Positions 1 to 64,000 of a stretch of 64,000 bases of DNA are shown piece after piece (the stretch's first letter is position 1; every line of letters starts with the position of its first letter). Where the stretch lies: the NCBI GenBank assembly GCA_009837355.1, contig VXTR01000056.1, forward strand, positions 589-64,588. The letters are read 5' to 3'. The notes beneath the pieces are model-generated. The model did not search any database. It saw only the letters and a list, made by a program, of their open reading frames with translations, and was not told the origin of the DNA. The position numbers and the translations under genes were made by a program. The stretch is from Chloroflexota bacterium. Its GTDB lineage: Bacteria > Chloroflexota > Dehalococcoidia > Lucifugimonadales > UBA3495.

Positions 1-2
1 CG

Positions 3-788
3 CAGGCATGGACGGAACAGCTCGTAGAGGCGGCCGGCGTCAACCTACAACTGGTCAAGGGCGGCAGCGGTCCTCCCCTCATCATCCTGCACGGCGAGCT
101 GGGCCACCACGGATGGCTGCGCTGCCATCAGGCCCTGTCCCGGGACTATACCCTCTACCTGCCTTCCCATCCCGGCTTCGGCGCTACCGAACGCCAGGAT
201 TGGATTATGAATATGCGCGACATGGCCGGCTGGTATCTCGAAGCCATCGACGACCTTGACCTGTCGGGCGCCAACCTCATGGGCTTTTCCCTGGGCGGCT
301 GGCTCGCCGCCGAGATGGCCGCCATGTCCCCCGACCTCTTCAACAAGCTCGTCCTGGTCAGCCCCGCCGGCATCAAGCCTCCCGAAGGCGAGATTTACGA
401 CATGTTCCTCGTCGTCGCCAAAGAGTTCCTCACCGCCGGATTCCACGACACATCCGCCACGCCGGAGTTTTTGGAAATCTGCCCCGACGAACCCGACTCG
501 GAGCTGGCCGAAGCATGGGAAGTCGCCCGCGAGGAGGCCTGCCGCCTCAGCTGGCGCCCTTATATGCACTACGCCGGCCTGCCGAATCTGCTCCATCGCC
601 TGAAGCGCCTGCCCACGAAAATCGTTTGGGGGGAGGACGACGCCATCGTCCCCGTCAGCGCCAGCCAGGTTTTCCACCAATCCATCCCCGGCTCCACCCT
701 CGCGCTGCTGGACAACTGCGGCCACCACCCTCACGTCGAAAAAGCCGACGAGTTCGTCGCCATCGTCAAGGACTTCCTTTCGTCCTGA
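3..788 (+). CDS. alpha/beta-fold hydrolase (5' end runs off the window)
   Basis: The frame of ORF 207..788 stays open back to nt 3 (..PLIILHGELGHHGW..). It has an HG motif, a GFSLGG nucleophile elbow (GxSxG) and a C-terminal NCGHHPH histidine region. Confidence 0.85.
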   Translation, partial: QAWTEQLVEAAGVNLQLVKGGSGPPLIILHGELGHHGWLRCHQALSRDYTLYLPSHPGFGATERQDWIMNMRDMAGWYLEAIDDLDLSGANLMGFSLGGWLAAEMAAMSPDLFNKLVLVSPAGIKPPEGEIYDMFLVVAKEFLTAGFHDTSATPEFLEICPDEPDSELAEAWEVAREEACRLSWRPYMHYAGLPNLLHRLKRLPTKIVWGEDDAIVPVSASQVFHQSIPGSTLALLDNCGHHPHVEKADEFVAIVKDFLSS

Positions 789-823
789 CCACTAATCCCG
801 TCGCCGCCCATCAGGAGACCCAA

Positions 824-2122
824 ATGTTCATCGGATACTTCACCGAACGCCCCTACCAGGACCCCAAGTCCGGTTACTTCGGCGCTACCGGCAAGCCCAT
901 CATGGACCTGAGCGTCAGCAATGAAATCTACGACGCTCAGCTCGGCGCCAACCTTTACAACCGCTACCTGGACGAGAAAATCTACGCCGAGGAGATGGGC
1001 TTCGACGGCCTGATGCTCAACGAGCACCACAGCACGCCCTTCTGCATGGGCGGCGCGATGAACGTTGAAGCCTCCATCCTGGCCCGCATCACCAACCGCG
1101 CCAAGATTGTGCTGCTGGGCAACATCATACCCATCTGGGACGACCCCCTGTGGCTGGTGGAACAGTTGTCAATGATTGACATGATTTCCCGCGGCCGCCT
1201 GGTCTCCGGCTGGGTGCGCGGCACCGGCCGGGAGAGCGTGGCCCACAACGTGGAACCCCACTACAATTGGGAGCGCTTCAAGGAAGCCCACGAACTCATC
1301 GTGAAGGCTTGGACTACGCCCGGCCCCTTCCGCTGGGAGGGCAAGCACTACCACTTCCGCCACGTCAATCCCTGGGTGCGGCCATACCAGAGTCCCCATC
1401 CCCCCATCTGGCTGCCCGGCGTGGTGAGCCGCGACTCGTTGATGTGGGCCGCCGAGCAGCGCATCCCCTACATCATGCTGGCCACCGAGATGGAACCCAC
1501 CAAGCAGGCTTTCCAGCTCTACCACGACACCGCCGAGGAGCTGGGCTACGAATCCGGCCCCCAGAACATCGGCTACCTCTGGAAAGTCCACGTTGACGAA
1601 ACCGAAGAACTGGCCGAGCAGACCGGGCGCAAGTACGTCCAGGGGCCCAGCAATCCCTTCCTGGCCGGCAACGAGGGCACCAACAACCCGGCCCTGCTGC
1701 AGCTGCCCGGCCTCACCTCACGCCGGCGTGTGCTGCCCACCCAGGCCGTAGCCACCGCAGCGCGCGGCGGAGGAGCCGGGCCGGCCGGCGTGTTGGGTCG
1801 CCCCTACGAGCAGCAGATTGCCGACTACACCATCATCTCCGGCACGCCCAAGACCGTCATCCCCAGGATTCGCCACGTGCTGGAGACCATCCGCCCCGGC
1901 AGCATCTTCTTCTGGGATGGCGACGGCGCCATGACCCACGACGACGCCATGCGCAGCCTCCGCCTCATGGGACAGGAAGTGCTGCCGGCCGTCCGCGAAA
2001 TCGCTGACGAGCTGGAACTGCCCGGCCCCTTCGAGGTTGACCCGGCCACCGGCAAACCCTACGTGGCGCAGGTCAATGGCCCCGCGGCAGTACCGGAGGG
2101 AGCCACCACAGCGGACGACTAG
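824..2122 (+). CDS. luciferase-like (LLM class) flavin-dependent monooxygenase/oxidoreductase
   Basis: Start MFIGYFTERPYQ at ATG 824, with CAGGAG 7 nt upstream. Typical LLM signatures are present (GFDGLMLNEHHSTP, IVLLGN, SRGRL). The upstream part of ORF 515..2122 is Pro/Arg-rich junk. Confidence 0.85.
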   Translation: MFIGYFTERPYQDPKSGYFGATGKPIMDLSVSNEIYDAQLGANLYNRYLDEKIYAEEMGFDGLMLNEHHSTPFCMGGAMNVEASILARITNRAKIVLLGNIIPIWDDPLWLVEQLSMIDMISRGRLVSGWVRGTGRESVAHNVEPHYNWERFKEAHELIVKAWTTPGPFRWEGKHYHFRHVNPWVRPYQSPHPPIWLPGVVSRDSLMWAAEQRIPYIMLATEMEPTKQAFQLYHDTAEELGYESGPQNIGYLWKVHVDETEELAEQTGRKYVQGPSNPFLAGNEGTNNPALLQLPGLTSRRRVLPTQAVATAARGGGAGPAGVLGRPYEQQIADYTIISGTPKTVIPRIRHVLETIRPGSIFFWDGDGAMTHDDAMRSLRLMGQEVLPAVREIADELELPGPFEVDPATGKPYVAQVNGPAAVPEGATTADD

Positions 2123-2508
2123 CCCAGCTCGGCGATGGCCTCTATCTCTACGTCCAGCCCCGGCTCAGCCAAGGCGGTTATTTCCACCAGCGTGTTGGCG
2201 GGGTACTCGCCCTGGAAGTACTCGACGAACAGCGCTTCCTGCTGCTTGCCGTTCTCTCGCCACGCCGGAATGCTGGTCACGTAGGTGGTAATCTTCACGA
2301 TGTCCGACGGGGCGCCGCCTTCCTCCGCCACGATGCGGACGATGCGGTCCAGGGTAACGCGCAGCTGGTCCATCATGCCGGCGCCCTGCGCTTCCGTGCC
2401 GCGGGCGGTGCAGCCGGCGACGAACAGCAGGTTGCCCACTCTCACCCCTCGGCTGAACGTGGAGCCCGCAGGGGCAATGTCGGGATAATTCTTCCTGATT
2501 TTCTCCAT
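2119..2508 (-). CDS. RidA/YjgF/endoribonuclease L-PSP family protein
   Basis: 129 aa with a RidA-like pattern (GNLLFVAGCTA.., ..ITTYVT.., ..PANTLVEI..L..P.LDVEIEAIA). Confidence 0.85.
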   Translation of the reverse strand: MEKIRKNYPDIAPAGSTFSRGVRVGNLLFVAGCTARGTEAQGAGMMDQLRVTLDRIVRIVAEEGGAPSDIVKITTYVTSIPAWRENGKQQEALFVEYFQGEYPANTLVEITALAEPGLDVEIEAIAELG

Positions 2509-2551
2509 GGTTAGCCTCCGCCAAAGTTACGCGCGTGTCCGTGTCGGTAAC

Positions 2552-4207
2552 TCATGAGCCATGTGCTGCCAACAGCCTCGCCGCCGTTTCCCTGGCCTCA
2601 TCCATCGTTCCGACTATCTGGTCCCCAGGGACCCGTTTCAGGATGTCCAGCGCGCCAAGATTGCGGGCGGGCGGGCCGGAGAGGCCCATCACGATACAAT
2701 CAACGTCCTGGAGTATGGCCATGTCGATGAGCTGCTCCACCACCAGGGCGGCGCTGTCGTCAATATGCACGGTGTCCGAGAAGTTGAGGATTACGACCTC
2801 GTGGTCGCGGATGTCCTCTCCGACGGTGTCAATCAGCTTGCCGGAGGAGGCCACGGTAAAGGCCCCCCGGAGCGCCACCATACCCACCCGGGCCGAGAAA
2901 AGGTCCACGTCGTCATCCAGAGCGTCGTCGGCGCCGAAGAAAGTCTGGTCAAGTATCGGTACTGAAATAACGCTGTCCAGTTCCAGCCGCTCGAACTGTC
3001 GCGCGCTGGTCACCGCGGCCGCGATCATGCCCACGGCGACGGCGGCGACCAGGTCGAGGAACACCGTCAGTCCCAAAGTGAGCAGCATCACCACCAGGTG
3101 TTCACGCTGCACCCGGTGCATCCGGGCGACGAACCGCCAGTCTATGGTGTCCAGAGCCACTTTTACGAGGATCCCGGCCAGCACGGCGTTGGGTATCAGG
3201 GCGACGTATTCACCCAGCAACAGCACCATGACCGCCAGGATTCCTACGGCAATCATTCCGGAAACGAAGGTCCATCCACCGGCCCGAATGTTGGCCACCG
3301 TGCTTGGAGTAGCCCCGGAACCGGGCAGGCCCCGGATAAATCCGGTGAGCACGTTGCCCAGGCCCTGGGCCAGCAGTTCCCGGTTGGGGTAGTGCCGCGT
3401 CCGCGTCATTGAATCACCCACCAAGGCAGTGAGCAGGGTGTCCACGGAACCCACCAGGGCTATAACCATCGCCGGCTCGATGGCCCTGGCTATCGCGCCG
3501 GGAGATGTCTCCGGCAACTGGAACGTGGGCAGGTCCGTCGGCACGGCGCCGATGACCGGCGCATCAGTGAGCCAGAAAACGCCCAATAGGGTCCCAACCA
3601 CCAGCGCTACCAGGGTTGAGGGCAGGTACTTGTCGAACCGGTTGGGCCAGAAGAATCCCACCGCCAGGGTGATGACGGATATCGCCAGGGCGCTGACGCT
3701 GAAGTTGCTAATTATCTCCGTAAAGTTCCGGAGAGTTTCTATCGTGCCGCCGGACGCAGCCGGCACTCCCAGGAATGGCAGGCTCTGCCCCACTATGATT
3801 ATCACACCTACCCCGGTCATAAACCCGGATATGACCGAGTATGGGGTGTAGGTTACAAAACGCCCGATTCTCAGCAGGCCGAACATTATCTGTATCAGCC
3901 CGGCCAGTATGACTATGGTGAAAGCCTCGCCGATGTTTTCCGCGTGGGCCGCAACTATCACCGCCATGGCCACGGTCATCGAGCCGGTCGGCCCCGAGAT
4001 CAGCGACCTGGTGCCCCCGAAAACGGCGGCAAAGAAACCGACTGCGATGGCCCCGTAGATTCCGGCAGCCGGCCCCAGCCCCGCCGCCAGGCCGAAGGCC
4101 AGCGCTACCGGCAGACCTACCACCGCCGCGGTGACGCCCCCCAGGACATCGCCACGGAGGGTACGCAGGTCATACTGCACGTTGGGACGAGCTAATCGAT
4201 TCAGCAA
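2552..4207 (-). CDS. SulP-family anion (sulfate/bicarbonate) permease with C-terminal STAS domain
   Basis: Multi-TM SulP pattern (GDVLGGVTAAVVGLPVALAFG..) followed by a STAS-like tail. The first 18 codons of the listed ORF overlap tRNA-Leu, so the start must be downstream: TTG 4207 or GTG 4180, neither with a clear SD. The start is therefore uncertain. Confidence 0.8.
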   Translation of the reverse strand: MLNRLARPNVQYDLRTLRGDVLGGVTAAVVGLPVALAFGLAAGLGPAAGIYGAIAVGFFAAVFGGTRSLISGPTGSMTVAMAVIVAAHAENIGEAFTIVILAGLIQIMFGLLRIGRFVTYTPYSVISGFMTGVGVIIIVGQSLPFLGVPAASGGTIETLRNFTEIISNFSVSALAISVITLAVGFFWPNRFDKYLPSTLVALVVGTLLGVFWLTDAPVIGAVPTDLPTFQLPETSPGAIARAIEPAMVIALVGSVDTLLTALVGDSMTRTRHYPNRELLAQGLGNVLTGFIRGLPGSGATPSTVANIRAGGWTFVSGMIAVGILAVMVLLLGEYVALIPNAVLAGILVKVALDTIDWRFVARMHRVQREHLVVMLLTLGLTVFLDLVAAVAVGMIAAAVTSARQFERLELDSVISVPILDQTFFGADDALDDDVDLFSARVGMVALRGAFTVASSGKLIDTVGEDIRDHEVVILNFSDTVHIDDSAALVVEQLIDMAILQDVDCIVMGLSGPPARNLGALDILKRVPGDQIVGTMDEARETAARLLAAHGS

Positions 4208-4217
4208 GAAAAAGATA

Positions 4218-4302
4218 TGGTGGGGAAGGTGAGACTCGAACTCACACGCCCGGGGGCACATGATCCTAAGTCATGCTCGTCTGCCAATTCCGACACTTCC
4301 CC
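4218..4302 (-). tRNA. tRNA-Leu (anticodon TAG), class II, CCA encoded
   Basis: The reverse complement is GGGGAAGTG..CATGA-CTTAGGA-TCATG..GCCCCCGGGC..GTGAG-TTCGAGT-CTCAC-CTTCCCC-A-CCA. It folds into a full cloverleaf with a long variable arm. Confidence 0.9.
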
Positions 4303-4355
4303 GAAAGTACGGCAAAGGTGGTCAAACTCTCAACGAGTAGAAACGATTCGGGAGA

Positions 4356-4431
4356 TGGTGACCCGCCTCGGGGTCGAACCGAGAACCTGCTGATTAAGAG
4401 TCAGCTGCTCTGCCAGTTGAGCTAGCGGGCC
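4356..4431 (-). tRNA. tRNA-Lys (anticodon CTT), CCA encoded
   Basis: The reverse complement is GGCCCGC-TA-GCTC-AACTGGCA-GAGC-A-GCTGA-CTCTTAA-TCAGC-AGGTT-CTCGG-TTCGACC-CCGAG-GCGGGTC-A-CCA. Confidence 0.9.
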
Positions 4432-4477
4432 ACGAGACGCCAAAGGCGCAAAGGTAGGCTATCAACAACCCAAAGGG

Positions 4478-5722
4478 GTGTCAAGAAACCGGACTGGCGT
4501 CCCCTCACTCAACTCTGGGGCATGGTATCTTGAGAACGTGGCAATCACAGCGACAATCCTGACAGCTTTACTGATGGCCCTTGCCATGGGGTGCAGCAAC
4601 GAAGCGGGCGCCTCTATCGTTGAACCAAACTTCCCGGCCCCATCCCCCACGGCAGAGACAGGCAACCTGCGGCTGCTGCCGGCGCTGACTGCACGACAGT
4701 TTCGAGATCCCACCAACCTGGTCCAGGCAAAGAGCGGCCAGGCGCTGGTGGCCGAGCAGGCCGGGCGCATCTGGGTATCCAGCGGCCTGCGCCCCGACAA
4801 CGTTGCCGTCTCCGAGTTCCTGGACATCACCGACCGCGTGAACAGCCGGGGTTCCGAAGAAGGTCTGCTGGGGATGGCGCTGGACCCGAAAAACCAACGG
4901 CATATGTACGTGTACTACTCCGCCGCTAACCCACGCCGTTCGGTGGTTTCCCGCTTCACCGTTTCGGCGGACCTTTCCGACGCTGACCCGGACAGTGAAC
5001 TGGTGATTCTGGAAGTCGGGCAGCCCTATGCCAACCACAACGGCGGCCAGTTGGCCTTCGGGCCGGATGGCTACCTGTACGTGGGCCTGGGCGATGGCGG
5101 ATCAGCCGGCGACCCACGGGGCAACGGGCAAGATACGTCAACGCTGCTCGGATCGATCCTGCGCATCGACGTGTCCCCGGCCACCGCGGAGCGGCGCTAT
5201 GCCATTCCGGCGGACAACCCCTTCGCAAATGGCGGCGGGCGCGGCGATATCTGGGCTTACGGCCTGCGCAACCCGTGGCGGTTCAGCTTTGACCGGGACA
5301 CCGGCGAGCTATGGGCCGGCGACGTGGGACAGAACCGCTGGGAGGAAATTGACCTCATCCGGCGGGGCGGCAACTACGGCTGGAACGTGCTGGAAGGCAA
5401 CCACTGCTTCCGTCCCAGCAACAACTGCTCAAGGGAGGGAATGACGCCGCCGGTGTGGGAATACTCACTGGACGGCGAACCCTGCTCGGTAATTGGCGGC
5501 TACGTCTATCGCGGCTCCGCAATACCTTGGTTGAAGGGCGCCTACGTGTACGGCGACTTCTGCTCCGGCAAGGTCTACGGCCTGCGCTATGTTGATGATG
5601 AGGTAGTCGAGCATCGCCGACTGGCCGACACCGGCCTCCGCATCATGTCATTCGCCCAGGACAGCGACGGGGAGCTGTATCTGCTCACCCGGAAGTCAGG
5701 CATTTACCGCCTCTCCAACTAG
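4478..5722 (+). CDS. PQQ-dependent sugar (glucose/sorbosone) dehydrogenase family, probable lipoprotein
   Basis: Beta-propeller sGDH-type motifs are present (EEGLLGMALDP, HNGGQLAFGPDGYLYVGLGDGG, GLRNPWRFSFD, GGNYGW). The N-terminus has a hydrophobic stretch ending in the lipobox-like LAMGC. The start is uncertain (GTG 4478 versus GTG 4538). Confidence 0.8.
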   Translation: MSRNRTGVPSLNSGAWYLENVAITATILTALLMALAMGCSNEAGASIVEPNFPAPSPTAETGNLRLLPALTARQFRDPTNLVQAKSGQALVAEQAGRIWVSSGLRPDNVAVSEFLDITDRVNSRGSEEGLLGMALDPKNQRHMYVYYSAANPRRSVVSRFTVSADLSDADPDSELVILEVGQPYANHNGGQLAFGPDGYLYVGLGDGGSAGDPRGNGQDTSTLLGSILRIDVSPATAERRYAIPADNPFANGGGRGDIWAYGLRNPWRFSFDRDTGELWAGDVGQNRWEEIDLIRRGGNYGWNVLEGNHCFRPSNNCSREGMTPPVWEYSLDGEPCSVIGGYVYRGSAIPWLKGAYVYGDFCSGKVYGLRYVDDEVVEHRRLADTGLRIMSFAQDSDGELYLLTRKSGIYRLSN

Positions 5723-5731
5723 CCTGAACGG

Positions 5732-7084
5732 TTACACGGGCGGGGCCTGGTTCAGGGCGGCGATGCGTTCGCACCACTGGGCTGCGCCCAGCACCTGGCC
5801 TTCCTGTGCCCACGGGCCGCCGAACTGCACGGCCATGGGCATCCCCAGCTCGCTCAGGCCGGTGGATACCACCACTGTCGGCAGGCCGGCTGCGGTCCAG
5901 GGCTGCTGGAACGCCGCGTCGCCCGTGGTGTTCAGGTCCTTCGGAGCGGGAGCCGGCGTCGCCGGCGTCATCACCACGTCCACCTTAGCCGCCATCTCGC
6001 TCATGTCGGCGCGGAACTGACGGCGCAGCCGCTGGGCCTTCATGTACGTGGCGGTCGGGATAATCATCCCCATCTCCATGCCGCCGCGGATTCGTGGCCC
6101 GTAATCGGCGGCGCGGATGCGGTGATTGGCCTGGTGGAACGCGGCGCACTCCACGTTCATCACGATGCGCTGGAAGCTGTGCACCCGGGCGAAGCTGTCG
6201 GGCAGCGGCAGCTCCTCAACCTCGGCGCCGGCCTCCGCCAACTGGTTGGCGATGGCCTCGGTATGCGCCCAGATCTCCGGCGTGGCGTAGTCCTGGTAAT
6301 ACTGTCGCACCAGCCCGATGCGCGGGGGACGGTCGTGCTCGGCCATCTGCGCCACAAAGTCGGGCACCGGCTCCCGCAGGCTGCCGGGATCGTTGTCGTC
6401 CGCGCCGCTGAGCACCATAAGCATCAATGCAGCGTCGGCCACCGTGCGGGTCAGGATGCCCACATGGTCCAGCGACCAGCTCACCGGCGCAACGCCGTAG
6501 CGGCTGATGCGCCCGTAGGTAGGCTTCAAGCCCACGATGCCGTTGTAGGCCGCCGGCCGGCACGTGGAGCCGCCGGTCTGCGAGCCGAGGGCCGCCGGCA
6601 CCATCCGCGCCGCCACCGCTGCTGAAGACCCGCTGCTGGAACCGCCGGGCGTATGCTCCATGTTCCACGGATTGCGCGTCGGCGATGGGTCGGAGGTAGC
6701 AAATTCGGTGGTAACCGCCTTGCCCAGGATGATCCCGCCGGCCGACTTGATTTTCGCCACCGACGTGCCGTCAAATTCCGGTACGAAATCGGCGTACACC
6801 TTCGAGCCGCAGGCGGTGAGCATCCCCTCGGTGTAGAAGATGTCCTTCAGGCCGACGGGCACTCCGTGAATGGGGCCGAGAATTTCGCCGCGCTGGACTT
6901 CGGCCTCGCGCTGTCGGGCCGCCGACAGCACCGCATCCCGGTCGATGGTTACCCAGGCTTGCAGGTCGCCGTCCAGCGCGTCAATCCGCGCCAGCAGCGA
7001 TTCCGCCAGCGCCACCGGCGAGAGGGTTCCCTGGCGAATCTGGGCGGCGGCTTCCGCCACCGAAAGCTCATGTAGTTCGGGCAT
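5732..7084 (-). CDS. amidase-signature (AS) family amidase
   Basis: Start MPELHELSVAEAA at 7084, preceded by AGGTGGG. It has the GGSSSGS signature and the LKD lysine motif. The longer listed ORF (to 7207) runs through the upstream small ORF in another frame. Confidence 0.85.
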   Translation of the reverse strand: MPELHELSVAEAAAQIRQGTLSPVALAESLLARIDALDGDLQAWVTIDRDAVLSAARQREAEVQRGEILGPIHGVPVGLKDIFYTEGMLTACGSKVYADFVPEFDGTSVAKIKSAGGIILGKAVTTEFATSDPSPTRNPWNMEHTPGGSSSGSSAAVAARMVPAALGSQTGGSTCRPAAYNGIVGLKPTYGRISRYGVAPVSWSLDHVGILTRTVADAALMLMVLSGADDNDPGSLREPVPDFVAQMAEHDRPPRIGLVRQYYQDYATPEIWAHTEAIANQLAEAGAEVEELPLPDSFARVHSFQRIVMNVECAAFHQANHRIRAADYGPRIRGGMEMGMIIPTATYMKAQRLRRQFRADMSEMAAKVDVVMTPATPAPAPKDLNTTGDAAFQQPWTAAGLPTVVVSTGLSELGMPMAVQFGGPWAQEGQVLGAAQWCERIAALNQAPPV

Positions 7085-7094
7085 AATCCCACCT

Positions 7095-7274
7095 CTATTC
7101 CTGGAACAGCGGTTCCAGGTCAGGATGCACTTCGGCGCTGTCAACGTCGTAAATCTGCTGCGCCGCCGTCCGCAGGAACGATTCCAGTTCCACGGCGCGC
7201 TCCTCACCGAACTCGACGACCGCCCGCCGGCGCAGCTCGTGGTATATCTGCTCCTGGTCTCTGTTCTGACTCAT
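7095..7274 (-). CDS. small 59-aa protein coupled to the amidase (GatC/AtzG-like tail?), absent from the ORF track
   Basis: ATG 7274 is preceded by GAGGTG. The translation is MSQNRDQEQIYHELRRRAVVEFGEERAVELESFLRTAAQQIYDVDSAEVHPDLEPLFQE. The TAG stop at 7097..7095 lies 10 nt before the amidase ATG, and the amidase SD directly follows the stop. Confidence 0.55.
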   Translation of the reverse strand: MSQNRDQEQIYHELRRRAVVEFGEERAVELESFLRTAAQQIYDVDSAEVHPDLEPLFQE

Positions 7275-7330
7275 ATCACCGACACCTCGCTGTCAGGATT
7301 CTAAACGTGCCGAGCAATAGGGGCAACCCG

Positions 7331-8074
7331 TCAGTGGCCGCGCGCCAAACGGTCGGCCAGGGACTCCGGGAGGCCGGCGGCGCGTATCTTGCGTTGCGCC
7401 GTTGCGATGTCGTATTTGACGCGACGGTGTTCCAGTATGCCGGCGTCTCCAGCATCACTGTCGTACAGCAGGTACGACGCCCGCCAATCGCCGTCCCTGG
7501 GCTGGCCCACGCTGCCCGGATTGACGATGAGCCGACGGTTGGCGTCCAACAGCAGCGGCTCCGTCACATCCAGCAGCGCAACGTCGGCGCCGCCCTCGCG
7601 CTCAGTCCACACCAGAGGGTAATGGGAGTGTCCCACCAGGCAGAAGGATGTTGCCAGCAGCGCAAAGGTCGCGAGAGCTGCCGGCTCGCTGATGAGATAC
7701 TCCATCACCGGGTCGCGCAGGCTGCCGTGCACGTGGGTGAAGTCGCCCACGGTTTGCACTTCCGGAAGCCCAGCCAGGTATGCCAGTTCGTCGTAGGTGA
7801 GTTGGTAAGCCGTCCACAGCGCAGCGGCCCGCGCCGCGCCGTTGAACAGGTCGGGGTTGAGCTTACCGGTAACCGCGTGGTCGTGGTTGCCGGCGATGGC
7901 GACGTGTTGTAGCGAGCGCAGACGGGCGATGCAGGGGCCGGGATCCGCCGCATACCCCACCAAATCTCCCAGGAACCACACCACATGGTACCCGCCGCAG
8001 GCATCCGCGTCCGCCAGCACGGCGTCGAATGCCTCCAGGTTGGAATGTACGTCGGAGATGATAAGGGCGCGCAT
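7331..8074 (-). CDS. metallophosphoesterase (calcineurin-like / YfcE-type) family protein
   Basis: Start MRALIISDVHSNLEAF at 8074. Motifs DVH, GDLVGY, GNHD and VGHSH match the phosphoesterase metal-binding pattern. Confidence 0.8.
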   Translation of the reverse strand: MRALIISDVHSNLEAFDAVLADADACGGYHVVWFLGDLVGYAADPGPCIARLRSLQHVAIAGNHDHAVTGKLNPDLFNGAARAAALWTAYQLTYDELAYLAGLPEVQTVGDFTHVHGSLRDPVMEYLISEPAALATFALLATSFCLVGHSHYPLVWTEREGGADVALLDVTEPLLLDANRRLIVNPGSVGQPRDGDWRASYLLYDSDAGDAGILEHRRVKYDIATAQRKIRAAGLPESLADRLARGH

Positions 8075-8120
8075 GGGCGGTATGGTAGCATAGCGCCGCA
8101 CGTCGCAGGAGGATTCCACT

Positions 8121-9137
8121 ATGCCCAACCCCACCGTCCACGTCATTGCCACCGGCGGCAGCATCGCCGGCGTCGGCCCCGACCGCATGGACTACATCCG
8201 CTACCCCGAAATCGGCGACCATCTCACCATCGAACAGAACCTGGCCCGCGTGCCGGAGATCAGCGACAATTTCAACGTCATCGCTGAGGACATGGTCAGC
8301 GTGGGCAGCACCGCCATCGGCCCGGCCAACTGGATTGCCCTGGCCGAGCGCATCCACGCCATCGACCGGGACGAACCGGACACCGCCGGCATCGTTATCA
8401 CCCACGGCACCGCCACCCTGGAAGAAACCGCCTACTTCCTGCACCTCACCGTCAAGGCTGGCAAGCCGGTGGTAATCACCGGCGCGATGCGTCCGCCCAC
8501 CTCCATCAGCACCGACGCCGACCTGAACCTGCTGAACGCCTGTCAAATCGCCGCCACGCCGGAGTCCGCCGGCATGGGCGTGTTAACAGTACTTAACAAC
8601 GAAATTCACTGCGCCCGCGAAGTGTATAAGGCCAACACACTGCGGGTGGAAACCTTCATGCCCAACGAGCTGGGCTTCCTGGGCTACGCCGATTCCGACC
8701 ATCGCGTCGTGTTCTACCGCCGTCCCTACCGCAAGCACACCACGGACACGCCCTTCCGGGTGGACGGCATGACCGACCTGCCCCGGGTGGACATCGTTCA
8801 CGCCTACGCCGGCGCCGACGGGATGCTGATTGACGCAGCGCGGGCCCATGCAGACCGAACGGGGCAACGCATCGGCCTGGTGGTGGCCGGATTCGGGGCC
8901 GGCACGTTCCCGCCCACCTTCATCGCCGCCGCCGAGTCGGCCGTGGCCGGCGGTATGCCGGTGGTGCTGGCCAGCCGCTCCAGCGCCGGGCGGGTGGTGA
9001 TGACGCCGCGCAAGGACGAGCAGGGCTTCATCGTGTCGGACAACCTGATGCCCCAGAAAGCGCGCATCCTGCTGATGCTGGGCCTGACGGTTACAGATGA
9101 CCGGCAGGCCATTCAGCAGATGTTTTACGAATACTAG
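8121..9137 (+). CDS. asparaginase-family protein (divergent active-site motifs)
   Basis: AGGAGG lies before ATG 8121. The motifs read IATGGSIAG and GIVITHGTATLEETAYFL, where canonical enzymes have TGGTIAG and HGTDT. The overall asparaginase layout is retained. Confidence 0.7.
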   Translation: MPNPTVHVIATGGSIAGVGPDRMDYIRYPEIGDHLTIEQNLARVPEISDNFNVIAEDMVSVGSTAIGPANWIALAERIHAIDRDEPDTAGIVITHGTATLEETAYFLHLTVKAGKPVVITGAMRPPTSISTDADLNLLNACQIAATPESAGMGVLTVLNNEIHCAREVYKANTLRVETFMPNELGFLGYADSDHRVVFYRRPYRKHTTDTPFRVDGMTDLPRVDIVHAYAGADGMLIDAARAHADRTGQRIGLVVAGFGAGTFPPTFIAAAESAVAGGMPVVLASRSSAGRVVMTPRKDEQGFIVSDNLMPQKARILLMLGLTVTDDRQAIQQMFYEY

Positions 9138-9224
9138 GTAAAGTTGTCAATGTTAAATTCGCGTGATAAACTGCCGCCATCATAGTCCGCACATAGCGTC
9201 CGCGGATATGACTGGAGGCAGTCC

Positions 9225-10532
9225 ATGCGAATCACCGCCGCTTCTATCATCGTCCTGGTCTGCGCGTTGGCGGCCGTCGGCTTGATTGTCAACCACACCG
9301 CCGACGCCGACGGCCACGGCTGTCCCTCAGACTGGCCGGCCCAGCAAGGCGCGGCGTCGCCCCACGGCCTAGGCAGCATCGACTACAACGGCTTCCACAC
9401 CGACGGCGACGGCGAGCGCTGGTTCGTCATCCGCAGCACCGACAGCAACGGCTACGCCACCATCCGGGCCTACGTGGCCGACGACGGCTACGATTCCGGC
9501 TACCGCAGCAGTTCCCCCGACGAGACCTGCTATCTCATCGTGCGCCGCCCCAGCGACACTGAGGATGCTGCCAAGCCCACCCAGATATCGTTCCAAGAAG
9601 GTGGGGAGCGCGAAAACCTGGGCTTTGTGGATGAACTTTTCGCCTCTCTCTCCGCGTCGGAGATAAGCTGCATACGCAGCGTCATCGGCGAGAACCCGAC
9701 CCTGCAAACCCAGCGCCTGATGGACAAGCGCAACGTCCTGCCGATTATCCGGTGCATTCCCAACAGCCAGTGGTACGACGAGTCCACGATAATCTTCAGC
9801 GTCAAGCTGTTCGCCTTCCAGGACGGCGGACGGTCGTACAACACCGTCAACTGTCTCATTGGCGTTAGCACCAAGTACCCGAGGCTGGTCCACCTGAGGC
9901 TGGGAACGGGCCTGACTCAGGGGGAACAACTGCAACTGGCCCCCGCCAGCGGAGAGCTGACAGCTTGCTTGTCGCCTGCGGAGCAGATTCAAAACCTGCT
10001 TAACATCGTCCTGGCACAAGATGCTCTGGACAGCGTCTCCAACGGCAACTACATCATCAGTGCGATTAACGCATCCACCAACTCCGCCCTGAATAGTTGC
10101 GTCGACGGCAATAACGTGCGCAGCCGCCTTGAAGAAATTAGAGGTATGTCCGTCATCGAGAGCTTCCAGCACTTCCCCAACGACGAACTGCTGAACTGCC
10201 TGTTGCTGGACCAGCAAACGGCCACCGATGTATACGCCCAAGTGGCATCCACCCGGGCCGGTATCGCATCCCCGGCCCGCCGGCTGAGCCCCGATGCAGA
10301 AGCGTGCTTCAAGACCTTTGCAACTGCGAGCACCTATCAACAACTGGTCACTCTGGCCGTTGATCCGGAACGGGTCACTGGACAAGCGGCAAACCTCGCT
10401 AATCTGGACAGCCTGGTCCAACAAGGTTTCGCTTGTATCACACCTGACCCGAGCAATCGCAATGACCCCAGGCTGATGGACTTCCTGACCGCTTTCCTGT
10501 CCAGCAATCTGGCTCTGAGCACCCCTCTGTAA
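9225..10532 (+). CDS. hypothetical secreted/membrane-anchored Cys-rich protein
   Basis: N-terminal hydrophobic segment ASIIVLVCALAAVGLIV. I recognise no domain. The gene is noticeably more A/T-rich than its flanks. Confidence 0.5.
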   Translation: MRITAASIIVLVCALAAVGLIVNHTADADGHGCPSDWPAQQGAASPHGLGSIDYNGFHTDGDGERWFVIRSTDSNGYATIRAYVADDGYDSGYRSSSPDETCYLIVRRPSDTEDAAKPTQISFQEGGERENLGFVDELFASLSASEISCIRSVIGENPTLQTQRLMDKRNVLPIIRCIPNSQWYDESTIIFSVKLFAFQDGGRSYNTVNCLIGVSTKYPRLVHLRLGTGLTQGEQLQLAPASGELTACLSPAEQIQNLLNIVLAQDALDSVSNGNYIISAINASTNSALNSCVDGNNVRSRLEEIRGMSVIESFQHFPNDELLNCLLLDQQTATDVYAQVASTRAGIASPARRLSPDAEACFKTFATASTYQQLVTLAVDPERVTGQAANLANLDSLVQQGFACITPDPSNRNDPRLMDFLTAFLSSNLALSTPL

Positions 10533-10684
10533 CGAGCCTGTCTCGCTCCTTACCGACCCAAGGGATACCCGCCTCTGCCATCGCGAGCAGGGGCGGGTAT
10601 TTCCCTTATACAGCCAGCGTGTATAATGCGCTTCGTTCCGCGCCCGGCGGCGCGTTGCATCGCATTGCATAAGGAGCGCATTCC

Positions 10685-12058
10685 ATGGCACAGGCAGCCG
10701 GCGTCAGTCCTTCCCAACCTCAAGCCCAGGACGTAGAGCCGCGCACCAAGGGCTCCGTGATGGCCAGTACGCTCATCGGCGCCCACGCCTTTGAGCATCT
10801 TTACGCCCACAGCATCCCGCTGCTCACCACCGTCATCGCCGCCGACCTCGGCCTGGGGGCGTTGCAGGTAGGCGCCATTGTCGCCGTTCGCTCCATCTTC
10901 GGCGGTCTGACCAGCGTTTCCGGCGGAATCCTGGTTGACCTGTTCCACCACCGGGTGGCGTGGGTGCTGTCCATCAGCACCTTTATGATTGGCCTGGGCT
11001 ACCTGCTCATGTCCATCGCGCCGTCCTACGTGCTGATATTGGCCGCTCTGGCTCTGGGTTCCATGGGCAGCGCATTGTGGCACCCCCCGGCGTTAGGCCT
11101 GCTGGCGCGACGCTTCCCGGCCCGGCGCGGCCTGTTCATATCCATGCATCGCTCCACGGGTAGCATCGGCGACGTGCTGGGGCCGATGGCGGCCGGCGCT
11201 CTGGTGGTGGGAGCGTTAGCGTGGAGCGCCGGTGAACCGGAAGACATTGTAAACTTCGGCTGCCAGGCACTGCCCTTCTGCTGGGACTTGCCCTGGCCGG
11301 CCATCAGTTGGCGGTGGGTGCTGGGGGTCAGCACGCCGATAATGTTCGTAGCTACCGTGCTGATATTCATCCTGCTGCGCAACGCCGGCAGCGACCCTCC
11401 CACCGGAGTCCAGGTGGGCGGACGCATCCGCACCAACTGGGAGGGCATGAAAGACGCCTTCCGAGGCACCGGGATGTGGGCCATCTTCACCGTGTCGGCG
11501 GTGCGCGGCATGGCCGATCGCTCCCTGGTGTTTCTGATTCCTTATTACTTGACCACTGCCCTGGAAGAAAACGCAGTGCTGGCGGCGGCCCACGTTGCCC
11601 TGATGGTGGGCCCGGGGATATTGGCCGGGCCGATGATTGGCGCGCTGTCTGACCGCATCGGCCGCCGCCCACTGATTGTGTTCATCATGGCGGCCACCAC
11701 GCTGCTGACCCTGGGCATCATCTGGGCCGGCCAGTCACAGCAGGAATATACCTACTGGATTACCATTTTCGTCGCCATCTACGGCCTGATGAACTTCTCG
11801 GTGAACAACCTGACCCAGGCCGCCGCTGCTGACATCGCCGCCGGACGCCGGCTGGAGTCCAGCTTCCTGGGCCTGATGTGGGGCAACAACACCCTGTTCG
11901 GGGCCTTCGCTGCGATTATCATCTTCGGCTCGGTGGAATGGTTCGACTTCCAGTACGGGTTCTACATCGCGGCGGGCATCTACTTCGTGGGCCTGTTGGT
12001 GTCGCTGCTGATTCCCGGCAAGCCCCGCGCGCCGGAAGCCGTGGCGGTTCCCGCCTAA
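10685..12058 (+). CDS. MFS transporter (paralog 1)
   Basis: AAGGAG lies 8 nt before ATG 10685. The protein is a multi-TM MFS-like sequence, colinear with and highly similar to the next gene. Confidence 0.8.
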   Translation: MAQAAGVSPSQPQAQDVEPRTKGSVMASTLIGAHAFEHLYAHSIPLLTTVIAADLGLGALQVGAIVAVRSIFGGLTSVSGGILVDLFHHRVAWVLSISTFMIGLGYLLMSIAPSYVLILAALALGSMGSALWHPPALGLLARRFPARRGLFISMHRSTGSIGDVLGPMAAGALVVGALAWSAGEPEDIVNFGCQALPFCWDLPWPAISWRWVLGVSTPIMFVATVLIFILLRNAGSDPPTGVQVGGRIRTNWEGMKDAFRGTGMWAIFTVSAVRGMADRSLVFLIPYYLTTALEENAVLAAAHVALMVGPGILAGPMIGALSDRIGRRPLIVFIMAATTLLTLGIIWAGQSQQEYTYWITIFVAIYGLMNFSVNNLTQAAAADIAAGRRLESSFLGLMWGNNTLFGAFAAIIIFGSVEWFDFQYGFYIAAGIYFVGLLVSLLIPGKPRAPEAVAVPA

Positions 12059-12088
12059 TCTCCTGAATAGGCCTGATTACCAACGTCC

Positions 12089-12116
12089 GTAGGGGCGAGG
12101 CAAGCCTCGCCCCTAC
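12089..12116. repeat. perfect 12-bp hairpin GTAGGGGCGAGG-caag-CCTCGCCCCTAC (REP-like, no U-tract)
   Basis: Read directly from the sequence, between the two MFS paralogs. Its arms share GTAGGGGCGA/TCGCCCCTAC with the hairpin at 52278. Confidence 0.7.
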
Positions 12117-12137
12117 ACCGTCCGCAACGTTCCGCCG

Positions 12138-13475
12138 ATGGCACAAACATCCGCTCCAACCCAGCCTGCATCCCGGGTTCCGCGGGCGCCGCGCCGTCGC
12201 ACCGGCAACGGCGTGATGGCTTCCACCCTCATTGGCGCCCACGCCTTTGAGCATTTCTTCTCCAACGCCATCCCGCTCCTCACCACCTTCATCGCAGCCG
12301 ACCTGGGCCTGAGCGCGCTGCAGGTCGGCGTAATCGTTGCCGTGCGTTCGGCGTTTGCCGGACTCACCAGCGTTGGAGGCGGGTTTCTGTCCGACCTGTT
12401 CCACCACCGGGTGGCGTGGGTGCTGTCCATCAGCGCTTTCCTGTCCGGCGTCGGCCTGCTGCTGATGGCGGTTTCGCCGTCCTTCGCTCTGCTGCTGTTC
12501 GCGTTGGCCTGCGCATCCTCCGGCGCGGCGTTGTGGCATCCGCCGGCGTTGGGGCTGCTGGCCCAGCGATTTCCCCGCCAGCGCGGCCTGTACATATCCA
12601 TGCATCGTTCCACCGGCAGCGTCGGCGACGTGCTCGGCCCCATGGTGGCCGGCATCCTGCTGCTGGGCGCACTGCAATGGGAGGCCACAGACGGCCTCAT
12701 CGTCGGCTGGGAACTGGGCTGGGACCCCATCGGCTGGCGCCTGTGGCTGGCCGTCAGCGCGCCGGTGATGATCGTCTCCGCGTTCGTCATCTACGGACTG
12801 CTCCGCCACGCCGGCAACACGCCGCCGCTCAACATAGACATCGTGCAGCGGATGCGGCACCAGTGGGACAGCACCCGGGTGGCGTTTCGAGGCACCGGCC
12901 TGTGGGCAATCTTCGCGGTGTCGGCGGTGCGCGGCATGGCCGACGGCTCGCTGCTGTTCCTGGTGCCCCTCTACATGACCCAGGCATTGGGCGTCAACTC
13001 CTTCCAGGCGGCGGCGCACCTGGCGCTGATGGTGGGACCGGCGATGGTGACGGCGCCGCTCATCGGCGCGCTGTCGGACAAGGTCGGGCGAAAGTCCCTC
13101 ATCGTGTTGCTTATGGCGGTCACCACCGTGCTCACCATGGCTATGCCGCTGGGCGGTCAGCAGTATTCCCTGTGGATTACCCTGTGCGTGGCCCTGTACG
13201 GCTTGCAGCATTTCACCGTCATCAACCTAACGTCCGCTGCGGCCGCCGACGTTGCCGCGCGTTACGGCCTGGAATCCAGCTTCCTGGGCCTGATGTGGGG
13301 CAACAACGTGCTCTTCGGCGCGGTGGCCGCCGTCTTCATCTTCGGACCTATCGAGTGGCTGGATTGGCAGTACGGCTTCTTCATCGCTGCCGGCATTTAC
13401 TTCGTCGGCCTGCTGGCGTCGTTGATGATCCCTAGCGACCGGCGCGGTCAGGAACCGGCAGCGGCAGCCGCCTAG
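12138..13475 (+). CDS. MFS transporter (paralog 2)
   Basis: N-terminus ..VMASTLIGAHAFEHFFSNAIPLLTTFIAADLGLSALQVG.. is nearly identical in pattern to paralog 1. No obvious SD. Confidence 0.8.
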   Translation: MAQTSAPTQPASRVPRAPRRRTGNGVMASTLIGAHAFEHFFSNAIPLLTTFIAADLGLSALQVGVIVAVRSAFAGLTSVGGGFLSDLFHHRVAWVLSISAFLSGVGLLLMAVSPSFALLLFALACASSGAALWHPPALGLLAQRFPRQRGLYISMHRSTGSVGDVLGPMVAGILLLGALQWEATDGLIVGWELGWDPIGWRLWLAVSAPVMIVSAFVIYGLLRHAGNTPPLNIDIVQRMRHQWDSTRVAFRGTGLWAIFAVSAVRGMADGSLLFLVPLYMTQALGVNSFQAAAHLALMVGPAMVTAPLIGALSDKVGRKSLIVLLMAVTTVLTMAMPLGGQQYSLWITLCVALYGLQHFTVINLTSAAAADVAARYGLESSFLGLMWGNNVLFGAVAAVFIFGPIEWLDWQYGFFIAAGIYFVGLLASLMIPSDRRGQEPAAAAA

Positions 13476-13534
13476 CCGGCCGGCGTAACCGCTATAATGG
13501 TTGCACACCCGCCGATCCGCTGCTGCTCCTGACC

Positions 13535-14224
13535 ATGTCCGCCATTCGCATATCCGGCCTGATGCTTCTTCTCGCCGCCATCGCCACCGCGGTGTCGGTG
13601 ATGACCCGGCTGTCCAGCAGCCTGGAACCTTTCCCCGACAGTCCTATCCAGTTGCCCATCATCCTGGACACCGGCCAGTATGTCATCGCCGGCGCGGCGC
13701 GGGTTCTCTCCGGTTTAGCCTTGCTGGCCGCCGCGATTTTCCTGCGGCTGACGCTGAATGACCGGCAACCCGTGGCAGCCGGCATCTCCGCTGCGCTGCT
13801 GGTACTGTCGGGCGCAGTTACCGCAATCTCCGGCGCGTGTATGCTGGCCCTGGCGGCGGAATTACCGGAAGCCGCTGCGTCCCGAGTGTACTTGTACCCG
13901 GAAGCCGCCTGGGGGTATCAGGTATGGATTGACCCGGTGAACCAGGCCCGCTGGATTGCCGGCAAGGTCGGTTTCACGCTGGCCGGCCTGGGGTTGATTG
14001 CCCTGGGGCCGGTGCAATGGCGTATCGGCGGCCTGCTCAAAATTTCCGCCGTCGCCGACGTGATTATCGAAGTCGCCATGCTGTTCATCTGGGTGGACGC
14101 CGCCACCGTGATGCACCGCGTATCGGGCATCGCGTTCCTGGTCTGGCTAATCGTCAGTGGCGTGTGGCTGGCCGCCGGACTGCTCAAAACCCCCAAGGGA
14201 GTAACCCAACATGGCAACCCGTGA
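13535..14224 (+). CDS. hypothetical polytopic membrane protein
   Basis: 229 aa with about 6 hydrophobic segments and no recognised motif. It overlaps the next gene by 14 nt. Confidence 0.55.
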   Translation: MSAIRISGLMLLLAAIATAVSVMTRLSSSLEPFPDSPIQLPIILDTGQYVIAGAARVLSGLALLAAAIFLRLTLNDRQPVAAGISAALLVLSGAVTAISGACMLALAAELPEAAASRVYLYPEAAWGYQVWIDPVNQARWIAGKVGFTLAGLGLIALGPVQWRIGGLLKISAVADVIIEVAMLFIWVDAATVMHRVSGIAFLVWLIVSGVWLAAGLLKTPKGVTQHGNP

Positions 14225-14693
14225 CGAAAACCTGGCCACCGTCCGCCGCATCCGCAACGAACTGACCGCCCTGCTGGAGGGCATGGACTACTGCTTGGAC
14301 TGGAAGGACGGCGATAACTGGTGCGCCCGGGAGGTGCTGTACCACTTGGTGGACACTCCGGAGGGCGGCATCGGCAGCGTTATCGCCGGCGTGCTGGACG
14401 GGACGCGCGACGAGATCACGATCCTGCCCGACGCCAACAACATGACTCCGGAGCGCATGGCCGCCGACCTGGATGAAGCGCAGGCCGCCCCCCTGGCCAT
14501 CCTGCGAACCGCCGAGGACGCCATCGCCGCCGCATCGGACACCGACTTTATGGAGAGGACAGCCATGGCGCATCTGCCCCACCGCGACGTCCACGAAGTG
14601 CGCACCGTCCAGGCGTTCATCGATGGGTTGGAACGGCATTGGGGTGAGCACCTGGCACAGCTGCGCGCCATACGGGAGACGCTGGGAGTATGA
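14211..14693 (+). CDS. DinB-family (DinB_2-like) protein
   Basis: 160 aa with a ..REVLYHLVD.. histidine motif typical of the DinB four-helix-bundle fold. Confidence 0.6.
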   Translation: MATRDENLATVRRIRNELTALLEGMDYCLDWKDGDNWCAREVLYHLVDTPEGGIGSVIAGVLDGTRDEITILPDANNMTPERMAADLDEAQAAPLAILRTAEDAIAAASDTDFMERTAMAHLPHRDVHEVRTVQAFIDGLERHWGEHLAQLRAIRETLGV

Positions 14694-15699
14694 TTGCTTT
14701 GCCGAAACTGCTGCGTCTCCTCATCACAGTTGGCGCAATGGCGTTGGTCGCCGTTCTGCTAGCTGCCTGCTCCGGCAATCCCCAGACGCTGAACGTGGGC
14801 TTTTACGCCTACTTCGCGCCGGTGAGCTACAGCGCAGGCGAAACCCCGACGCCGCTGACTTCAACTCCCACCGTGGCTACGAAGCCGACTTGCTCACCGC
14901 CCTGGAGACCATGGACGGAGCCGGCCTGTCCTTCAACCGTCGCGCCATCGCTGAGTGGCCTGGCATCTGGCTGCTCTCCGCCGGCGACGAGTTCGACATC
15001 GTGGGCGGAGGTATCACCATTCTGGACTCCCGCACCCGCAACGATGACGGCAATACGGCTATCGCCTTCACCAACGGACACATCACCTTCCGCCAGTCCC
15101 TGCTGGTAAGGGCTGAAGACGCGCAGCGACTGGCCACCCACGACGCTCTCACGTCCGACGTGCGGGTGGGTGTGCTGACCGGCACCACCGGGGAAGCCCG
15201 CCTGCTGCAACTCACCGGCCTGGCCGACGGCAATGGCGTCCTGGCCGCCGGAACCCGCGTCGCAACCGGCGCCGGCGACGTGCTGGCGGACGGCAGCGAG
15301 GGTTACACCATCACCGCCGCTGCCACTTCTCCCATCCTGCAAGGGCGCCGCCACATCTATCCGCCTGACGGAACGATGCCCCAGGTCATCTATCTGGGCG
15401 ACGAGTCGGGCGAGGTTGAGTTGCTCGACGCGCTCCGCAACGGCGACATTGACGCTATCGGCCGGGGCGCTATCGGCAATACCGACGCCGCCCAGGAATC
15501 CGACGGCGCCTTTGCGGTTACGGCGCTGGACGATGCGGTGGAGTACGGCGGCTTCACCGTCGCCGCCGGAGACACGGAGTTGCTGGCCCTGCTCAACGAG
15601 CGCATTGACTTCCTCACCGACCACCGGCGCATCGGCTACGCAGAGTGGCGGGCCGACCCTACGGTCTTCTTGCAGCGGGCGGCCCGGTGGGAGCAGTAA
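14690..15699 (+). pseudogene. periplasmic/lipoprotein solute-binding protein (family-3-like), interrupted by a 1-nt frameshift near 14840-14847
   Basis: ATG 14690 overlaps the DinB stop (ATGA). In that frame it encodes the lipoprotein signal LLAACSGN plus LNVGFYAYFAPVSYSAGE. The homologous body (NPDAADFNSHRGYEADLLTALE...GFTVAAGDTELLALLNERI) continues in the -1 frame with no start codon of its own. The junction falls at gcGAAACCCCgac. Confidence 0.6.
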
Positions 15700-15776
15700 T
15701 CCGGTTTGACACCCCTCAAACGTGTGGCTATATTCGGGCCAACACCATTCACTATCCCAACCGGAGGTAATTTGAC

Positions 15777-16628
15777 ATGGCGACACCACGAGGACGAGTC
15801 AGCTTTGACGCCGGGAACGTTGGATTCATCGTGCAGCACGAGCTGTGGGACGGCAACATCCAGGACCACTCCGACCAGGGCGTGGTCATCCTGGTCCAGG
15901 TTGGCGACGAGACGGCGCTGCGGTTCAACTGTTTCGACATCGAGAAGAGCTACGTGTACGCGCCCGACGGCAAGAACGTACAGTATCGCATGGACCGCAC
16001 CACCGACGGCAATCCCATCGGCTGGTCGGTGCGCACCATGCGCAAGAACCTGGGCGCGATGCTCACCGCCGCCGGCTACGAAGCCGCCGCAGGCGCGCTG
16101 GACATGAACGCCGTTAACGCCGCGCTGGACGAGGTGGACAGCGCCGCGCGGGCCAAGTTCGCCGCCGACCGCAACACCGTGAAGCACAACCGGGGCACCG
16201 ACATCATCGAGGCTGGCAACATCCGCTTCGGCCTGGAGATGCGGCGGCAGTCCTCCGGCGACGGCGGCCTGGCCATCCACGTGCTGAGCGACCTGGCCGG
16301 CAACACGGGGCGCGTCTTCACCGAGGAGACCGAGCTGCTGGCCTTCGACTGTTTCCGGGACGAGCCTCACTACCACTACGGCCCGCGCAACAAGAACCAC
16401 CGCATCTTCTGGGACAAGACGCTGGTTCCCGACCCGCTGGCCTGGTGCCTGGACCAGTTCAAGGGCGGCAAGCTCAGGGCCATGATTGAACGGGCCGGCT
16501 ACCCCGGCGTCGCCGCCGACTTGGACGAAGACCTGCTCGCGTCCGTCATCCCCCAGGTGGAAAAGCGGGGTCGCGAAATGGAAGCCACGGGCATTCCGTC
16601 GGAGGTAACGCCGAACCTGGTGACGTAG
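15777..16628 (+). CDS. hypothetical protein with an internal duplication
   Basis: 283 aa. Two roughly 95-aa halves align (DAGNVGFIV..ALRFNCFDIEKSYVYAPDGKN..LGAMLTAAGY versus EAGNIRFGL..LLAFDCFRDEPHYHYGPRNKN..LRAMIERAGY). Confidence 0.55.
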   Translation: MATPRGRVSFDAGNVGFIVQHELWDGNIQDHSDQGVVILVQVGDETALRFNCFDIEKSYVYAPDGKNVQYRMDRTTDGNPIGWSVRTMRKNLGAMLTAAGYEAAAGALDMNAVNAALDEVDSAARAKFAADRNTVKHNRGTDIIEAGNIRFGLEMRRQSSGDGGLAIHVLSDLAGNTGRVFTEETELLAFDCFRDEPHYHYGPRNKNHRIFWDKTLVPDPLAWCLDQFKGGKLRAMIERAGYPGVAADLDEDLLASVIPQVEKRGREMEATGIPSEVTPNLVT

Positions 16629-16653
16629 GGCATATCGGGGTAGCGCGGTTGCG

Positions 16654-18528
16654 CTACCCCTCTTCATCCATCCGTAGCAGGCTGAGGAAGGCTTCCTGGG
16701 GGACTTCCACACGGCCGACTCGCTTCATGCGCTTCTTGCCTTCCTTCTGCTTTTCCAGCAGCTTCCGCTTGCGGGTGATGTCGCCGCCGTAGCACTTGGA
16801 CAGCACGTCTTTGCGCATGGCGCGGACGGTTTCGCGGGCGACGATGCGGCTGCCGATGGCCGCCTGGATGGGCACCTCGAACATCTGGCGCGGGATGGTG
16901 GAGCGCAGTTTCTCGACGATGCTGCGACCCTGAACCACCGCGTTGTCCCGGTGGCTGATCATGCTCAGCGCCTCCACCGGCGTCTGGTTCACCAGGATGT
17001 CGATGCGCACCAGCGGCGCGGCCCGGTAACCCTCAAAGGTGTAGTCCAGCGAGGCGTAGCCCTGGGTTCGGGATTTCAGTTGGTTGTAGAAATCCGCCAG
17101 CATTTCGGACAGCGGCATGGTGTACTCCATCACCACCCGGGTCTGCTCGTTGTCGGCGCTGTCGCTGCCATTGCCACCGTCGTCGGTCGGCTTGCCGCCG
17201 ATGCCCTGGATGTACTCCATGCGCCGGAACTCAGAGCGTCGCGCGTGCATCAGCTCCATCACCGCGCCCACGGCCCGGCTGGGCGCAACGATGGTAACGC
17301 CGAGAATCGGCTCTCGCACCTCGGAAATCGCGTTAGGCTGGGGCAGCAGCGACGGATTGTCCACCTGAACCACCTCGCCGTTGGTCAACAGCACTTCGTA
17401 GGCGACGCTGGGCGCAGTCACGATCAGGTCCAGGTCGTATTCGCGTTCCAGCCGCTCCTGCACGATTTCCAGGTGCACCAAGCCCAGGAATCCGCAGCGG
17501 AACCCGAATCCCAGCGCGCCGCTGTTCTCAGGCTCGATGGACAGCGAGGCGTCGTTTAGCTTGAGCTTTTCCAACGCCGCGCGCAGCCGAGTGTAGTCCT
17601 CGCCGTCGGCGGGGTACAGGCCGGCGAACACCATGGACTTCAACTCCACGTACCCCGGCAGCGGGCCTTCAGCGGGATGGGCGTGGTTGGTCAGGGTGTC
17701 GCCGACGGCGCACTCCTGCACGTCCTTAAATCCGGTGGCGACGTAGCCCACCTGCCCGGCCTGGAGTATGCCGGTGGCCGTCGGTTCCGGCGCGAACACG
17801 CCCACCTCCATGATCTCAACCGTCCGGCCTGACGACATCACTTGCAGGCGGTCACTGGTGGATATGGTTCCGTCGGCGACTCGAACGTAGGCGATGATTC
17901 CCTTGTAAGTGTCATAGGTTGAGTCGAACACCAGCGCCCGGAAGGGGTCTTCGTCCCCGCCGTCCGGCGGCGGCACTCGTTCCACGATGGCGTCCAGCAG
18001 CTCGCCGCAGCCCAGGCCGGACTTGGCCGACACGAACATCACCTCGTCCCGACGGAATCCGAAAATCTGCTCCATCTCCGCCGCCACCCGCTCCGGTTCC
18101 GCCGAAGGCAGGTCAACCTTGTTGATGACCGGAATCAACTCCAGGTCGTACTCCATAGCCAGCAGCGTGTTGGCGATGGTCTGCGCCTCCACGCCCTGGG
18201 TGGCGTCCACCACCAGCAGCGCGCCCTCGCAGGCGGCCAACGCCCGGGACACCTCATAGGAAAAGTCCACGTGGCCGGGGGTGTCAATGAGATTCAGCTG
18301 GTACTCGCCGGCGTAGTCGCCGTTGGCGACGCGGTGGGACATGGTCACCGCTTTGCCCTTGATGGTGATGCCGCGCTCCCGTTCCAGCTCCATCTGGTCG
18401 AGGAACTGGGCCTTCATGTCCTGGGGGCGCACGGTTCCGGTGATTTCCAGCAGCCGGTCGGCCAGGGTGGATTTCCCATGGTCGATGTGGGCGATGATGC
18501 AGAAATTGCGGATACGCTGCTGATTCAT
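16654..18528 (-). CDS. lepA: translation elongation factor 4 (LepA)
   Basis: [28 protein letters not shown].., [13 protein letters not shown], and the LepA C-terminal domain. Confidence 0.95.
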
Positions 18529-18731
18529 AATGGGCTGCCGTCCTCGTCAACGGCAATATGGTAGCACGCCTGCAATCCGAGCGGCAATCAAAGCGCTGTC
18601 CCAGGCAGAAGGGTTAACTGAAACCCACCGAAGCATAGTATCCTGTTGACAACGTCAAACCGTCACACGCTTTGATACGACCGAATCGCAGCCAATTTCG
18701 TACCAATGGGGAGTAAGCGACGGAGCGCAAT

Positions 18732-21700
18732 ATGATTATTCTGTCCAGGCTGGCCCTGCGGAGTCGAACCGTAACGTTGATGGCGCTGGTCCTCATCCTG
18801 CTCGGCGGCGTGTACGGCTACCAGCAATTGCAGCAGGAACTTTTTCCGGAGATCAGCCTGGGTGTGATCAACGTGTCAACGTCATTCCAGCAGGGCACGC
18901 CCTACCAGGTCGCGCAGGAAGTTACCAAACCAATTGAGGACGTAATCATCGGCATGGAGAGCCTGAGAGAGGTAACTTCCACCTCTCGCGGGAATCGTTC
19001 CACCGTGCGCGCCAGTTTTGAGACCAACGCGGACCTGGAAGAAGCGGAGGCGGAGATACAGAGCCGCGTTTCAGGCCTGCGACTGCCCGACGCCGCCGGC
19101 GACCCACGCGTGTTTGCGCTCACACCCAACCAGCGTCCAGTGATGGAGTTGAGCGTATCCGGGCAGCGCGATATTCCAGAGCTGCTCAGGATTGTGGAAC
19201 GCCAGATTGTTCCACCGCTACAGGCCATTCCCGGCGTGTTTGAGGTGGCGATTGAGGGCGGCGTATCCGAGCAGGTTTTCGTCACCGTTGACCCGGCGCA
19301 GCTGGAAACCTACGACCTCACCATCCAGAACATCATCGGAGCGTTGCAAAGCAACGCCGTGGACGTGACTGCCGGCAGCATGTCGTCGCGGGACGGCATC
19401 GTAACGGTGCGGGCCTTTCACGGGTACGGCAACTTGGAGGCCATCCGCAGCCTGCCCGTGGGATTCGCTCGCCCGGACGCGGCTCCCGGAACCGGACGGC
19501 CGGCCGACACCAACGCGACGCCCATCCGGCTGTCAGAAGTGGCCGACGTGCGGGTCGCTACGCCGGAGGCTCGCACGGTTTCGAGAACCAACGGGCAGCC
19601 CAGCGTCAGCCTCAACGTGCTCAAAACCCCCGACGGCAACACCATCGACATCACCCATGAAATCGACGCGCAACTGCTGCTGTTGGAAAGCGAACTTCCC
19701 CACGACCTTGACATTGCCGTGATGGACAGCCAGGCGCCCCGGTTGGAGGAGGAGTTGAGCAAGGTCATAACCCAGGGCGCGCAGGGTTTCGCGTTTGCCG
19801 TAATCGCCGTGTTCGTGTTCCTGCTGCAGGTGCGGCCCCATATTGCCTCGGGTGTCATCAACACCTTCCGGCCCACGGCCATCATCGCCGTGTCCATTCC
19901 CCTCAGCATCATGGTTACCATGCTGGTCATGGCCGTATTCGACTGGACGCTGAACTTCATGAGCCTGGCCGGCCTGGCCATCGCGGTGGGGCGCATCGTG
20001 GACGACAGCATCGTGGTGCTGGAGAACATCTACCGGCACATCCAGGGCGGCAGCGCCCGGGCAGTTGCCGTGATTGAGGCGACGCAAGAGGTAAGCCCGG
20101 CCATCGTGGCGTCGACGCTGACCACCGTGGCCGTATTCATTCCACTGGGCTTTCTGCCGGGGGTGGTCGGCCAGTTCTTCCTGCCTTTCGCTCAAACGGT
20201 GTGCGTGTCCCTGGTGGCGTCAACCCTGGTGGCGCTGACCGCGGTTCCGGTGCTGGCCTCCTGGTTCCTGAGGCAGGGGGATATGGCCACCGACCCCGCG
20301 GTCCGGACCGAGGACACAGTGCTGCAGAAACTCTACACCCCGCTGCTGCGGTTGGCCCTGCGCTTCCGGCTGCTGACTGCCATCACCAGCCTTGCGGTGG
20401 TGCTGGCCAGCCTGAGCCTGATTACGCTGCTGCCCATTGAACTATTCTCCCAGGGGCGCACGGAGGGCATTCGCATTGACTTGAGCCTGAGGAACCCGTC
20501 CACCGGTAGGCTGTTCCGGGAGGTGCGAACCGTGGAACAGACGCTGGACGATTTCGTAGCGAGCGGCGCGGTGGAGAGTTACCAGGTTACCCTGGGTTCC
20601 GGCAGCCGGAGCTTCGGACCCGGCAGCGCTGACGCCTCCTTTGACCGGGCCGGATTCACCGTCGTGCTCCCCGACGACGCCCCGGCCGACCTGGACGAGC
20701 AAATCCGGAACGCCCTGCCCGAGAGCCGCGGCGTCACGACACGGGTATTCGCCGACTCCGGCGGCCCGGGTCGCGGCGGCGGCGTCAGGCTCACCCTGAC
20801 CGGCCCAAACTACGAAGACGTGCGCACTGCTACCGGCATTCTCGAGCAGGCGATCGAGAGCGACCCCGGCGTCCGCAACGCCAGCACCAACATCGTGGAC
20901 GGAGCCGAGGAGTTCACCATTGCCATCAACCCCAACGAGGCGGGACGCTACGGCTTGTCCACGGCCAACGTCGCCGGCCAAATCCGCACCTGGCTCCTGG
21001 GCAGCGAAGTGGCGGAAGTCAACCTGGGCGAAGAGACGCTGGACGTGGTGGTGCGGGGCGCGCCCCAAGCCGTGGACGACCCCGGGGACATCCCGCTGCT
21101 GCCCATTTCCGGCAACGCCGGCGTCGTTCCCCTGGGCGCCATATCCGACACCGGCTACACCGTTGGCCCCAGCGTGGTTACGCACTACGACGGCTACCGC
21201 TCGGCCACGGTTTCCGGCAGCCTGGTCGGACGGGACGCCGGCGCCATCGGCGAGCGCATCGACGACATCATCGCCGCTACGCCGCTGCCTCCGGGCATCA
21301 GCGTACGCTCCGGCGGAACGTTCAGCGACATTCGCGAGGAATTCAACAACGTCTATGTGGCCATGGCCATCGGCGTTTCCCTGGTGTATCTGGTAATGGT
21401 TGCGACCCTCGGCTCGCTGAAGATTCCGTTCATCATCGTGCTGAGTATGCCGTTAGCGGTGGTGGGAGCGTTGATTGCCCTGGTAATTACCGACCGGTCG
21501 CTGAGCCTGCCGGCGTTGATGGGATTCCTGCTGCTGGTGGGCATCGTGGTCACCAACGCCATCGTGTTGCTCACGTTTGTGCAGCAGCTGCGACAGCGGG
21601 GCGCGCCTCCGCTGGAAGCGGTGATGACTGCCGGACGCACCCGCCTGCGTCCCATCCTGATGACCGCCTTCACCACCATCCTGGCGCTGATTCCGCTGTC

Positions 21701-21878
21701 GCTGAGCGATTCGGCCGGCCTGGTGGGCGCAGAGCTGGCCACGGTGGTAATTGGCGGCCTTTTGAGTTCAACCTTTCTGACCCTGATTGCGGTTCCGGTG
21801 GTGTATATGCTCTTTGAGGAATCCCTGCCCAACCTATACTTCCGAGTGCAGGGCCTGGTTGCCGGACGCAGCCGCTAG
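18732..21878 (+). CDS. RND-superfamily efflux permease (AcrB/AcrD/AcrF-like)
   Basis: 1048 aa with two large extracytoplasmic loops and 12 TM segments. There is no adjacent membrane-fusion or outer-membrane factor gene. Confidence 0.85.
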   Translation: MIILSRLALRSRTVTLMALVLILLGGVYGYQQLQQELFPEISLGVINVSTSFQQGTPYQVAQEVTKPIEDVIIGMESLREVTSTSRGNRSTVRASFETNADLEEAEAEIQSRVSGLRLPDAAGDPRVFALTPNQRPVMELSVSGQRDIPELLRIVERQIVPPLQAIPGVFEVAIEGGVSEQVFVTVDPAQLETYDLTIQNIIGALQSNAVDVTAGSMSSRDGIVTVRAFHGYGNLEAIRSLPVGFARPDAAPGTGRPADTNATPIRLSEVADVRVATPEARTVSRTNGQPSVSLNVLKTPDGNTIDITHEIDAQLLLLESELPHDLDIAVMDSQAPRLEEELSKVITQGAQGFAFAVIAVFVFLLQVRPHIASGVINTFRPTAIIAVSIPLSIMVTMLVMAVFDWTLNFMSLAGLAIAVGRIVDDSIVVLENIYRHIQGGSARAVAVIEATQEVSPAIVASTLTTVAVFIPLGFLPGVVGQFFLPFAQTVCVSLVASTLVALTAVPVLASWFLRQGDMATDPAVRTEDTVLQKLYTPLLRLALRFRLLTAITSLAVVLASLSLITLLPIELFSQGRTEGIRIDLSLRNPSTGRLFREVRTVEQTLDDFVASGAVESYQVTLGSGSRSFGPGSADASFDRAGFTVVLPDDAPADLDEQIRNALPESRGVTTRVFADSGGPGRGGGVRLTLTGPNYEDVRTATGILEQAIESDPGVRNASTNIVDGAEEFTIAINPNEAGRYGLSTANVAGQIRTWLLGSEVAEVNLGEETLDVVVRGAPQAVDDPGDIPLLPISGNAGVVPLGAISDTGYTVGPSVVTHYDGYRSATVSGSLVGRDAGAIGERIDDIIAATPLPPGISVRSGGTFSDIREEFNNVYVAMAIGVSLVYLVMVATLGSLKIPFIIVLSMPLAVVGALIALVITDRSLSLPALMGFLLLVGIVVTNAIVLLTFVQQLRQRGAPPLEAVMTAGRTRLRPILMTAFTTILALIPLSLSDSAGLVGAELATVVIGGLLSSTFLTLIAVPVVYMLFEESLPNLYFRVQGLVAGRSR

Positions 21879-21947
21879 TTTGATGTTACAATGCCCGTCG
21901 GCAATTTTGCCGCTATCAACTCTTGCCGCTTACCGGAGGAACTATCC

Positions 21948-22385
21948 GTGCCTACCTACGTTGACCCTGCCGCCTGCAACGCCTGCGCCGGCCTCCACGG
22001 GGGCCCCCAGTGCGTTTACATCTGCCCCAACGACCTGATGGTTCTGGACGACGTCGTCAACAAGGGCAGCAACCAGGAGCCGGAGATGTGCTCCGAGTGC
22101 TACGCCTGCGTCAAGCTCTGCCCGGAGAACGCCATCCACGTCCGCGGCTACGCCGACTTCGTGCCGCTGGGCGCCGAAGTCCAGCCTCACTACGAAGGCC
22201 AGGACATCGTCTGGAACGTTACCTTCCGCGACGGACGCACCGAACACTTCCGGTTCGCCTCGCGCTCCACGCCCTGGGGCAGCATCGACCCCTACGCCGG
22301 CATCAATCCCGCCGACCGCGACGCCATCCGCGCGCAAGCCCTCTTCGGCGAACCGGAGTACCTCAAGCTACCCGAATCGGCCTAG
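21948..22385 (+). CDS. aprB: adenylylsulfate (APS) reductase beta subunit
   Basis: GTG 21948 (VPTYVDPAACNAC..) lies 7 nt after GGAGGA. It has two ferredoxin-type Cys clusters (CNACAG..CVYICP and CSECYACVKLCP) and an AprB-type C-terminal tail. Confidence 0.85.
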   Translation: MPTYVDPAACNACAGLHGGPQCVYICPNDLMVLDDVVNKGSNQEPEMCSECYACVKLCPENAIHVRGYADFVPLGAEVQPHYEGQDIVWNVTFRDGRTEHFRFASRSTPWGSIDPYAGINPADRDAIRAQALFGEPEYLKLPESA

Positions 22386-22437
22386 GGGAATAACCGCCGC
22401 AAACTGATCCGGCCCAACCCAGAGGAGTGCCACCAAG

Positions 22438-24297
22438 ATGCCCGAACCTACTACCCGAATCGTTGAATCCGACGTGCTGATTATCGGAGGCGGAATGTCC
22501 GGCTGCGGCGCCGCCATCGAAGCCCGCTACTGGGGCGGCGACGACCTGCGCATCGTCATGGTGGACAAGGCTGCCACCGACCGCAGCGGCGCCGTCGGCG
22601 AGGGTCTTTCCGCCATCAATATGTACATGGGAATGCGCCACGGCTGGAACCAGCCCGAGGACTACGTGGAGTACGTCCGCAACGACATGATGGGCGTCTC
22701 CCGCGAGGACCTGGTGTACGACGTGGCCCGTCACGTGGACAGCAGCGTCCACATGTTTGAGGAATGGGGCCTCCCCTTCTGGTACGACGACGAGGGACTG
22801 TACGTCCGCGAGGGCCGCTGGCAGGTGATGATCCACGGCGAAGCCTACAAGCCCATCGTGTCCGAGGCCACCAAGAAGGCCCTGGGCCCCGACAACCACT
22901 ACGAGCGCGTCTTCATCTCCCACCTGTTCACCGACGCCGACGACCCCGGCCGCATCGCCGGCGCAGTAGGCTTCGGCGTCCGCGAGGACGTTATCTACAT
23001 CTTCAAGGCCCGCTCCGTCATCAGCGCCGCCGGCGGCGCCACCGCTATCTTCCGACCCCGCAGCGTCGGCGAGGGCATGGGCCGCACCTGGTACTCCATA
23101 TTCGATACCGGCTCCGTCTATGGCCTCATCATCCCCGTGGGCGGTGAGATGACCCAGATGGAACACCGCTTCGTGCCCAGCCGGTTCAAGGACTCCTACG
23201 GCCCGGTGGGCGCGTGGTCTCAGCTGTTCCGAGCCGACCTGACCAACGCCGCCGGCGAAAACTACTTCGTCAACCGGCTGCCCGAACTGAAAAAGTACGA
23301 TCCCTACGGTTCCGCCTTCCCCACGCCCACGCCGCTGCGCAACCATCTGCTCTGGACCGAAATCCAGGCTGGCAACGGCCCCATCATGCTCAAAACTCCG
23401 GAGGCCATCGATGCCCTGGCCGCCGGCGACGAAAACCGCAAGCGCGACATCATCGCCGAAGCCTGGGAAGACTTCCTGGACATGACCATCTCCCAGGCCA
23501 TCCTGTGGGCTGCTCACAACATCGCGCCGGAGGAACGGCCCTCCGAGGTGGTGCTGGCCGAGCCGTACATCATGGGCAGCCACAGCGGCGAGGCCGGCGC
23601 GTGGGTCAGCGGCCCCGAGGACGTTGCCCCCGACGGCTACCACTGGGGTTACAGCAAGATGACCACGGTGAACGGCCTTTTCGCCGCCGGCGACGGCGTG
23701 GGCGCGTGCCCGCACAAGTTCTCCTCCGGCTCCTTCACCGAGGGCCGCCTGGCCGGCAAGTCCGCCGTGGCCTACGCCCTGGACAACACCACGCCGCCCA
23801 AGGTTGACGACCGCAAGATTGACGAACTCAAGCGGCAGGCATGGGCGCCCATGGTAACCTTCGAGGAGAACCAGTACGCCTCCACCAACCCGGAGGTGAA
23901 TCCCAACTACCTGCTGCCGCGCCAGGGCCTGTTCCGATTGCAGAAGCTGATGGATGAGTACGTGGCCGGCGTGTCGGCCGGCTTCACCACCAATGAGTCC
24001 ACCATGCTGCGCGGCCTGGAACTGATGGGAATGCTCCGCGAAGACCTGGCAAAACTGGCCGCCCGCAGCCGCCACGAGCTGCTCCGCTGCCACGAGCTGA
24101 TTCATCGCGCCTGGGTTGCCGAAGCCCACCTGCGCCACATGCTGCACCGCAAGGAAACCCGCTGGCCCGGCTTCTACTACCGCAGCGACTATCCCGAAAT
24201 GGACGAAGCCAACTGGCGCGTCTTCGTCAACTCCCGCTACAACCCTGAAAAGGGTGAGTGGGACGTATTCACCCGTCCCTGCCCGCAGGTGTTTTAG
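22438..24297 (+). CDS. aprA: adenylylsulfate (APS) reductase alpha subunit (FAD)
   Basis: DVLIIGGGMSGCGAA dinucleotide fold, ..GLSAINMYMG.., 619 aa, placed directly after aprB. Confidence 0.85.
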   Translation: MPEPTTRIVESDVLIIGGGMSGCGAAIEARYWGGDDLRIVMVDKAATDRSGAVGEGLSAINMYMGMRHGWNQPEDYVEYVRNDMMGVSREDLVYDVARHVDSSVHMFEEWGLPFWYDDEGLYVREGRWQVMIHGEAYKPIVSEATKKALGPDNHYERVFISHLFTDADDPGRIAGAVGFGVREDVIYIFKARSVISAAGGATAIFRPRSVGEGMGRTWYSIFDTGSVYGLIIPVGGEMTQMEHRFVPSRFKDSYGPVGAWSQLFRADLTNAAGENYFVNRLPELKKYDPYGSAFPTPTPLRNHLLWTEIQAGNGPIMLKTPEAIDALAAGDENRKRDIIAEAWEDFLDMTISQAILWAAHNIAPEERPSEVVLAEPYIMGSHSGEAGAWVSGPEDVAPDGYHWGYSKMTTVNGLFAAGDGVGACPHKFSSGSFTEGRLAGKSAVAYALDNTTPPKVDDRKIDELKRQAWAPMVTFEENQYASTNPEVNPNYLLPRQGLFRLQKLMDEYVAGVSAGFTTNESTMLRGLELMGMLREDLAKLAARSRHELLRCHELIHRAWVAEAHLRHMLHRKETRWPGFYYRSDYPEMDEANWRVFVNSRYNPEKGEWDVFTRPCPQVF

Positions 24298-24311
24298 GAA
24301 CGGAGGAAATC

Positions 24312-24917
24312 ATGGCTACTGCTTCCGAAATGCCCGACCCGGTGGAGATGCTTCGCAAAACCACGCTCCGGGTTAAGGAAGTGGTAGCCAAAGTGGAGCA
24401 ATCTCAAGCCCAGGACCCTACCCCCTGCTCCGAGTGGGACGTGCGCGGCCTGCTGAACCACCTGATTGGCGGCCTTGAATTCACCGCCGGCTGCATTGCC
24501 GGCAATCCGCCCAACATTCGGCCTTCCGAGGCTGACAGCAGCTATCTCGACGAGCCGGACGTCGCCGTGCTGGTTGGGGCGTACCACTCCCTGCTTGACC
24601 GGGTGCTGCAATCCGGCAGCGAACCGGGCGCGCTGGACGGGATTGTCAGCACCCCCAACTTCGGCGAGATGCCCGTTAGCCAGATCTTCGTTGGCACGAC
24701 CATGGACCAGTTCATCCACGGCTGGGACCTGGCGAAGGCGACGGGCCAGGATACTACGCTGGACGCCGACCTGGTGGAATTTGTCTATGGGATGCTGACC
24801 TCCGCCGGCTTTGCCGATATGGGCCGGCAGGCCGGTTTCATCGGCCCGGAGATTACCGTTCCTGATAACTCCACCCCGCAGGACAAGCTCATCGCCTACA
24901 TGGGTCGCCAGCCATAG
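24312..24917 (+). CDS. DinB-superfamily protein, mycothiol maleylpyruvate isomerase N-terminal-like (TIGR03086-like)
   Basis: GGAGGA lies before ATG 24312. ..WDVRGLLNHLIGG.. and ..DQFIHGWDLAKATG.. match that family's pattern. The gene starts 14 nt after the aprA stop. Confidence 0.6.
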   Translation: MATASEMPDPVEMLRKTTLRVKEVVAKVEQSQAQDPTPCSEWDVRGLLNHLIGGLEFTAGCIAGNPPNIRPSEADSSYLDEPDVAVLVGAYHSLLDRVLQSGSEPGALDGIVSTPNFGEMPVSQIFVGTTMDQFIHGWDLAKATGQDTTLDADLVEFVYGMLTSAGFADMGRQAGFIGPEITVPDNSTPQDKLIAYMGRQP

Positions 24918-24936
24918 AGGGCAGGCGCACAGCGGC

Positions 24937-26565
24937 CTACGAGGACGCGGCGCTGGCCGCAGTTGCCGCCTCCTCATTCCAGTCGGGGCCGTTCACCCGG
25001 TCAAATAGTTCCACCATCGAGTTGGAAGGCTGGGAAGTCAGCAGGGTAACCACCACGGCGAAAATAGTAGCTCCGGCAAAGCCGGGTGTCGCCGGATTCA
25101 TCTGCCAGACGCCAACTTCGCTCATCAGGGCAATGGTCGCTTCCAGGCCCAGCAACTCCGCCAGGGTCGCGGCGCCTTCATATCCCAGTCCCATCAACCA
25201 CCACCAGGTGGATATGACCATCCCCGACACCACCGCAGCCAGCGCTCCCCACTTGTTGAACCTCCGCCAGTAAAGCGCCAGGAGCAGAACGGGCCCGAAG
25301 GACGCGCCCATGCCGCCCCAGGCCAGGGAAACCAGTGCGAAAACCGACTCCGGCGACACGATGGAGATCACGGCGGCGGCAACTCCCACCAGCAGCAGCA
25401 TTCCCCGTCCCATCCAAACCCGGGTGCGGGTCTGCACGGAATATGCAACGCGCCGTATGAATGGCAGGTCGTCGGTGGCAATGGCCGAAGCCAACAGCAA
25501 CTGAGAATCGGCGGTGCTCATCACGGCGGCGATGACGGCGGTGAGCAGCAGGCCGGCAACTATCGGGTGGAAGAACGTTTCCGCCACCACCAGGTACAAC
25601 TTCTCCGCGTCGGGCAGCATGACGCCCCGGTCCAGCAGCGCCGGCGCGGCCATTAGTCCCATCAGCAGCCCAAACCCGAAAATCATAACCGCCCAAACTA
25701 CGCCAACATTTCGGCTCCGCTTCAGGTTCGCCTCCCGGTCAACCGCCATGAACCGGGCCAATATCCGATGAGCGCCCAGGGCTCCCAGGCCCCAGCCCAA
25801 CGTGGACAGGAAAAACAACACGCCCAGGCTCTGATTGCTCTGGTCGGTCAGCGGATTCCAGAATCCGGCGGCAAACTCCAGCCCCTCGCCTTGGAAGGGG
25901 TTGTTCACCGTGGCCAGCAACGTTACCGGTATGATGATGAACCCGGCCAGCATTATCATGGCCTGAAAAACGTCCGTGCGCGAAACAGCCAGAAATCCGC
26001 CGATGAAGGTGTAGGACACCACTGCTGCCAGTGATACGAGCACACCGATATTGTGCCCCGGGCCGGTTTGGTCCAGACCGAAAACCACTTCCAGCAACTT
26101 CGCCCCCGCAATCAGGCCGGAGCAAACGTACAGTGTGATGAAATAAAGCGCGATGACCGCCGATAAGCCTCTCAGCAACCCGCTGTCATCCTCAAATCGC
26201 TTCTCCAGAAACTCCGGCAGGGTCAGGGAGTTCTCGGTGGAGATGGTATAGCGACGCAGACGACGCGCCATTATCGTCCATGACAACCAGATTCCTGCGA
26301 TAATGGATGCTATCGTCCACAGGTGCATCATTCCGGCGGCAAAGGCCAGCGCCGGAAGCACCAGCATCGTCCAGCCGCTCGACGAAGAGGAAGCAGCGCT
26401 CAGCGCAGAGGTTATGTATCCAACACTACGCCCCGCCAGCACGTAGTCCGACATATCGCTCATGTTCCGCGCCCGCAATACGGCTATGCCGATCAAGACC
26501 GCGAAATAAGCGATGAAAACCGCCAGTATCCAATAGGTGTAAGCCACGGAAATCGAACCTCGCAC
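24937..26565 (-). CDS. sodium:solute symporter (SSS family, PutP-like)
   Basis: ..DYVLAGRSVG.. near the N-terminus and about 13 TM segments. The start is uncertain (GTG 26565 or GTG 26547). Confidence 0.8.
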   Translation of the reverse strand: MRGSISVAYTYWILAVFIAYFAVLIGIAVLRARNMSDMSDYVLAGRSVGYITSALSAASSSSSGWTMLVLPALAFAAGMMHLWTIASIIAGIWLSWTIMARRLRRYTISTENSLTLPEFLEKRFEDDSGLLRGLSAVIALYFITLYVCSGLIAGAKLLEVVFGLDQTGPGHNIGVLVSLAAVVSYTFIGGFLAVSRTDVFQAMIMLAGFIIIPVTLLATVNNPFQGEGLEFAAGFWNPLTDQSNQSLGVLFFLSTLGWGLGALGAHRILARFMAVDREANLKRSRNVGVVWAVMIFGFGLLMGLMAAPALLDRGVMLPDAEKLYLVVAETFFHPIVAGLLLTAVIAAVMSTADSQLLLASAIATDDLPFIRRVAYSVQTRTRVWMGRGMLLLVGVAAAVISIVSPESVFALVSLAWGGMGASFGPVLLLALYWRRFNKWGALAAVVSGMVISTWWWLMGLGYEGAATLAELLGLEATIALMSEVGVWQMNPATPGFAGATIFAVVVTLLTSQPSNSMVELFDRVNGPDWNEEAATAASAASS

Positions 26566-26673
26566 GTTCAGTATCTACGCCTTGGCGCAAAACCGCTCTC
26601 AAGTTTAGAGACGGCATTTTGCTCATATCTATACCATATGTCAAACAACACGTTACTTTGCCGGGAGTTCACC

Positions 26674-27516
26674 ATGCAAGCCATCGATATGCACATCCAC
26701 GTACCCCGCGAACCAGGCCTGCCCGAAATCGAGATTGAGGCCGAGCTGCTGCGCTACTTCCGCGCGCCGACGCCGCCTTCAGATCCGGCGGAGATGGCCG
26801 ACAAGTACCGCGAGCTGGACCTGTTCGGCGTCATCTTCTCGGTGGATACCACCACCAACACCGGCGAAAAGCCCGACAGCAACGACTGGGTCGCCAGCAT
26901 CGTCAACGACCATCCTGAGCAGTTCATGGGCTTTGCCTCCGTTGACCCCTGGATGGGCAAGGCCGCCTGCTACGAGCTGGAACGCTCGGTGAAAGAACTG
27001 GGATTGAAGGGACTGAAACTGCATCCCATCCACCAGGCATTCTTTCCCAACGACACCCGCTTTTATCCCCTGTACGAGGTGGCCGACGGGCTGGGCATTC
27101 CGGTGCTGTTCCATTCCGGTTTCGCCGGCGCCGGTTCCGGCACGCCGGGCGGCAGCGGCCTCAAGCTCAAGTACAGCAAGCCCGTACCCTGCTTCGACGA
27201 CGTGGCCGCCGATTTCCCCAACATGACCATCATCATGGCCCATCCGGCCTGGCCCTGGATCGACGAGCAGATTGCCGTGGCGTTGCACAAATCCAACGTG
27301 TTCCTGGACCTGTCCGGCTGGATGCCCCGCTTCATCCCGGAGACGTTGATACGCGAGACCAACACCCGCCTGCAAGACAAGGTGATGTTCGGCTCCGACT
27401 ACCCCTTCATCCAGCCGGACAATTGGCTGGCCGACTTCCAGAACCTGCAAATGCGCGACCACGTGATCCCGAAAGTCCTGCTGGAAAACGCCCGCCGCGC
27501 CCTGAACATCCCGTAG
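26674..27516 (+). CDS. amidohydrolase-2 (ACMSD-like, TIM-barrel metal hydrolase) family protein
   Basis: The start MQAIDMHIHVP contains the HxH metal motif. ..LKLHP.., ..VLFHSG.. and ..FGSDYPF.. follow. GGGAG lies 6 nt upstream. Confidence 0.75.
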   Translation: MQAIDMHIHVPREPGLPEIEIEAELLRYFRAPTPPSDPAEMADKYRELDLFGVIFSVDTTTNTGEKPDSNDWVASIVNDHPEQFMGFASVDPWMGKAACYELERSVKELGLKGLKLHPIHQAFFPNDTRFYPLYEVADGLGIPVLFHSGFAGAGSGTPGGSGLKLKYSKPVPCFDDVAADFPNMTIIMAHPAWPWIDEQIAVALHKSNVFLDLSGWMPRFIPETLIRETNTRLQDKVMFGSDYPFIQPDNWLADFQNLQMRDHVIPKVLLENARRALNIP

Positions 27517-27589
27517 CGTCGGAAAGCCTGGCGACGAATAACGGCCCCGCTATGGCGCGGGCGGGGTCGTTGGCGTTATTATTTGGCCC

Positions 27590-29293
27590 ATGACCACCGC
27601 AGCCCGAGTCTATTATCGCAAGTGGCGCCCCGGCACGTTCAGCGACCTGGCCGGCCAGGAGCACGTCGGCAACACCCTCCGCCAGGCCGTGATGCAGGGC
27701 CGGGTCAGCCACAGCTACCTGTTCTGCGGCGGGCGGGGCAGCGGCAAGACCACCACTGCCCGCGTCCTGGCCAAGGCGGTCAATTGCCTCGACCCCCAGC
27801 AGGGCGACCCCTGCGACCGGTGCGCCATCTGCGTATCCATCAACGAGGGCCGCAACCTGGACATCATCGAGCTGGACGCAGCCAGCAACCGGGGCGTGGA
27901 GGAAATCCGCGAAATCCGCGACAAGGTTCACTTCCAGCCCGCCCAGAACCGCCGCAAGGTCTATATCATCGACGAAGCCCATATGCTCACCCGCGAGGCT
28001 TCCAACGCCTTCCTCAAGACCCTGGAAGAGCCTCCCGACCACGTCATCTTCATCCTCTGCACCACCGAAGCCGACCGCATCCTGCCCACCATCCTCTCGC
28101 GCTGCCAGCGCTACGACTTCCGCCGCCTGCCCGGCCAGACCATCTACGACCGCCTGGCCTACATCACCGACCAGGAAGCCATCGCAATCCACCCCGACGC
28201 TATGCGCATGATTGCCCGCAACGCCGGCGGCTCCATGCGGGACGCTCTCAACATCCTGGAACAGCTGGCCGTATCCACAAACGGCGAAATCACCCTGCGG
28301 GACGTTGAGGAATCCCTGGGCCTGGTTCGCAGCGACGCCTACCTGGCCCTGTCGCAAAAGCTCCTGGCCGGCGACACTGCCGGCGCGCTGGAAACCATCA
28401 ACCAAGTCGTTTGGGAGGGCGGCGAACCTCGTCAGTTGCATCGCCAGACCCTCGACCTGCTCCGCTCGATGCTGCTGCTGTCCTGGGACGCAGGCCAAAC
28501 CCTTGACCTGACCGACGACACCCAGGCCGGCCTGGCCGCCATCATCCGGCAAACCGACTCTCAACACATCCTGCGCGCCGTTCGCATCTGGGGCGAGGCC
28601 GCCGCCGGCCTGCGGTATGATGCTCCCGCCGCGCTCCCCCTGGAAATCGCCGCCGCCGAAATCTGCCGGCCCGCGCCACTGCCCAATGACGTCCCAGCCG
28701 AAGCGCCCGCCGCTCCGCCAACGTCGGCGCCAGCGCCCAACCGGCCACCCGCAAATGGCGGACGCCAGCCGGCTCAACAGAGACCGGCTCCACCCCCCCA
28801 ACCGGCCGGAGGACGCCCGCGCCAGGATAACCCCGGGCCGCCGCCTCGTCAGCCGGCGCCTTCCCCATCGCCGTCCGACAGCCAGCCGGCCCCGTCCCGC
28901 ACTCCCTCCGCCGCGCCCGACAGCTTGCAAGGACACTGGGAGCAAGCCGTCCGTCAATTGGGCCTGGTCAAGGGCAGCAAGTACAACCTAGGCGCACTGC
29001 TCCGTGATTGCCGCTCCGGCAACGTCCACCTTTCCGCCGACGACAGCACGCTGGTGCTGCCGTTCAGCAACGCCGCCAATCTCGACCGGATGCAGGAGGA
29101 ACTGAACGACCCCCGCGTTCGTGATACTATTGAGCAGGCTATCGAAGAGTCTTTTGGCTCTCGACACCCCTTCCAGGTTACGCTGGCCGGCGCCAACGGA
29201 GACGGCGCGCCGCCGGCCCGCAATCCGGTCCAGGACAGCCCCCTGGTTCGCACGGCCATGGGCCTGGGCGCGCGCATTCTGGACGAACAATAG
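27590..29293 (+). CDS. dnaX: DNA polymerase III subunit gamma/tau
   Basis: ..YRKWRP..F.DL.GQEHV..., GGRGSGKTT Walker A, IIDEAHML, a Cys4 zinc module, and a Pro/Ala-rich tau linker. Confidence 0.92.
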   Translation: MTTAARVYYRKWRPGTFSDLAGQEHVGNTLRQAVMQGRVSHSYLFCGGRGSGKTTTARVLAKAVNCLDPQQGDPCDRCAICVSINEGRNLDIIELDAASNRGVEEIREIRDKVHFQPAQNRRKVYIIDEAHMLTREASNAFLKTLEEPPDHVIFILCTTEADRILPTILSRCQRYDFRRLPGQTIYDRLAYITDQEAIAIHPDAMRMIARNAGGSMRDALNILEQLAVSTNGEITLRDVEESLGLVRSDAYLALSQKLLAGDTAGALETINQVVWEGGEPRQLHRQTLDLLRSMLLLSWDAGQTLDLTDDTQAGLAAIIRQTDSQHILRAVRIWGEAAAGLRYDAPAALPLEIAAAEICRPAPLPNDVPAEAPAAPPTSAPAPNRPPANGGRQPAQQRPAPPPQPAGGRPRQDNPGPPPRQPAPSPSPSDSQPAPSRTPSAAPDSLQGHWEQAVRQLGLVKGSKYNLGALLRDCRSGNVHLSADDSTLVLPFSNAANLDRMQEELNDPRVRDTIEQAIEESFGSRHPFQVTLAGANGDGAPPARNPVQDSPLVRTAMGLGARILDEQ

Positions 29294-29310
29294 GAGGCAC
29301 CGACACCGTT

Positions 29311-29613
29311 ATGATGAACAAGCGCATGATGCGCCAGGCCCAGCAGCTGCAAAACCGCCTGGCCAAAGCCCAGGAAGAGCTGGAATCCATGTCTGTGGAA
29401 GGCTCTGCCGGCGGGGGCGTAGTCCGTATCACTATGACCGGCAAACAGGAAATTACCGCCGTGGTTATTGAACCCGAGGCCGCCGAAGACATCGACCTGC
29501 TGCAGGACCTGGTGGCCGCCGCCGTGAACGACGCCTTCGCCCGCACCCAGCAGTTGGCAGCCGAAAAGATGGGGGCCGTAACCGGCGGCATGAACATCCC
29601 CGGCCTGATCTGA
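29311..29613 (+). CDS. ybaB: YbaB/EbfC nucleoid-associated protein
   Basis: 100 aa with ..MMRQAQQLQNRLAKAQEEL..V.G.AGGG.V....G, in the canonical position between dnaX and recR. Confidence 0.9.
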   Translation: MMNKRMMRQAQQLQNRLAKAQEELESMSVEGSAGGGVVRITMTGKQEITAVVIEPEAAEDIDLLQDLVAAAVNDAFARTQQLAAEKMGAVTGGMNIPGLI

Positions 29614-29618
29614 CGCGT

Positions 29619-30242
29619 ATGGCCACCGACTCTTCGCCGGGCACCACTCGCTCGCTGAGCCAGCTCATCGAGGAGCTGCACCGGCTGCCCGGCATTGGCC
29701 CCAAGAGCGCCCAGCGCATCGCCTATCACATCGCCCACGTGCCGGCGGAAGCGGCGCGCGAACTGGCCGACGCCATCATCGCCGTCAAGGACAGCATCCT
29801 CTTCTGTGAGGAGTGTCGCAATCTCACCGATGCCTCACCCTGCGCCCTTTGCGCCAACCCTCAGCGCAACCGCGACCAGATTTGCGTCGTCGAGGAGTCC
29901 CGCGACCTGGTCGCTCTGGAACGAACCCGGGTCTATCGCGGCCTCTATCACGTTCTGCACGGCGCGTTGTCGCCCCTCAACGGCATCGGCCCTGAGGACA
30001 TTCATCTGCCCCAGTTGTTCAGTCGCCTGCAAAACCGGAACCAACCCTTGCAGGAACTCATCGTCGCCACCAACCCGACGCTGGAGGGCGACGCCACTGC
30101 GGATTTCATCTACCGCCGGCTGGCCGACAGCGGAATCCCCATCACGCGCCTGGCCCTGGGCCTGCCCGTGGGCGGCTCGCTGGAATTCGCCGACGAAACC
30201 ACCCTCAGCCGCGCCCTGGCCGGACGCAACCCTCTGGAGTAA
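29619..30242 (+). CDS. recR: recombination protein RecR
   Basis: ..LPGIGPKSAQRIAYH.., a CxxC..CxxC zinc finger, and a Toprim domain. Confidence 0.92.
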   Translation: MATDSSPGTTRSLSQLIEELHRLPGIGPKSAQRIAYHIAHVPAEAARELADAIIAVKDSILFCEECRNLTDASPCALCANPQRNRDQICVVEESRDLVALERTRVYRGLYHVLHGALSPLNGIGPEDIHLPQLFSRLQNRNQPLQELIVATNPTLEGDATADFIYRRLADSGIPITRLALGLPVGGSLEFADETTLSRALAGRNPLE

Positions 30243-30246
30243 TCCA

Positions 30247-30275
30247 CCTCGCTCACCCTGAGCTGGTCGAAGGAT
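30247..30275 (+). repeat. 3'-of-stop repeat motif, copy 1 (cctcGCTCACCCTGAGCTGGTCGAAGGAT)
   Basis: It begins 5 nt after the recR TAA. The 25-nt core is 22/25 identical to 53179..53203. It contains the mini-hairpin GCTC-accct-GAGC. Confidence 0.7.
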
Positions 30276-30448
30276 GCGGCCATTAACATAAACCGACATT
30301 CCAAACCCTGCCCACTCTGTCGCGTTTGCTGGTATCATTGACCTATGCCGACGGCTTTCCCATTTTCCATCGTCGTGGGCATTCGGAATCAGACTGTATA
30401 GCGCGCCGGCGACCATTTCCTCGGCGTCCCGGCGCTTGGAGGGTCGCA

Positions 30449-30811
30449 ATGCCAAGCAAGGGCAAACGGGTAGCGTCGCGCCAGGGCAACCTCCGACGCC
30501 GCCGCAACAGCGTCAATCGCAGCAACGCGTCGGCCGGCTCCCAACCAATCGACGACGCCAATCCCTCGCCAACTTTGACGGCAGCCGGCTCCGCTGCGGC
30601 AACTGCCACGGCCACCGCTACGGCGCCGGCCGCTGCAGCCCCGGCCGGCGCCGGCGTCTCCCAGGCAACCGGGCGGCCCCAGGCGCAGCCCCGCGGACGC
30701 CGATTCGACCGCCCAGCCGCCTACAATCACGTCGGCTCCGAATTGGTACGCATCAGCATTTTCGCCGGCGTGCTGCTGGTGGCGCTGGTAGCCATCTCCT
30801 TCTTGATTTAA
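30449..30811 (+). CDS. hypothetical small basic protein with C-terminal TM anchor
   Basis: GGAGGG lies 5 nt before ATG 30449. The protein has an Arg/Lys-rich N-terminus, an Ala/Thr low-complexity tract (AAATATATATAPAAAAPAGAG) and the C-terminal hydrophobic segment ISIFAGVLLVALVAISFLI. Confidence 0.5.
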   Translation: MPSKGKRVASRQGNLRRRRNSVNRSNASAGSQPIDDANPSPTLTAAGSAAATATATATAPAAAAPAGAGVSQATGRPQAQPRGRRFDRPAAYNHVGSELVRISIFAGVLLVALVAISFLI

Positions 30812-30815
30812 ACCT

Positions 30816-30837
30816 CCTCTCCCAGACACGGGAGAGG
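30816..30837. repeat. hairpin CCTCTCCC-agacac-GGGAGAGG followed by (GGGGC)n-like run
   Basis: Read directly from the sequence, between the stop at 30811 and the uvrC start. It is the same arm type as the hairpin at 51804..51826. Confidence 0.65.
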
Positions 30838-30861
30838 GGCGGGGCGGGGCGTCAGCATCCC

Positions 30862-32733
30862 ATGGTTCGGCAAGAATTCAACCATCGCCTCCTGGTAACG
30901 CCGGAGCGTCCGGGCGTTTATCTGATGAAAAACGCCAAGGGCGCAGTCATCTACGTTGGCAAGGCCGCGGTGCTGCGCAACCGTCTTCGTTCCTACTTCG
31001 GCTCGCCCGCCGGCCTGGAACGCAAAACCCGCCGCATGGTCAGCGAGCTGGCCGACTTCGAGTACATCGTAACCGATACCGAAGCCGAAGCCCTCATCCT
31101 GGAAAACATTCTCATCAAGCGCCATCGGCCCTACTTCAACGTCCGCCTCAAGGACGACAAAACCTACCCTTACCTGAAGGTTGACCTGGCCGAGGAGTTT
31201 CCCCGGGTGTACATCACCCGCGGCGTTCACACCGACGGCGCCCGCTACTTCGGCCCCTTCGCCAGCGCCGGCAGCGTCCGCCAGTCCATGGACCTGGTGA
31301 AGAAGCTGTTCCCCTATCGCTCGTGCACCAAGCGCATCACCGGAACCGACCCGCGTCCCTGCCTAGAATACTACATCCACCGCTGCGTCGGACCCTGCGC
31401 CGGCCTGGCCACCAGCGAGGAGTACGACGAGGTCGTCAAGCAGGTCATCCTTTTCCTGGAAGGCAACACCGAAACCGTTACCGGCCAGCTCCGGGAAAAG
31501 ATGGACCGGGCGGCGGAGGACATGGAGTTCGAGCGCGCCGCCGTCCTGCGGGACCAGATGGCGGCCATCCAGAAGTTCGAGGAGGAACGCACTGTCAAGG
31601 TGGACTCCGGGCGCAAGATGGATTTGGACGCCATCGCCGTGTCCGTGGCCGACCCCGATTCCCGCATCCGAGAAGCCTGGGTGGAGATTTTCTTCATCCG
31701 CCGGGGCAAGCTGATTGGCCGGGACCACTTCTTCATGGAAGGCCCGGAGGACGACGAGCCCGGCGCCATCATCGCCCAGTTCGTCCAGCAGTTCTACGCC
31801 ACCGCCCTGGAAATCCCGCCAACCATCCTCATTCAGCACGACCCGCCGGAGGAGGACGGCCAACTGCTGCAGGACTTTCTCCGCACTCGTCGCGGCGGCG
31901 CCGTCCGACTCTACCGGCCCCAGCGCGGTGAAAACCGCCAGCTGCTGCAGGTCGTCGCCGCCAACGCCGCCGAGGGGTTGGCCCAACACCGGGTCAAGTG
32001 GCTCAACCGCTCCGACATCATCCAGAGCGCTCTCACGGAGCTTGAGGAAGAGCTCAGCCTGCCCGCCGCTCCCATCCGCATGGAGTGTTACGACATCTCC
32101 CACATCCAGGGCAGCAACCTTGTCGGCAGCATGGTCGTGTTCGACGACGGCAAACCGCTCACTCGCGACTACCGTCGTTTCAAAATCAAGGCCGTGGACG
32201 GCGTTGACGATTACGCCAGCATGAAAGAAATGCTCACGCGCCGTTTCAAGCGGCTCAGCCAGGCCATCAACAACCCCGACCCCGACGGCAAGGTGGACAC
32301 CTGGGGCGTAGTCCCCGACCTGGTCATCATCGACGGCGGCAAAGGGCACTTAACTGCCGCCCAGGAGGTGATGCTTCACCTGGGCCTGGAGCAGATTCCG
32401 CTCTGTTCGCTGGCCAAGGAAAACGAAGAAATCTTCGTGCCCCACACGCCCGAACCCATCGTCCTGCCCCGCGATTCCCAGGCCCTCTACCTGATGCAGC
32501 GCATCCGCGACGAAGCCCACCGCTTCGCCATCAGCTTCCACCGCAACCTCCGTTCCAAGAGCAGCCTGAAGTCGCCCATTGACATGGTTACCGGCATAGG
32601 CCCGAAGCGCAAGCGGATGCTGCTGCGACGCTTCGGTTCCCTGCAGGGCATCAAGGAAGCCACCGTTGAGGACATTGCCGCCGTCCCCGGCCTGACTCGC
32701 TCCCTCGCCGTCAGACTCAAACAAACTATCTAA
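30862..32733 (+). CDS. uvrC: excinuclease ABC subunit C
   Basis: Start MVRQEFNHRLLVTPERPGVYLMKNAKGAVIYVGKA (GIY-YIG domain), with UvrBC-interaction, endonuclease and C-terminal (HhH)2 regions. Confidence 0.92.
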   Translation: MVRQEFNHRLLVTPERPGVYLMKNAKGAVIYVGKAAVLRNRLRSYFGSPAGLERKTRRMVSELADFEYIVTDTEAEALILENILIKRHRPYFNVRLKDDKTYPYLKVDLAEEFPRVYITRGVHTDGARYFGPFASAGSVRQSMDLVKKLFPYRSCTKRITGTDPRPCLEYYIHRCVGPCAGLATSEEYDEVVKQVILFLEGNTETVTGQLREKMDRAAEDMEFERAAVLRDQMAAIQKFEEERTVKVDSGRKMDLDAIAVSVADPDSRIREAWVEIFFIRRGKLIGRDHFFMEGPEDDEPGAIIAQFVQQFYATALEIPPTILIQHDPPEEDGQLLQDFLRTRRGGAVRLYRPQRGENRQLLQVVAANAAEGLAQHRVKWLNRSDIIQSALTELEEELSLPAAPIRMECYDISHIQGSNLVGSMVVFDDGKPLTRDYRRFKIKAVDGVDDYASMKEMLTRRFKRLSQAINNPDPDGKVDTWGVVPDLVIIDGGKGHLTAAQEVMLHLGLEQIPLCSLAKENEEIFVPHTPEPIVLPRDSQALYLMQRIRDEAHRFAISFHRNLRSKSSLKSPIDMVTGIGPKRKRMLLRRFGSLQGIKEATVEDIAAVPGLTRSLAVRLKQTI

Positions 32734-32787
32734 ACCAATCAACCTTCCGCCTTGCACAACCCCTGGCGGTACATTACCATTGAGCCA

Positions 32788-33531
32788 ATGATTAAGCTCA
32801 ACATCACGTTGCCCTCCGGCGCTCAGGTGTCCCTTGAATCGGACGACAAGGATTTCGTCCGCGAGGTATTGCATTCAACGATGCCCCACCTGAATGGCGC
32901 TGCGCCTCCGCCGGCTCCTGCCCCCGCCGGCGTTCCCGCCGAGCCGGCCGCCCACTCGAACGGGTCGCCTTCCATCGGCCACGGCTCCGTCGGGGCAGAC
33001 GCACCTCAGCCGGGCAACGGCCATCATCCGCCATTGGAGCAACCCGCCGGCGAACCCGCCAGTGTGCAGCAGGCTGCCGTCGCCCCGGTGAGCGCGCCAC
33101 CGGCGCCGGCCCACCGGCTCGCCGACCCGGAGCCGGCCGCCACTGCCGTCTCTCAAACCGCGTCCACTCCCGCGCCGTCCCCCTCTGTCGCTCCCTCCAC
33201 CCCCGACGAGCACGAATACATCGCCTTTTGCCAGCGGGTGAATCCCTTGGGCGATATGCGGCGCGTGGTAGTAGCCGCCGAGGCCGCCGACCGGCACCTG
33301 ACCGTCAGGAGCGTTGACCCCGACGAACTGTCGCGCCTGTTCACCCTGGCCGGCTGGCCGATACCGCACAGCTTTGTCCAGACCTTGCGCAACGCGGCCC
33401 GTTCCAAATTCCGCTGGATGGAGCGGATTCCCGGCCAGCTGGGACACTACCGAGTTACCAACGCCGGACGTAAAATCGTGCTGGGCGAAACCGCCGTCAG
33501 CAGCGCCGGCACATCCGATTCCGAAGACTGA
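32788..33531 (+). CDS. hypothetical protein: short N-domain, long Pro/Ala-rich linker, conserved-looking C-domain
   Basis: MIKLNITLPSGAQVSLES.., then about 110 aa rich in P/A/S, then a C-terminal region of about 95 aa (EYIAFCQRVNPLGD..HYRVTNAGRKIVLGE). Start 32752 or 32788. Confidence 0.5.
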   Translation: MIKLNITLPSGAQVSLESDDKDFVREVLHSTMPHLNGAAPPPAPAPAGVPAEPAAHSNGSPSIGHGSVGADAPQPGNGHHPPLEQPAGEPASVQQAAVAPVSAPPAPAHRLADPEPAATAVSQTASTPAPSPSVAPSTPDEHEYIAFCQRVNPLGDMRRVVVAAEAADRHLTVRSVDPDELSRLFTLAGWPIPHSFVQTLRNAARSKFRWMERIPGQLGHYRVTNAGRKIVLGETAVSSAGTSDSED

Positions 33532-33544
33532 AGGAGACCTCCTA

Positions 33545-34963
33545 ATGAAGATGTATATCTGCGGCCAATGGGTTGACCGCGATGCCAAGATGCCCGTCAT
33601 CAATCCCTTTGACCAGAACCCCTTTGACACCGTGCCCCGGGGCACTGCCGACGACGTGCAGGCGGCTATCGCCAGCGCCAAGCGGGGCGCCGCCGTGATG
33701 GCCAAGCTGCCGGCCCATCGTCGCTATGCCATCCTCAAGCGCACCGCCGAGCTGATGGAAGAGCGCGCCGACGACCTGGCCGAAACCATCACCCGCGAAG
33801 AGGGCAAGGTCATCGCCGAGGGCCGCGGCGAAGTCCAGCGCGCCGTCCAGACCATTACCCTGTCCGCCGAAGAGGCCAAGCGACTCCACGGCGAAACCGT
33901 CCCTCTGGACGCCGCCCCCGGCGTGGTCAGCCAGTTCGGGTTCACCATCCGTGTGCCAGTGGGCATCGTGGCCGCCATCGCGCCGTTCAACTTCCCGCTG
34001 AACCTGGTCTGCCACAAGGTAGGCCCGGCCCTGGCCGCCGGCAACGCCGTCATCCTCAAGCCGGCCGGCGACACTCCGTTGTCCGCCCTCAAACTCACCG
34101 AGTTGCTGCTGGAAGCTGGCCTGCCCGAGGAGGCCATCCAGACCATCACCGGCTCCGGCGCGGAAATCGGCGACGCCATCACCGGCTCGCCCGACGTGCG
34201 CAAGATTACCTTCACCGGCAGCATGGAAGTGGGCGACCAGATTTGCCGCAACGCCGGCATCAAGAAGGTAACCATGGAGCTGGGCTCCAACAGCCCGCTC
34301 ATCATCATGTCCGACGCCGACATTGAGAAAGTCGCCGCTGCCACCGTCTCCAGCGGTTTCGCCAACGCCGGCCAGGTGTGCATCTCCACCCAGCGGGTCT
34401 TTGCCGCCCGCGCCATCTACGCCGACCTGCTGGACGCGCTGGTGAAGCCCACCCAGGAGTTCACCGCCGGCAACCCCTTCGACGAAGACGTGAAGATGGG
34501 CCCCATGATTCGCCAGACCGACGCCGAGCGCGTGGAGAGCTGGATTGCCGAGGCCGTGGGCCAGGGCGCTCGTGTCATCGCCGGCGGCGGGCGGGAAGGC
34601 ACCCTGCACTCCGCCACCGTGGTCGCGGACGCGCGCCCGGAGATGCTGATTTCCCGCGAGGAGCTGTTCGGCCCCGCCGTCGCCGTCAGCGCTTTTGACG
34701 ACATCGACGACGCCATCGCCAAGGCCAACGATACCCGCTTCGGCCTGTCCGCCGGTATCTTCACCCAGAACGTGGACTGGGCCATGAAATTCGCGCAGGA
34801 AGTCCACTCCGGCAACCTGCACATCAACTCGTCTCCCCAGTGGCGCGCCGACCTGATGCCCTACGGCGGCCTCAAGGACAGCGGCATGGGCAAGGAAGGC
34901 CCTGCCTACGCCATTGAGGAAATGACCGAGCTGAAGATGGTCGTTTTCCACCTGGGCGGCTAG
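33545..34963 (+). CDS. NAD(P)-dependent aldehyde dehydrogenase family protein
   Basis: AAGGAGA lies before ATG 33545. Motifs include FNFPL, KPAGDTPLSA, ELGSNSP, and GQVCISTQR with the catalytic Cys. Confidence 0.88.
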   Translation: MKMYICGQWVDRDAKMPVINPFDQNPFDTVPRGTADDVQAAIASAKRGAAVMAKLPAHRRYAILKRTAELMEERADDLAETITREEGKVIAEGRGEVQRAVQTITLSAEEAKRLHGETVPLDAAPGVVSQFGFTIRVPVGIVAAIAPFNFPLNLVCHKVGPALAAGNAVILKPAGDTPLSALKLTELLLEAGLPEEAIQTITGSGAEIGDAITGSPDVRKITFTGSMEVGDQICRNAGIKKVTMELGSNSPLIIMSDADIEKVAAATVSSGFANAGQVCISTQRVFAARAIYADLLDALVKPTQEFTAGNPFDEDVKMGPMIRQTDAERVESWIAEAVGQGARVIAGGGREGTLHSATVVADARPEMLISREELFGPAVAVSAFDDIDDAIAKANDTRFGLSAGIFTQNVDWAMKFAQEVHSGNLHINSSPQWRADLMPYGGLKDSGMGKEGPAYAIEEMTELKMVVFHLGG

Positions 34964-34983
34964 GGCCACCACGGAGCTGCAAC

Positions 34984-35796
34984 ATGACCAGCCGACCGCA
35001 CGGCATCGACGGATGGGGCTATCCCAACCAGGAATACGCGCCCGAACCCTATGTGATGACTCAGGCGCCCCGCTGCGCCCTGGTGGTTACACCCCATCCC
35101 GATGATGCCGAGGGCGGCTGTGGCGCAACCATGGCCAAGTGGATCACGGAATCGGGCACCAAGGTTGTGATCCTGATGTGCACCAACGGCAACAAGGGCA
35201 CGGGCGACCGTGCCTTCACGCCGGAGGGGCTGGCGGCCACCCGAGAGATTGAGCAGCAGAACGCGGCCAGGGTCCTGGGAGTTTCCGAAGTCGTGTTTCT
35301 GCGGTACGGCGACGGCGAGCTGGAAGACACCTACCAGTATCGCGGCGAGGTGGTGCGACAAATCCGCCGCCACAAGCCCGATGTGATATTCGGCATCGAC
35401 CCCTACCGGGTAACGTCGCACACGCACCGGGACCACCGCCACAGCGGGCAGGCCGCGCTGGACGCGGCATACTCCTACGCTTGGAGCTGGCTGGATTTCC
35501 CCGAGCAGATTGCCGCAGAGGGACTGGAGCCGCACCAGGTGGGGGAGGCGCTGCTCTGGGGTTCCGAGCGTCCCGATACCTTTGTCTCGATCAACGAGCA
35601 GCACATTCTGATGAAGGCCGCCGCCCTCAGCCAGCACGCGTCGCAGATCAGCGCGCGCACCGCATCCCAGCGCCTGGAGCGAATGACCGAGGGCTGCCGG
35701 CTTCAGGGCGAACGCTGCGGCGTACCCTACGCCGAGGGCTTCCGGCGCATCCAGTTCAACCTGGGCTCCGACGAATGGTGGCTGCTGAACCGCTAG
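34984..35796 (+). CDS. PIG-L/LmbE-family deacetylase
   Basis: VVTPHPDDAEGGCG motif and ..HRDHRHSGQA.. metal ligands. Confidence 0.8.
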   Translation: MTSRPHGIDGWGYPNQEYAPEPYVMTQAPRCALVVTPHPDDAEGGCGATMAKWITESGTKVVILMCTNGNKGTGDRAFTPEGLAATREIEQQNAARVLGVSEVVFLRYGDGELEDTYQYRGEVVRQIRRHKPDVIFGIDPYRVTSHTHRDHRHSGQAALDAAYSYAWSWLDFPEQIAAEGLEPHQVGEALLWGSERPDTFVSINEQHILMKAAALSQHASQISARTASQRLERMTEGCRLQGERCGVPYAEGFRRIQFNLGSDEWWLLNR

Positions 35797-35844
35797 CCAT
35801 CAGCCCATGCACATTGCGCATCCATTCGCGCCTGAGCGGAACGA

Positions 35845-36450
35845 TTACCCCGCAATCGCCCCAATAACCTCATCCGCCGATGCCACCCACGCCATGCGCG
35901 GGAAAATGATGTCCATGCACACGTCGTGCTCGGTTGACGTGCCCGCCGCGCAGCAATCGCGCACCACGATACAGTCGTAGTCCTTGTCCCGCGCGTCCCG
36001 CAGCGAACCTTCCACTACGCCGGTAGTCGAGTACCCGGTCAGGATCAGCGTAGTGATGCCGAACCGGCGCAGGTACACCTCGATGTCCGTCGTGTTGAAC
36101 GGGCTGGTGGTGTGCTTGATTACCACCGGGTCCTCTTGGCGCGGCGCCAGCTCCGACACTACCTCCGCATCGTGAGTGCCGGCAGTGAGGCGTGGCCCGG
36201 CGTCCGCCGCGCTGGCCGGCGCTCCAAAGGGCGGACGCGGCGCGTCCCGACGGTCGGTCCGGCGGTTCACCACCACGTAGATCACCGGCATCCCGACGGC
36301 ACGGGCCTTTTCCAGCAGCCGCACGCTGTTGGCGATGATCTCCTCGCCGGAATACGGTTGCACCGGCATCGCGCCGCCCTTGATCAGCTCGTTCTGCATA
36401 TCCTGGATCAACAGCGCCGTTTGGTTTGGGTCAATCGTAATCTCAGGCAT
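35845..36450 (-). CDS. isochorismatase-family cysteine hydrolase
   Basis: ..ALLIQDMQNE.. (catalytic Asp region), ..VIKHTTSPF.. (Lys), ..VVRDCCAAG.. (Cys). Confidence 0.8.
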   Translation of the reverse strand: MPEITIDPNQTALLIQDMQNELIKGGAMPVQPYSGEEIIANSVRLLEKARAVGMPVIYVVVNRRTDRRDAPRPPFGAPASAADAGPRLTAGTHDAEVVSELAPRQEDPVVIKHTTSPFNTTDIEVYLRRFGITTLILTGYSTTGVVEGSLRDARDKDYDCIVVRDCCAAGTSTEHDVCMDIIFPRMAWVASADEVIGAIAG

Positions 36451-36454
36451 ACCT

Positions 36455-37477
36455 CTACAACTCCTGCAAGTCTCTCACAATCCGCCGCAGCTGGGCTTGC
36501 TCCGCGTCGCTGGGCGTATCGAAGGAAAAGTGCATTTCGTCCACCAGGCCGCCGTACTTCTCCGCGAATTTCCCGGCGATTTCGTCGTACTCGCCAATGG
36601 TGGCGAAAGCGTTGAGCATCTCGTCCGGCACCAGGCCAGGCATCTCGTCCCACTTGCCCTCGCGCGACAGGCGATGCAGCTCCTTGCCGATGTCCTCAAA
36701 GCCGTGGCATTCCAGCACCGGGAAATAAGTGCGGGTGGATGAGTAAAAGGAGATGCGTCGCCGCGTCACCTCGGCCTGCTGCCGGATGGCCTCACGGTTC
36801 GGGCCGGTAACGATAAAGCCGCCGCCCACGATGGTAACGTCCTCCGGGTTGCGTCCGGCCCGCCGCGCGCCCTCCGCCACGTTGGGCTTGACCATCTGCC
36901 GGATGTATTCCGGCGAGGTCAGGCTGTGCAGCATCAGCCCGTCTGCGACCTCGCCGGCCACCAGGCAGTTGTAGCCGTTCACGGCGGCGGTGAACACTTC
37001 GGGCGGGTTGTACTCGCTGGGGCCTGGGCTGAAGAAGGGCGTCATCAGCGAGAACTGGTAGAAATCGCCGTCGTATTCCAGGTTGCTGCCGGTATCCCAG
37101 CAGTTCCAGATGGCCCGCAGCGACTGCACGTACTCGCGCAGCCGTGAACCCGCCGAGCCGGTCCAGCGAGTCGAAAACCGCCGCTCGATGTGTCCCTTGA
37201 CCTGCGTGCCCAAACCCAGGCGGAACCGTCCGGCGCTGCCGTCCTGCAGGTCGCGGGCGGTATAGGCCACCACCATGGGCGAGCGCGGGAAGGCGATGGC
37301 CACGTGGGTCTCCAGCGTAACCCGGCTGGTGGACGTGGCAGCCACCGCCAGCGGCAAGAACGAATCGTGCGCCGTCTCGTTGGTGGACACGCCGTCGTAG
37401 CCCATACCCTCCGCCCAGGCCGCCTCAGCAGCCACAGCATTAAGGTCGCGGGATTTCAGAGAATAAACAACACGCAT
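36455..37477 (-). CDS. LLM-class (probably F420-dependent) oxidoreductase
   Basis: Start MRVVYSLKSRDL at 37477, with GAGGAG upstream. It carries the luciferase-like TIM-barrel pattern (..GYDGVSTNETAHD.., ..FRLGLGTQV..). The longer listed ORF would overlap the MNT gene. Confidence 0.8.
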   Translation of the reverse strand: MRVVYSLKSRDLNAVAAEAAWAEGMGYDGVSTNETAHDSFLPLAVAATSTSRVTLETHVAIAFPRSPMVVAYTARDLQDGSAGRFRLGLGTQVKGHIERRFSTRWTGSAGSRLREYVQSLRAIWNCWDTGSNLEYDGDFYQFSLMTPFFSPGPSEYNPPEVFTAAVNGYNCLVAGEVADGLMLHSLTSPEYIRQMVKPNVAEGARRAGRNPEDVTIVGGGFIVTGPNREAIRQQAEVTRRRISFYSSTRTYFPVLECHGFEDIGKELHRLSREGKWDEMPGLVPDEMLNAFATIGEYDEIAGKFAEKYGGLVDEMHFSFDTPSDAEQAQLRRIVRDLQEL

Positions 37478-37499
37478 GGGGGGTGGCTCCTCGTCCAGT

Positions 37500-37820
37500 T
37501 TAGATAGCGTCATTTTGTCGGTGGTAAATTGCAATACCGAAATCGTCAATATGCCGTTTGAACGGCGCGTACTGGATGCTCTCGTAGGCCTGCACCTCAC
37601 ACGTTTGTGGTATGTCCAAATCCTCAAGGTCCAGCGCCAGCCGACCCAGTCGGTAATGGTCGGTGATGCCGTGGGTAGCCAGGTCAAAGTCGGAGCGCGG
37701 CGTCGCCTTTCCGGTGGCTCGAGAGCCGTGCAGCGTTACCGACGTCAACTCCGGGTAGGTGGCGAAAACCCGCTTCATTTTCTCCCAAGTTGCCGGCGGA
37801 ATGTCGGGAATGCGCGTCAT
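37500..37820 (-). CDS. MNT-type minimal nucleotidyltransferase (type VII antitoxin-like)
   Basis: LHGSRATGKATPRSDFDLA matches the GSx10DxD nucleotidyltransferase motif. Its ATG overlaps the HEPN stop (ATGA). Confidence 0.8.
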   Translation of the reverse strand: MTRIPDIPPATWEKMKRVFATYPELTSVTLHGSRATGKATPRSDFDLATHGITDHYRLGRLALDLEDLDIPQTCEVQAYESIQYAPFKRHIDDFGIAIYHRQNDAI

Positions 37821-38230
37821 TCCAGCGCCTCTAAACCGAACCGCTGGTACAGGTCATCCAAAAGTGCCAGGTAACGATTGCGGATATTTTCAATCACGGT
37901 TTCAAATCTGGCAAAGTCGTAAGTGTGGGACATCAGGTTGCGGTCGGTGAGCATATCGGTCCAGGCTGCGCCGTCGGTAATCAACTTGGCCGCAAAGGCT
38001 TCCCTAATCACGTTGCGGGGCGTAACCGTAGCCAAAACAACGCCATCGTATTCCAAGCGGTCTTTCAGCGTCAGCCACGCCAGTTCAAAGGTGTATTCGA
38101 ACCGTTGGATGACGCCTTCACGCTCCAGTTCGTTGAGCTCCGCAACTTCCCGCTCCAACGCCTCGCGCAACAGTGTGTAGGCCCGGGAGAAGTTGCGGAA
38201 GCGATAATGCCAGCGTACTTCTGTGGACAT
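37817..38230 (-). CDS. HEPN-domain protein, HI0074-family nucleotidyltransferase substrate-binding subunit (toxin-like)
   Basis: 137 aa with the Rx4H motif (RNLMSH) and the typical ..QRFEYTFELAWLTLKD.. helix. Confidence 0.8.
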   Translation of the reverse strand: MSTEVRWHYRFRNFSRAYTLLREALEREVAELNELEREGVIQRFEYTFELAWLTLKDRLEYDGVVLATVTPRNVIREAFAAKLITDGAAWTDMLTDRNLMSHTYDFARFETVIENIRNRYLALLDDLYQRFGLEALE

Positions 38231-38257
38231 CTGAGTACACCCGGTTCGCGTTTACCC

Positions 38258-38611
38258 CTACGCCGTCACCCGCTCCGCATACAACTGGTCCGTTTTGGCC
38301 GCCATGATGAAGTCGTTGCGGTGCAGGCTGCGGATTTTGTGCGTCCACCACGTTACGCTGACCCGGCCCCACTCGGTGGTCAGACGCGGATGGTGCCCCT
38401 CGGATTCGGCCAGCTCGCCCAGCGCGTTGGTGAACTCCAGCGCGTCCACGAAGTTGGCGAACTTGAACTGCCGGTCCAACTTGGGAATGCCGGACTCGTC
38501 AATCAGCGCCCAATCGTTCACCGCCGGATGCAGCTCGGCGACTTCCGCCTCGGTAACGTGGGGCGAATCCCGCCGGCAGGCCGTGCATCTTTCACTGTAC
38601 AGCTCAGCCAT
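38258..38611 (-). CDS. pterin-4a-carbinolamine dehydratase
   Basis: ..F.F.NF..A..F.N.....AE..GHHP.L...W..V.V.W.TH.. pattern, 117 aa. Confidence 0.85.
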   Translation of the reverse strand: MAELYSERCTACRRDSPHVTEAEVAELHPAVNDWALIDESGIPKLDRQFKFANFVDALEFTNALGELAESEGHHPRLTTEWGRVSVTWWTHKIRSLHRNDFIMAAKTDQLYAERVTA

Positions 38612-38755
38612 CTCAAACCTCCTGCAATTCCTGGCGCAATTCTAGCATAGTTGAGCGTCGGCCCCGGCTGGGGTATAGTTTTCGCCGACTCTACGCCGCT
38701 ATCTATTTCCGGCATTCCCGAGCAGACGGGAATCCAGGGAACCGGGAGGCACAGC

Positions 38756-39571
38756 ATGATTTACGGCGCGATTACCAACTCCTGGCGCAACCAGCTGGAC
38801 GACACCGACCTGGGCGACCTGATTGCCGAGGCCCAGGCCTGCGGCTCGCGCCACATCGAACTCCGCCAAACCTGCCTAGGCGCCGCCGAATCCGGCGAGG
38901 GAGACGCCTGGCGCCCCAACTTGGAAGCTTTGGCCGGCGTCGTGGTCCGTTTCCCCAACCTCACCTTTGACCTCGCCGTGGCCCTGCCCTGCTTCACCAC
39001 CGACATCGATCCCCACGGTGGGTTGTACCAGTCCCAGCTGGAGGCGGCGCGCCTCGTTGGCCGAGGCCAGCCCCACTTGCGCACCGTTGACCCCGGCGCC
39101 ACGGATACCCCCTGGGAAACGCTGGCCGACGTTGCCGACGCCACGGCCCGCATTGTGCCACTGGTGCGTGAGGCCGCCCGACAGGGCGTCATATTCTCCA
39201 TGGAAAACTCCGGCCAGCCCCTGCGCTCCATGGCCCTGCTAGTGCAGGAAGCTCGCGCCCAGCTGACCGACGAGGAAGGCCAATACCTGGGCTTGTGTAC
39301 CGACCCGGCCAACCAGCTGCGCCGCCATCCCGACAGCTATCCCCTGGACGAGCTGGCCAGCCTGCCCGCCGATTACATCAAGATTGTCCACTTCAAGCAA
39401 GCCCGCGATGGCGTCGCAATCGGCAGCGTTGACGACGGCGACCTGGACTGCCGCGCCATGCTCCGCATCCTGCAGGGCAAAGCCTACGACGGTCCCGCCG
39501 TCATGGAGATTCCCTCCGCCGACGACGTGTTCGACAACCTGGCCGACAGCTTTGCCTACCTTGACGCCTGA
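38756..39571 (+). CDS. sugar-phosphate isomerase/epimerase (xylose-isomerase-like TIM barrel) family protein
   Basis: GGGAGG lies 6 nt before ATG 38756. ..IFSMENSG.. and ..HFKQA.. are metal-ligand-like motifs. Confidence 0.6.
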   Translation: MIYGAITNSWRNQLDDTDLGDLIAEAQACGSRHIELRQTCLGAAESGEGDAWRPNLEALAGVVVRFPNLTFDLAVALPCFTTDIDPHGGLYQSQLEAARLVGRGQPHLRTVDPGATDTPWETLADVADATARIVPLVREAARQGVIFSMENSGQPLRSMALLVQEARAQLTDEEGQYLGLCTDPANQLRRHPDSYPLDELASLPADYIKIVHFKQARDGVAIGSVDDGDLDCRAMLRILQGKAYDGPAVMEIPSADDVFDNLADSFAYLDA

Positions 39572-39575
39572 CCCC

Positions 39576-40922
39576 ATGACCGAGCACAGCGACTACACGG
39601 TCTCCATCCACTACGACCGTCGGCTCTATCGGCAGGACATCGCCGGTTCCAAGGCCCATGCCGCCATGCTGGCCCGGCAGGGGATTATCACCCAGGACGA
39701 CGCCGATAGCATCATCGCCGGTCTGGGCCAGGTGCAAGATGAAATCGAGGGCGGCCAATTTCCCTGGGATCCTAGCCTCGAAGACCTGCACATGAACATC
39801 GAGCGCCGGCTCACCGACCTCATCGGACCCGCCGCCGGCCGTCTGCATACCGGGCGCTCCCGCAACGACCAGATTTCGCTGGATATGCGGCTGTACACCC
39901 GCGAGGCCATTGCCGATACCATCAGTGCCTTGCGCGGCGTGCAGCGCAGCCTGGTCGGCCTGGCGGAAAAGCACGCCGGCGTCGTGATGCCCGGCTACAC
40001 CCATTTGCAGCGCGCCCAGCCCGTGCTCTTCGCCCACCATATGCTGGCCTACTTCGAGATGCTCCAGCGGGACATCGGCCGCTTTACCGACTGCGCCGCC
40101 CGCATGGACGTGCTGCCCCTGGGCAGCGGGGCGCTGGCCGGCGTTCCGTACCCCACCGACCGCCACGCCGTGGCCGAAGCGCTGGGATTCAGCGAAATCA
40201 GCCCCAACAGCATGGACGCCGTGGCCGACCGGGATTTCATCGTGGAATACCAGTCGGCGGCGGCCATTACCATGCTGCACCTGTCGCGGCTGTCCGAGGA
40301 AATCGTCATCTGGTCCAGCCGGGAGTTCGACTTTGTGCGCCTGGCCGACGACTTCACCACCGGCAGCAGCATCATGCCCCAGAAGCGCAACCCCGACTTC
40401 GCCGAAATCGCCCGGGGGAAAACCGGCCGGGTCTATGGCAGCCTGATGGCCATTCTTACCGTGCTGAAGGGGCTGCCCCTCACCTACAACCGGGACTTGC
40501 AGGAGGACAAGGAGGGCTTCTTTGACACCGTGGACACCCTGCTGTCCACTCTGCGCGTCTTTGCCGATATGCTCCCCGGCATGACTCTGAACGCGGCGCG
40601 GGTGGAATCGCTGGCCGGCGAAAGCTACATGCTGGCTACCGATATGGCCGACTACCTGGTCGGCAAGGGCGTACCCTTCCGCGAGGCCCACGGCGTGATG
40701 CGTCGGCTGTGCCAGCATTGCGAGTCCGCCGGCATATCTCTATCCGACTTGCCTCTTTCCGAGTATCGCGAGTTTTCGCCCCACTTCGCCGAGGACGTGT
40801 ACGATATTACTGCCGCTGCGTCCGTAGCCGCCCGCGACAATCCCGGTGGCACCGCTCCCAACCGCGTGGCCGACGCCCTGGCTCGCGCCAAAACGATACT
40901 GGAGGAGGCTGCCGCAACATGA
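39576..40922 (+). CDS. argH: argininosuccinate lyase (N-terminally short)
   Basis: Motifs HTGRSRNDQ, GYTHLQRAQP and GSSIMPQKRNPD (fumarate-lyase signature). The first Met leaves no WGGRF-type N-terminus. Confidence 0.88.
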   Translation: MTEHSDYTVSIHYDRRLYRQDIAGSKAHAAMLARQGIITQDDADSIIAGLGQVQDEIEGGQFPWDPSLEDLHMNIERRLTDLIGPAAGRLHTGRSRNDQISLDMRLYTREAIADTISALRGVQRSLVGLAEKHAGVVMPGYTHLQRAQPVLFAHHMLAYFEMLQRDIGRFTDCAARMDVLPLGSGALAGVPYPTDRHAVAEALGFSEISPNSMDAVADRDFIVEYQSAAAITMLHLSRLSEEIVIWSSREFDFVRLADDFTTGSSIMPQKRNPDFAEIARGKTGRVYGSLMAILTVLKGLPLTYNRDLQEDKEGFFDTVDTLLSTLRVFADMLPGMTLNAARVESLAGESYMLATDMADYLVGKGVPFREAHGVMRRLCQHCESAGISLSDLPLSEYREFSPHFAEDVYDITAAASVAARDNPGGTAPNRVADALARAKTILEEAAAT

Positions 40923-41617
40923 CCGCCACCGCCAATCATGTCCAAATCGCGCCGTCCGTGCTGGCGGCGGATTTCGGCCGGCTGGCCCAACAGGTGCGGG
41001 ACGCCGATGCCGCCGGCGCCGACCTGATTCACGTGGACGTGATGGACGGCCGCTTCGTGCCCAACATCTCCTTCGGCGAGGTCGTCGTTGACGCCATCCG
41101 CAGCGCCACCGACCTGCCCTTGAACTTGCACTTGATGGTGCACGAACCCGACCGCCTGCTGCCCGGCTTGATGAAGAGCGCTGCCGACCAAGTGCTGGTG
41201 CACGCGGAAGCCTGCGCTCACCTGCACCGGACGGTTGGCTACGTCAAGGAGCAGGGCAGCCAGGTTGGGGTCGCCATCAACCCGGCCACGCCCATTGCGG
41301 CGGTGGAGGAGGTGCTGCCCGACCTGGACATCGTGCTGGTGATGACGGTTAATCCCGGTTTCGGCGGCCAGTCATTCATCCCGTCGGCGTTGGCCAAGCT
41401 GCGGCGTCTGCACCGCATAATTCAGGAGAAGGGCTACCACGCCAAACTGGAAGTGGACGGAGGGGTCAAAGCCGACGCCACGGCCCGTGATTCGGTGGCC
41501 GCCGGGGCGGAGATTCTGGTGGCCGGAACTGCCATCTTCAACCGGGAGCAGTCCGTGGCCGAGGCCATGGCCGCCCTGCGCGCCAGCGTGGACGGGCTGG
41601 CTCCAGGCAAAACGTAA
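40919..41617 (+). CDS. rpe: ribulose-phosphate 3-epimerase
   Basis: ..IAPSVLAADF..L......AGAD.IHVDVMDG.FVPN.., ..MTVNPGFGGQ.F.. Its ATG overlaps the argH stop (ATGA). Confidence 0.92.
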   Translation: MTATANHVQIAPSVLAADFGRLAQQVRDADAAGADLIHVDVMDGRFVPNISFGEVVVDAIRSATDLPLNLHLMVHEPDRLLPGLMKSAADQVLVHAEACAHLHRTVGYVKEQGSQVGVAINPATPIAAVEEVLPDLDIVLVMTVNPGFGGQSFIPSALAKLRRLHRIIQEKGYHAKLEVDGGVKADATARDSVAAGAEILVAGTAIFNREQSVAEAMAALRASVDGLAPGKT

Positions 41618-41642
41618 GGGCAGGTCTCAAACCCGCCCTTAC
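41614..41642. terminator. hairpin GTAAGGGC..GCCCTTAC shared by convergent rpe and rpmB
   Basis: 8-bp stem plus an inner GG/CC pair. On the minus strand it is followed by GTTTTG, giving a terminator-like structure for rpmB. It overlaps the rpe stop codon. Confidence 0.5.
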
Positions 41643-41665
41643 CGTACCGGCGCTTTGTTGCGGCC

Positions 41666-41884
41666 CTACGCCGCTGCTCTGGCTCTCGCCCGCGCCTTGG
41701 GCCCCCGGGGCGGCTTGTACATCGTCCGCAGGCACCGCGAGCAAATCTTGACCCGCGTGGGCTTGCCGTCGATGGCCAGGGTCTGCTTGTGAACGTTGGC
41801 CTTCCAGCGCGTCTTGGTCTTGCGGTTGGAGTGGCTCACGTTGTTGCCGGTCATGCCGGCTTTTCCGCACATTTGGCACTGCAT
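41666..41884 (-). CDS. rpmB: 50S ribosomal protein L28
   Basis: MQCQMCGKAGMTGNNVSHSNRKTKTRWKANV.. matches the L28 pattern, with a basic C-terminal extension. The SD is weak. Confidence 0.85.
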   Translation of the reverse strand: MQCQMCGKAGMTGNNVSHSNRKTKTRWKANVHKQTLAIDGKPTRVKICSRCLRTMYKPPRGPKARARARAAA

Positions 41885-42000
41885 GATTTCTAACCCGTCC
41901 GTTGATTGTGGCGGCATTATAGCACACTCGCTTGACTTGCCGCTGCCACTGCCGTTAAATGGCGGCATCCAACCACCGACCTACAGCAGGAGGATACAGC

Positions 42001-42345
42001 ATGGCTCTCGTCCGTTGCGTTACCGAGATGGGCATGGGCGTGGACGTTCACGGCCTGGACTATACCCTGGCGGCCAAGCGGGCCGTTTTCGACGCCATCC
42101 ATCACAGCAGCCTGGGGTTTGCCCGCCTGGTGGGCGCAACCGCCGATGACATGACGGTCAACGTTACTATCGGCGCGCCGGAACCCGACAAGGTCAACGC
42201 CGACGAAGTAGCCGACTCCCTCCCCCACGGCCGCGCCAACGTTGACGTCGTGGTCGGCGGGCTGCAACTCCTGAACGATGACGGCAGCGACGGCACCCTC
42301 ATCGCCAACGCCATCATCACCGTCAGCATCGAAGACGGCAAGTAG
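42001..42345 (+). CDS. Lin0512-family conserved hypothetical protein
   Basis: AGGAGG lies before ATG 42001. The ..EMGMGVDVHGLDYT.AAKRAV.DAI.. N-terminus matches my recollection of that family. Confidence 0.55.
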   Translation: MALVRCVTEMGMGVDVHGLDYTLAAKRAVFDAIHHSSLGFARLVGATADDMTVNVTIGAPEPDKVNADEVADSLPHGRANVDVVVGGLQLLNDDGSDGTLIANAIITVSIEDGK

Positions 42346-42405
42346 CATCAGGCACAAGCGGCGGCCCCGGGTTGCCGAACCAGACTGAGGGGCCGCACCA
42401 ATCCT

Positions 42406-43806
42406 GTGCGCTACGACCTGGCCATCATCGGCGCCGGCTCGGCGGGCTTAACTGCCGCCCGTTTTGCCGCCCGGCTGGGCAAGCGCATCGCCCTCATCGA
42501 GGCCAACCGGGTCGGCGGCGACTGCACCTGGACTGGCTGCGTGCCCAGCAAGGCCCTCCTCCACGCCGCCAGGGTCGCCCATGCCATACGCAACGCCGGG
42601 CGGTACGGCATTGCCGCCAGCGACCCGTCCGTAGATTTCAGGACCGTGATGTCCCGCATCCGCGCGGCGATTGAGCAGATTTACGCTGCGGAATCCCCGG
42701 ACGCGCTGCGGGCCGAGGGCATCGACGTGATTGAGGAGCGAGCGGAGTTCGCCGACTCTCGCACGGTATCGGCCGGCGGGCGACGCATCACCGCCAAACG
42801 CTTCCTGATTTGCACCGGGGCGTCGCCTTTCGTACCGCCCGTACCGGGGCTGACGGACGTGCCCTACCTGACCTACGAAACCTTCTGGCAGTTGGAATCA
42901 CTACCGTCCCGCCTGACTGTCATCGGGGGCGGGCCGATTGGGTGCGAGCTGGCCCAGGCGTGTCAGCGTCTTGGCTCGCAGGTTACGCTGGCGGAAGCAC
43001 TGCCGCGCATCTTGCCCAACGACGAACCCGACGCCGCCGCGATTGTCGCCAGCTCGCTACGGCGCGACGGGGTTGAGCTGCGCCTGTCGTCGCCGGTGGA
43101 ATCGGTGCGGCGCAGCGACGACGGCATAACCGTTACCGCTGCCGGCGATGATATTGCGGGCGACGGCTTGCTGGTGGCGTTGGGCCGGCGTCCCAACGTC
43201 GTCGGGCTGGGGTTGGAAGCCGCCGGGGTTGACTGCGGTGATGCCGGCATCGTCGTTGACGACTACCTGCGAACCGGCGCCAGGGACATCTACGCCGCCG
43301 GAGACTGTATTGGCGGTTTTCAGTTCACTCACTACGCCGGGTTCCAGGGCGCTATGGCTGTGCGCAATATGATGCTGCCCGGTCGTTCGCGGGCGCGGCC
43401 GGCGCATCCGCCCTGGGCCACGTTCACCGACCCGGAGGCCGCCCACGTTGGCTATACCGAGGAACAGGCGCGGCAGCAATTCGGCGACCAGACGCTGGTC
43501 TCAACGCTGCCGATGGAATCCATCGACCGCGCCGTTACCGACGACGCTGGCGATGGATTCATCAAGGTAGTGCATCGCAGCAACGGAACCGTGCTGGGAG
43601 CTACGGTGGTGGGGCGTCAGGCCGCCGAAGCGTTGCAGGGCTGGTCAATCGCCGCAGCGCGGGGCCTCAGAATGGGTCATGTGGCGCAGGTGATGCAAGC
43701 GTACCCATCACTGGCCACGGGCAACCAGCAAATCGCTTGGGACGCTTACCTGGACGGCCTGACGCAGGGGTTTGCCGGGCGCGCGCTACGGTGGTTGAGC
43801 CGTTAG
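42406..43806 (+). CDS. class-I FAD-dependent pyridine nucleotide-disulfide oxidoreductase
   Basis: YDLAIIGAGSAG, the redox-active GGDCTWTGCVPSK, a second dinucleotide fold, and a dimerisation domain. GTG start. No MerA-type C-terminal Cys pair. Confidence 0.85.
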   Translation: MRYDLAIIGAGSAGLTAARFAARLGKRIALIEANRVGGDCTWTGCVPSKALLHAARVAHAIRNAGRYGIAASDPSVDFRTVMSRIRAAIEQIYAAESPDALRAEGIDVIEERAEFADSRTVSAGGRRITAKRFLICTGASPFVPPVPGLTDVPYLTYETFWQLESLPSRLTVIGGGPIGCELAQACQRLGSQVTLAEALPRILPNDEPDAAAIVASSLRRDGVELRLSSPVESVRRSDDGITVTAAGDDIAGDGLLVALGRRPNVVGLGLEAAGVDCGDAGIVVDDYLRTGARDIYAAGDCIGGFQFTHYAGFQGAMAVRNMMLPGRSRARPAHPPWATFTDPEAAHVGYTEEQARQQFGDQTLVSTLPMESIDRAVTDDAGDGFIKVVHRSNGTVLGATVVGRQAAEALQGWSIAAARGLRMGHVAQVMQAYPSLATGNQQIAWDAYLDGLTQGFAGRALRWLSR

Positions 43807-43830
43807 CCGCCGCCACGGCCGGGCGTTGTT

Positions 43831-44031
43831 TTACTTGCCGCCCAGTTTCGCCCGCACTTCGTCAACTTCGGCGTTGCCGAGGATGCGGAATACGTTGATG
43901 CTCCGGTCTTCGACGGCTACGCCTTTCAGGGCGTGGCGGCCGTTCTTCATCGTGACCAACTCCATTGAGTCCTCAGCGATGTCGACCTTTCGCTTGAGCT
44001 TGACCGAGTAGGCCTGCAGGGGCCATTCCAT
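43831..44031 (-). CDS. small protein resembling a cysteine-less DUF5679-type domain
   Basis: AAGGAG lies 8 nt before ATG 44031. AYSVKLKRKVDI...VTMKNGRHALKGVAVEDRSINVFRILG follows the AYCVKCK...VTMKNGR.A.KG.CP.CG...FRI.G pattern with all four Cys replaced. Confidence 0.5.
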   Translation of the reverse strand: MEWPLQAYSVKLKRKVDIAEDSMELVTMKNGRHALKGVAVEDRSINVFRILGNAEVDEVRAKLGGK

Positions 44032-44240
44032 AATATTCACTCCTTTTGTGAGGTGAGTATCTCGCCAACCGGAGCAGGGCTTTACCCAGCGGCATCGCGG
44101 TTTGCTTTACCGCCGTGAGCAGGTTGCACCAGTAGCGATAAACTGTTTTACGCTAAACTTTGCCGGTTCGTCAATAAGGTTTGAGCCGATTTTGCAAATT
44201 TCTTATGTCAATCCCTTGATTGGCCCTGAAATCGGGGCGA

Positions 44241-45650
44241 TTACACCGGCGGACGGCGGTCAATGAACCGGGCAGCCTGCTCGTAGGCGTAGGCCACACG
44301 CAGGGCCGTCGCCTCGTCGAAGGGACGGCCGACTATCTGCAGGCCCATGGGCAGCCCTTCGTCGGAGAGACCGGAGGGAATGGATACCGCCGGCAATCCC
44401 GATACGTTGAAGGGGCCGGTGAAGCTGGGCTGCGTCAGGGTGGTTCCGCCGGCGTAGCCTTCGATTTTCGGCGCGGGCGAGGCGTAGGTGGGGGTTACCA
44501 AGACGTCGGCCTGGTGCAGGGCGTCGGCCATTTCGTCCTTGATGACCCGACGCATCCGCAGGGCCTGGTTGTAGTCGGATGCCGACAGCAGCCCGCCCAG
44601 CAGGAAGCGGTTGCGCACCATGTCGCCGTAATCGTGTCGCCGGGTCTTCAAGTTGGCCTCGTGGAAGGAATAGGCTTCGGACATCATGATGACCTGATTG
44701 GCGGCCTGGGCGTACTTGATGTGGGGAATCTCCACGTCGCGGATATCCGCGCCCAGCTCCGAGAGGGCTTCCAAGGCTCGCTCGGCCGCCTCAATCACCT
44801 GAACGTCCACGCCGGGCGCTTCTTCGTAGAAGTACTCGCGGGGCACGCCAACGGTGAGGCCGCGCACGCCGTCGCGCAGGGCGGCGAGGTAGTCCGGCAC
44901 CGGCACGTCGGCCGTGGTGGGATCCCTGGGGTCGTGGCCGGCGATGGCCTGGAGCATGATGGCCGTGTCTTCCACCGTCCAGGTCATGGGGCCGCAGTGG
45001 TCCTGGGACCAGGACAGGGGCACCACGCCGTAGTTGCTGACGCGCCCGAAAGTGGGCTTGATGCCCACGATGCCGCACATTGACGCCGGCCCCCGGATGC
45101 TGCCGCCGGTGTCCGAGCCCAGCGCGCCCATGCACAGGCCGGCGGCCACCGCCGCGCCGGAGCCGCTGCTGCTGCTGCTGCCGCCGGGCATATGCTCGGT
45201 GTTCCACGGATTGCGGGCCGGCGGGAACAGGCTGGTGAAGTCGGGGCCGCCCAGGGCGAACTCGTGCATTGCCAGCTTGCCCAGCAGCACCACGCCGGCC
45301 TCGTACAGCTTGGCGACGGTGGTGGCGTCCTCGTCGGGCACCCGGTCGGGGGTTACCCGGGACATGGCGGTGGTCTTGATGCCGGCGGTGTCGTACAGGT
45401 CTTTCAGGGCGATGGGCACGCCGTGGAGCGGCCCGCGGTAGTTGCCGGCGCGGATTTCCGCCTCGGCCTGGCGGGCCTGAGACAGGGCCAGATCCGACGT
45501 GAGGGTTACGTAGGAATCCAGCCGGCCGTCGATGGCCTCGATGCGGTCGAGGTAGGCGCGGGTCAGCTCCACGGGCGACAGGTCGCCGGAAGCGATGAGC
45601 GGCGCCGCCTCGCCGATGGTCAGGTAGTGCAGTTCGCCCGGTGCGGCCAT
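44241..45650 (-). CDS. amidase-signature family amidase (AtzE-like context)
   Basis: GVPIALKDLYD and an extended signature, GGSSSSSGSGAAVAA. A small GatC/AtzG-like ORF lies 11 nt upstream. Confidence 0.85.
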   Translation of the reverse strand: MAAPGELHYLTIGEAAPLIASGDLSPVELTRAYLDRIEAIDGRLDSYVTLTSDLALSQARQAEAEIRAGNYRGPLHGVPIALKDLYDTAGIKTTAMSRVTPDRVPDEDATTVAKLYEAGVVLLGKLAMHEFALGGPDFTSLFPPARNPWNTEHMPGGSSSSSGSGAAVAAGLCMGALGSDTGGSIRGPASMCGIVGIKPTFGRVSNYGVVPLSWSQDHCGPMTWTVEDTAIMLQAIAGHDPRDPTTADVPVPDYLAALRDGVRGLTVGVPREYFYEEAPGVDVQVIEAAERALEALSELGADIRDVEIPHIKYAQAANQVIMMSEAYSFHEANLKTRRHDYGDMVRNRFLLGGLLSASDYNQALRMRRVIKDEMADALHQADVLVTPTYASPAPKIEGYAGGTTLTQPSFTGPFNVSGLPAVSIPSGLSDEGLPMGLQIVGRPFDEATALRVAYAYEQAARFIDRRPPV

Positions 45651-45661
45651 TGCTCGCCTCC

Positions 45662-45865
45662 TTAACGGTTCCAGTCGGCGGGGAAGGTCATGGCCTGGCC
45701 GCCCAGGGGCAGGTCGGCCTCGTGGAGCATGTCAACGCGCTGCTTGAGGAACTGGTACAGCGGCAGCAGCTCTTCCAACTCCGCGTCGTCCAGCGGCAGA
45801 CCGGCGACGCGGACCAGGGCGCGCAGGTCGTCCATGCTGATGGTAGTTTCGCCGGGGTCGGCCAT
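45662..45865 (-). CDS. GatC/AtzG-like (DUF4089-like) small subunit
   Basis: MADPGETTISMDDLRALVRVAGLPLDDAELEELLPLYQFLKQRVDMLHEADLPLGGQAMTF.. AGGAG lies 8 nt before ATG 45865. Confidence 0.6.
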   Translation of the reverse strand: MADPGETTISMDDLRALVRVAGLPLDDAELEELLPLYQFLKQRVDMLHEADLPLGGQAMTFPADWNR

Positions 45866-45876
45866 ATTCATATCTC

Positions 45877-46830
45877 CTAAAATACCGCTATGGGATTGAC
45901 CGGCGAGCCGGTGGTGTTCTGCATCCGGAGCGGGTTGATGCTGACCATGAAGGTCCAGCGGTTGCGCTCCCGGCAGGCTTCGGCAACGTCTTCCAGGTTG
46001 GCGTTGTCCAGTATCCACAGGCCCATGGCCACGATGGAAACCTGGTGTATCGGGTTAGTCAACTGCCCTGGATACTGGGGCGGGCCGACGTCGTTGCCGG
46101 TATCCGAACCCAGCACGGCGATGTCCCGCTCCTTGAACAGGGGCAGGCAAGCCGCCTGGCATGCGGTGGAGCCGGCTTCCCGGGGCACCGGGCCCTCAAC
46201 GTGGCGCCGGCGCAGCTGCCCGGTTCGCACCAGCAGCACGTCGCCGGACTCGATGCGGAACCCGCAGCGCTCCTCGGCGGCCAGGATGTCCTCGGGCATC
46301 ACGCCCTCGCCGCGTTCCACCCAGTCGATGCCCCGCACCAGGGGAACGTCCACCAGCACGCCGCGGGTGATGAATCCCTTGTGCGCCTGCTCCACCGAGC
46401 AGACCGTGGCGCCCAGGCTGGTGGAAACCATGTGAGCCGGCTTGCCGTTGTAGGTTTTGCCGTTCCAGAAGAAGTGGGCCAGGCTGTCCACGTGGGTAAC
46501 CGAAACGCCGTGGAAAATCATGCCGATATAATCCATGGCCACGGCGGAGGCGCGGTTGGACACCTTGTCTCCTGAGGCCCAGCCCTCGCCGCTTTCGATC
46601 ATGTAATGCACGGGCGGCGCCGGCACGTCCACGGCGGGGTCCCAGGTGAGTTCCCGGGACAGGGAAACGCAATGGCCTTCCTGCACGGTGGACAGGGCGG
46701 CTTTGGTCTTCTCCGGCGTGATGAGGTTGGGGGTGCCAAGCTCGTCATCGTCGCCCCAGCGTCCCCAGTTGGACAGGCTGTCGAACCAACCCAGCACTTC
46801 CTGTACCGACGGAATCCCGGCCTGCGGCAT
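45877..46830 (-). CDS. cyclase-family protein (arylformamidase-like fold)
   Basis: GGAGGG lies 7 nt before ATG 46830. ..WGRWG.DDELG.. and FHGVSVTHVDSLAHFFW (HxxxH.D...H-type metal motif). Confidence 0.75.
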   Translation of the reverse strand: MPQAGIPSVQEVLGWFDSLSNWGRWGDDDELGTPNLITPEKTKAALSTVQEGHCVSLSRELTWDPAVDVPAPPVHYMIESGEGWASGDKVSNRASAVAMDYIGMIFHGVSVTHVDSLAHFFWNGKTYNGKPAHMVSTSLGATVCSVEQAHKGFITRGVLVDVPLVRGIDWVERGEGVMPEDILAAEERCGFRIESGDVLLVRTGQLRRRHVEGPVPREAGSTACQAACLPLFKERDIAVLGSDTGNDVGPPQYPGQLTNPIHQVSIVAMGLWILDNANLEDVAEACRERNRWTFMVSINPLRMQNTTGSPVNPIAVF

Positions 46831-46953
46831 AACGTGTCCCTCCGTTATTGTGCCCGCTGCGGCGAGCGAATCGGCCACACTGCTCTAGCACACGGCATTA
46901 TGCCCCACCCCTGCTCGTGCCGCAACCGCTCTCCTGCCGGGCCGCAAAACCTG

Positions 46954-46982
46954 TTGACAATTTTCGGGCTTTTCCGTAACCT
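46954..46982 (+). promoter_or_regulatory. sigma70-like promoter upstream of the tRNA-tuf cluster
   Basis: TTGACA (46954..46959), an exact 17-nt spacer, then TAACCT (46977..46982). An 8-bp-stem hairpin (CCGACTGA..TCAGTCGG) and a T-run follow before the first tRNA. Confidence 0.4.
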
Positions 46983-47082
46983 GTTAAGCCGACTGACGAA
47001 AACCGGATGGCCTCGGCTCAGTCGGGGCTGTTTTAGGTTGTGGCAGGGCGCAATTCCCGCCATCGTCACCGTTGAGAATCGC

Positions 47083-47155
47083 GCCCCGGTGGCGCAATTG
47101 GCAGCGCAGCCGATTTGTAATCGGCAGGTTAGGGGTTCGAGTCCCCTCTGGGGCT
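47083..47155 (+). tRNA. tRNA-Thr (anticodon TGT), CCA not encoded
   Basis: GCCCCGG-TG-GCGC-AATTGGCA-GCGC-A-GCCGA-TTTGTAA-TCGGC-AGGTT-AGGGG-TTCGAGT-CCCCT-CTGGGGC-T. Confidence 0.88.
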
Positions 47156-47227
47156 CTTTCAACGGGCTATCCATACAAAACATACGGAGCAACGACGGTA
47201 CGACCGACCATCGAAACAAGGCCACCT

Positions 47228-47315
47228 GGAGGGGTGGGTGAGTGGTTAAAGCCACCAGACTGTAAATCTGGCGCCCTGACGGGCTTCGCAGGTTCGAATC
47301 CTGCCCCCTCCACCA
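47228..47315 (+). tRNA. tRNA-Tyr (anticodon GTA), class II, CCA encoded
   Basis: GGAGGGG..CCAGA-CTGTAAA-TCTGG, variable arm GCCC-tgac-GGGC, GCAGG-TTCGAAT-CCTGC, CCCCTCC-A-CCA. Confidence 0.88.
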
Positions 47316-47318
47316 TTC

Positions 47319-47393
47319 GCCCAAGTAGCTCAGAGGTAGAGCACGTTCTTGGTAAGAACGGGGTCGGCGGTTCGATTCCGCCCTTGGGCTCCA
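47319..47393 (+). tRNA. tRNA-Thr (anticodon GGT), CCA encoded
   Basis: GCCCAAG-TA-GCTC-AGAGGTA-GAGC-A-CGTTC-TTGGTAA-GAACG-GGGTC-GGCGG-TTCGATT-CCGCC-CTTGGGC-T-CCA. It starts 3 nt after the tRNA-Tyr CCA. Confidence 0.88.
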
Positions 47394-47490
47394 GCCACCA
47401 AAACACCCAGGACGCAAATTCCCCGCAAGCGATACATCCCATTGCCCCGCGGGCAGCAACGAAACAAGGAGCAAGGAGTAACTCCCCACC

Positions 47491-48675
<1,185 letters not shown>

Positions 48676-48679
48676 TACC

Positions 48680-48850
48680 ATGGCCCGCAAGTCCACCGAC
48701 GCCCGGCAGATTATCACCCTGCAGTGCATCGACTGCCGCGAGCGCAATTACTCGACCATCAAAAACCGGCGCAACCACACCAGCCGGATGGAACTGCGCA
48801 AGTATTGCAGCCGTTGCCGCAACCATCGCGTTCACCGTGAAGTGAGGTAG
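48680..48850 (+). CDS. rpmG: 50S ribosomal protein L33 (56 aa, below the ORF-track cutoff)
   Basis: My translation is [56 protein letters not shown]. It has two CxxC pairs and the canonical tuf-rpmG-secE position. Confidence 0.88.
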
Positions 48851-48856
48851 CCCTCC

Positions 48857-49108
48857 GTGGCCCGAGCATCCGCCGGACGACCTACGCCGATCTCTCCCCG
48901 CTCCGTGGGGAGGGTCGGCCCGGTGGGTTTCCTGCGGGAAACCGTCTCCGAACTCCGCAAATCGGTCTGGCCCACCAAGGAAGAAACCGCCCGCCTGACG
49001 GTCATCGTACTGGTGATGGCCATCATCATGGGCCTTTTCCTCGGCCTGCTGGACCGGGTTTTCGCTGAACTGTTCACCCGCGTCATCCTCAATCCCGGTC
49101 TCTTTTAG
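48857..49108 (+). CDS. secE: preprotein translocase subunit SecE
   Basis: GTG start. ..FLRETVSELRKSVWPTKEE....T..VL.. followed by a single TM segment. Located before nusG. Confidence 0.85.
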   Translation: MARASAGRPTPISPRSVGRVGPVGFLRETVSELRKSVWPTKEETARLTVIVLVMAIIMGLFLGLLDRVFAELFTRVILNPGLF

Positions 49109-49252
49109 CCCGGCGGCTTACCGCGCCAGCCTTTGAGGACGGCGCCAGCTCGACGGCAAGTCCATCCGCCTGCGGCGGGGTAGCCCTCGCCCGAGATGTC
49201 TCCGCCGGCCACTCTGCCGCCAAACTTACCCAACCGTAAATTCGGGCACGTT

Positions 49253-49816
49253 ATGACCACAATGCAATCACCCGCCGACCTGCGCTGGTATATCGTTCAC
49301 ACCTATACCGGTCAGGAGGACATGGTCAAGCGCAACCTGGACCTGCGTCGCCACAGCTTCGGGATGATGGACCGCATCACCCGGGTTGAAGTCCCGGCCG
49401 AGGATGAAATCATTCGGAACAAGGGGGAGCGCACCGCCCAGCGGCGGAAGCTGTTCCCCGGGTACATCCTGGTCCAGATGATTATGGACGACGAAGCGTG
49501 GTTCCTGGTGCGGAACACCACCGGGGTAACCGGGTTCATCTCGGCGGAGGAAGAAGGGGGCGACCGTCCCCGGCCGGTGCCCCTGGACGACCGGGAGGTT
49601 GACGACATCCTGGACCGGGTCGCTTCGGGCGAGCCACGGGCGGTCATCGGCATGATCCAGGGCGACACCGTCCGCATTTCCGAAGGGCCCTTCGCCGATA
49701 TGCTGGGGCGCGTGGAGGAAGTGGACGAACACCGGGGGCAGGTCAAGGTTCTCATCTCGGTCTTTGGCCGCGAAACGCCCGTAGAGCTCGACTTCATGCA
49801 GGTCGAAAAAGTTTAA
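49253..49816 (+). CDS. nusG: transcription termination/antitermination factor NusG
   Basis: ..RWYIVHTYTGQEDMVKRNL.. (NGN domain) and a C-terminal KOW (GDTVRISEGPFADMLGRVEEVD). Start 49253 or 49262. Confidence 0.9.
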   Translation: MTTMQSPADLRWYIVHTYTGQEDMVKRNLDLRRHSFGMMDRITRVEVPAEDEIIRNKGERTAQRRKLFPGYILVQMIMDDEAWFLVRNTTGVTGFISAEEEGGDRPRPVPLDDREVDDILDRVASGEPRAVIGMIQGDTVRISEGPFADMLGRVEEVDEHRGQVKVLISVFGRETPVELDFMQVEKV

Positions 49817-49834
49817 CCCGATTGGAGGCCATCA

Positions 49835-50272
49835 GTGGCTAAGAAAGTTCTGGCAGTCGTCAAGCTGCAACTGGAAGCGGGCAAGGCTACCCCCGCTCCG
49901 CCCGTCGGCCCGGCCCTGGGCCAGCACGGCGTCAACATCATGGCCTTCGTCAAGGAGTACAACGAGCGCACCGGCAGCCAGTCCGGCACCATCGTGCCCG
50001 TCCACCTCACCGTGTACCAGGACCGCTCCTTCACCTTCGTAACCCGCACGCCGCCGGCGTCCGACCTCCTGCGGCGGGCTGCCGGCCTGGAGAAAGGCCA
50101 GGGCGATGCTCGCGAACCCATCGGGATTACCGTCGGCAGTGACGTGCTGCGCAGCATCGCGGAAGAGAAACTGAAGGACCTCAACGCCAACTCCGTCGAG
50201 CAGGCCATGAACATCATCGCCGGCACCGCCCGCAGCATGGGCATCACCGTATCAGACGAAGAAGACGAGTAG
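49835..50272 (+). CDS. rplK: 50S ribosomal protein L11
   Basis: GTG start. [43 protein letters not shown].. Confidence 0.95.
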
Positions 50273-50301
50273 GAGAACAGGTCGATTAGGAGAATAGCAC
50301 T

Positions 50302-51015
50302 ATGCCCAAGCACAGCCGCCGCTACAACACCGTCGCCGAGCGCGTGCCGGAAGACTCCGTATATCAGCCCCGGGAAGCCATCGACCTGGTGAAGGAGCTT
50401 TCCACCGCCAAGTTCGACGAGACGATGGAAGTGCATCTTCGCACCAACGCCGACGTTCGCCATGCTGAGCAGCAAGTGCGCGGCGTTACCGTCCTGCCCC
50501 ACGGCCTGGGCAAGCAGGTGCGGGTGCTCGTGTTCGCCAACGGGGAAGCCGCCGACATCGCACGGCAAGCCGGCGCCGACTACGTGGGCGACGACGACCT
50601 CATTGCCCAGATTGAAGGGGGCTGGATGGAGTTCGACGTCGGGCTGGCCATTCCCGAAGTGATGTCCAAGATTGGCCGGCTGGGTCGCCACCTGGGCCGC
50701 CGGGGCCTGATGCCCAACCCGCGCACGGGCACGCTGGTGCCGGCCCGGGACCTGCCGCGCGTCATCCAGGAATCCAAGGCCGGACGCCTGGAGTTCCGCA
50801 CCGACCGCACCGCCATCATCCACGGTCAGTTCGGCAAGTCATCTTTCGAGACCGATTCACTCATGGAAAACCTTACCGTGTTCATGGACTCCGTGATGCG
50901 CGAACGTCCCGAGGCCGTGAAGGGCGCCTTCATCAAGTCCGCCTACATCACCTCCTCCATGGGGCCCGGCATCTCGGTGGACGTGGGCACGCTGCAGGCG
51001 CTGAGACCGGAGTAG
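50302..51015 (+). CDS. rplA: 50S ribosomal protein L1
   Basis: ..FDETMEVHLRT..D.R.AEQQVRG...LPHG.GK..RVLVFA.. Confidence 0.95.
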   Translation: MPKHSRRYNTVAERVPEDSVYQPREAIDLVKELSTAKFDETMEVHLRTNADVRHAEQQVRGVTVLPHGLGKQVRVLVFANGEAADIARQAGADYVGDDDLIAQIEGGWMEFDVGLAIPEVMSKIGRLGRHLGRRGLMPNPRTGTLVPARDLPRVIQESKAGRLEFRTDRTAIIHGQFGKSSFETDSLMENLTVFMDSVMRERPEAVKGAFIKSAYITSSMGPGISVDVGTLQALRPE

Positions 51016-51244
51016 CCGTCCACCGTCTTGCCTTTCCACCACGCCGGTGGTAGGCTTATTGAACAGTCGAATAACCAACTCAGCGCTTGAGACAGCGGGT
51101 CCCGACACCGTCGGAGTAATGGCTCTAAGGCCACCCGCCGAGGCGAACGAATGGGAACCTGGTACGAAGCCGGCCTCGGCCGCGTCACCAACCCGCGCCT
51201 CGAGTCTCACTGGCGCGGGATTTTTGTTTGTATGGAGGAAGACA
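51016..51244 (+). promoter_or_regulatory. rplJ (L10) leader with an intrinsic-terminator-like attenuator at 51192..51229
   Basis: A 229-nt untranslated gap before rplJ. It contains the GCCGAGGC...GCCTCGGC pairing, then the stem CCCGCGCC (51192..51199) / GGCGCGGG (51212..51219), then ATTTTTGTTTG immediately before the rplJ SD GGAGGA. Confidence 0.5.
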
Positions 51245-51781
51245 TTGCCAACCCAGGCTAAAGTTGACCGGGTGGCCGAACTGCAGGAGAAGCTGGAGAA
51301 CAGCTCCATCGTTATCTCCACCGGCTACTCCGGCATCGGCGTGAACCAGATGGTGAACCTCCGTCGCCGGATGCGTGATGGCGGCGTCGAGTTCATCGTC
51401 GTCAAGAACAACCTGCTGGCCTTGGCCGCCGACGGCGCGGACGTGCCCCAGCTCAAAGACATCATCGCCGGCCAGACCGCCATCGCGCTGGGCTACGATG
51501 ACGCTGCCGCTACCGCCAAAGCCGTTAACGACGCCGCCAACGCCGACGGCACCCTGGCCATACAGGGCGCGGTGGTCAATCGCGGCGAGGCGCTGTCGGC
51601 CGACGGCGTAACTCGCCTGGCGAGCCTGCCCCCGCAGCCGGTGCTGGTCGCCCAACTGCTGGGCAATATGCAGGCCCCGCTTTATGGCCTCGCCAGCGTG
51701 CTCAACGCTACCATCAGCAGCCTGGCCTACGTGCTCCAGGCCCGCATTGGCCAGCTGGAGCCGGCCGAAGCTGCGGAGTAA
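51245..51781 (+). CDS. rplJ: 50S ribosomal protein L10
   Basis: TTG 51245 lies 5 nt after GGAGGAAG. (M)PTQAKVDRVAELQEKLENSSIVISTGYSGIGVNQMVNLRRRMR.. Confidence 0.85.
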   Translation: MPTQAKVDRVAELQEKLENSSIVISTGYSGIGVNQMVNLRRRMRDGGVEFIVVKNNLLALAADGADVPQLKDIIAGQTAIALGYDDAAATAKAVNDAANADGTLAIQGAVVNRGEALSADGVTRLASLPPQPVLVAQLLGNMQAPLYGLASVLNATISSLAYVLQARIGQLEPAEAAE

Positions 51782-51803
51782 CCGAAAATCACCCTCATTC
51801 CGG

Positions 51804-51826
51804 CCCTCTCCCATCGAGTGAGAGGG
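51804..51826. repeat. hairpin CCCTCTC-ccatcgagt-GAGAGGG
   Basis: Read directly from the sequence, 23 nt after the rplJ stop. It is preceded by ctcattccgg, which recurs at 53237..53246. Confidence 0.6.
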
Positions 51827-51857
51827 AGCATCAGCAAACCATCAGGAGGCAGCAATC

Positions 51858-52253
51858 ATGGCAGTAAATCAGGAAGTTCTGGACGCAATCAAGAACATGA
51901 GCGTGATGGACCTGGCCGATTTGGTCAAGGCCATTGAAGAAGAGTTCGGCGTGTCCGCCGCCGCGCCCGTGGCCGTAGCCGCCGCGCCCGCCGCCGGCGT
52001 GGTAACCGACGACGCTCCCGCCGCCGGCGGTGGCGACGAGCAGACCGAGTTCACCATCACCCTGGCCGACTTCGGCGCCAACAAGATTAACGTCATCAAG
52101 GCCGTCCGCGAAGTTACCGACCTGGGCCTGCGCGAAGCCAAGGAACTGGTCGAGTCCGCTCCGGCTCGCGTCAAGGAAGGCGTGAACAAGGAAGAGGCCG
52201 ACGACATCAAGGGCAAGCTGGAAGAGGCCGGCGCTACCGTACAGGTTGCGTAG
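51858..52253 (+). CDS. rplL: 50S ribosomal protein L7/L12
   Basis: ..[31 protein letters not shown].. followed by an Ala-rich hinge, ending ..KEAKELVE..P..VKEGV.KEEA..IK.KLEEAGA.V.V. Confidence 0.95.
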
Positions 52254-52277
52254 CCGTTAACCCGAAATGCCGATTTC

Positions 52278-52312
52278 GTAGGGGCGAATGATTATTCGCC
52301 CCTACTCATTTT
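52278..52312 (+). terminator. intrinsic terminator after rplL
   Basis: Stem GTAGGGGCGAAT (52278..52289), loop gatt, stem ATTCGCCCCTAC (52294..52305), then TCATTTT. Confidence 0.75.
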
Positions 52313-52362
52313 GGGTTGTTGTACAATGCCCGCAAGTTGACCCATCGGGAGGACTGCCACCT

Positions 52363-53166
52363 ATGGACCTGGAACTGGGCGGCAAGGCCGCAATCGTAAC
52401 CGGAGGCAGCCGCGGCATCGGCAAGGCGGTGGCCCGTGTGCTGGCCGCTGACGGCTGCCGGGTAGTCATCACCGGACGCTACGCCGACACGCTGTCCGCC
52501 GCCGCCGAGGAAATCGCCGGCGACACCGGCGGCTCGGTTACTCCCATCGTCGCCGACATGACCAGCGCCGAGCAGGTCAACGCCATGGTGGCCCAGGCCG
52601 CCGACGCCCTGGGCGGACGCATCGACATCCTGGTCAACAACGCCGCCGCGCCCGGCGGGCTGGCTCGCGGCCGGCTCAGCGAAATCCTCGACGAGGACGT
52701 GCTGCTGGACCTGGACACCAAGGTGATGGGCTACCTGCGCTGCGCCCGGGCCGTCGCGCCCTATATGCAGCAGCAGGGCTGGGGGCGCATCGTCAACGTG
52801 GGCGGCCTGTCCGCCCGCCGCGCCGAGGGCAACCTCAGCGCCGGCGTCCGCAACTCCGGCCTGTCCAACCTGACCAAGTACCTGGCCGAGGAGCTGGGCG
52901 GCGACGGCGTGTGCGTCAACCTGGTGCATCCGGGCACCACGCGCACCGAGCGCAGCGGCCCCATGTACGCCGAGCAGGCGGAGCGGGAAGGCGTAACGGT
53001 TGAAGAAGTCGAGCGCCGCGTCGCAGCCCGCAACTCCACCCGCCGCATCGTGGACGCCGAGGAGCTGGCCTGGGTGGTTGCATTCCTGGCCTCGCCCCGC
53101 AGCATCGCCCTCAGCGGAGAGACCATCGCGGCCGGCGGCGGAGCCGGCACCAACGTCTATCACTAA
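52363..53166 (+). CDS. short-chain dehydrogenase/reductase (SDR) family oxidoreductase
   Basis: MDLELGGKAAIVTGGSRGIGKA (TGxxxGIG), NNAA, ..Y...K-type catalytic region. Confidence 0.85.
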   Translation: MDLELGGKAAIVTGGSRGIGKAVARVLAADGCRVVITGRYADTLSAAAEEIAGDTGGSVTPIVADMTSAEQVNAMVAQAADALGGRIDILVNNAAAPGGLARGRLSEILDEDVLLDLDTKVMGYLRCARAVAPYMQQQGWGRIVNVGGLSARRAEGNLSAGVRNSGLSNLTKYLAEELGGDGVCVNLVHPGTTRTERSGPMYAEQAEREGVTVEEVERRVAARNSTRRIVDAEELAWVVAFLASPRSIALSGETIAAGGGAGTNVYH

Positions 53167-53169
53167 CGT

Positions 53170-53203
53170 CCTCGCTCCGCTCATCCTGAGCCTGTCGAAG
53201 GAT
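53170..53203 (+). repeat. 3'-of-stop repeat motif, copy 2 (cctcgctccGCTCATCCTGAGCCTGTCGAAGGAT)
   Basis: It begins 4 nt after the SDR TAA. The 25-nt core 53179..53203 matches 30251..30275 at 22/25 positions. Confidence 0.7.
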
Positions 53204-53239
53204 CGCCACTCGCACCGTCATTCCCGCCACATACCCGTC

Positions 53240-53259
53240 ATTCCGGCGAAAGCCGGAAT
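53240..53259. repeat. hairpin ATTCCGGC-gaaa-GCCGGAAT (GNRA-type tetraloop)
   Basis: Read directly from the sequence. It is preceded by a half-copy (ccgtcattcccgcc at about 53217) of its own left flank ccgtcattccggc. It lies in the SDR-EthD intergenic region. Confidence 0.65.
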
Positions 53260-53282
53260 CCAGAACAGCAGGAGCAACAACG

Positions 53283-53597
53283 ATGATTAAAGTAACCGTC
53301 TTCTACGGCAACGAAACGGGCAAGTCCTTCGACTTCGACTACTACGTGAACACGCACATGCCGCTGGTGCAGGAACGCCTGACCACCTTCGGGATGCGCT
53401 ACTACAACGTGGAGCGGGGCATCTCCGACACCGACCCCAACGCGCCGCCGCTGTACACCGCTGTGGGCTACCTGTTCTTCAACGACGTGGACGGTGTGCA
53501 CGAAGGCTTCAAAACCCACGGCCGCGAGCTGGTCGGCGACGTGCCCAACTTCACCGACATCGAGCCCAAGTTCCTAATCAGCGAGCTGATTGCGTGA
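53283..53597 (+). CDS. EthD-family reductase (TIGR02118-like)
   Basis: MIKVTVFYGNETGKSFDFDYYVNTHMPLVQERL... 104 aa, with AGGAG upstream. Confidence 0.75.
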   Translation: MIKVTVFYGNETGKSFDFDYYVNTHMPLVQERLTTFGMRYYNVERGISDTDPNAPPLYTAVGYLFFNDVDGVHEGFKTHGRELVGDVPNFTDIEPKFLISELIA

Positions 53598-53598
53598 T

Positions 53599-55284
53599 AT
53601 GAACCCCGCCCTCACCGCCCTCGCCCAGCGCGCCGTTCGCGAGCATTGGGACTTCCTGCCCACTGCCGGCAGCCGCATCGGCGTGCACGAGTACGACGGC
53701 CGGCTGCCCGACTTCTCCGCAAGCCGCATCCGCCGCCGCGTCGAGGAACTGCACCAGACCCTGGCCCAACTGTCCGCCCTGCCTTCCGGCCCGGAATCCA
53801 ACGGAACCGCCGACCGCGACGCCCGCATGGACCAACTCAGCCGCAACCTGCTGGAGTTGTTCCTGCGCCGCGAGCTGTTCAACCTGGAGGAGATGCGGAC
53901 GCTGCACGACAACCCCCAGCGTCAGGTGGGCTACCTCGGCGTCGGCGGTTACGTCCAGCGTGACTACGCGCCGCTGCCCGACCGCATCCGTTCCGCCACC
54001 GCCATCCTGCGCCAGGCTCCCGACTTCCTGGCCACGCTGGACTCGCTCACCGAGCCGGAGCTGGGCGAACCTATCCGCGACATGGCGGTGCAAGCCTACC
54101 GGGGCATGGCGTCCTTCTACGATACCGGCCTGGCCGACGACGCCGCCCAGTGCGCCGCCGTCGCGCCCGACGTGGCCGCCGAGTTCAACGCCGCCCGCGC
54201 AACCGCCGCTGCCGCCGTGAACGCCTTTGCCGACCGGCTGCAGGCCCGCAAAGCCCGCCCGGAGTTCGCCATCGGCTCCCAGCTGTACCAGCGGATGCTG
54301 TCGGTGGGCGAGGCCGTGGACGTACCGCCGGCAGACGTGCTGTCCATCGGCCAGGCCAACCTGGAGCAGAACCTGCGCCGTCTGGACGAAGCCGCCGCGC
54401 TAGTCGCCCCCGGCAAGTCCGTCCGCGAGGCCGTCGCCCAAATCAGCGCCAATCATCCCACCGCCGCTGGCCTGATACCCGAAACGCGGGCTATGCTGGA
54501 AGACATCCGCCAGGCTCTCATCGACCACGACATCATCGGCCTGCCCTCCGAGGAACGCTGCCAGGTTACCGAAACGCCGTCCTACATGCGCTACGCCTTC
54601 GCCGCCATGGACTCGCCCGGCGGCCTGGAGGAGGTGGCGACGGAAGCCTTCTACTACGTAACGCCGGTGGAACCGGACTGGTCGCCCCGCCAGCAGGAAG
54701 AGTGGCTGAGCAACTTCAACTATCACACCCTGGAAATTATCAGCATCCACGAGGTCTATCCCGGACACTACGTCCACAACCTGCACAACCGCCACGGCCA
54801 CGCCCGGCAGGGACGCGATCTACCGCTGATCAACTGCGTCGCCACTTCCTACGCCTTCACCGAGGGCTGGGCCCACTACACCGAAGAGATGATGCTGGAA
54901 ACCGACTACGCCCGGGACAATCCCGCCCTGTGGCTGACCCAGCTGCTGGAAGCCCTGGTGCGCAACTGCCGCTACCTGTGCTCACTGGGGATGCACACCC
55001 AGGGCATGACGGTGGACGAGGCGACCCAGTTCTTCCAGGCCCACGCCTACATGGAGGAGCACCCGGCCCGCCAGGAAGCCCTGCGCGGCACCTTCGACCC
55101 CGGCTACCTGAACTACACGCTGGGCAAGCTGATGCTGCTCAAACTGCGCCAGGACTGGCGACGGCAGGAAGGCTCCGCCTACACCCTGCGCCGTTTCCAC
55201 GACGCCGTCCTGTCCTGGGGCGCGCCGCCGGTTCCCCTGCTGCGGGAGGCCATGCTGAATATCGCCACCGATTCGATTTTGTAG
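53599..55284 (+). CDS. DUF885-family protein (metallopeptidase-like HExxxGH motif)
   Basis: ..IHEVYPGHYVHNL.. motif, about 560 aa, with ATG 53599 two nt after the EthD stop. Confidence 0.7.
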   Translation: MNPALTALAQRAVREHWDFLPTAGSRIGVHEYDGRLPDFSASRIRRRVEELHQTLAQLSALPSGPESNGTADRDARMDQLSRNLLELFLRRELFNLEEMRTLHDNPQRQVGYLGVGGYVQRDYAPLPDRIRSATAILRQAPDFLATLDSLTEPELGEPIRDMAVQAYRGMASFYDTGLADDAAQCAAVAPDVAAEFNAARATAAAAVNAFADRLQARKARPEFAIGSQLYQRMLSVGEAVDVPPADVLSIGQANLEQNLRRLDEAAALVAPGKSVREAVAQISANHPTAAGLIPETRAMLEDIRQALIDHDIIGLPSEERCQVTETPSYMRYAFAAMDSPGGLEEVATEAFYYVTPVEPDWSPRQQEEWLSNFNYHTLEIISIHEVYPGHYVHNLHNRHGHARQGRDLPLINCVATSYAFTEGWAHYTEEMMLETDYARDNPALWLTQLLEALVRNCRYLCSLGMHTQGMTVDEATQFFQAHAYMEEHPARQEALRGTFDPGYLNYTLGKLMLLKLRQDWRRQEGSAYTLRRFHDAVLSWGAPPVPLLREAMLNIATDSIL

Positions 55285-55396
55285 CTACGAGAAGAGCAAC
55301 CACTTCACCATCCTTGTAAGCGCGGCTTTCGGCGTTTTTGTTTTTATTTTGTACGGTGGATGCCATTTTCATTATTTAGAACATAAGTACTTTCAG

Positions 55397-55612
55397 TTAG
55401 AGCAGTAGCGCTAGGCAGAAAGGCAGGCTCCTCAAAATTAATTTGAGCAACATCGCCCGCAATTGAGCGTAACTCGCCGGCCGGTCAGTTCCTTCGTATT
55501 CGACAATAGTCTCCGCGGATGCGAGTTCTTCAACTTCGAAGCCGCCATCGGGAGATTGCCGCCACCTTCGTTCGGTGGTCGTCGAATGTTTCATGGTACG
55601 TTGAATAGACAT
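55397..55612 (-). CDS. hypothetical small protein (71 aa) in the A/T-rich islet
   Basis: ATG 55612 is preceded by GAGGG (5-nt spacer). There is no recognisable motif and the C-terminus is hydrophobic. Coding status is uncertain. Confidence 0.3.
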   Translation of the reverse strand: MSIQRTMKHSTTTERRWRQSPDGGFEVEELASAETIVEYEGTDRPASYAQLRAMLLKLILRSLPFCLALLL

Positions 55613-55897
55613 GAACACCCTCTAATCGACACTACGGACAGGTTATCACGATCGCGCGCTGCTGTCGAGGGCTTTTGTGGGGCTAGGGCTATGCATAAAT
55701 TCCTTAATGGACTGATGCGAAGCCCGGAATCAATTCACGCCGCCACCGCTCTGTACGCGGCAAATGCCATGCCCGCACAGAATCGGTCTCGCCCCGCGCC
55801 CAATAATATGCGACAATGGTCTCTGGCATGTAGGTGGCGGCCTCTGACGGTCCAATGAAACTGTGCCCCGGGTGCTCGAGCGATGCAGTTTGGACTA

Positions 55898-55926
55898 TTG
55901 ACAAACCTTGTATTAGGCATTATAGT
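55898..55926 (+). promoter_or_regulatory. near-consensus sigma70 promoter for the DGQHR gene
   Basis: TTGACA (55898..55903), an exact 17-nt spacer, then TATAGT (55921..55926). AAGGAGA lies 6 nt before ATG 55957. Confidence 0.65.
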
Positions 55927-55956
55927 ACGTCTAGCACAACGCTAAAGGAGAGAAAA

Positions 55957-57126
55957 ATGGCTCTTACAATTGCCAATCCCGGCATTCAGTACAGCTTGCG
56001 CATACCGGCGCATCGGTTCCGACAGGGTGAGCGGGACGTTTTTTCATTCGCCCTGGATCTGGCCACTCTCAGTGGGCTGTTACCGGAACGAGTGGACGAA
56101 GATGTGGTCAAAGATGCCAATCGCCGTTTGACCGTTAGCCACGCCAAGAACATTCAGCGCTATTTGCTCAACGAAAGGTCGAATTGGGTGTTAGGTGCGC
56201 TGCTACTTGGCATCGCGCCGGACGCCGTGGAGTTCAACGGTTACCCGGACGAAAACGGCCAGCGCAGCGAGAACTTTGGCGAGTTACGCATCCGAGGAGA
56301 CAAAAAGAGCACGATGAAGATCTTTGACGGTCAGCATCGTCGACGAGCCATTGCAGACGCCTTGGAAGAACTGGGAAACGATGTGCATCAGACAGAAAAA
56401 CTGGAAACTCTCCGAAGCACCTCAGTACCTGTGGTGCTTTATGTTGAAGAGGACATCAAGGCCTTGCGCCAGATGTTCGCCGATGCATCAAAAACCAAAC
56501 CCATTGAAGGCAACACGGTGACTCGTTTTGACGAACGCGACGCCTTCAACTTGACGGCGATGCATCTATCGGAGCACAGCAATTTGTTTGCCGGGCGCGT
56601 TGAAATGGAGAGAACAACCGTCCGCAGAGCAAGCGAATGTCTAATCGCCATCAACCAGCTGGCGGCGACCCTGAAGACGGTGGACGTAGGCTACAGTGGC
56701 CGCGTCAGCAGAGAGCGCAATGACGACCATATGCTGGACTTGGACTCATTGCACGAGAGGTGCTTGACTTGGGCGGACGATTTCATGCCCTCAGCTCGAC
56801 AGGAATACGAAGACCTAATGGCTGGGGAAACCGACAACTCCGAAATCCCGAAATTGCGCCCAACCACCTTCGCATTCAACGCCTCGGTAATTCGCATTCT
56901 CGCCGGGTGCTACTTCGAGTGGACGAAGGGCGGCGATGATTGGAAACCCCTAGCCGACTTCATTCGCCAGTCTTCCCTGGTGCCGGGAAGGAATGAGGGT
57001 GAAGGCTCCCTGCTGGTTGAAGCCGGTGTTGTTGTTCCGGGAGGAACCACACCTCTACCTAGAGCCCAAGAAGTAAAAGGAGCTATCAACCACATCGTGA
57101 CCGAAGCCCGAAAAGCAGGCAAATAA
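55957..57126 (+). CDS. DGQHR-domain protein (DndB/DpdB-like, ParB/Srx-fold)
   Basis: 389 aa with the KIFDGQHRRRAI motif plus ..LTVSHAKNIQRYL... The gene is more A/T-rich than its flanks. Confidence 0.8.
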   Translation: MALTIANPGIQYSLRIPAHRFRQGERDVFSFALDLATLSGLLPERVDEDVVKDANRRLTVSHAKNIQRYLLNERSNWVLGALLLGIAPDAVEFNGYPDENGQRSENFGELRIRGDKKSTMKIFDGQHRRRAIADALEELGNDVHQTEKLETLRSTSVPVVLYVEEDIKALRQMFADASKTKPIEGNTVTRFDERDAFNLTAMHLSEHSNLFAGRVEMERTTVRRASECLIAINQLAATLKTVDVGYSGRVSRERNDDHMLDLDSLHERCLTWADDFMPSARQEYEDLMAGETDNSEIPKLRPTTFAFNASVIRILAGCYFEWTKGGDDWKPLADFIRQSSLVPGRNEGEGSLLVEAGVVVPGGTTPLPRAQEVKGAINHIVTEARKAGK

Positions 57127-57137
57127 CTGGACCATGA

Positions 57138-57168
57138 GGGTTAGGGCTTGTCCGCCCTAACCCTTTTT
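57138..57168 (+). terminator. intrinsic terminator after the DGQHR gene
   Basis: Perfect 10-bp stem GGGTTAGGGC (57138..57147) / GCCCTAACCC (57154..57163), followed by TTTTT. Confidence 0.75.
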
Positions 57169-57179
57169 CCTCTACAACG

Positions 57180-57761
57180 TCACCGGGGAAACCCCCACGC
57201 CGACCGTGGCCAGTACACCGCCCACACCTTGCCGATGATGTGGTCCGATGGCAGCGGTCCCCAGTGGCGGGAATCCTGGCTGCCCCGGCGGTTGTCACCC
57301 ATCACGAAATACTCGTCATCGTCCAGCGCCACCACGTGCATCGAACTGCGGCCCAGCTCCGTCAGGTACGGCTCGCCCAGGGCCGTCCCATTTACGCTCA
57401 CCCGCCCGGCGTCGATGGACACCCGGTCGCCCGGCTCGCCAATGATGCGCTTGACGAACTGCCGCCGGGGGTCTTCCGGGTAGTCGAACACCACCACGTC
57501 GCCGCGCCGGGGCGTTCGGCCCAGGTACACCTCTCCAGGCTCCGCCGGCTGCCAGAAGGGGATAATCATGCCCAGCCGGTGCGTATCCAGCTGAAAGTAC
57601 ACCAGCTTGTTCACCATCAGGTAGTGGCCGGGCAACAGCGTGGGCTGCATGCTGGAGCCCTCCACCCGAAAGTTCACCAGCGCCGCCTGGATGGCAATGA
57701 ACATCACCATCCCGATCATCGCCGCTTCCAGCAGCTCCTTGAACCAGCCGGTTTCCTTCAT
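57180..57761 (-). CDS. lepB: signal peptidase I
   Basis: ..VEGSSMQPTL.. (catalytic Ser), ..GDVVVF.., ..VKRIIGEPGD.. (Lys), ..VMGDNR..S.DSR..G. Confidence 0.92.
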   Translation of the reverse strand: MKETGWFKELLEAAMIGMVMFIAIQAALVNFRVEGSSMQPTLLPGHYLMVNKLVYFQLDTHRLGMIIPFWQPAEPGEVYLGRTPRRGDVVVFDYPEDPRRQFVKRIIGEPGDRVSIDAGRVSVNGTALGEPYLTELGRSSMHVVALDDDEYFVMGDNRRGSQDSRHWGPLPSDHIIGKVWAVYWPRSAWGFPR

Positions 57762-57888
57762 GCCACCATTTTACCAAACTGCGTTGACTACCATCCGCCG
57801 CCGAATTACCATTACCCTCCCGTCCGGTCCGCAGTGACGGCCGGCTTGCCCGGCTGTCGGCGCATCGTTTTCACGCAAAGGTGGTCTT

Positions 57889-58842
57889 ATGTCCGTGCTC
57901 AACGAAAATGAACTCAAGGTGTTCTCCGGCAACGCCCACCCCCAACTGGCCCAGGACGTGTGCCGCTACCTGGGCATCCCCCTGGGCGAGAGCGAAGCGT
58001 TCAAGTTCGCCAACGACAACACCTTCGTCCGCATCCGCGAAAACATCCGCGAGCGCGACGTGTTCATCGTCCAGCCCACCATGGCCCCCACCAACGACAA
58101 CCTCATGGAGATGCTCATCATGATCGACGCCTGCAAGCGGGCGTCCGCCGGCCGCATCACCGCCGTCATCTCCTACTACGGCTATGGCCGCACCGACAAG
58201 AAGGACCAGCCCCGGGTTCCCATCACCGCCCGCCTGGTCGCCGACCTCATCTCCACCGCCGGCGCCGACCGGGTGCTGACCCTGGACCTCCACGCCGGCC
58301 AGATTCAGGGCTTCTTCAACATCCCCGTTGACGAGCTTACCGCCGAGCCCATCCTTTCCAACTACTTCGTGGAAAAGGGCCTGGACGACCTGGTTCTGGT
58401 CGCCGTTGACTTCGGCATCAGCAAGCGCGCCCGGGACATGGCCGAGCGCCTGGGTGTGCCTGTCGCGGTGATTGAAAAACGACGCACCGGCAACAACGAC
58501 CGCTCCGAAACCCTCAACGTCATCGGCGACGTCAAGGGCAAGCGCGCCCTCACCTTCGACGACGAAATCCTCACCGGCGGCACCATCGTCAACGCCGCCA
58601 ACGCCCTGATGGACGCCGGCGTAACCGAAGTCTATTGCTGCGCCACCCATCCCGTCTTCTCGCCCGTGGCCCCCAAGCTCCTCGCCGAAAGCCCATTCAA
58701 GGAAGTCGTCGTAACCGACTCGGTGCCCCTCACTCCCGACCAGATGGTGGGCAACCTCACCGTCCTGTCCATCGCCCCCCTGATGGGCGAAGCCATCAAG
58801 CGCATCCACGAAGGCCGCTCCGTAGGCGAGCTGTTTATGTAA
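57889..58842 (+). CDS. prs: ribose-phosphate pyrophosphokinase
   Basis: ..LKVFSGNAHP.LA..V...LG..LG......F.N.E..V.I.E..R..DVFI.Q.., ..DLHA.QIQGFF.. Confidence 0.95.
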   Translation: MSVLNENELKVFSGNAHPQLAQDVCRYLGIPLGESEAFKFANDNTFVRIRENIRERDVFIVQPTMAPTNDNLMEMLIMIDACKRASAGRITAVISYYGYGRTDKKDQPRVPITARLVADLISTAGADRVLTLDLHAGQIQGFFNIPVDELTAEPILSNYFVEKGLDDLVLVAVDFGISKRARDMAERLGVPVAVIEKRRTGNNDRSETLNVIGDVKGKRALTFDDEILTGGTIVNAANALMDAGVTEVYCCATHPVFSPVAPKLLAESPFKEVVVTDSVPLTPDQMVGNLTVLSIAPLMGEAIKRIHEGRSVGELFM

Positions 58843-58966
58843 CCCTCAGCGGCCCAACGCTGGACATACTGCCGCCGTATCGGTATCATCGGTTCCTACC
58901 ACATACTGCGCCGCGTCGCGCCCGGGGGCAATGGGTCCGCCAGGGGCGGACTGGAGGAGGCCGCGT

Positions 58967-61192
58967 ATGGTCGAAGTCGCCAGCGACTCTACTGACCTGA
59001 TTGCCTGCGTATCCGAATACGTGGACGATACCGAGCAGGTTGACGCTATCCGCGCCGCCTACGACTTCGCCGCCGGCTGCCACGACGGCCAGAAACGGCT
59101 CTCCGGCGACCCCTACATCGTCCATCCGCTGGCCGCCGCCACCATCCTGGCCAACCTCTACCTGGACCCCGACACCATCAAGGCCGCCCTCCTCCACGAC
59201 GTGATGGAGGACTGCGGCGTCCCCGTGGAAGACCTGGAAGAACGGTTCGGCCCCGACGTGGCCCGCCTGGTGGACGGCGTAACCAAGCTCACCCGCGTTG
59301 ACTACCGTCCCCCCGGCGCCAACGGCGTCAGCGCCGCCGACGCCGAAAGTCTCTACGCCGAGAGCCTCCGCAAGATGCTGGTGGCCATGGCCGAGGACAT
59401 CCGCGTCGTCCTCATCAAGCTGGCCGACCGCCTCCACAATATGCGCACCCTGGACGCCCTGCCCGAACCCAAGCGCCGGCGCATCGCCCAGGAAACCCTG
59501 GACGTCTATTCCCCCCTGGCCCACCGCCTCGGCATCTGGGAAATCAAGTGGCAGCTGGACGACTTGGCGTTTCGTCATCTCAACGAAACCCGATACCGGG
59601 AGATCTCCAAGATGCTGGCCGCCCGACGCTCCCAGCGCGAAGCCTACGTCGCCGACGTTGCCAGCCGCCTCCACGACGAACTCATCGACAACCGGCTCAA
59701 CGCCGAGGTCAACGGCCGCCCCAAGGGCATTTACTCCATCCACAAGAAAATCGAGAAGTACGCCGCCGAGGGCAAGGAACTCAGCGACATCTTCGACCTG
59801 TACGCCCTCCGCGTCATCGTTGACGACGTCGCCGACTGCTACGCCGCCCTGGGCGTGGCCCACCGGATGTGGAGTCCCATCCCCGGCCAGTTCGACGACT
59901 ACATCGCAACGCCCAAGCAGAATATGTACCAGGCCTTGCACACCACCGTCATCTGCGACGGCGGCCATCCCCTGGAAGTGCAGATTAAAACCGACGAGAT
60001 GCACCGGGTGGCGGAGTACGGCGTCGCCGCCCACTGGCGCTACAAGGAAGGCACCGGATCCCCCGGCGGACGGGGCCGCTTTGAGGAGCGCATGACCTGG
60101 CTGCGTCAGCTCCTGGAATGGCAGCGCGAGACCCCCGACACCAACGAATTCCTGGACTCGGTGCGCGAAGACCTTTTCCACGACCAGGTTTTCGTCTATA
60201 CCCCCAAGGGCGACATCATGGAACTGGCCACCGGAGCCACTCCCATTGATTTCGCCTACAAGATCCACACCGACCTGGGCCATCGCATCTCCGGCGCCAA
60301 GATCAACGGCCGGCTGGTCTCGCTGGACACCCCGCTGGAAAACGGCGACACCGTGGAGGTCGTGGCCGGCAAAACCGGGCGTGGTCCCTCCCCCGACTGG
60401 CTCAATCCTTCCCGGGGCTACGTGGCCACCAACAGCGCCCGTCAGAAGATTCGCTCCTGGTTCAACCGGCAGGCCCGCAGCGCCAACATCACCCGGGGCA
60501 AGGACCTGCTGCGCCGGGAGCTGCGTCGCATGGGCGTGAAACTGCCCGACCGGGAGGTTATCGAACTGTGCCGCTTCGAGACGATGGAAGACCTGCTGGC
60601 CGCTTTGGGCTCCGGGGAACTCAGCGACTCCGCCCTGGCCGACCGGTTGTCCGAACACCGCAGCAAGGACACCGAAACCGAGGAATGGCAGATTCCTCTC
60701 AAAGGTTCCCAACGCCTGGACAGCCCCACGTCGGGCATTACCGTGCTGGGCGTCGGCGACCTGCTCACGCGCATCGCCGCCTGCTGCAATCCCATCCAGG
60801 GCGACGCCATCATCGGCTTCGTTACCCGCTCCCGGGGCGTCAGCATCCATAAGGTCGAGTGCATCAACGTCCTGAACGAGGACGAAAGAGAGCGGCTGGT
60901 GCCCGTTTCCTGGGGAGAGAAGCAGGAACTCTATCCCGTCCGCGTCCGCATCGAGGCCATCGACCGGGTGGGCCTGCTGCGGGACGTTTCCACCCGGCTG
61001 TCCGAGGACAAAATCAACATCGCCTGGGTGGTTACCCGCGAGAACGACAACGCCACCGTGAGCATGGAGCTGACCATCCACATCGCCGGCCTGCAGCAGC
61101 TCAACCGGGTGTTCTCACGTATCGAGGGCGTCCGCGGCGTGACGTCCGTCAGCCGGGTCACCAGCAGCCCACTGCGCCAGACGGAGCGATGA
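58967..61192 (+). CDS. relA: bifunctional (p)ppGpp synthetase/hydrolase (RelA/SpoT homolog)
   Basis: GGAGGAGG lies before ATG 58967. It has an HD domain (HPLAAA..LHDVMED), a synthetase domain (..YIATPKQNMYQALHTTV..), TGS, and a C-terminal ACT-like domain. Confidence 0.92.
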   Translation: MVEVASDSTDLIACVSEYVDDTEQVDAIRAAYDFAAGCHDGQKRLSGDPYIVHPLAAATILANLYLDPDTIKAALLHDVMEDCGVPVEDLEERFGPDVARLVDGVTKLTRVDYRPPGANGVSAADAESLYAESLRKMLVAMAEDIRVVLIKLADRLHNMRTLDALPEPKRRRIAQETLDVYSPLAHRLGIWEIKWQLDDLAFRHLNETRYREISKMLAARRSQREAYVADVASRLHDELIDNRLNAEVNGRPKGIYSIHKKIEKYAAEGKELSDIFDLYALRVIVDDVADCYAALGVAHRMWSPIPGQFDDYIATPKQNMYQALHTTVICDGGHPLEVQIKTDEMHRVAEYGVAAHWRYKEGTGSPGGRGRFEERMTWLRQLLEWQRETPDTNEFLDSVREDLFHDQVFVYTPKGDIMELATGATPIDFAYKIHTDLGHRISGAKINGRLVSLDTPLENGDTVEVVAGKTGRGPSPDWLNPSRGYVATNSARQKIRSWFNRQARSANITRGKDLLRRELRRMGVKLPDREVIELCRFETMEDLLAALGSGELSDSALADRLSEHRSKDTETEEWQIPLKGSQRLDSPTSGITVLGVGDLLTRIAACCNPIQGDAIIGFVTRSRGVSIHKVECINVLNEDERERLVPVSWGEKQELYPVRVRIEAIDRVGLLRDVSTRLSEDKINIAWVVTRENDNATVSMELTIHIAGLQQLNRVFSRIEGVRGVTSVSRVTSSPLRQTER

Positions 61193-62619
61193 ACCAGGAC
61201 AACCCGTCGGGAGCTTTCGCCATTTCCCGAGCGGTTTTCACCCCCATGGCGGCCAAACTGCTGGTCGCCACGGCGGCGTTCCTCGCCATTCTGCTGATGC
61301 CCACGCCCGAAGGGTTGACGCTGCAGGGACAGCGTTCCCTGGCGGTGATGATCCTGGTGGTCGTGCTGTGGGCCACCGAAGCGATCCACGTGAGCGTTGC
61401 CGGCATCGCCGGAGTGGTTCTGCTGGTGCTCTTCGGAGCCGTGCCCGGCATCGGCGAGGCGGTGTACGGGTTCTCACAGCCCGTGTGCTACTTCCTCATC
61501 GGCATCCTGACGCTGGGGCTGGCGGTGCACCAGTCCGGCCTGGCCGAACGCATGGCAACCTTCCTGATGCGCGGCGCCGTGGGCAGTCCGTACTTGCTCT
61601 ACGTGCAGATGCTCTTTTCCTTTGCCGCTCTCACCTTCGCGCTGCCGTCCGCCAGCACCAGGGGCGCCATTATGGTGCACGTGTACGAGCAGGTGCTGGA
61701 GCAGTGGAACATTCCCCAGGGGCACCCCTTCTACAACGCCACCATGATGGCCATGGGCTGCCTGAACCGGCTGGGTTCCACCGCGCTGCTGGCCGGCGGC
61801 ATTACTCCCGTGGTGGCGTCGGGACTGCTGGGCGATTTCTCCTGGACGCAGTGGTTCCTGATTATGAGCGTGCCGTTTTACGCCAACTTGGTCGTTGGCG
61901 GCGCGCTGCTGTTCCTGTTCTACCGTTCGGGCTTCCGGAACCAGGGCACCGGCGACGCCGCGCCGGTTCTACCCGGCCCCATCACGCCCGTGGAACTGCG
62001 CGCCGGGGCCATCGTAGTCATCACGGCGCTGATGTGGTTCACCGACTTCGCCCACGGGCTGCACCCGGCGGTGCCGGCCCTGATTGCCCTGTGTCTCATC
62101 CTGCTGCCCCGCATCGGCATCCTCACCTGGGGCGAATTCGAGCGGAACGTGGGCTGGACCAACTTCTTCGTCATCGCAACCTCGCTGTCGCTGTCCCACG
62201 CGCTGGTGTCCAGCGGCGCGGCGGCCTGGTTCTCGGAGACGCTGGTGGGCGGAGTATCGCAGTTGGTGTCCTCGCCCATCCTCATCCTGCTGGCGCTGTG
62301 CGTATGCTTTGCGCTGCTGCGGATGCTGTTGCCCAACATCGCCGGCTACCTGGCGCTGGTGATTCCGGTAACCATGGCCGCCGCGGAGTCGTTGGGGCTG
62401 AACCCGCTGGTGTGCGGCTTCGCGGCCGTCGTGGTGGGCGATTCGGCGGTGTACTACGGGGCCGGCGGGACCTCGGCGGTGTTCGTGTTCCAGCGGGCCA
62501 ACATTGCCAACCCGGAGATTTTCCGCTTCGGCATCACGATGACGGTAGCCGTCATCGCCGTGCTGCTGCTGGTGGTGATTCCCTACTGGAACCTGGTGGG
62601 CTATCCGTTGGCGCCGTAG
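61189..62619 (+). CDS. DASS/SLC13-type anion (di/tricarboxylate or sulfate) transporter
   Basis: Its ATG overlaps the relA stop (ATGA). The protein is polytopic, with ..SASTRGAIM.. and ..GGTSAV.. hairpin-loop-like motifs typical of the ion-transporter superfamily. Confidence 0.7.
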   Translation: MNQDNPSGAFAISRAVFTPMAAKLLVATAAFLAILLMPTPEGLTLQGQRSLAVMILVVVLWATEAIHVSVAGIAGVVLLVLFGAVPGIGEAVYGFSQPVCYFLIGILTLGLAVHQSGLAERMATFLMRGAVGSPYLLYVQMLFSFAALTFALPSASTRGAIMVHVYEQVLEQWNIPQGHPFYNATMMAMGCLNRLGSTALLAGGITPVVASGLLGDFSWTQWFLIMSVPFYANLVVGGALLFLFYRSGFRNQGTGDAAPVLPGPITPVELRAGAIVVITALMWFTDFAHGLHPAVPALIALCLILLPRIGILTWGEFERNVGWTNFFVIATSLSLSHALVSSGAAAWFSETLVGGVSQLVSSPILILLALCVCFALLRMLLPNIAGYLALVIPVTMAAAESLGLNPLVCGFAAVVVGDSAVYYGAGGTSAVFVFQRANIANPEIFRFGITMTVAVIAVLLLVVIPYWNLVGYPLAP

Positions 62620-63167
62620 CCCAGCGTCCGAGCGATCAGCAGCAGAATTACCAACGCAATCAGGACCAAGCCGGCCACCGCCAGCCGGATGAAGAACCGG
62701 CGCAGCCGCCCCCGGCGTTGCCGGGCGCGTCGTTGATCGGCGCGATAGTCCCAGGGGCGTCGGGCGCGCCGGCCGTCCCGCCACACGCCGCGCCGCTTCG
62801 TCTTGGCCTCGGCCTCGGCTTCGGGAAAGCCCAGGTTGCGCCCACCGTACCGGCGATACCAGTAGGCCATGCCGGCCCGCACCATGGCCACGTTGACGGA
62901 TTCCCGCCGGCGTCGTCCCGCGTAAATCAGGCCCACCGTGCGCCCGTAGCGGTCGGTGGCAATCACGTCCATGCGGACGGCGCCGCGCCGCACCAGCGAG
63001 GCCAGTTCTTTTCGGGCCTCCGGGCCGTAAGGTTGCGCCAGCTCCGGCGCGTCGATGCCGTAGAGCCGCACCGGGAAGGGCCGGCGCAGGCAGCTGAACA
63101 GCCCGCCGTAGTTCACCACCAGCGAGTCGCCGTCCACCACCCGCCGCACCTTCACCTTGCGGGCCAT
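62601..63167 (-). CDS. thermonuclease (SNase) family protein with Arg-rich linker and C-terminal TM anchor
   Basis: ..VVDGDSLVV..VRLYGIDAPE..QPYG.EA..., ..DRYGRTVG.., ..MVRAGMAYWYRRY.. The C-terminus reads FFIRLAVAGLVLIALVILLLI. Confidence 0.8.
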   Translation of the reverse strand: MARKVKVRRVVDGDSLVVNYGGLFSCLRRPFPVRLYGIDAPELAQPYGPEARKELASLVRRGAVRMDVIATDRYGRTVGLIYAGRRRRESVNVAMVRAGMAYWYRRYGGRNLGFPEAEAEAKTKRRGVWRDGRRARRPWDYRADQRRARQRRGRLRRFFIRLAVAGLVLIALVILLLIARTLGYGANG

Positions 63168-63174
63168 CGACGGG

Positions 63175-64000
63175 CTAGACCGTCAGCGGCGTGTCGTCCC
63201 GGTTGGCCCACTCTCCCATGGATGCGTCGTAGTTCCTGGCGTTCTCGAAGCCGACCAGGCGGAGTACGAAGTTGCCGTGCGCCGCACGGATGCCGGCCTG
63301 TCAATAGGAGTAGGCGGTCTTGTCCGGCGTGATGCCGTGCTCGGTGAGGATTTGCCGGATTTCCGCGGCGGGCTTGAACTCGTGGGTGTTGCGGTCCATC
63401 AGGTGGAACCATTCCAGGTGCACCGCGCCGGGGACGTGGCCGATGCGCTGGTTGCGGTAGTTCGCCGCGGTGCCGTCCCATTCGGCGTCGCTGCGCACGT
63501 CCCACACCACGACGTTATCCCGTACTCCGTCCAATGAACAGGCGGACTTCAGCTCGTCGCCGGTGGCGATGTAGGACTGGTCGGCGCGGGGGGTGAAGGT
63601 AACGGACGCCGGCGGACGGGGCCGGCCGAAGTCGATGGGCTGTCCGGCGTTGACCCAGGCGCGCCAGCCGCCGTTGAGCACCTTGACGTTGCGATGGCCG
63701 TAGTAGCTGAACACCCACCACATCCGGGCGGCGGTGAGACCCTGGGCGTGGTCGTAGGTTACGACGGTGGTATCGTCGCCGACGCCCAGGCTTTCGGCAT
63801 ACGCCTTGAACTGCTCCGGCGTCATCACGTGCTGCCGGTCGTCGGGGTTCTTGGCCCAGTTGTCGGGCACGTGGGCCGCGCCGGGGACGTGGCCCCGCTG
63901 CCAGGCGTCGGCGGTGTTGGCGCAATCCAGGACGACGACGTTGGGGTCATCCAGATGAGCGGCGACCCAGGCCGGGTCGGTGAGGTATTCGGGGTGTGCG
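63175..64000 (-). CDS. two-domain rhodanese / thiosulfate sulfurtransferase (CysA/SseA-like) with in-frame TGA at the catalytic Cys codon; 5' end off the window
   Basis: The frame is open from nt 63999 (..AHLDDPNVVVLDC..GHVPGAAHVPDNW..) to SY-[TGA 63303..63301]. It then continues in frame as QAGIRAAHGNFVLRLVGFENARNYDASMGEWANRDDTPLTV to TAG 63177..63175. That matches the Y-C-x-x-G-x-R active-site loop and C-terminus of Cys homologs. Confidence 0.7.
63256..63300 (-). promoter_or_regulatory. SECIS-like stem-loop immediately 3' of the in-frame UGA
   Basis: On the mRNA, UGA is followed by CAGGC(C)GG-CAU-CCGUGC-GGC-GCACGG-CAACUUCGUACU-CC-GCCUG. The upper stem is 6 bp, the apical loop is GGC beginning 18 nt after the UGA, and the lower stem is 5+2 bp. 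Confidence 0.4.

Follow-up and report, generated by a model that had tools for sequence, protein, structure and literature searches.

How can a rhodanese gene carry a stop codon exactly where the codon for its catalytic cysteine should be? The question arises at the far end of the window, by which we mean the whole 64,000-nt stretch of DNA analyzed here. There, the minus-strand reading frame of a two-domain sulfurtransferase runs through ...GITPDKTAYSY and then meets a TGA (63303..63301). Reading on in the same frame gives QAGIRAAHGNFVLRLVGFENARNYDASMGEWANRDDTPLTV, 41 codons that have no start codon of their own and that end at a TAG (63177..63175), 7 nt before the ATG of the next gene (63167). 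A preliminary description of the locus had reported this arrangement, which the translation reproduces in full, and had proposed from it a candidate selenocysteine sulfurtransferase. The proposal is supported by conservation of the UGA, by constraint on the codons that follow it and by a hairpin specific to the UGA-containing genes. From these comparisons of related sequences, the TGA is very probably a functional recoded codon in a two-domain rhodanese-type sulfurtransferase, with selenocysteine (Sec) as the presumed inserted residue. The features to which we refer are the following, all on the minus strand.

63175..64000, minus strand: coding sequence, with the TGA read through, of a two-domain rhodanese of the thiosulfate/3-mercaptopyruvate sulfurtransferase type; from translation, two PF00581 stretches and PDB alignments
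63649..63975, minus strand: N-terminal non-catalytic rhodanese domain; best Pfam stretch, residues ~9-117 of the window-encoded part
63184..63552, minus strand: C-terminal catalytic rhodanese domain, approximate limits, with the UGA inside; from the 1uar and 3aax alignments, residues ~150-272 including the post-TGA part
63304..63306, minus strand: Tyr codon directly 5′ of the UGA; TAT in 74/74 SAR202-group sequences
63301..63303, minus strand: UGA at the catalytic-Cys position (U-Q-A-G-I-R; UxxG / CxxGxR loop), putative selenocysteine codon; from alignment and conservation
63290..63300, minus strand: 11-nt spacer CAGGCCGGCAU between the UGA and the hairpin; suppressed synonymous variation
63275..63289, minus strand: SECIS-like hairpin; stem conservation and UGA-form specificity
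63175..63177, minus strand: true stop codon, TAG; protein conservation ends at the corresponding stop in all relatives

The coding sequence is 5′-partial. Because the orthologs start MTT..GYAHPEYL, some 8-10 N-terminal codons should lie past the end of the window (64000). When the TGA is replaced by a Cys codon, the 274 residues encoded in the window make up a two-domain rhodanese: Pfam recognizes PF00581 in two stretches of the read-through product (E = 3.8e-34). The product also aligns over its full length with the solved two-domain sulfurtransferases that use Cys (E = 7e-43 to 1e-29), best with 1uar of Thermus thermophilus (E = 7e-43), next best with 3aax and 3hwi of Mycobacterium; the other structures in the comparison are 3hzu, which with 3aax and 3hwi represents the mycobacterial CysA/SseA proteins, and 1e0c, the RhdA of Azotobacter. 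The fold is common to all of them, with an inactive N-terminal and a catalytic C-terminal domain and with the six-residue CxxGxR cradle in the same place. The TGA faces the catalytic Cys of these enzymes, where the preliminary description had put it ('vvyCriaERssH' in 1uar vs. 'aysyCqagiraaH' here), and the post-TGA codons align with their C-terminal strands and helices. The differences lie in the nucleophile codon, which is UGA in the window gene and TGC or TGT in the solved proteins, and in the loop, which reads U-Q-A-G-I-R here and C-R-I-[AG]-E-R in 1uar and 3aax.

Mercaptopyruvate-type enzymes have CG[ST]GVT as their active-site loop. Judged by its residues, the loop UQAGIR belongs with the CxxGxR loops of thiosulfate sulfurtransferases and not with CG[ST]GVT. 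The equivalog model for 3-mercaptopyruvate sulfurtransferase (PRK11493 / NF008557) aligns with residues 9-272 of the 274 and scores 106 bits, below its cut-off of 250. No operon partner is conserved family-wide across the compared loci. In the clade to which the window belongs, a nuclease gene and a transporter gene lie downstream of the rhodanese gene. Upstream, an acetyl-CoA-synthetase-like gene precedes the rhodanese gene at about 36 of the compared loci.

The interruption is shared by the relatives of the window gene. A protein search over 5.8 billion clusters returned 2,955 relatives, of which the best 120 were inspected. All but one of these 120 (232-253 aa, 55-89% identity) terminate with the Tyr that precedes the Cys position; the one that does not, P0035, is a gene call with a frame shift. 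A genome scan, with one genome per GTDB species, gave at least 553 matching stretches, from which 80 loci were kept; these all come from MAGs assigned to Dehalococcoidia, SAR202 or Chloroflexota, among which closed chromosomes of 3-5 Mb are numerous. Closed chromosomes that bear an ortholog include OY760687.1, OZ242258.1, OZ242042.1, and OZ253486.1. In these 80 species-level Dehalococcoidia/SAR202 genomes the catalytic codon is TGA in 86 of 86 gene copies, seven of the genomes having a tandem second TGA-containing paralog ~940 nt upstream. The motif U-Q-[AG]-G is present in every copy (U-Q-A-G in the window gene), and the UGA is invariably followed by C. The TGA form is also found in hundreds of metagenomic clusters. 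Homologs with Cys exist and read TYCQ[AG]GIRAAH where the TGA forms read [ST]Y-U-Q[AG]GIRAAH, so that the flanks are conserved on both sides of the variable residue. The preliminary description had suggested asking whether orthologs carry TGA or Cys in this column and whether the hairpin covaries; the column is TGA in all copies, and the hairpin is kept in 65 of 72 distinct TGA forms, with one compensatory change of a pair.

The conservation extends past the TGA. A tail of ~41 codons, Q[AG]G[IL]RAA...EWAN..DTP..., follows it in the relatives, and similarity is lost beyond the second stop. Over a set of 74 non-redundant sequences, pN is 0.16 and pS a near-saturated 0.61 in the 33 codons past the hairpin, hence a pN/pS of 0.26, as compared to 0.37 for the 219 codons upstream of the TGA. 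By this measure of substitution, the post-hairpin tail is at least as constrained as the upstream codons and is under purifying selection. The low pN/pS, together with conservation that ends at the second stop, argues that the tail is translated in the rhodanese frame. The family-typical character of the post-TGA codons, pointed out at the outset, is upheld by these values and by the alignment to the solved rhodaneses.

What could allow the ribosome to pass the UGA? In E. coli fdhF and fdnG, the SECIS is an in-frame hairpin just 3′ of the UGA, with the upper stem-loop 11 nt on and with a small loop whose first base is G. The bacterial rules, as embodied in the fdhF minimal SECIS and the bSECISearch consensus, put the apical loop 16-37 nt from the UGA. 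In the window gene a hairpin starts 11 nt past the UGA, its 5′ arm CCGUGC (63289..63284) and 3′ arm GCACGG (63280..63275) enclosing a GGC loop (63283..63281) that begins at nt 18 past the UGA. The element lies within the catalytic-loop codons Ile-Arg-Ala-Ala-His-Gly. The spacing and the G-first small loop are as in fdhF and fdnG; the 6-bp stem, the 3-nt GGC loop and the lack of a bulged U are not.

The stability of the hairpin does not by itself single it out. The isolated element has a folding energy of -8.0 kcal/mol, and the 69 nt that follow the UGA fold no better than shuffled sequences (z = +0.8). A competing fold of the window sequence is better by 1.3 kcal/mol, and the conserved hairpin has an ensemble probability of ~9%. 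RNAalifold did not recover the hairpin and returned a meaningless consensus of four pairs, and Rfam has no family that matches the element. As the folding energy is not above chance, the significance of the hairpin comes from the comparison with relatives only. The preliminary description had drawn a two-tier stem-loop. Its upper tier (CCGUGC/GGC/GCACGG, with the loop starting 18 nt after the UGA) holds, whereas the lower tier, with 9.7 enclosing pairs vs. 8.5 in a codon-shuffled control, is no better than that control; we therefore count the upper hairpin and the 11-nt spacer only.

Among relatives, the signature of selection on the RNA is strong. The deficit in synonymous entropy is 0.99 bit in codons -1 to +8 relative to the UGA, and 0.17 elsewhere (Mann-Whitney p = 1.6e-6), and this is the top 9-codon stretch of the 224 possible. 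The pS is 0.10 in the hairpin codons vs. ~0.6 in the rest of the gene, a six-fold reduction in synonymous diversity. Individual codons tell the same story. The Tyr codon at -1 is TAT in all 74 sequences, whereas TAC dominates elsewhere in the gene; in more distant TGA forms the position is TAC or CAC, so that TAT is a feature of the SAR202 group only. In the spacer, codon +1 is CAG in 73 of 74 sequences, +3 is GGC in 66 and +4 is ATC in 71. In the hairpin, Arg is CGT in 68/74, a codon rare elsewhere in the gene, the two Ala codons are GCG (68/69 and 74/74), whereas the gene otherwise prefers GCC, and His is CAC (62/62).

The six pairs of the stem are formed in 95.4% of the cells of the comparison, vs. 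17-62% in controls where the 3′ arm was slid. The SECIS core CGUGC-GGC-GCACG is embedded in the codons for I-R-A-A-H, and one pair appears to have been repaired by a double amino acid change: in one clade (L052, L057, L060, L062, and L076) a G-C pair has become U-A by way of Ala to Ser and His to Asn. The covariation amounts to a single pair in four distinct sequences and probably to one evolutionary event, the stem overlapping a strongly conserved peptide. Seven TGA forms lack the standard hairpin (Arg AGA or CGA, His to Asn). In its place they have a hairpin of 8 bp that lies 7 nt farther downstream and carries a GUN loop; in this they too are unlike the SECIS of fdhF and fdnG.

Could the conserved codons reflect merely the conserved peptide? 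The Cys homologs serve as a control. We compared 74 distinct metagenome homologs that encode Y-C-Q-[AG]-G-I-R-A-A-H with Cys. The six-pair stem is possible in 65 of 72 distinct TGA forms and in 2 of the 74 Cys forms (Fisher p = 1.4e-30). Codon usage in the Cys forms is relaxed: Arg is CGC in 28, CGG in 18, CGT in 11 and AGA in 9, Ala is spread over all four codons, and His is CAC in 39 and CAT in 33. Since the Cys forms, with the same peptide, have free codons and almost no stems, the element travels with the UGA and not with the peptide. The core CGUGC-GGC-GCACG is kept in all of the more distant TGA forms compared (32-47% identity), whose genomes have GC contents of 28%, 36%, 60%, 69%, and 72%, and the GCG GCG codons are retained even in the genome of 28% GC. 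As far as these codon comparisons go, selection acts on the hairpin as RNA, and within the family the hairpin is a specific feature of the UGA forms; by the same comparisons, selection maintains the UGA and the reading frame after it as well. The contrast in codon freedom between Cys and UGA forms of one peptide offers a simple and strong way to test whether a conserved protein motif contains a SECIS.

The genetic code itself is not at issue. TGA ends seven other confident genes of the window, including those for EF-Tu and RelA/SpoT, and the rhodanese TGA is the sole in-frame TGA of the window with coding-like sequence on both sides, which argues that TGA is not reassigned. No further convincing coding-like in-frame TGA was seen in the window, nor a convincing conserved one in the 80 flanks, where the candidates were antisense ORFs or adjacent genes that share a frame.

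As to the machinery for Sec, neither ARAGORN nor Rfam finds a tRNA-Sec in the 64-kb window, and selA, selB, selD, and tRNA-Sec were not found in the window or in 1.7 Mb of related flanks. A tblastn search of the window and 81 loci with approximate E. coli SelA, SelB, and SelD probes returned only EF-Tu and another GTPase, a weak negative with such probes. About 10 kb from one ortholog, at L052:17-111, ARAGORN reports a tRNA-SeC, which we consider a false positive: its acceptor stem contains mismatches, its variable arm does not pair, and Rfam has no hit there even at E <= 10. Two related genomes are informative. The SAR202 bins bin87 and bin22 have, respectively, three and two copies of COG1921 (SelA), and one copy each of COG3276 (SelB) and COG0709 (SelD) (Table S4 of Slaby et al., 2017, PMC5649159). 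Bin87 is the genome of one of our loci (L007, MPNC01), whose ortholog is 88% identical, and bin22 that of another (L051, MPMM01). We infer the machinery in the window's own genome, since the positive evidence is this published COG table for just two related genomes.

How do other explanations of the TGA fare? The simplest, that a Cys codon was recently mutated to a stop in this genome, that the gene is a pseudogene or that the sequence is in error, had been set out in the preliminary description as the alternative to Sec. It can now be dismissed, the chance of its being right being close to nil: the TGA recurs in all 86 copies from 80 species-level genomes that were assembled independently of one another, and hundreds of metagenomic clusters have it too; of the 120 best homologs, 119 stop at the same place, and the tail has a pN/pS of 0.26. 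That the TGA is a genuine stop, yielding a 240-aa product without a catalytic loop and leaving the 41 codons as untranslated remnants, is how the databases read it, NCBI and JGI annotating the orthologs as 232-234-aa 'sulfurtransferase' proteins. This reading is very improbable, given that the tail evolves as a coding sequence at saturating pS, that conservation ends at the second stop in every lineage, and that the post-TGA codons match the C-terminus of solved rhodaneses and have no start codon of their own.

If the UGA is read through, the residue need not be Sec. A near-cognate or suppressor tRNA could insert a standard amino acid, Cys or Trp, the hairpin serving as a general stimulator of read-through. 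The UGA is always followed by C, a context in which termination is weak; the hairpin, besides being short, has no bulged U such as the E. coli SECIS has; and the window and the 1.7 Mb of flanks gave no Sec machinery. These points fit such read-through, which we nevertheless regard as unlikely, if somewhat less so than a genuine stop. The hairpin conforms to the bacterial SECIS rules in its 11-nt spacing and in having G first in a small loop. The TGA and the hairpin have been kept over phyla and from 28 to 72% GC, which is difficult to account for if ordinary Cys, whose codon is one mutation away, would serve as well. The COGs for SelA, SelB, and SelD are present in two genomes that bear orthologs (PMC5649159), and in the published entries the family has stood since 2005 as a selenoprotein with homologs that use Cys. 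Insertion of Sec is the reading we prefer.

Under Sec insertion, the 6-bp GGC-loop hairpin, 11 nt past the UGA, would act as a bacterial SECIS. It would recruit SelB-GTP-Sec-tRNA(Sec) to the ribosome, and Sec, presumably delivered by SelB, would be inserted at the UGA in place of termination. Translation would then go on for 41 codons and complete the catalytic domain, placing Sec at the base of the six-residue cradle U-Q-A-G-I-R. The enzyme might take a sulfane sulfur onto selenium as an Se-S intermediate and pass it on, in a transfer of the thiosulfate type; this part of the scheme is speculative. Equally speculative are the candidate grounds for using selenium, which include nucleophilicity at a low pKa, resistance to irreversible oxidation, and a role in selenium trafficking.

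A Sec rhodanese of this kind is already catalogued, and what is added here is incremental. A rhodanese-related sulfurtransferase selenoprotein of COG2897 (SseA), with the motif UxxG, was predicted from the Sargasso Sea metagenome as one of 15 new selenoprotein families, with three sequences and a SECIS figure (Zhang, Fomenko and Gladyshev, 2005, PMC1088965). It is listed again in the GOS study of 2008, under cd01449 and COG2897 (PMC2398784), and in two reviews, represented by MQG53192.1 in 2022 (PMC9312934) and, as 'rhodanese-like form 4, UxxG', by MCY3690685.1 in 2026 (PMC13188914). The preliminary description was thus right that rhodanese-like selenoproteins had been predicted from marine metagenomes. 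The window gene matches the published family in the features that those accounts describe: it is a two-domain protein of the SseA type, with a UGA paired with the catalytic Cys and a UxxG motif. Also in common are a stem-loop with a small G-containing apical loop right after the UGA and an origin in uncultured marine bacteria. On these described features the gene probably belongs to the COG2897/UxxG family, the accounts offering no feature that would separate the two.

The three published accessions AACY01016424, MQG53192.1, and MCY3690685.1 are not among the cluster members listed in our search. MQG48921.1, of the same accession series as MQG53192.1, is a SAR202 ortholog, which is suggestive only. 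A different model, NF041203 (rhodanese_LYCAU; form 3, 'rhodanese-related (seleno)protein'), was considered and rejected, as it scores 35 bits against a cut-off of 115 and matches the N-terminal, non-catalytic domain only. NF041203 proteins share with the window gene a rhodanese fold with a Sec/Cys active site; they are single domains of ~126 aa with a CxU motif, whereas the window gene has two domains and UxxG.

What is new concerns the distribution of the family, its SECIS and its annotation. The passages on the COG2897/UxxG family in the published accounts give three to eight sequences and no taxonomic assignment, whereas here the gene is fixed in at least 80 Dehalococcoidia/SAR202 species and is sometimes in tandem. 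In our literature search, no paper connected this selenoprotein with SAR202. The additions are fixation across SAR202/Dehalococcoidia, tandem Sec paralogs in some genomes, a SECIS core that is common over a very wide GC range and embedded in catalytic-loop codons, and systematic mis-annotation in the databases. The orthologs are entered by NCBI and JGI as truncated proteins of 232-234 aa, some with spurious N-terminal extensions, and hundreds of public entries (e.g., MCI0860081.1, NQW23686.1, PKB78682.1, and HIN06229.1) are consequently 'sulfurtransferases' without an active site. A metabolic reconstruction of SAR202 or Dehalococcoidia that is built on such entries mis-describes the enzyme.

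We know of no Sec rhodanese that has been studied biochemically. A rhodanese with a selenium nucleophile would hold its sulfane sulfur on an Se-S bond, and the well-sampled orthologs, together with an obvious Cys control group, make a clean test case for why Sec is kept. The Sec rhodanese may be lineage-wide in the abundant dark-ocean and sponge-associated SAR202/Dehalococcoidia, at times tandemly duplicated. The fuller proposition, that it is a fixed trait of SAR202/Dehalococcoidia in which the SECIS core and the active-site loop have constrained each other from 28 to 72% GC, we put forward tentatively, as a possibility that has somewhat less than an even chance of being correct. If the trait is indeed lineage-wide, selenium would be an obligatory micronutrient for the sulfur-transfer chemistry of SAR202/Dehalococcoidia.

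The orthologs of the window's rhodanese gene are misannotated in the public protein databases. Their deposited records (P0036, P0118, P0060, P0308, P0292 and P0301) are annotated as 'sulfurtransferase' or 'hypothetical protein' and are truncated (232-234 aa), the last residue in all six being the Tyr that precedes the UGA. In two of these records the N terminus is spuriously extended (319 aa in one, 265 aa in the other). A further match, P0035, is a frame-shifted gene call of 187 aa that is 96% identical across half of the query.

The genes downstream of the rhodanese were named through synteny with the related locus L001.

Downstream neighbours of the rhodanese gene
62601..63167, minus strand: staphylococcal-nuclease-like protein, starting 7 nt past the rhodanese stop
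60859..62619, plus strand: Na+/sulfate-type (DASS) symporter
58931..61192, plus strand: RelA/SpoT
57889..58842, plus strand: PRPP synthetase

This arrangement is common only to the window's own clade (about 25 loci), and no functional link between these neighbours and the rhodanese is apparent.

Stop codon usage was tallied over the whole window from a crude GC3-based gene list: of the 29 high-confidence ORFs so obtained, 14 end in TAG, eight in TGA and seven in TAA. At a G+C content as high as that of the window (64%), TGA usually dominates among stop codons. The preference for TAG may be a trait of the lineage or may be connected with the use of selenocysteine (Sec). TGA serves as the stop of EF-Tu, which follows a cluster of ordinary tRNAs.

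47083..48675, plus strand: tRNA-Thr, tRNA-Tyr and tRNA-Thr, then EF-Tu

A 95-nt tRNA-SeC(tca) called by ARAGORN in a related genome (L052:17-111), about 10 kb from an ortholog, was rejected as a false positive: its acceptor stem is mismatched, and the segment had no match in Rfam even at E <= 10.

Within the coding sequence 3' of the UGA, codon +21 (about 63238..63240 in the window, minus strand) is GCC in all 48 sequences that have Ala there. It is an isolated frozen synonymous site, some 60 nt from the UGA. Its possible pairing partner is the GGC in the spacer that separates the UGA from the hairpin.

Seven related genomes have a second rhodanese, a paralog that precedes the ortholog by about 940 nt on its upstream side (L027:9738, L037:9741, L043:9741, L045:1508, L046:9772, L047:9131 and L067:9755). 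Its Cys codon is TGA, as in the ortholog, and from the TGA-encoded residue onward it reads U-QAGLRAAHGVFVL...; the CCGUGC-GGC-GCACGG hairpin is identical to the ortholog's. In the window's own genome such a paralog would lie beyond 64000, outside the window.

TGA-form rhodaneses of only 32-37% identity are found in marine genomes of low G+C content: L165 and L166 (36%), and L167 and L168 (28-29%; GCA_002694895.1). All four keep the catalytic-loop codons CGU GCG GCG CAC, which are very unusual for genomes so rich in A+T. Their retention there suggests that the Sec form and the SECIS that goes with it had a single origin or spread horizontally.
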